A DNA stretch of 20,000 bases, from positions 168,103 to 188,102 of the forward strand of contig KZ538001.1 of NCBI GenBank assembly GCA_000934665.2. Direction: 5' to 3'. Made by a program: the position numbers and the translations under genes. Positions 1 through 20,000 of this stretch are shown here, one piece after another. The notes under the pieces are model-generated. The model was not told the DNA's origin and searched no databases. It saw only the letters and a program-made list of their open reading frames with translations. Position 1 is the first letter of the stretch. Each line of letters opens with the position of its first letter. The DNA is from Catajapyx aquilonaris. Taxonomy: Eukaryota.

Positions 1-802
1 AAGGGGCTCGTGTAAACGGAGGGGGCCAAAAGCTAGGTGTGTTTTCGGAAACAGTGGCCCAAACTATGCGGACGGACGGGAGTCCTCTCCGGAATTCGGC
101 CGGGTATGATAGCGGGACTGTACCGGCCATGTTTGTAAGAATTGTGGGAGGTGGTAGGACGGGGGGTGTCCGGAGGGGCCAAGCAACGGCCGACGGCGTC
201 GTTGGCCCTGGCCCAAGAGAGCTGTGGCTTTTCTGTCCTGGCAGCGGCCAACTTTCGCCTCTCTCTCCCAATCCACCATTTGCAAGGCAAAGAATTTATT
301 GTGAGCGGCGGTGGTAAGAGGGAGGCGGGGGGAGGGGGCGGTACCCCCTCCTCTTTCACTGGGGTAATGGAGGCTAATTTAGTGACGTCCGCTCCGAGCG
401 GCTACCGCTTAAAGTTTCATCTCCGAGGAGTGCAATTAGACGAATTTGGAGCTAATTCGGAAACGGTAGCGACACTCGCGCCGTATTTTGTCTGCCGGGG
501 ACGTTTAGTGCGCTCATGCACAATTGATGCTGCCGCCTGAATGGAAGGGCAGTGGTGTTGTCCGAGAAGAGTGCTGCTGGGGTTGTTGTCTGTTTTTATT
601 CTTTGCTCTTGTGAACACCTCAGTCAGCCGGGAAGCATTTGTTTGCTGGCGTCCTTCACAAGTCTCGTGGAAGAAAGCCATGTCAATTGACCAGCTGTGT
701 ACACTGTGGGTCCTCTTTATGCTTGGGATGGGCATGTTCATCTTGATGTTCTTTCCCCTCTCATAATGCCAAAAGCAACGTATACACTGCGATGCCGTCA
801 GC

Positions 803-858
<56 letters not shown>
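803..858. repeat. (ATT)n microsatellite
   Basis: About 18 perfect units. Confidence 0.97.
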
Positions 859-859
<1 letters not shown>

Positions 860-1360
860 GATAGAATCACGATGGTTATTTTATCGTTGATAGGGAATAA
901 TTGATCTACTGGCGCAACTCTCGTGCCCATCTGCAGATCCCCAAATGGTGTGCAGGCCTGCTCGTGATGTAAAAGCTGGATTTGTTGAATGGGTTGCCAT
1001 TATGAAGGAGCTCACCAATCATAGGATTTTACCAGAACAGTTTTGCAGCTCAGTGGTGGAAAAACCCATCCACAAACCCATCTTTCTTCAGTCGTCTGGC
1101 TCTGTGTTCACCTGTAATGTTAATCACTTCTTTCACTCCAAATCCAACCGCAATACCAAGTCGATATTGTTCAGATGTTAAGTTGGGAATTAAATCTGAG
1201 CAGGTCGCCTATGGTAGGCTACTGTTAAGCCTATTGAGAGAGTGCAATAAGTAGCCTACACGTAGTAAATAGAAAAATACTGTGCTCCCACTGTGCCAAG
1301 TAATTCCCGGAGATTAGGTTCTATTCCATGAAAGTGCAGCAAAAATTCTTTTCCTTGCAG

Positions 1361-1513
1361 TACCACCTTCATCAATAGAGATTATGGATCATGCTCGGGG
1401 ATCACAGATAAGCATCAAAGAATCTGAGCAACTAGAACTTCAGTGTCGTGCAAGAAACGCCAAGCCACCAGCCACCATCATGTGGTACCGCAACAATGTG
1501 GAACTCAAACTAG
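1361..1513 (+). CDS. sns: sns/nephrin exon, first half of Ig domain (PPSSIEI...LQCRARNAKPPATIMWYRNN)
   Basis: Acceptor ttccttgcag| and donor g|gtgagt; open frame; Ig B-strand Cys and C-strand Trp. Not in the ORF track. Confidence 0.9.
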
Positions 1514-4500
1514 GTGAGTATTACCATTCTCAAGGAACACTAACAGTTTTCTAACATACTGTGCGTGCTCCTTGCAGACACACGAGAAGACCGAACTACA
1601 GAACACGAGGGTATGGAGGACGGGAAACGAGTGACCAAGTATGACTCTCACAGCAAAATCACTTTCCAACCCACTGCCAGTGATGATGGGTCACTCTATG
1701 CATGTGAAGCACGCCATCCTGCACTGTCTATCCCTGACAGAGTTGCCATCCAGCTCAGTGTAAAACGTGAGTAACACTCTATGTGACAATAATTACTATG
1801 TACAGAATGGTGGGATTTATTTTCTGTTTCTCTACAGATCCCCCAGGTCCACCTCACATTGAAGGTTACACAGAAGATGAAGTAGTACGAGTGGGGCTTC
1901 CCATCTCCCTAGTATGCATTTCTCGAGGAGGTAACCCATTGGCAGAACTGGTGTGGTTCAAAAACGATGTCAAAATCGACTCCTCCTACACCACTTCTAT
2001 TCGGGAATCTCGCAATGACTACACGTTCACAGTGGATACCAGTGACAACAATGCACGCTACCGATGTGAAGCTTCCAACCCCATGAGTCGTGCACCAATG
2101 AAAGCTGAAGTGAAACTGACTGTACAATGTAAGTAACTATGCCTGAATAAGAACTTGCACTTTTCAAAGGGTATGATTTAAAATATACATGTCGGTTCAC
2201 AGTCGCTCCAAAAGAGATCAGAATCAGTGGCCCCACTGAAGCAAAAGTAGGAGATACAGTAGCCTTGCACTGCAACACATCCAACAGTAATCCTCCAGCA
2301 GTTATCACGTGGTTTAAGGATGGTCTTCCAGTACGCCCATACACCAATCGCACTGTTGCTGTTGCTGATGGTGGGTGGATAACGTCCTCCAACCTTACTG
2401 TGGAGATTCAAGAAGATGACCGCAACTTGACCATCACCTGCCAGGCAGTGAACCAGTACTTGGGGGAATCCAAAGTTGCCGGGCATATGATTAAAATAAT
2501 TCGTAAGTAACTCCAAATTATATTCTTACAAGAACAGGTGCATAGTTAGGAAAGAGTAGGCCTTACTGGCATGCGGGAAGCAGCAGGGTGAGTGGTGGCT
2601 GGGGGCAGCTTGGCTGTGTCGCAAAGGCAAGGATTGATTTTTTGGATTTTGGAAGGGGTATGGTGTACCAACCTAACCTAACCAAGCCTAACCTTCCTGC
2701 CTTGTGGATACAGAGCTATCTTCAGCCATACACACCTATCTTCAGCAGATACATGCCTATCCTTGATCCTTGCCTTTGCGACACAGCCCGCTGCCCCCAC
2801 AACTACTACCCTCCCGCATGCCAGTAAGGCCAACTCTATCCCATAGTTATTGCCAGCATATACATGAAATCCACTAAGTCCAAAAAATCAGTTTTCTGAT
2901 AGTCAAAGATTTGACCTTGTACTTGTTTACATGCTAGTGAAGGCAGAAAATCCCGGTGTTGCTGGCTAATTATTAATCTTAGGACTAAAATCCAAATGGA
3001 CTTCACCAGATGACAGAGCTTTAAAAATGCTACCTAGTGATGTAAATAACTCAAAACCACCGAAATTGGCCTTTTTGGATTTCACTTGCTTGCTTAATAT
3101 GATTATATATCATACTCTCCACCCCACCGGGTATTCCATAATGCAACTTGCTCACAGCACCTTCCCCCTTGCTATGTCATCTGGTCACTTACTCACTTGA
3201 GGTGGCTGAGGCCAATGCATAACAGATTTCCATCTTTCCTAAGATACCTCCTCTTAGGATTTTCAAAGGAAAACCTCTCCCAGACTCAAACCACAATAGT
3301 GCACATCAGGCCTGGATGATGTGCTTTTGTCTGCAACAAAAATTAGCACCAAACACACTGGCATAAACTCTCATTGGTTTCTGGTACTTGAATTTCTGGT
3401 ATGAAATGACAGAATCAAATTCAGTGTGAATAAATTAGATTACACAGAAATGGCAGTCAATCATACATAGTTGAGTTATACAGGGTGTAAGTCAGGGCTA
3501 TTCAACTGGCGGACTGCGACGCTATACAGGACTGTTTGAAATAGCATGAAAAATTACAAATTCATGATTTTTTTGGAAAAAGTGCTACCAATTTCATCAA
3601 ATACCCATTCAAATCGCCCACATTCAGCTAAGCTCGTGTGACCTTGAACCCCCCCCCCCCCCCCCCANNNNNNNNNNNNNNNNNNNNNNNNNNNNNNNNN
3701 NNNNNNNNNNNNNNNNNNNNNNNNNNNNNNNNNNNNNNNNNNNNNNNNNNNNNNNNNNNNNNNNNNNNNNNNNNNNNNNNNNNNNNNNNNNNNNNNNNNN
3801 NNNNNNNNNNNNNNNNNNNNNNNNNNNNNNNNNNNNNNNNNNNNNNNNNNNNNNNNNNNNNNNNNGGGGGGGGTCTGGACCTTCAATGGCCCAGGAAAGG
3901 GAAATACTGGACCTTGTCATAAACTAGTTGAATAGCCCTGGTGTAAGTTATATGAATTCATCTGCAGGAAAAAAAGTAGGCACCAATTTATTGATGTGTG
4001 CAGGAGGAAACTGGTTTTGAGGGATCCAGTTGAATGCTTCTTGCGATTAGTACAGTATGTATACTATTGGGTTCAAATACTTTTGGCCACTTTATCATGG
4101 TCTTGACGCAACCCTTCGCACAGACTCCACATTAAGGAGGTGTGTGTGTGTGTGAAGGGTTGCTTCAAGACCAGGATAAAGTGGCCAAATGTATTTGAAC
4201 CTGATAGTGCATATCATAAGTAGGTGATACCATAACTACTTACAGAACCTCCTGGTCCACCCATGGTATATGGTTTTGGATCCAACCTGGTTGCTGGTCG
4301 CTTGCAGCGCATCACATGCATTGCTGCTGGTGGCAATCCAGTTGCCAGCCTTGCATGGTTCAAAGGCAACAAAAAGGTAATTGTAGATATTATTGATTAA
4401 TTGCAACAATTGGATTAACAATTTTTGTACCCACAGCTCAACTCTGTCTACAGTACAAATGGCAACTTGGCTTCATCAGAATTAGCTATTGTTGCCAATA

Positions 4501-7500
4501 TGTCAGACAATGGAGCTGAATATCGATGTGAAGCAACCAACAAGGCAACAAAGTCACCACTCACCAAAACTGTCACTCTAAGCGTGCTATGTAAGTCCCA
4601 TGAAGGGTGCATAAAATATATTCCTGCATATTACAAGTTGTTCTGACATTTTGTGATGTTTTTCATTTTTTAGTCCCTCCGGCAATGGTAAAGATTCGCA
4701 AACGCCCTCGCAAGTTGAAAGAAGGAGAGAAGGCATGGCTAATATGTGAATCAAGTTCAAGCAATCCAGCAGCACGCTTGACCTGGTGGCATGATGGACT
4801 ACCACTTCAGGGTCACAACAATGGCTCTCGGGATGGTGTGTATGGAGGCCAACAAACTGTAAACACACTTGAATTGGATGTGACAGCAGAGTTGGATGGT
4901 GCTGTATACACCTGCCAAGCTACCAATGAAGCCCTGCGGCAGAGTGTACATGATGCAATTGCTCTGGAAGTTCTCTGTAAGTATATGTGTAAGCATGCCA
5001 TTCCATAATACAGTATTTGAATTTGCACCTCTTCCTGTAGTTAAGCCGCAGTTCTTGGAGGCACCTTCAGCAAAGAGAGACATAACTGAAGGAGAGTCAG
5101 CAGTCATCAACCTGGAAGCACGTGCAAATCCATCTGAAATATCTTACACGTGGACTCAGGATGGGACACCCATTCCCAGTAGTGCAGAAGCTGGGTCAGA
5201 CCGGCATATAATTGCTTCTGGTCCACTTCTGAATGTGACAAGCGTGCGCAGAGAAGACGCTGGCACCTACATATGTGAAGCTGTCAATGCAGAGGGTTCA
5301 TCCGTTACTACTGTTCAGCTCAATGTGCAGTGTAAGTTCGAGTACTCTTAAAATAAGGTTATTGCATGACTGTTGTGCAATGATAATATGTTACAGATCC
5401 ACCACGTATAACATCATTGGAGCGCTGGGTTGTGGTTGGTGTAGGCGAAGATGTCCACATAGAATGTCAAATGGATGCTAACCCTCTGGAGGAAGGGATG
5501 GTGCGATGGGAGCGTGAAGGCTTTGACATAGCAGCCCGCACACGCCGATCCTATAAGCATCAAAGAGCATATCTGACAGTAGCAGAAGTGCAGCATGAGG
5601 ACACTGGCCCTTTTGATTGCATCATTAATAATGGAATTGGTGAAGAAGCTCGAGGCACTGTGGTACTCATCGTAAAACGTAAGTCATCAAGTCTGTATGT
5701 GAAATCCAACGTAATTCTATTGTATTGGTATTCACAGAGAAACCTCAAATTGATACCTCACCTCAAATGGCCAAGGCAGCCAGCGACCAGGGAGAAACAG
5801 CTCGTTTGTCATGTCGAGCAAAAGGTTCACCCAACATCACTTTTGCCTGGTCGAGGGAAGGTGCTACCATTGGAACCCAGATGACTGAGAAGTATGAAGT
5901 TCAAGTGCAACAGGTATATACACATTTCAGCAACATTTTTATACCCTGCTTGTACTTGGATTGCATGGCATTTTATGATCACAATCACAACAAAATCATA
6001 TACAATTACAGGTGGACTTTATAACTTGGGAATCAACACTGTTGGTCAAAACAGTTCGCTCAGTGGATTACGGTTACTATGAGTGTGTGGCTCATAATGA
6101 AATGGGCTTTGGTACATCTCGTGTTCTTCTGAATGTGACATCACGTCCAGACCCTCCATTCTTTGTCAAAGTACTAAATGTGAGCCATGATGCTGTGAGA
6201 TTGTCTTGGACCCCTGGTTTTGATGGTGGCTTGCAGCAGTCCTTCAGAGTGCGCTTCCGTGAAGAAGGAGCAAGTGGCTACCGATATGCAGATGTGCAAC
6301 CACCAAATGCCACCAGTTATGTTGTTGGGGGACTTAGTCCAGCAACACAGTACTCATTCCATGTTATGGCTCTGAATGGAATAGGGGAGGGCAACTACAC
6401 CAGAGAAATAGTGAAAGCAACCACCTCCAGTGAGTATTCTCAATAAACTTGCATGGCTGCTTAATATAATTCTTCTTTTGATGCATGATTATAATAGCAG
6501 AAACCAACTTATTGCTTCTCATGGGATAAGGTGACACACTAACTGCATGGGTAACGGTTGACATTTCTTCTTAGGTGAGGCCCCTCCTACAGCTACCTCC
6601 ACTTCTGATGTAGACTATCAGCCTGGCCAGATACCCAAGCTCCTAATCATAACTATCACCATAGTGGGGACTGCCCTTCTTGTGCTCAATGTAGTCTTGA
6701 TTGCCTTCTTCGTGCGCAAGCGCTCCAAGAAACGCATGACAGGTGAGTGGACAAACATTTATGTTGTTTTTTTTGCCCTCCTGGACGTGTAGGTGAGGTA
6801 CCTCTGGGTGACCGAGAGAGGCGGATGTCAGAAGCAATGGGGAACAAGGGGGAGATTCCCAGAATTGTCATAATTTCGGTCTCAGTTGTGGGCTCCTTCT
6901 TGTTAATCCTGAATGTGATCCTAGTCTGCTGCTTCATCCGACGGAAGAAGAGGAAGGCTGAGGGTAGGACAGAATGACCATTGTATCCCTAGTTTTAAGT
7001 GTTTGGGGTAGTAATGCACCTTGTTTAGGAGGGAATCATCAATAACCAGATATCATTTTTGCAGCGGCAAGTGACCAGGGTAGCAGCAAATCAGCCACCA
7101 TGGAAATGTATGCCCCAAGCAGCTACAATGAGACGGTGACAGGCGAAACACTCAGCTCTATTTCTGAGAAGAGTGAAAGCTACTCCAACAATGGCAGCAA
7201 TGAGGATTACATAGTCAGTAATGTTGAAGTCTCTTTGTACATGCAATGTTGGATCCTTGCTGTTTTTTTTTGAAGTGACAAATGATTCAGTCATGTGAAT
7301 GGCAGAAAGGCGGTCCCATGGTGTAACGGTAGCACTCTGGGCTTCCTAGTCCAGCAGTCCGAGTTCGAGTCTCGGTGGGGTTTGCCATCCATGTGTGATA
7401 GATTGGTGTTTCCTATGTAGCCTAACAGAGAAAATGGGGTGAGGGAGGCAGCAGGTATTACAACATCTGGAAATGTCCTGCATGCTTTTGAAGAAATTAA

Positions 7501-8310
7501 AAAGCATGTAATTATTTGTTTCAGTTGCTACTCTGAAATTGAAAGTGTACTCCCATTACAGGATGATGGAACAAAGCCAGCTGCAGCCAGCACTTACCTG
7601 ATTGACCAGATGGAACCTCCAGTGCAATACCCATACCATCCGACAGATCCTTCATCATCACGTCAAAATACTCTCACCAGACACAAGGCCAACAACATGA
7701 ATGTGGAGGATGACAGCTATGCTGATGCCCTCCGACGAAATGCCTACAACCAAACTTTGGGTAATGTTTTTGCAATACTGTGGCAAAACTAGTTGGAGCA
7801 ACAAATATCAATCATATCACTTTCAATATGGGGTAAAATTGTTCATATTTGGGTTATGATAATATTTCAATGTATTTCTTTCTAGGAGAAAAAGTGACAT
7901 ATGGCAAGAGCACCACACCCAGACCGTCCAGTCGTGCTGCTGCCAGTCCTGATACCTACTACAACATTGCTCCAGACTCCCGTTATGTGCCGTACCCACC
8001 TCCTGGATTTGGTCCTCCTGTGGGCAATGGCTCCATCCACCACCACCATCACCACCAAAACATCCCACCCACCAACGGGACCCTTCCTCGCAACAGTGGC
8101 AGCAACTCAGGGGGCCAGCCCGCCCAGAATGGACCTGTTGTGGTAGTGGGCTCTCCACCTCCCAGTGTCCGGTTGGGGGGATCCAGCTCTTCTCCTGTGC
8201 GGACAGCCGTTCAGGTACCACCGCTGCTGTCCACCTTCAACCCCAACCCCACCCCCAGCCCCACTAACATGGTGGAGGCAGGCTACGAAAACGAAGGTCA
8301 CCTTGTGTGA
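1361..8310 (+). CDS. sns: Nephrin / sticks-and-stones (Sns/SYG-2) family Ig-superfamily adhesion receptor, 5'-partial, 15 coding exons per isoform in the window
   Basis: GT-AG exon chain 1361-1513, 1578-1766, 1838-2128, 2203-2502, 4246-4376, 4437-4590, 4674-4976, 5041-5331, 5397-5678, 5738-5913, 6012-6429, [6575-6742 or 6793-6963], 7065-7213, 7562-7760, 7886-8310 joins in frame (3629 nt with the first TM exon, about 1209 aa). It encodes 8 Ig domains (C..W..D..Y.C patterns), an FN3 (LSWTPGFDGG), a TM, the Sns-type cytoplasmic motif MEMYAPSSYNETVTGETLSSISEKSESY and a C-terminal GHLV as recalled for insect Sns. Confidence 0.93.
1578..1766 (+). CDS. sns: sns/nephrin exon, second half of Ig domain (DDGSLYACEARHPAL)
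   Basis: cttgcag| ... c|gtgagt; within ORF 1565-1774. Confidence 0.92.
1838..2128 (+). CDS. sns: sns/nephrin exon, Ig domain (CISRGGNPLAELVWFKN...YRCEASN)
   Basis: tctacag| ... t|gtaagt; within ORF 1783-2136. Confidence 0.93.
2203..2502 (+). CDS. sns: sns/nephrin exon, Ig domain (CNTSNSNPPAVITWFKDG...ITCQAVN)
   Basis: ttcacag| ... c|gtaagt; overlaps ORF 2265-2510. Confidence 0.93.
2549..2841. mobile_element. Non-autonomous DNA transposon (MITE), GG termini, 8-bp TSD
   Basis: TIR GGA(A/T)AGAGT(A/T)GGCCTTACTGGCATGCGGGA extended by a subterminal inverted match (gctgtgtcgcaaaggcaaggat); flanking direct repeat CATAGTTA at 2541-2548 and 2842-2849; internal cctaac repeats. Confidence 0.85.
3493..3940. 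mobile_element. hAT-family non-autonomous element spanning an assembly gap
   Basis: Perfect 15-bp TIR CAGGGCTATTCAACT (3493-3507 / 3926-3940); perfect 8-bp TSD GTGTAAGT (3485-3492, 3941-3948). Confidence 0.88.
3668..3865. other. Assembly gap (N run) flanked by poly-C and poly-G
   Basis: 198 N. Confidence 0.99.
4062..4209. mobile_element. Small hairpin MITE, possibly Tc1/mariner-type
   Basis: About 60-bp inverted arms (actattgggttcaaatacttttggccactttatc... / ...gataaagtggccaaatgtatttgaacctgatagt) with a short (TG)-containing loop; TA on the left flank. Confidence 0.75.
4246..4376 (+). CDS. sns: sns/nephrin exon, first half of Ig domain (PPGPPMVYG...TCIAAGGNPVASLAWFKGNKK)
   Basis: cttacag| ... 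aag|gtaatt; read by hand. Confidence 0.9.
4437..4590 (+). CDS. sns: sns/nephrin exon, second half of Ig domain (SDNGAEYRCEATN)
   Basis: ccacag| ... t|gtaagt; within ORF 4425-4646. Confidence 0.92.
4674..4976 (+). CDS. sns: sns/nephrin exon, Ig domain (CESSSSNPAARLTWW...DGAVYTCQATN)
   Basis: tttttag| ... t|gtaagt; within ORF 4607-5008. Confidence 0.93.
5041..5331 (+). CDS. sns: sns/nephrin exon, Ig domain lacking the first canonical Cys (NLEARANP...DAGTYICEAVN)
   Basis: cctgtag| ... t|gtaagt; within ORF 4896-5351. Confidence 0.93.
5397..5678 (+). CDS. sns: sns/nephrin exon, Ig domain (IECQMDANP...DTGPFDCIINNGIG)
   Basis: ttacag| ... c|gtaagt; overlaps ORF 5417-5884. Confidence 0.93.
5738..5913 (+). 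CDS. sns: sns/nephrin exon, first half of last Ig domain (LSCRAKGSPNITFAWSREG)
   Basis: ttcacag| ... cag|gtatat; within ORF 5725-6024. Confidence 0.92.
6012..6429 (+). CDS. sns: sns/nephrin exon, end of last Ig domain plus fibronectin type III domain
   Basis: ttacag| ... a|gtgagt; DYGYYECVAHNEMG, then LSWTPGFDGG...LSPATQYSFHVMALNGIG. Confidence 0.94.
6450..6549 (+). promoter_or_regulatory. Candidate intronic splicing-regulatory cluster: 3x TGCATG (Rbfox motif) plus ACTAAC (branch point / STAR-family How motif)
   Basis: TGCATG at 6450, 6482 and 6544; ACTAAC at 6538-6543 abutting the third; all in the 145-nt intron before TM exon A. Confidence 0.6.
6575..6742 (+). CDS. sns: sns/nephrin transmembrane exon A (SEAPPTATSTSDVDYQPGQIPKLLIITITIVGTALLVLNVVLIAFFVRKRSKKRMT)
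   Basis: ttcttcttag| ... g|gtgagt; 168 nt, phase 1-1; hydrophobic helix plus basic stop-transfer; CACTAAC branch-like motif at 6537-6543. Not in the ORF track. Confidence 0.9.
6793..6963 (+). CDS. sns: sns/nephrin alternative transmembrane exon B (SEVPLGDRERRMSEAMGNKGEIPRIVIISVSVVGSFLLILNVILVCCFIRRKKRKAE)
   Basis: gtgtag| ... g|gtagga; 171 nt, phase 1-1, no stops; aligns with exon A; within ORF 6747-6977. Confidence 0.85.
7065..7213 (+). CDS. sns: sns/nephrin cytoplasmic exon (ASDQGSSKSATMEMYAPSSYNETVTGETLSSISEKSESYSNNGSNEDYI)
   Basis: ttttgcag| ... ata|gtcagt; Sns-type motif; phase-0 end matches the next exon. Confidence 0.9.
7312..7383 (+). pseudogene. tRNA-Gln-derived element / tRNA pseudogene with an 8-nt anticodon loop, intronic
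   Basis: GGTCCCATGGTGTAACGGTAGCACTCTGGGCTTCCTAGTCCAGCAGTCCGAGTTCGAGTCTCGGTGGGGTTT closely follows metazoan tRNA-Gln; intact A and B boxes and T arm; three G-U pairs in the acceptor stem; loop CTTCCTAG. Confidence 0.75.
7562..7760 (+). CDS. sns: sns/nephrin cytoplasmic exon (DDGTKPAAASTYLIDQ...YADALRRNAYNQTL)
   Basis: cattacag| ... g|gtaatg; within ORF 7439-7792. Confidence 0.87.
7886..8310 (+). CDS. sns: sns/nephrin terminal coding exon, Pro/Tyr-rich tail with His6 run and PDZ-binding-type end EGHLV*
   Basis: ttctttctag|; TGA at 8308-8310; within ORF 7849-8310. Confidence 0.92.
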
Positions 8311-9711
8311 AAGCTCAAGTGCCAGCTTGTGCTTTGATCTCAACTTTGCATTGCTCCTCCTAGCTCACAAGTTTTTTGGTGTTTTCTGTTTTTTTTTTGC
8401 TTCAGTTGAGACAAATGTTCTACTAGATGGCGCTCCCTCTGTTGTTAAGCAGCCACCATTTTTGCATTTTGTTTGTGGAAGCATGTGGACATTGTGTTAA
8501 AGAGGCCAAGCCTCTGGAAAAAGTGCCTTGACTGCATAGCCAGTAGACGAGGAGAGGTCAGTCGGCGTCTGCCTCACTGCAGCTGACTGACCAAAGTGCT
8601 CTTTTGGCCCTCCCATTTTCCCACCCCTCAGACACTCCCCCCCCCCCCNGTCCCCTGCTGCCACTTCATCCCACCTACTGTTGTGTGTTGTTAACGTTGT
8701 ACATACAAGTGAAAGTGCGCGAGTGAGTGCGAGCATGCTTCAGTGCTCAAGTTTTGTGTAAGGGACCAACTCATCCTCACCATATCTTTAGTTGCATTGT
8801 TTTTTTAATGCCTTGGCCATTATGTTAATTTTCCACCCTTGTTTAAAAGCTGTGATGCTCAATTCGGGGGGAGGGGGGTTGGTGAGGAAGGCTTGGGTGG
8901 GAAAGGAACTTGTGCCCCATTAATTATCAACCTCACCTACAGTATGTTGTTAGGAAAAAACTGCATTTTCTAGTCACCAACGATGGACTAACGTAGTGTT
9001 TGTTTTCATGTACCAAAGAAGGAGGGTGGTATGGAAGAGAAATCTCCCTTGCTTCTTCGTTTCCTTCCTCATGTCACAGAGTCAAAATGTTGCACGTATA
9101 ACGTGCAAGTCTTCCATGTTGTTAGGTTTGGTTTTCCTTTTTTGGTTAAGGCTTTGTGTGTAGCACCATTCTCTTTCCCAACCCTCAAACACTCGTTCCC
9201 TCAAGCAAGTGTGGCTCGAATGAGAAGCTGTGGACATTGTTATTGTTTATGAATCATTTGTACAAAATGGAAATGCTATTCATAGTTCAAGCCAAATGCA
9301 CTTTCTTTGTGTGTGTGACCTAGAGAATGAAAAGTATCACACTGCAGTTTAATCAAGTGCTACCTGGAAAAGTTCATCATGAGCAAACTTGCTTACCATG
9401 TCACCTGAAGTGGCAAGTAAGGTGTGTTATACAAGTGGCTCATTATGAACCAGGCTCCCAATTAGGGGAAAAATTTTATAATGTGCAAAGAAATAGCACA
9501 TTTCATCACAAATTATATTGACATTTGTCACTGGGGGCAGTAGCCAATACTCAATTTCACTGCAGCACTGTACCAATGAAGAAACCCTCTAGGCCAGTGT
9601 CTTTTTCCCTAGGCCTCTCCTCTCCTGACTAAAACAAGTAAACAGCAAGTATATGTTAATGTACTTAAAACATGTAAACATGAAGGTTTGTACCTAAGAC
9701 CTCAATGGAGG

Positions 9712-9717
9712 AATAAA
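9712..9717 (+). terminator. Probable polyadenylation signal of sns (3' UTR about 1.4 kb, 8311 to about 9735)
   Basis: First AATAAA I found after the stop codon, followed by a TG/T-rich stretch (ttgtgtttctct); repeat-like sequence begins shortly after. Confidence 0.55.
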
Positions 9718-9785
9718 TTTAAAACATTTCACAATTGTGTTTCTCTGAACCTGCGCAATTGGGATTGGTGGTCATGCTCTGTTCT

Positions 9786-10345
9786 AAAGCCGGCTCCACA
9801 CCGGCTTTTTTTCTCATGTGGAAAATTAATGTCCTGTTGCTAGCAGTTGCTAGAAAATGAGGCAGTGAGGAGCACTTCTCTGATTTAATTCATGACGTCA
9901 ACGCGGACTTGAAAATTTAAACCTACAGTATTTCTATGTATCAATGCAAGTCACCCTCTCCCCATTGGTGCCTCCCTCTGTGCATGCTCAGTACCTTCCT
10001 GTTGGCCACACTTTTTCAGCGTCAGTCCGCCGAGACTGCTCCTGCTGGCAGGGTGCGGCCACCCCCCAACAGGATTTTCTCTAATGCTGGGTTGTGAACC
10101 TAACTGAACCCTTGCTCCGTGAACCCGATAACATCGGAGCTACTCTGGAGCAGTAGAGCCAGGTCCGTAGTTTGGCTGGGAGCTTGCCAGCTTGCTCTGG
10201 AGCATGGCTCAGGCCAGCGCCTCCGGAGTTGAACCCGGTTCCGGAGGGGAGTTCGGAGGGGTTCAGAGCTTGGTTAGGTCCAACATACCAACGCAACGGG
10301 GAGAGAGGCAGAAAAACCGCTGGATTTACTCCAGCGTATGCATCA
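9786..10345. mobile_element. Possible PIF/Harbinger-like MITE remnant
   Basis: TAA|AGCCGGCTCCACAC start typical of Tourist-like termini; CpG-rich interior with repeated TCCGGA/CTCTGGAG motifs; matching right TIR not found. Confidence 0.3.
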
Positions 10346-10403
10346 TGTTTTCATGGTGCCAGAATGACATTTCCAAGCACCCGCGATACAGGGTGTACCG
10401 CAA

Positions 10404-10535
10404 ATGTCACATTTTCATGTCATATGCATTTGTTGTATGTCACATTTTCATGTCATACACATTTGTTGTATGTCACATTTTCATGGCATACGCATTTGTT
10501 GTATGTCACATTTTCATGGCATACGCATTTTTTGT
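10404..10535. repeat. 33-bp minisatellite, 4 copies
   Basis: Unit ATGTCACATTTTCATG(T/G)CATA(T/C)(G/A)CATTT(G/T)TTGT; gives the repetitive peptides in ORFs 10172 and 10192. Confidence 0.95.
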
Positions 10536-10696
10536 ATGTTACAATATCATATTGTAACATACAAAAAATGCGTATGACATGTTTGGGCTGGATTGGTTTG
10601 CATGTGATATTAGAATGCTTTTTTCAGATTTGCAATGGACTAATCACTAATGTGTTTGTGAGTGAGGGGTTGACATAATTATGTGCACATTGTGCA

Positions 10697-11125
10697 GGGT
10701 GGTACGATGGTGTAGTGGTTATCACCACAACCTTCAACCTCTGAGGTCCCGAGTTCAATCCCTGTGTCAGACAAAGAATACTTCTAGGGCTCGGGGCAAT
10801 AAGGAGGTAACTGCCATTTTCAAGCATTTACGGGTTTTGCAGTAATAAGGGGGTATCTGCCAAGTGGCACCCTGCCATTGTAACTTCTTGACACTGTGCC
10901 ACTCTTTCTGCTCATTAATTTATGATACTTGCCTTAGTATTCAATGAAGTTCAATGAAAGCAATGGCCGCAAAAAGCTTTCTCCCCGAAAATTATGATTT
11001 TGGCGGTTACCTCCTTATTGCCCCGAGCCCTAGACTTATGTGGATAGAGTTTCAATGGTTCTCTCCCATGATCACGTGGGTTTTCTCATGGCTCTCCTGT
11101 TTCCTCCCACAATCAAAATCCCTCA
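10697..11125 (+). mobile_element. tRNA-derived SINE with a V-SINE-like central domain, interrupted by a MITE
   Basis: A box TGGTGTAGTGG (10708) and B box GAGTTCAATCC (10751); after the MITE, tgtggatagagtttcaatggttctctcccatgatcacgtgggttttctcatggctctcctgtttcctcccaca resembles the V-domain consensus as recalled. Confidence 0.7.
10784..11033. mobile_element. MITE nested in the SINE
   Basis: 33-bp TIR CTAGGGCTCGGGGCAATAAGGAGGTAAC(T/C)GCCA; flanked by ACTT on both sides (10780-10783, 11034-11037); a TA TSD is an alternative reading. Confidence 0.87.
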
Positions 11126-11336
11126 CAGGACAGGTAATGATTAAAGATAGTTATTGAAAAGCTGATCCCCTAAAAGGCCCAAGTAGGCCTATCATGTGGT
11201 ATCCACTATTTTTGTTTATTTTTATTATTACATGCACTTTGTGCAATTATACTGATGAAGTCACATCTTTAAGCCCTGAAGTAGGCTTTATTGTCTATTC
11301 CTTCCTTTTAGAATATGCATACAAGTAATAATTATT

Positions 11337-12003
11337 GAAGGGCTTGGTGGAAGAACCAGGTAGCTCCATATTGCCAAGTTTTGAGAAAACGGCAACAATG
11401 TGTCTAAAAAATTCAGAATTCACACCAGAATATTGTAAAAATTAATACAGATGGACTACTCACAATGGCTCTTAAAATGGTATTAAGTAGTAAGCAGGTA
11501 CTGGTAACCAAATAAATATTAAGTAAATAAATGGTCTAATCCGTGGAGCTAGGGGTGTGCGGCAAAAAAAATCATTTAAAAACTGTGATTTCAACGAGTG
11601 TTAGGGTGTGCATATGGAAGAAGCCGGGAATGGGTCCGAGGGGCCAGCGACGATCCGTTTCCGAGCTGTCGACCTTTGACATCGACGATGTCCATCCTTG
11701 AAAGTGTGGATACCTCCGTGCATGCTTGCATTGCTGGTTGCCAGAGTCAGGTGGTTGAGCTACTGTTTGGGGGGAGCGCGCCTGACTCAAGCAACCAGCA
11801 ATGGATGCTTGTATGGGGGTATCCACAGTTACAAGGATGGACATCGTCGATGTCAAAGGTCGACATCTCACTATGTCTCGAGGAAAGCGAGGAGCTACAT
11901 GATTCTTGGACCAAACTATGGACAGTTTTTTTCTTCATAGGATCCCATGATTAACTCATTTTCAATTAAAGTGGAGCTACCTGGTTCTTTCACCAAGCCC
12001 CTC
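11337..12003. mobile_element. Non-autonomous DNA transposon with GAG-type termini (Sola-like)
   Basis: 32-bp TIR GA(A/G)GGGCTTGGTG(G/A)AAGAACCAGGTAGCTCCA; 4-bp flanks TATT / AATT. Confidence 0.8.
11663..11869. repeat. Internal inverted repeat (about 90-bp arms) within the Sola-like element
   Basis: tgtcgacctttgacatcgacgatgtccatccttg ... caaggatggacatcgtcgatgtcaaaggtcgaca (34 bp perfect), continuing inward to gagtcagg / cctgactc; mirrored peptides in ORFs 11572(-) and 11598(+). Confidence 0.93.
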
Positions 12004-12559
12004 AATTAGGGTTCCATACTTATGGGCAAACAATACTCATATTTTCACCTGGCACTTACGTACATAGGCACTAAACCAAATAACAGCAGTAATGAATATG
12101 GAAGGTATTTTTAATATCAGTTAAGCAGTGCATGATTGTTAAATGTTAAGTTTTTAAAATTTCATATGAAATGTCATTTTCTCCACTACTTTCTGAGAAG
12201 TAAGGAACATACGTACAATAACAAAAGACAATTCCAACAATCATAACGCAATGCAAAACAATATGGTATATTGAAAACGAATTTAAAGCAAGTATTGTAA
12301 TCCACAATATGTGGCCCACAGACGTGGTGTTTAACCATTTTTGCAGTTGCAAAATAAAAAATGTCACTTGGCATTGAAAAAAACAAACACAAAACATAGT
12401 CCAGGAATTTACATTCAAATGGGTGGAATGGGACTGTTTTGATTGGCAATATGTGGCTATGTCTGGTTGGACATATGGATAGTGTGAAAAAAGAGACACA
12501 GATAGAGATGCAAACTTTAATGTGCAACGTTTACATCTCAATCCAAAATATTCAACTAT

Positions 12560-14436
12560 TATAATGTGGAATTTTTCATCTTCAACTTATCTTGATCTTT
12601 TCTCTTCATTCGTTATGATCTGCTGAATGTAATATTCATATGATCAGTGTATAGACATTTTCAATCCCCAGTACTCAATGTTGTGCACCCATAAAGCCAT
12701 CCCATAAAGGTTCCGATTCTGGCTCATAGTCTACCAGCACCGAAAAGCATTTCCAAAGAGGAGACGATCAGGACCTGGGCCCCCTCTAATGCAAGTAGCA
12801 CTTGGTCGTGCAGGTCAGATTATTAGGAAGATCCATTTCAATGGATGGGCTCAAGGTGATCTTGCCTCTCTTCAGGACAATCAGAACCTGTTCATTGAAA
12901 TACAAGAAAGTTGAAATAACAAATCAATGGTATGGCAGCTTGACCGCCCCCAACAACTCATCCCTTTAAAATTCCACCTATCACCTAGAATCCTAGATGG
13001 TTCATTTTAATTTGGGGTCATTAATAGTGTACACCACATTTCAATCATCCCCTTTCAGCCTTTATCCCTCGCTTTATCCCCTACTATACAACAACAACAA
13101 CAAAAATGCCACAAGCTTTCCTACCAGCATGAGCAGAGGTGGCTCTCTTTACCCTACACCCTTCACCTTACACGTTTATCATTTGCCCACTCAAATGCAG
13201 GATGAGGCTGAAAAATATTACCAACCTTTCCACTAGTTCCAAGGGACCAATCATTGAGTTCCCTGACTAATGCTGTCAGCTTAGGATGCATAATGCCTTG
13301 CTGCTTCACCTTGGACATGATGTCTGGAATATCAAGAAGCACTCATCTAAACTAACAGGAAGGTTTCAAATATATTGAACATGGCCCAAAAATGACTCAA
13401 GCACTATGACAAACCCTCAAATTCCTGAAATTATAAAAAGCAAGTACAAATAAGAAAATAAAGTCATAGATACAAATGCACATGCTGCACAGACTGCCAT
13501 TAATTTTATGGCAATGTTTGGCGTGCTGGGGAACTGGCACTTAGAAAACACAGCATGCAATGGAACATTGCAGAAGAAATAAGAATAAAATACACCAAAA
13601 TGGCAAAATCTCTTACCTTTTAAGAATGTCTTGTGTGAGTTCTGAAACTCAAGTAACATGTGCTGAGCTGTTGATAGGCTGCAATGACGAAGAAGACAAT
13701 CTGCAGCCTCGACCAGTATACCAAAACCACCAATCCACCCTTTCTCTTTTTGGGTAACAAATCTTGAGACACAAGCTGCAGTGATGTCTGGGGGCGCCTG
13801 CTCTGCTGGCAGCTCATAATCAGTCAAGTCTACCTCTTCACAATCTACATCAGCTGGCTTAATTACAAGTATACCTGATGATGGATCTAACAATGCCAAC
13901 AGAGGAGCCACAACTTTGCGCAGATTTAATGTTGATTGCTGCCAAATTACAAGAAGTGTATCATTACATTGAAACATCCTGCATAAGAGTAAAGTGTGTC
14001 ACTTACCTGGAAATACCAAAATGTTGTCTGAGGCGCAATTCTTTCATTTTGCAAGTAGACTTTCCAGGTGGCCAAGTGTGAAGTCAAGTCATACAATTGC
14101 GGCTGTGGTTGAAAACAGTTGTCTCTGGAAACACTATCACCAGGAAGAGAGTTGAGGTCATTAGGTTCAAATTCTTCGTCAGAAGCTACGTAGATTCAAT
14201 AAATACTCCAACTTCTTCTGAATCAGACTAAGACATTTGCAACAGTCGTAGCATTCAGTTGAATTCCCTGAAATGATTAACAAATGGCACTGGCACGAAT
14301 ACCTTTTCTTGTCTGGTGTTTCCCGGTCACTCTTGACTTTCATGGTCTATGCCCGCATATCAGACAGGGCATTTCCACTCTCATTTTTGATAAATCCTGG
14401 ATTTGCTTTACATATTTGTCAGGCAAATCATTCATG
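12560..14436 (-). pseudogene. Decayed multi-exon ORF, possibly a transposon accessory (EnSpm/CMC-associated, SAMD3-like) gene
   Basis: Minus-strand segments bounded by AG/GT (14436-14303, 14267-14007, 13978-13617, from about 13424, from about 12887) read as protein-like but carry stops and frameshifts; C-terminal ALWVHNIEYW...YEYYIQQII recalls the yvfNieYp...eFiQ pattern. Confidence 0.4.
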
Positions 14437-14548
14437 CTGTAATAGTCAGTAACATAATTATTGATATGAGTCAGACTGTCGCGTAATATTTCTCATAACA
14501 AGTAGCAATATTAAACTACTCTTTACAGTTATATTATTCTAAGTTACA

Positions 14549-14842
14549 CCGAAGCAGGTTGGCATAGTGGATAAGGCGTCCGACTGCTAATCGGGAGGTC
14601 CTGGGTTCGAATCCCGGGGCCGGCAACTCTGACCGTGGTTTTCTGTGGTTTCCCACGGTCCTTCCAGGGAAATTCCGGAGTTGCTTCCGTAATTAATAGG
14701 CCACAGCCGCTTCATTCCGTCCCTATCCTATCCCAAAGTGCACAGTAAAATGAGAAGCAAAGAGTTCCAGGCAAAACAAACTTCCCCCCTAAAGAGCCGA
14801 TGGCTGATAACGGGGTATGAATTATTAATTATTAATTATTAT
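14549..14842 (+). mobile_element. Full-length tRNA-derived SINE with (ATT)-rich tail and TSD
   Basis: A box TGGCATAGTGG and B box GGGTTCGAATCCC; body GGTTTTCTGTGGTTTCCC...AGGCCACAGCCGCTTC resembles arthropod Lm1-type SINEs; direct repeat TATTATTCTAAGTTACA at 14532-14548 and 14843-14859. Confidence 0.9.
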
Positions 14843-15030
14843 TATTATTCTAAGTTACAGGCCCTTCTCCATCTGACAAATTCTTCAGTAAGGTTAGTGG
14901 AGTGTCGTATCTTATATAAAGAAGTGTAAGTGGGATAATTATTATCTATGCATTCCAGTACCTTAAGAGTGAATGCATGATCAATGTTAAGTGTTAACTC
15001 CAAAATAAATGGATGATATACACTGTTAAT

Positions 15031-15212
15031 TAGGGTCAGTTGGGGTAAGTGCAGCAGGATTTTGATTAAGTGCAGTTTAAAGGGATGCTACTTCCTCAGT
15101 AATTAGCAAGTGATAAAAAAAGTAATGGACAATATACCCTACCTTATGGCTTTCAAAGTGACCTATTGAGTAATAATAATAAGAAGAAGATAATAATAAT
15201 AAGAAGAAGAAG

Positions 15213-15271
<59 letters not shown>

Positions 15272-16050
15272 CCTGGGTAAGTGCTTTCATCCCCGGTGGG
15301 GGTATATCACACGGAACCTTTATTGTACTATTATACATTGGAACCTACTCATTGAAACGCCTGGGCCCATGGGCAGGATGACAGGAGGGGATGTGCAAGG
15401 TGCAGTGCATCTGACGCTGTGGCCATTTTTAGTGAACTCCCCCGAGTGGTTTAGTCTGTGGAAATACCACCCGAGACGAAGCCAGAGGTGACCCTGAACT
15501 CTGCACGAGATGAAGGGGGTGTCCCCGGGTTGGGATCGAACCCGGGACCTTAACATCCGTGGGCGCATACGTTACCGCAGCACCACTCCGCCTCCCCCTT
15601 GGCCTATTGAATAACATCAAGACATTCATCTATGTGGGTGCTCAGTGCTGCACTTGCCCCGCGATATGGGGTAAGTGCAATTGTCGAATTCTCTCATGGT
15701 AATAAACATTGCTTGGGTTGCATATGACTAGTGCCACAAAGACACAAACTTCCTGTGTCAGTCTGTTTTTCCCAAATTAAAAAATGCGAAGAAGTTCTTA
15801 CAGGAAGAACTTACATTCACTGCTCCGCAACAGGTTGGCTAACAGTACTGGCATTATCTGATTAAAATGCATTATGTTGAAGTGTATTCTCACCAATGCA
15901 TTAGCATGTCACCAGTCGCGGAATATCTATTGGTTACCCACCAAGATGTATTGTTGCCTCTTTTGTCGACTGCTATCTTTATATTAATCCAATATTGCAT
16001 TTTGTTACACATGGCCTACCCATATTAATTGTTTATGCACTTGCCCCTAA
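15031..16050. mobile_element. Degraded DNA-transposon remnant with subterminal GGGGTAAGTGCA / TGCACTTGCCCC motifs; host of the minus-strand SINE
   Basis: Motif copies at about 15042, 15649, 15668 and 16037 in both orientations; TA|GGGTCAGTTGGGG start; right terminus not found. Confidence 0.35.
15174..15599 (-). mobile_element. tRNA-derived SINE (second family) with a long (TTA)n/(TTC)n tail
   Basis: Minus strand shows TGGTGCTGCGG (A-box-like) and GGGTTCGATCCC (B box); tail at 15171-15271; imperfect TSD TG(A/G)CCTATTGA(G/A)TAA at 15159-15173 and 15600-15614. Confidence 0.85.
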
Positions 16051-16200
16051 CCATGTTTAGTTACGGGCAAACCCAGCCTGATTATGCCACCAAAACGGAA
16101 CAATAACAGCGTGATAGTACATCTCAACCTAGTACAGTGCGGAAGCATGCGATTTAAGACTCGTCAAAAATTCATACCCACTTTCCTGGGTTATGCTTAT

Positions 16201-17157
16201 GATTACTTGCCCATCCCCAGTGGAGTTCGCCCACCCCCCAAAAAATTGAGTGGTGGGGTAAGAAACAAAATGTGATAAAAATCATCTTTCAGATTATCTG
16301 GGCTTGAGAATAGATAATAATGAAGCGTAACAATGGAGTTAGGCGGACGCCAAAGTTTAAGTTCATTTGAGAGTCAACAACTGAAATAAATATGATTATA
16401 CACCTTGAACTGTGAATTTCTGTGGGGTAGAGTAAAAATTGCTGCCACTACGTTTATATGTTACTTAGCAGGACGTTAATTTTAATAATGAACCTAAGGG
16501 GCCACACAAACCCGCAGACAGTATTAAAATTAATTACACAAAATCTAACACAGAATTTTTAAACAAATATGGCTCGCAGACTTCTTCTGAATTTGCTACA
16601 CGTTTGTGTACAACATTTAACGGCGTGATTTATAAATAAATAAAAATGTGACAACATTGTCTATTTAGAATTCAGTCCAATGTGCTACGATAAAAAAAAT
16701 TCAATTCAATTAACGTGAAATGGTTTTTTAAATCCCTGCATTAAAAATGCACAGAAAATTCGACATCTGCAAGCCCTGATAAACATTTTTAAATTCCGTG
16801 GTAGATTTTTTGTAGGCCTAATTCATTTTAATGCCGTCTTGGGATTTGTGTGGCCCCTCAGGTTCATTTTTAAAATTAATGTCCTGCCAAGTAACATACA
16901 AACGTAGTGGAATCAATATTTACGAGACCCCACGGAAATTCACTGTCCAAGGTGTAATCATATTTATTTCAGTTGTTAACTGTCAAATCAACTTAAACTT
17001 TCGTGTCCCCCTAACTCCAATGTTACAATTCATAATATTATCCATTCTAAGGTCCAGATTATCTTAATGGAGATTTTGTATCACATTTTGTTTATTACCC
17101 CCACCATTCCACTTTTTGGGGGTGGGCGAACTGCACTGAGGTTGGGCAAGTATGACC
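16201..17157. mobile_element. Fold-back non-autonomous DNA transposon with about 430-bp diverged TIRs (Kolobok- or Harbinger-like end)
   Basis: Left arm 16201 to about 16636 is the diverged reverse complement of about 16724-17157 (e.g. ccactacgtttatatgttactt / aagtaacatacaaacgtagtgg); right end GTATGACC|TTAA, left flank TTAT. Confidence 0.85.
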
Positions 17158-17946
17158 TTAAGTGTCTGTGCTTCATATTTCATATTTCATATTTCCTTTC
17201 ATAATGACAGCTATGCTGAGCACATGAATTAACGCACGTGCAGGGCAGCAGGGGACATAATTTCTACCGCATATGTGCAAGGAATCAAGTCGGACACCAT
17301 ACTCTCCCTTGGCTTAGCTCCACATCACACACCTACCTTACTTGCAATCATATTGTGGCGTGGACATTGCCCTTGAGCCATTACTCCTCTCCGTGCATAG
17401 CTTCTGCTAGTATCATGCACATTTAAAAGCCATAGAGTTTCAAATGAGGACCAAAAAATACTCTCCATACTAAAAGTGGTTAAAACTGGCATGTAATGAA
17501 TATCAATGCTTGACTAACTTTTTGTGACAAATATCCATCAATTATTATACGTATCTCCCATTTTATATACCAAAACTGCAGTTATTGATCATAACTTGGA
17601 CAGGGACTTCAAGGGTCGACCCGGCCAATAGGCCCTAGACCCCAAGATGATTATTATTGATGCATCTCCTGGATTGGTTGTAATGGTAAGTTAGCATGGC
17701 AAAATCTTAACAACCACTGCAAACTTGAAGCCCTTTAAGTTTTACTAAAATGACAAATATACCGTATGAAAACACCAGGCCAGTGCACCATAGAGAAGCA
17801 GTGTTCACATCATGCCTGGTACTTATTTTGTGGGCCTGAAGCAGGGAAGGCGTCCGCCAAAGGCCAAACCGGACGGCGTCGGTGTTCCACGACAGCCCAG
17901 CAGGGAAACCAGCAGGGATACCGCGAAACCACTCAAACGAAGTGTT

Positions 17947-18258
17947 CCAATCAGTTCAGCGACCAATAAGGAGTTGTCCGGCTTGTTCCAGAATTTTCCT
18001 GCGTCCCGCGAACGATACCATAGCTCACCCTGCGTAACCAATGCCTGACAGACCTAGGTGCCGATTGGCTCTCCAGCACTAAACTGACCAATCGTAGTCA
18101 TTTCGCGCGCTGTATTGCAAAGCAATGCGATGTAGTGCCACCTGCCGCGGTTACTAGCGCCCTAGCTGCCTAGCGGGTAGTAGCAGAACCAGAGTGCAGC
18201 CTTGCCACGTGGAAAGAAATCTTTCTCGGCAGCGTGGAACCATAAGGTTAAGGTAAGT
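17947..18258 (+). promoter_or_regulatory. Candidate CpG-rich promoter: 5 CCAAT boxes, an E2F-like site and a downstream consensus splice donor
   Basis: CCAAT at 17947, 17963, 18038, 18088 and ATTGG at 18064; TTTCGCGCGC at 18101-18110; AAG|GTAAGT at 18253. Confidence 0.3.
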
Positions 18259-18489
18259 CACTCTACAAGTCCTCGTACACTACGCCGTAAGCCCGACTTA
18301 AGTCCTGCCGGACTTGCATAAGTCCGGGGATGAAAGTCCGGCCAGATTTACTGTTTCAAAAACGTTCTGGAAAGGCCGGGAAAGGCTGAGAGACGAGTGG
18401 CGGGTATGTCACTTGATGACTCTCTTGATGATAAGCCTACCAGATGGCGCAGTCAAAAATATATACATAATTATAACTATTATATAATT

Positions 18490-18774
18490 ATATTATATAA
18501 ATTTGGTTGAGATTAGTTTCGCCCGCCCCTTCGGGTTGGCTCCACTGACGCTTCGGTGGAGTCGCCTGGCGGGAGCGTCGGGGAAGTTGGGGGAAGGGGG
18601 AGGGAGAGGAAGACGGAGGAAGAAGAGAGCGAGCGAGAAGGAGGTTGCTTGCTGGAGTTGTGTGTGTAGGAGGAAGCAGGAAGGGAAAGGTGGCAACCGA
18701 CACTGAAGGAAAATAAAACGTGAGTTACTTGAGTCTTGCTGTCTTATTTGAAGACAAGGTACCGCACAGAGACA
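18490..18774 (+). mobile_element. Possible solo-LTR-like fragment
   Basis: Purine-rich interior, AATAAA at 18712, ends ...GAGACA about 55 nt later; no clean TG start or TSD. Confidence 0.25.
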
Positions 18775-18886
18775 TTTTTTGTGAAACTATACTTTGTCAC
18801 CGATATTGGTGCCTTAGACCATATATACCAGTAGACGCTCCCCTCCCGTTTACGAGCAAGCGCAAAAGTGAAACCACCCACTCTGA

Positions 18887-19337
18887 GGGGGGATCACGTG
18901 ACTTAGGGCAAAAGGGAGGCGGGAAGGCGAAATTAACATGGCGCCTTATGGGGATTCCGACTATCTTTGCGCCGTCACTGTCAGGCGCCTATTGGGACTA
19001 AAAATATGCAATGGGTACCAAATGATAGCTCCGCCCATGCCCCGTCTCATGCCGTACATCTTCATCCGAGAGGTTGAGCGGGGAAGGACATAAAAAATCC
19101 TACACTGTGTCATTGTTTCTCGCCGGAAGTGCAGTTTGTGTCACTACATCACTCAAACAACCACATTAAAATGTTCCAAATTTTAATATGCTGTGCAGAC
19201 AATCTTCCTCTGCATATTTCACCAACTCGAGGTTGCTTTAATTATCCGAAAATAAAAAGGTGAGCATATAAGTGATATCGGGACTTAGGGCAGCTTCAGT
19301 TAGGTCTGATTGATCAAAGTTCGCGCAAAACCTATAC

Positions 19338-19417
<80 letters not shown>

Positions 19418-19475
19418 TAATAGTAATAGCAGCAGCAGCAATAGTAGCAGTAATAATAATAATCATAATTGTGCC

Positions 19476-19548
<73 letters not shown>

Positions 19549-20000
19549 GGTTTTGCACAGACTTTGATCAATCAGTACCTAACTGAAGCTGCCCTGAGTT
19601 CCGATATCACCTATATGCTCACTTTTTTATTTTCGAATAATTAAATCAACCTCGAGTTGGTGAAATATTCAGAGGAAGATTGTCTGTACAACATATTAAA
19701 ATTTTGAACATTTTAATGTGGTTGTTTGAGTGATGTAGTGACACAAACTGCACTTCCGGCGAGAAACAATGACACAGTGTAGGATTTTTTATGTCCTTCC
19801 CCGCTCAACCTCTCGGATGGAGATGCACGGCATGAGACGGGGCATGAGTGGAGCTATCATGTGGTACCCATTGCATATTTTTAGTCCCAATAGGCGCCTG
19901 ACAGTGACGGCGCAAAGATAGTCGGAATCCCCATAAGGCGCCATGTTAATTTCGCCTTCCCGCCTCCCTTTTGCCCTGAGTCACGTGACCCCCCCCCCCC
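18887..20000. repeat. About 1.1-kb palindrome: two ~445-bp inverted copies around inverted (AAT)n/(ATT)n tracts, running off the window end
   Basis: 18887-19336 is the reverse complement of 19545 to about 19995 with roughly 20 differences counted by eye. Confidence 0.95.
19339..19546. repeat. Compound microsatellite (AAT)n-(AGC)n-(ATT)n
   Basis: Read directly; orientation flips at about 19471-19476. Confidence 0.97.

Follow-up and report, generated by a model that had tools for sequence, protein, structure and literature searches.

Studies of myoblast fusion, of the slit diaphragm of nephrocytes and podocytes, and of synaptic partner choice all have nephrin/Sns as a central model. A review (PMC10084454) describes nephrin/Sns proteins as single-pass receptors with one transmembrane (TM) segment. 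The locus studied here raises the question of whether one such gene can choose between two membrane anchors. It lies in a 20,000-nucleotide stretch of the Catajapyx aquilonaris genome (GenBank assembly GCA_000934665.2, contig KZ538001.1, positions 168,103 to 188,102 of the forward strand), which is called the window below and is numbered from its first letter. The original prediction placed two tandemly duplicated, probably mutually exclusive TM exons in a nephrin/Sns gene. We consider it likely that these are tandem paralogous exons of a nephrin/Sns/SYG-2-type receptor that are spliced as alternatives, with one membrane anchor per mRNA.

Identity and layout of the gene

A multi-exon gene runs on the + strand from about 1318 to 8310 of the window. 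A Pfam scan of the translated frames gave Ig matches in 10 of 15 (E up to 0.01), between 1318 and 6024, and a single fn3 domain (E 4.4e-14) in the frame at 5979-6446, which also carries an Ig match; the N-terminal part of the gene may fall outside the window or within an N gap. A run of Ig domains (C2/I-set) followed by one FN3 domain is the arrangement of Nephrin, Sns, Hbs, and SYG-2, receptors whose first Ig domain binds partners of the Kirre/Neph/SYG-1 group. As in that family, a single-pass TM segment and a tail with a conserved motif follow, and family members are the closest relatives. The best matches in a search with the FN3 exon were named nephrin-like or syg-2-like, the tail motif is common to proteins with those names, and the FN3 exon (6008-6429) is 56 to 58% identical to Daphnia nephrin-like proteins. 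Judged by its domain order (Ig domains, one FN3, TM, tail) and its best-named matches, the gene is of the nephrin/Sns/SYG-2 type, which bears out the identity first proposed for it. It shares with Nephrin, Sns, Hibris, and SYG-2 the order of Ig repeats, FN3, TM, and tail, and it would differ from the family as described so far in having an alternative pair of TM exons. The features that bear on this pair are as follows, with splice borders marked by a slash and joints taken from contigs of run X1.

4674..4976, + strand: Ig-domain exon (X1 joints 4590>4674 and 4976>5041; Ig_3, C2-set_2, and I-set matches)
5041..5331, + strand: Ig-domain exon (X1 joints 4976>5041 and 5331>5397; Ig_3 and I-set matches)
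6008..6429, + strand: closing part of the last Ig domain plus the one FN3 domain, ending in phase 1 with donor CCA/GTGAGT (contig piece from 6008, joint 6429>6575)
6430..6574, + strand: intron before exon A, 145 nt (joint 6429>6575, GT..AG)
6575..6742, + strand: TM exon A, 168 nt, phase 1-1 (in an X1 contig; falls in the A-type clade)
6743..6792, + strand: putative A-B intron, 50 nt (from the sequence; no A>B joint among those listed)
6793..6963, + strand: predicted TM exon B, 171 nt, phase 1-1 (from the sequence and conservation)
6964..7064, + strand: intron after exon B, 101 nt (spliced out along with exon B when A is used, 6742>7065)
7065..7213, + strand: first cytoplasmic exon common to both forms, carrying the conserved SKSATMEMYAPSSYNETVTGETLSSISEKSE motif (X1 joints 6742>7065 and 7213>7562)
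7562..7760, + strand: cytoplasmic exon (X1 joints 7213>7562 and 7760>7886, cut +1)
7886..8310, + strand: last coding exon, ending in EGHLV and a stop (contig to 8325; ORF end 8310)

The SKSATMEMYAPSSYNETVTGETLSSISEKSE motif of the first cytoplasmic exon lies downstream of both TM types in relatives.

Anatomy and divergence of the two TM exons

Both exons are open in the frame fixed by the upstream exon (end 6429, phase 1) and the downstream exon (start 7065), and the length of each is divisible by 3. Exon A is bordered by an acceptor AG at 6573-6574 and a donor GT at 6743-6744 within CAG/GTGAGT, and exon B by an acceptor AG at 6791-6792 and a donor GT at 6964-6965 within AGG/GTAGGA. Each encodes a stalk, a hydrophobic helix of about 25 residues with a VG..LL.LN core, and a basic cluster. 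The exon A peptide has a Pro/Thr/Ser-rich stalk and, past the helix, RKRSKKRMT; that of exon B has a charged stalk, a helix containing CC, and RRKKRKAE. The cytoplasmic end of the exon is thus basic in A (KKRMT) and closes on an acidic residue in B (RKAE).

The two peptides are identical at 17 of 43 positions, with 79% positives (E 2e-14, BLASTP with composition adjustment). Over the 43 aligned codons the DNA is only 49% identical and synonymous differences are saturated (pS 0.79, against a pN of 0.42), so the pair is an old duplicate and not an assembly artefact. A tblastn search with 32 TM-exon peptides found no third copy in the window, the remaining matches being translated microsatellites. 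The exons are adjacent, similar in length, identical in phase, homologous, and equipped with their own splice sites, as expected of a mutually exclusive cluster, and, like the alternative versions of Dscam1 exon 17, each specifies the TM and juxtamembrane part of an IgSF receptor. The sequence reading therefore agrees with the original prediction of two adjacent open exons of 168 and 171 nt in phase 1-1, each starting AG/GTGAG and each encoding a TM helix between a stalk and a basic stop-transfer segment. It agrees equally with the claim that the peptides are paralogous and the DNA heavily diverged. The further proposal of an old duplication with both copies under selection is supported by conservation elsewhere, exon B being 67% identical to the TM exon of a relative (P0001, below) and exon A 62 to 63% identical to a Daphnia A-type exon. 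The comparisons thus support reading A and B as old paralogues, each kept under constraint.

The first six nucleotides of both exons are GTGAGG. Joining the upstream CCA to the AG/GTGAGG exon start (6573-6580 and 6791-6798) would regenerate a donor-like CA/GTGAGG, and recursive splicing was considered on this account and rejected, since the GTGAGG start is not conserved in relatives, neither in Daphnia-like B exons nor in a metagenome locus with both exons (L005). It probably just encodes Ser-Glu.

Transcript evidence in Catajapyx

X1 was the only run to contain this stretch. It is not recorded as RNA, and its contigs are taken to be cDNA-derived because of the seven GT..AG joints in them. One contig of 1010 nt shows the joints 6429>6575, 6742>7065, 7213>7562, and 7760>7886, all GT..AG, and extends to 8325. 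The first two are among the junctions that had been named in advance as a check on the predicted exons, and both are present in this one spliced contig. Since 6429 is joined to 6575 and 6742 to 7065, the latter skipping 322 nt, exon A is used in this transcript and exon B is removed with both of its flanking introns. The A-to-B joint 6742>6793 is not among the seven X1 joints. Over exon B (bin 6797-6937) X1 had neither cover nor a joint, which is evidence neither way. Use of exon B in Catajapyx is predicted from its conservation.

Both exon types in relatives

A search with exon B led to the 527-aa product of a 2510-nt contig (P0001), in which FN3 is followed by a B-type TM exon and the tail motif. 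Further relatives came from phmmer with P0001, from the FN3-exon search, and from three cluster look-ups. With exon A, none of 218 candidates among longer proteins was a homologue at E≤0.01, a result that reflects the limit of the word index, and many A-type exons were found later by phmmer and through the clusters.

Pairs of single-TM isoforms with identical flanks, in which the TM exon is the sole difference, are on record for eight species, the labels A and B being set by similarity in those species for which isoforms are the only source. Four of these are Daphnia pulex, with X3 of the A type and X4 of the B type, D. magna (four A-type and five B-type entries), Pollicipes pollicipes (X2/X1), and Panulirus ornatus (X1, X2, X4, and X5 versus X3). 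The others are Anopheles gambiae (X1/X2), A. merus (X1/X2), Hetaerina americana (X2/X1), and Cacopsylla melanoneura (four A and two B entries). In six database models one protein has A followed directly by B, and never the reverse; they are from D. galeata, Timema poppensis, Trinorchestia longiramus, A. arabiensis (XP_040164783.1), A. gambiae (A0ABK8G7U0), and A. dirus. One exon per mature mRNA is thus what the A-only contig here and the single-TM isoforms of both kinds in eight relatives display, and the six tandem models do not. The first two of these are in line with the mutual exclusivity that was originally predicted, the third is not, and strict exclusivity in Catajapyx is a prediction.

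The same order, A then B, is found in genomic DNA at four loci, namely, the window and the metagenome loci L005, L002, and L003. In L005 the exons measure 240 and 237 nt, are both phase 1-1, and lie 38 nt apart (intron 3188-3225), and in the Daphnia-like L002 and L003 the A-B intron measures 492 and 720 nt, respectively.

A further contig, L001, has at 474-1307 an FN3 exon joined directly to a B-type exon, with about 255 nt before the next exon retained. It looks like a partly spliced RNA that had lost its upstream intron, and exon A with it, before the next one. A longer copepod model (P0271, Lepeophtheirus salmonis, 1201 aa) has a second, poorly conserved hydrophobic stretch past the first TM exon, possibly a second TM exon that has degenerated or was mispredicted.

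One TM type was seen in some other groups. Among the isoforms inspected, those of chelicerates have a single, B-like type (Centruroides, 11 entries; Trichonephila, 2; Tetranychus, 1; Ornithodoros, 2; Tachypleus, 2), and those of the centipede Strigamia a single type close to B, which is no proof that a second exon is absent from either genome. The calyptrate-fly hibris proteins (6 of the 16 listed) likewise have one TM type. Isoforms of Centruroides and Trichonephila (P0154, P0155, P0157, and P0164) vary in whether a short insert, such as VLQRLAKLCQ, follows immediately on the TM basic cluster; by these sequences, the juxtamembrane region of chelicerates is also alternatively spliced, in a different manner.

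Age of the duplication

The final tree was built from 32 TM-exon peptides over 59 columns, with 200 bootstrap trees. All 13 A-type exons fall in one clade with support of 96/98, present in 98% of the bootstrap trees (80/61 with 24 rows), in a test that the similarity-based labels lean toward clustering; the exon order in the tandem models and genomic loci is independent of those labels. The B-type exons do not separate in this tree from the single TM exons of chelicerates and the centipede. When foreign peptides were compared with the window by tblastn, exon A was the best match for 12 of 12 A-type peptides and exon B for 10 of 11 of the B type, with one tie, and five of seven peptides from single TM exons preferred exon B. 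Exon B is also 56 to 57% identical to the TM exons of scorpions and spiders.

Because the A-type exons form one clade and the B-type exons resemble the single exon of chelicerates and the centipede, we read the pair as the product of one duplication, older than the divergence of the branchiopods, barnacle, malacostracans, and insects sampled. On the same comparisons we read B as the conservative copy, of the ancestral type, and A as the derived copy.

How one anchor might be selected

Alternative use of the two exons would yield two single-pass receptors with the Ig/FN3 ectodomain and the signaling tail in common. They would differ in about 55 residues, comprising the extracellular stalk, the TM helix, and the first cytoplasmic residues. 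Exon A has consensus splice sites, and exon B has a weaker donor (GTAGGA) and a pyrimidine tract set back from its AG, which would make exon A the default here and exon B the regulated choice.

The 50-nt A-B intron is shorter than the intron at any of the seven confirmed joints (64 to 348 nt). It would have to hold both the pyrimidine tract and the branch point of exon B, and the likely branch point would lie within about 20 nt of the exon A donor. So little room would be left between that donor and that branch point that joining of A to B would be sterically blocked here. In alpha-tropomyosin, a branch point too near the donor of the upstream exon blocks the joining of the neighboring exons 2 and 3. 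The A-B introns of 50 and 38 nt would act likewise, unlike those of the Daphnia-like loci, whose lengths place them outside the steric scheme. To our knowledge, the Dscam1 exon 17 pair is not separated by a minimal intron. Steric exclusion is thus plausible here and in L005. Given introns of 492 and 720 nt in the Daphnia-like loci, it cannot be the general mechanism, and the means of exclusion may differ between lineages.

Those long introns, found where isoforms nonetheless carry a single TM segment, are a reason to weigh another account of the exclusion, in which the exons are alternative and the choice is enforced by regulators or by long-range RNA pairing, the 50-nt spacing being incidental. 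We regard it as a serious contender, though an unlikely one. Immediately 5' of exon B, L002 (about 525-565) and L003 (about 828-868) share a conserved block of intron sequence (around CCCAATTTGCATGTTTGT), a candidate splicing control element. An inverted-repeat scan of 6400-7100 for competing RNA pairing returned 15 weak pairs, none convincing, the best being 20 nt at 70%, so strong complementary arms around the exons of the window were not found. Moreover, introns of 38 to 50 nt at two of the four genomic loci are hard to see as chance.

Improbable, in our view, is that exon B is an unused relic in Catajapyx, a second copy that merely persists while only the A isoform is made. The sole transcript evidence here does contain A and skip B, and the donor and acceptor context of B is weaker than that of A. 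Against this, exon B still has an open frame along its 171 nt and two intact splice sites, despite saturation of synonymous sites between A and B. Its similarity to the TM exons of P0001, scorpions, and spiders, and the annotation of B-type isoforms in eight other species, argue in the same direction. Routine inclusion of both exons in a protein with two membrane spans, suggested by the frame-preserving lengths and by the six tandem models, is highly improbable given an X1 contig that runs from exon A straight to 7065, single-TM isoforms of both kinds in eight species, and an A-B intron (50 or 38 nt) below any confirmed intron of the gene, and a number of the tandem models resemble read-through predictions made ab initio. 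Since both exons are multiples of 3, double inclusion would keep the frame, yet a second span would put the conserved signaling tail outside the cell. Alternative splicing of two tandem TM exons, one per mRNA, accordingly remains our preferred reading.

Known analogues and possible function

In Drosophila, Dscam1 exons 17.1 and 17.2 are mutually exclusive, and each carries a TM and a juxtamembrane segment; TM1 is dendritic and TM2 both dendritic and axonal (PMC7685093). Like Dscam1 as described there, the nephrin-type gene would be an arthropod IgSF adhesion receptor with alternative TM/juxtamembrane exons, a common ectodomain, and most of the tail in common. It belongs to a different gene family, and an effect on isoform localization is established for Dscam1. 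By analogy with Dscam1 TM1/TM2, the switch could tune sorting, lateral TM contacts, or stalk cleavage in a cell-type-specific manner, and a sorting role for the isoforms is advanced here as a hypothesis.

Arthropod N-cadherin exons 18a and 18b form a mutually exclusive pair that holds the single TM domain (PMC2655722). According to that source, the two paralogues are about 36% identical, orthologous copies are closer to each other than paralogous ones, and the duplication is older than the split of Daphnia and insects. The depth and pattern of duplication match those of the nephrin-type A/B pair, and N-cadherin is the closest analogue, although a cadherin and an IgSF nephrin are different proteins. 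The same source reports no localization difference between the N-cadherin TM isoforms, so the analogy gives no guarantee of a sorting role.

For nephrin, sns, and hbs, no account of alternative TM exons turned up in the literature searched. A TM switch of the nephrin type thus seems to be undescribed, though it resembles Dscam1 exon 17 and N-cadherin exon 18. The statement in the original prediction that none had been described for the family holds for this literature; isoforms of both kinds are already annotated in RefSeq/UniProt for several species.

Nephrin/Sns has been treated as a one-anchor protein, and a conserved choice between two anchors would add a level of regulation not studied so far. 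With Dscam1 and N-cadherin as the other cases, it would point to TM/juxtamembrane swapping as a recurrent way for arthropods to reuse one adhesion ectodomain in several contexts. At its fullest, the proposal would be that a two-way anchor switch predates the divergence of crustaceans and insects and makes this the third unrelated arthropod adhesion receptor with swappable TM exons. The choice of A or B would assign the ectodomain to myoblast fusion, nephrocyte diaphragm, or synapse through sorting or through partners at the TM level, and exclusivity would be hard-wired in some lineages by an intron that is too short. We put this combined proposal forward tentatively and think it rather doubtful as a whole. 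The anchor choice is directly testable in Daphnia, Anopheles, and other tractable species, and steric exclusion has a clean natural test in the inter-exon introns of 50 and 38 nt.

Other features of the window

Several minor features accompany the gene. An assembly gap (N run) at 3650-3870 falls inside one of its introns, and a single N lies near 8649 in the 3' region. The tail exon (frame 7837-8310) contains a run of six His residues. The EGHLV end (8290-8310) may be a C-terminus of the PDZ-binding type, and GHLV is also the C-terminus of P0001 and of the Timema protein. Farther downstream, long microsatellites of the AAT/ATT type occupy 15183-15290 and 19238-19644.
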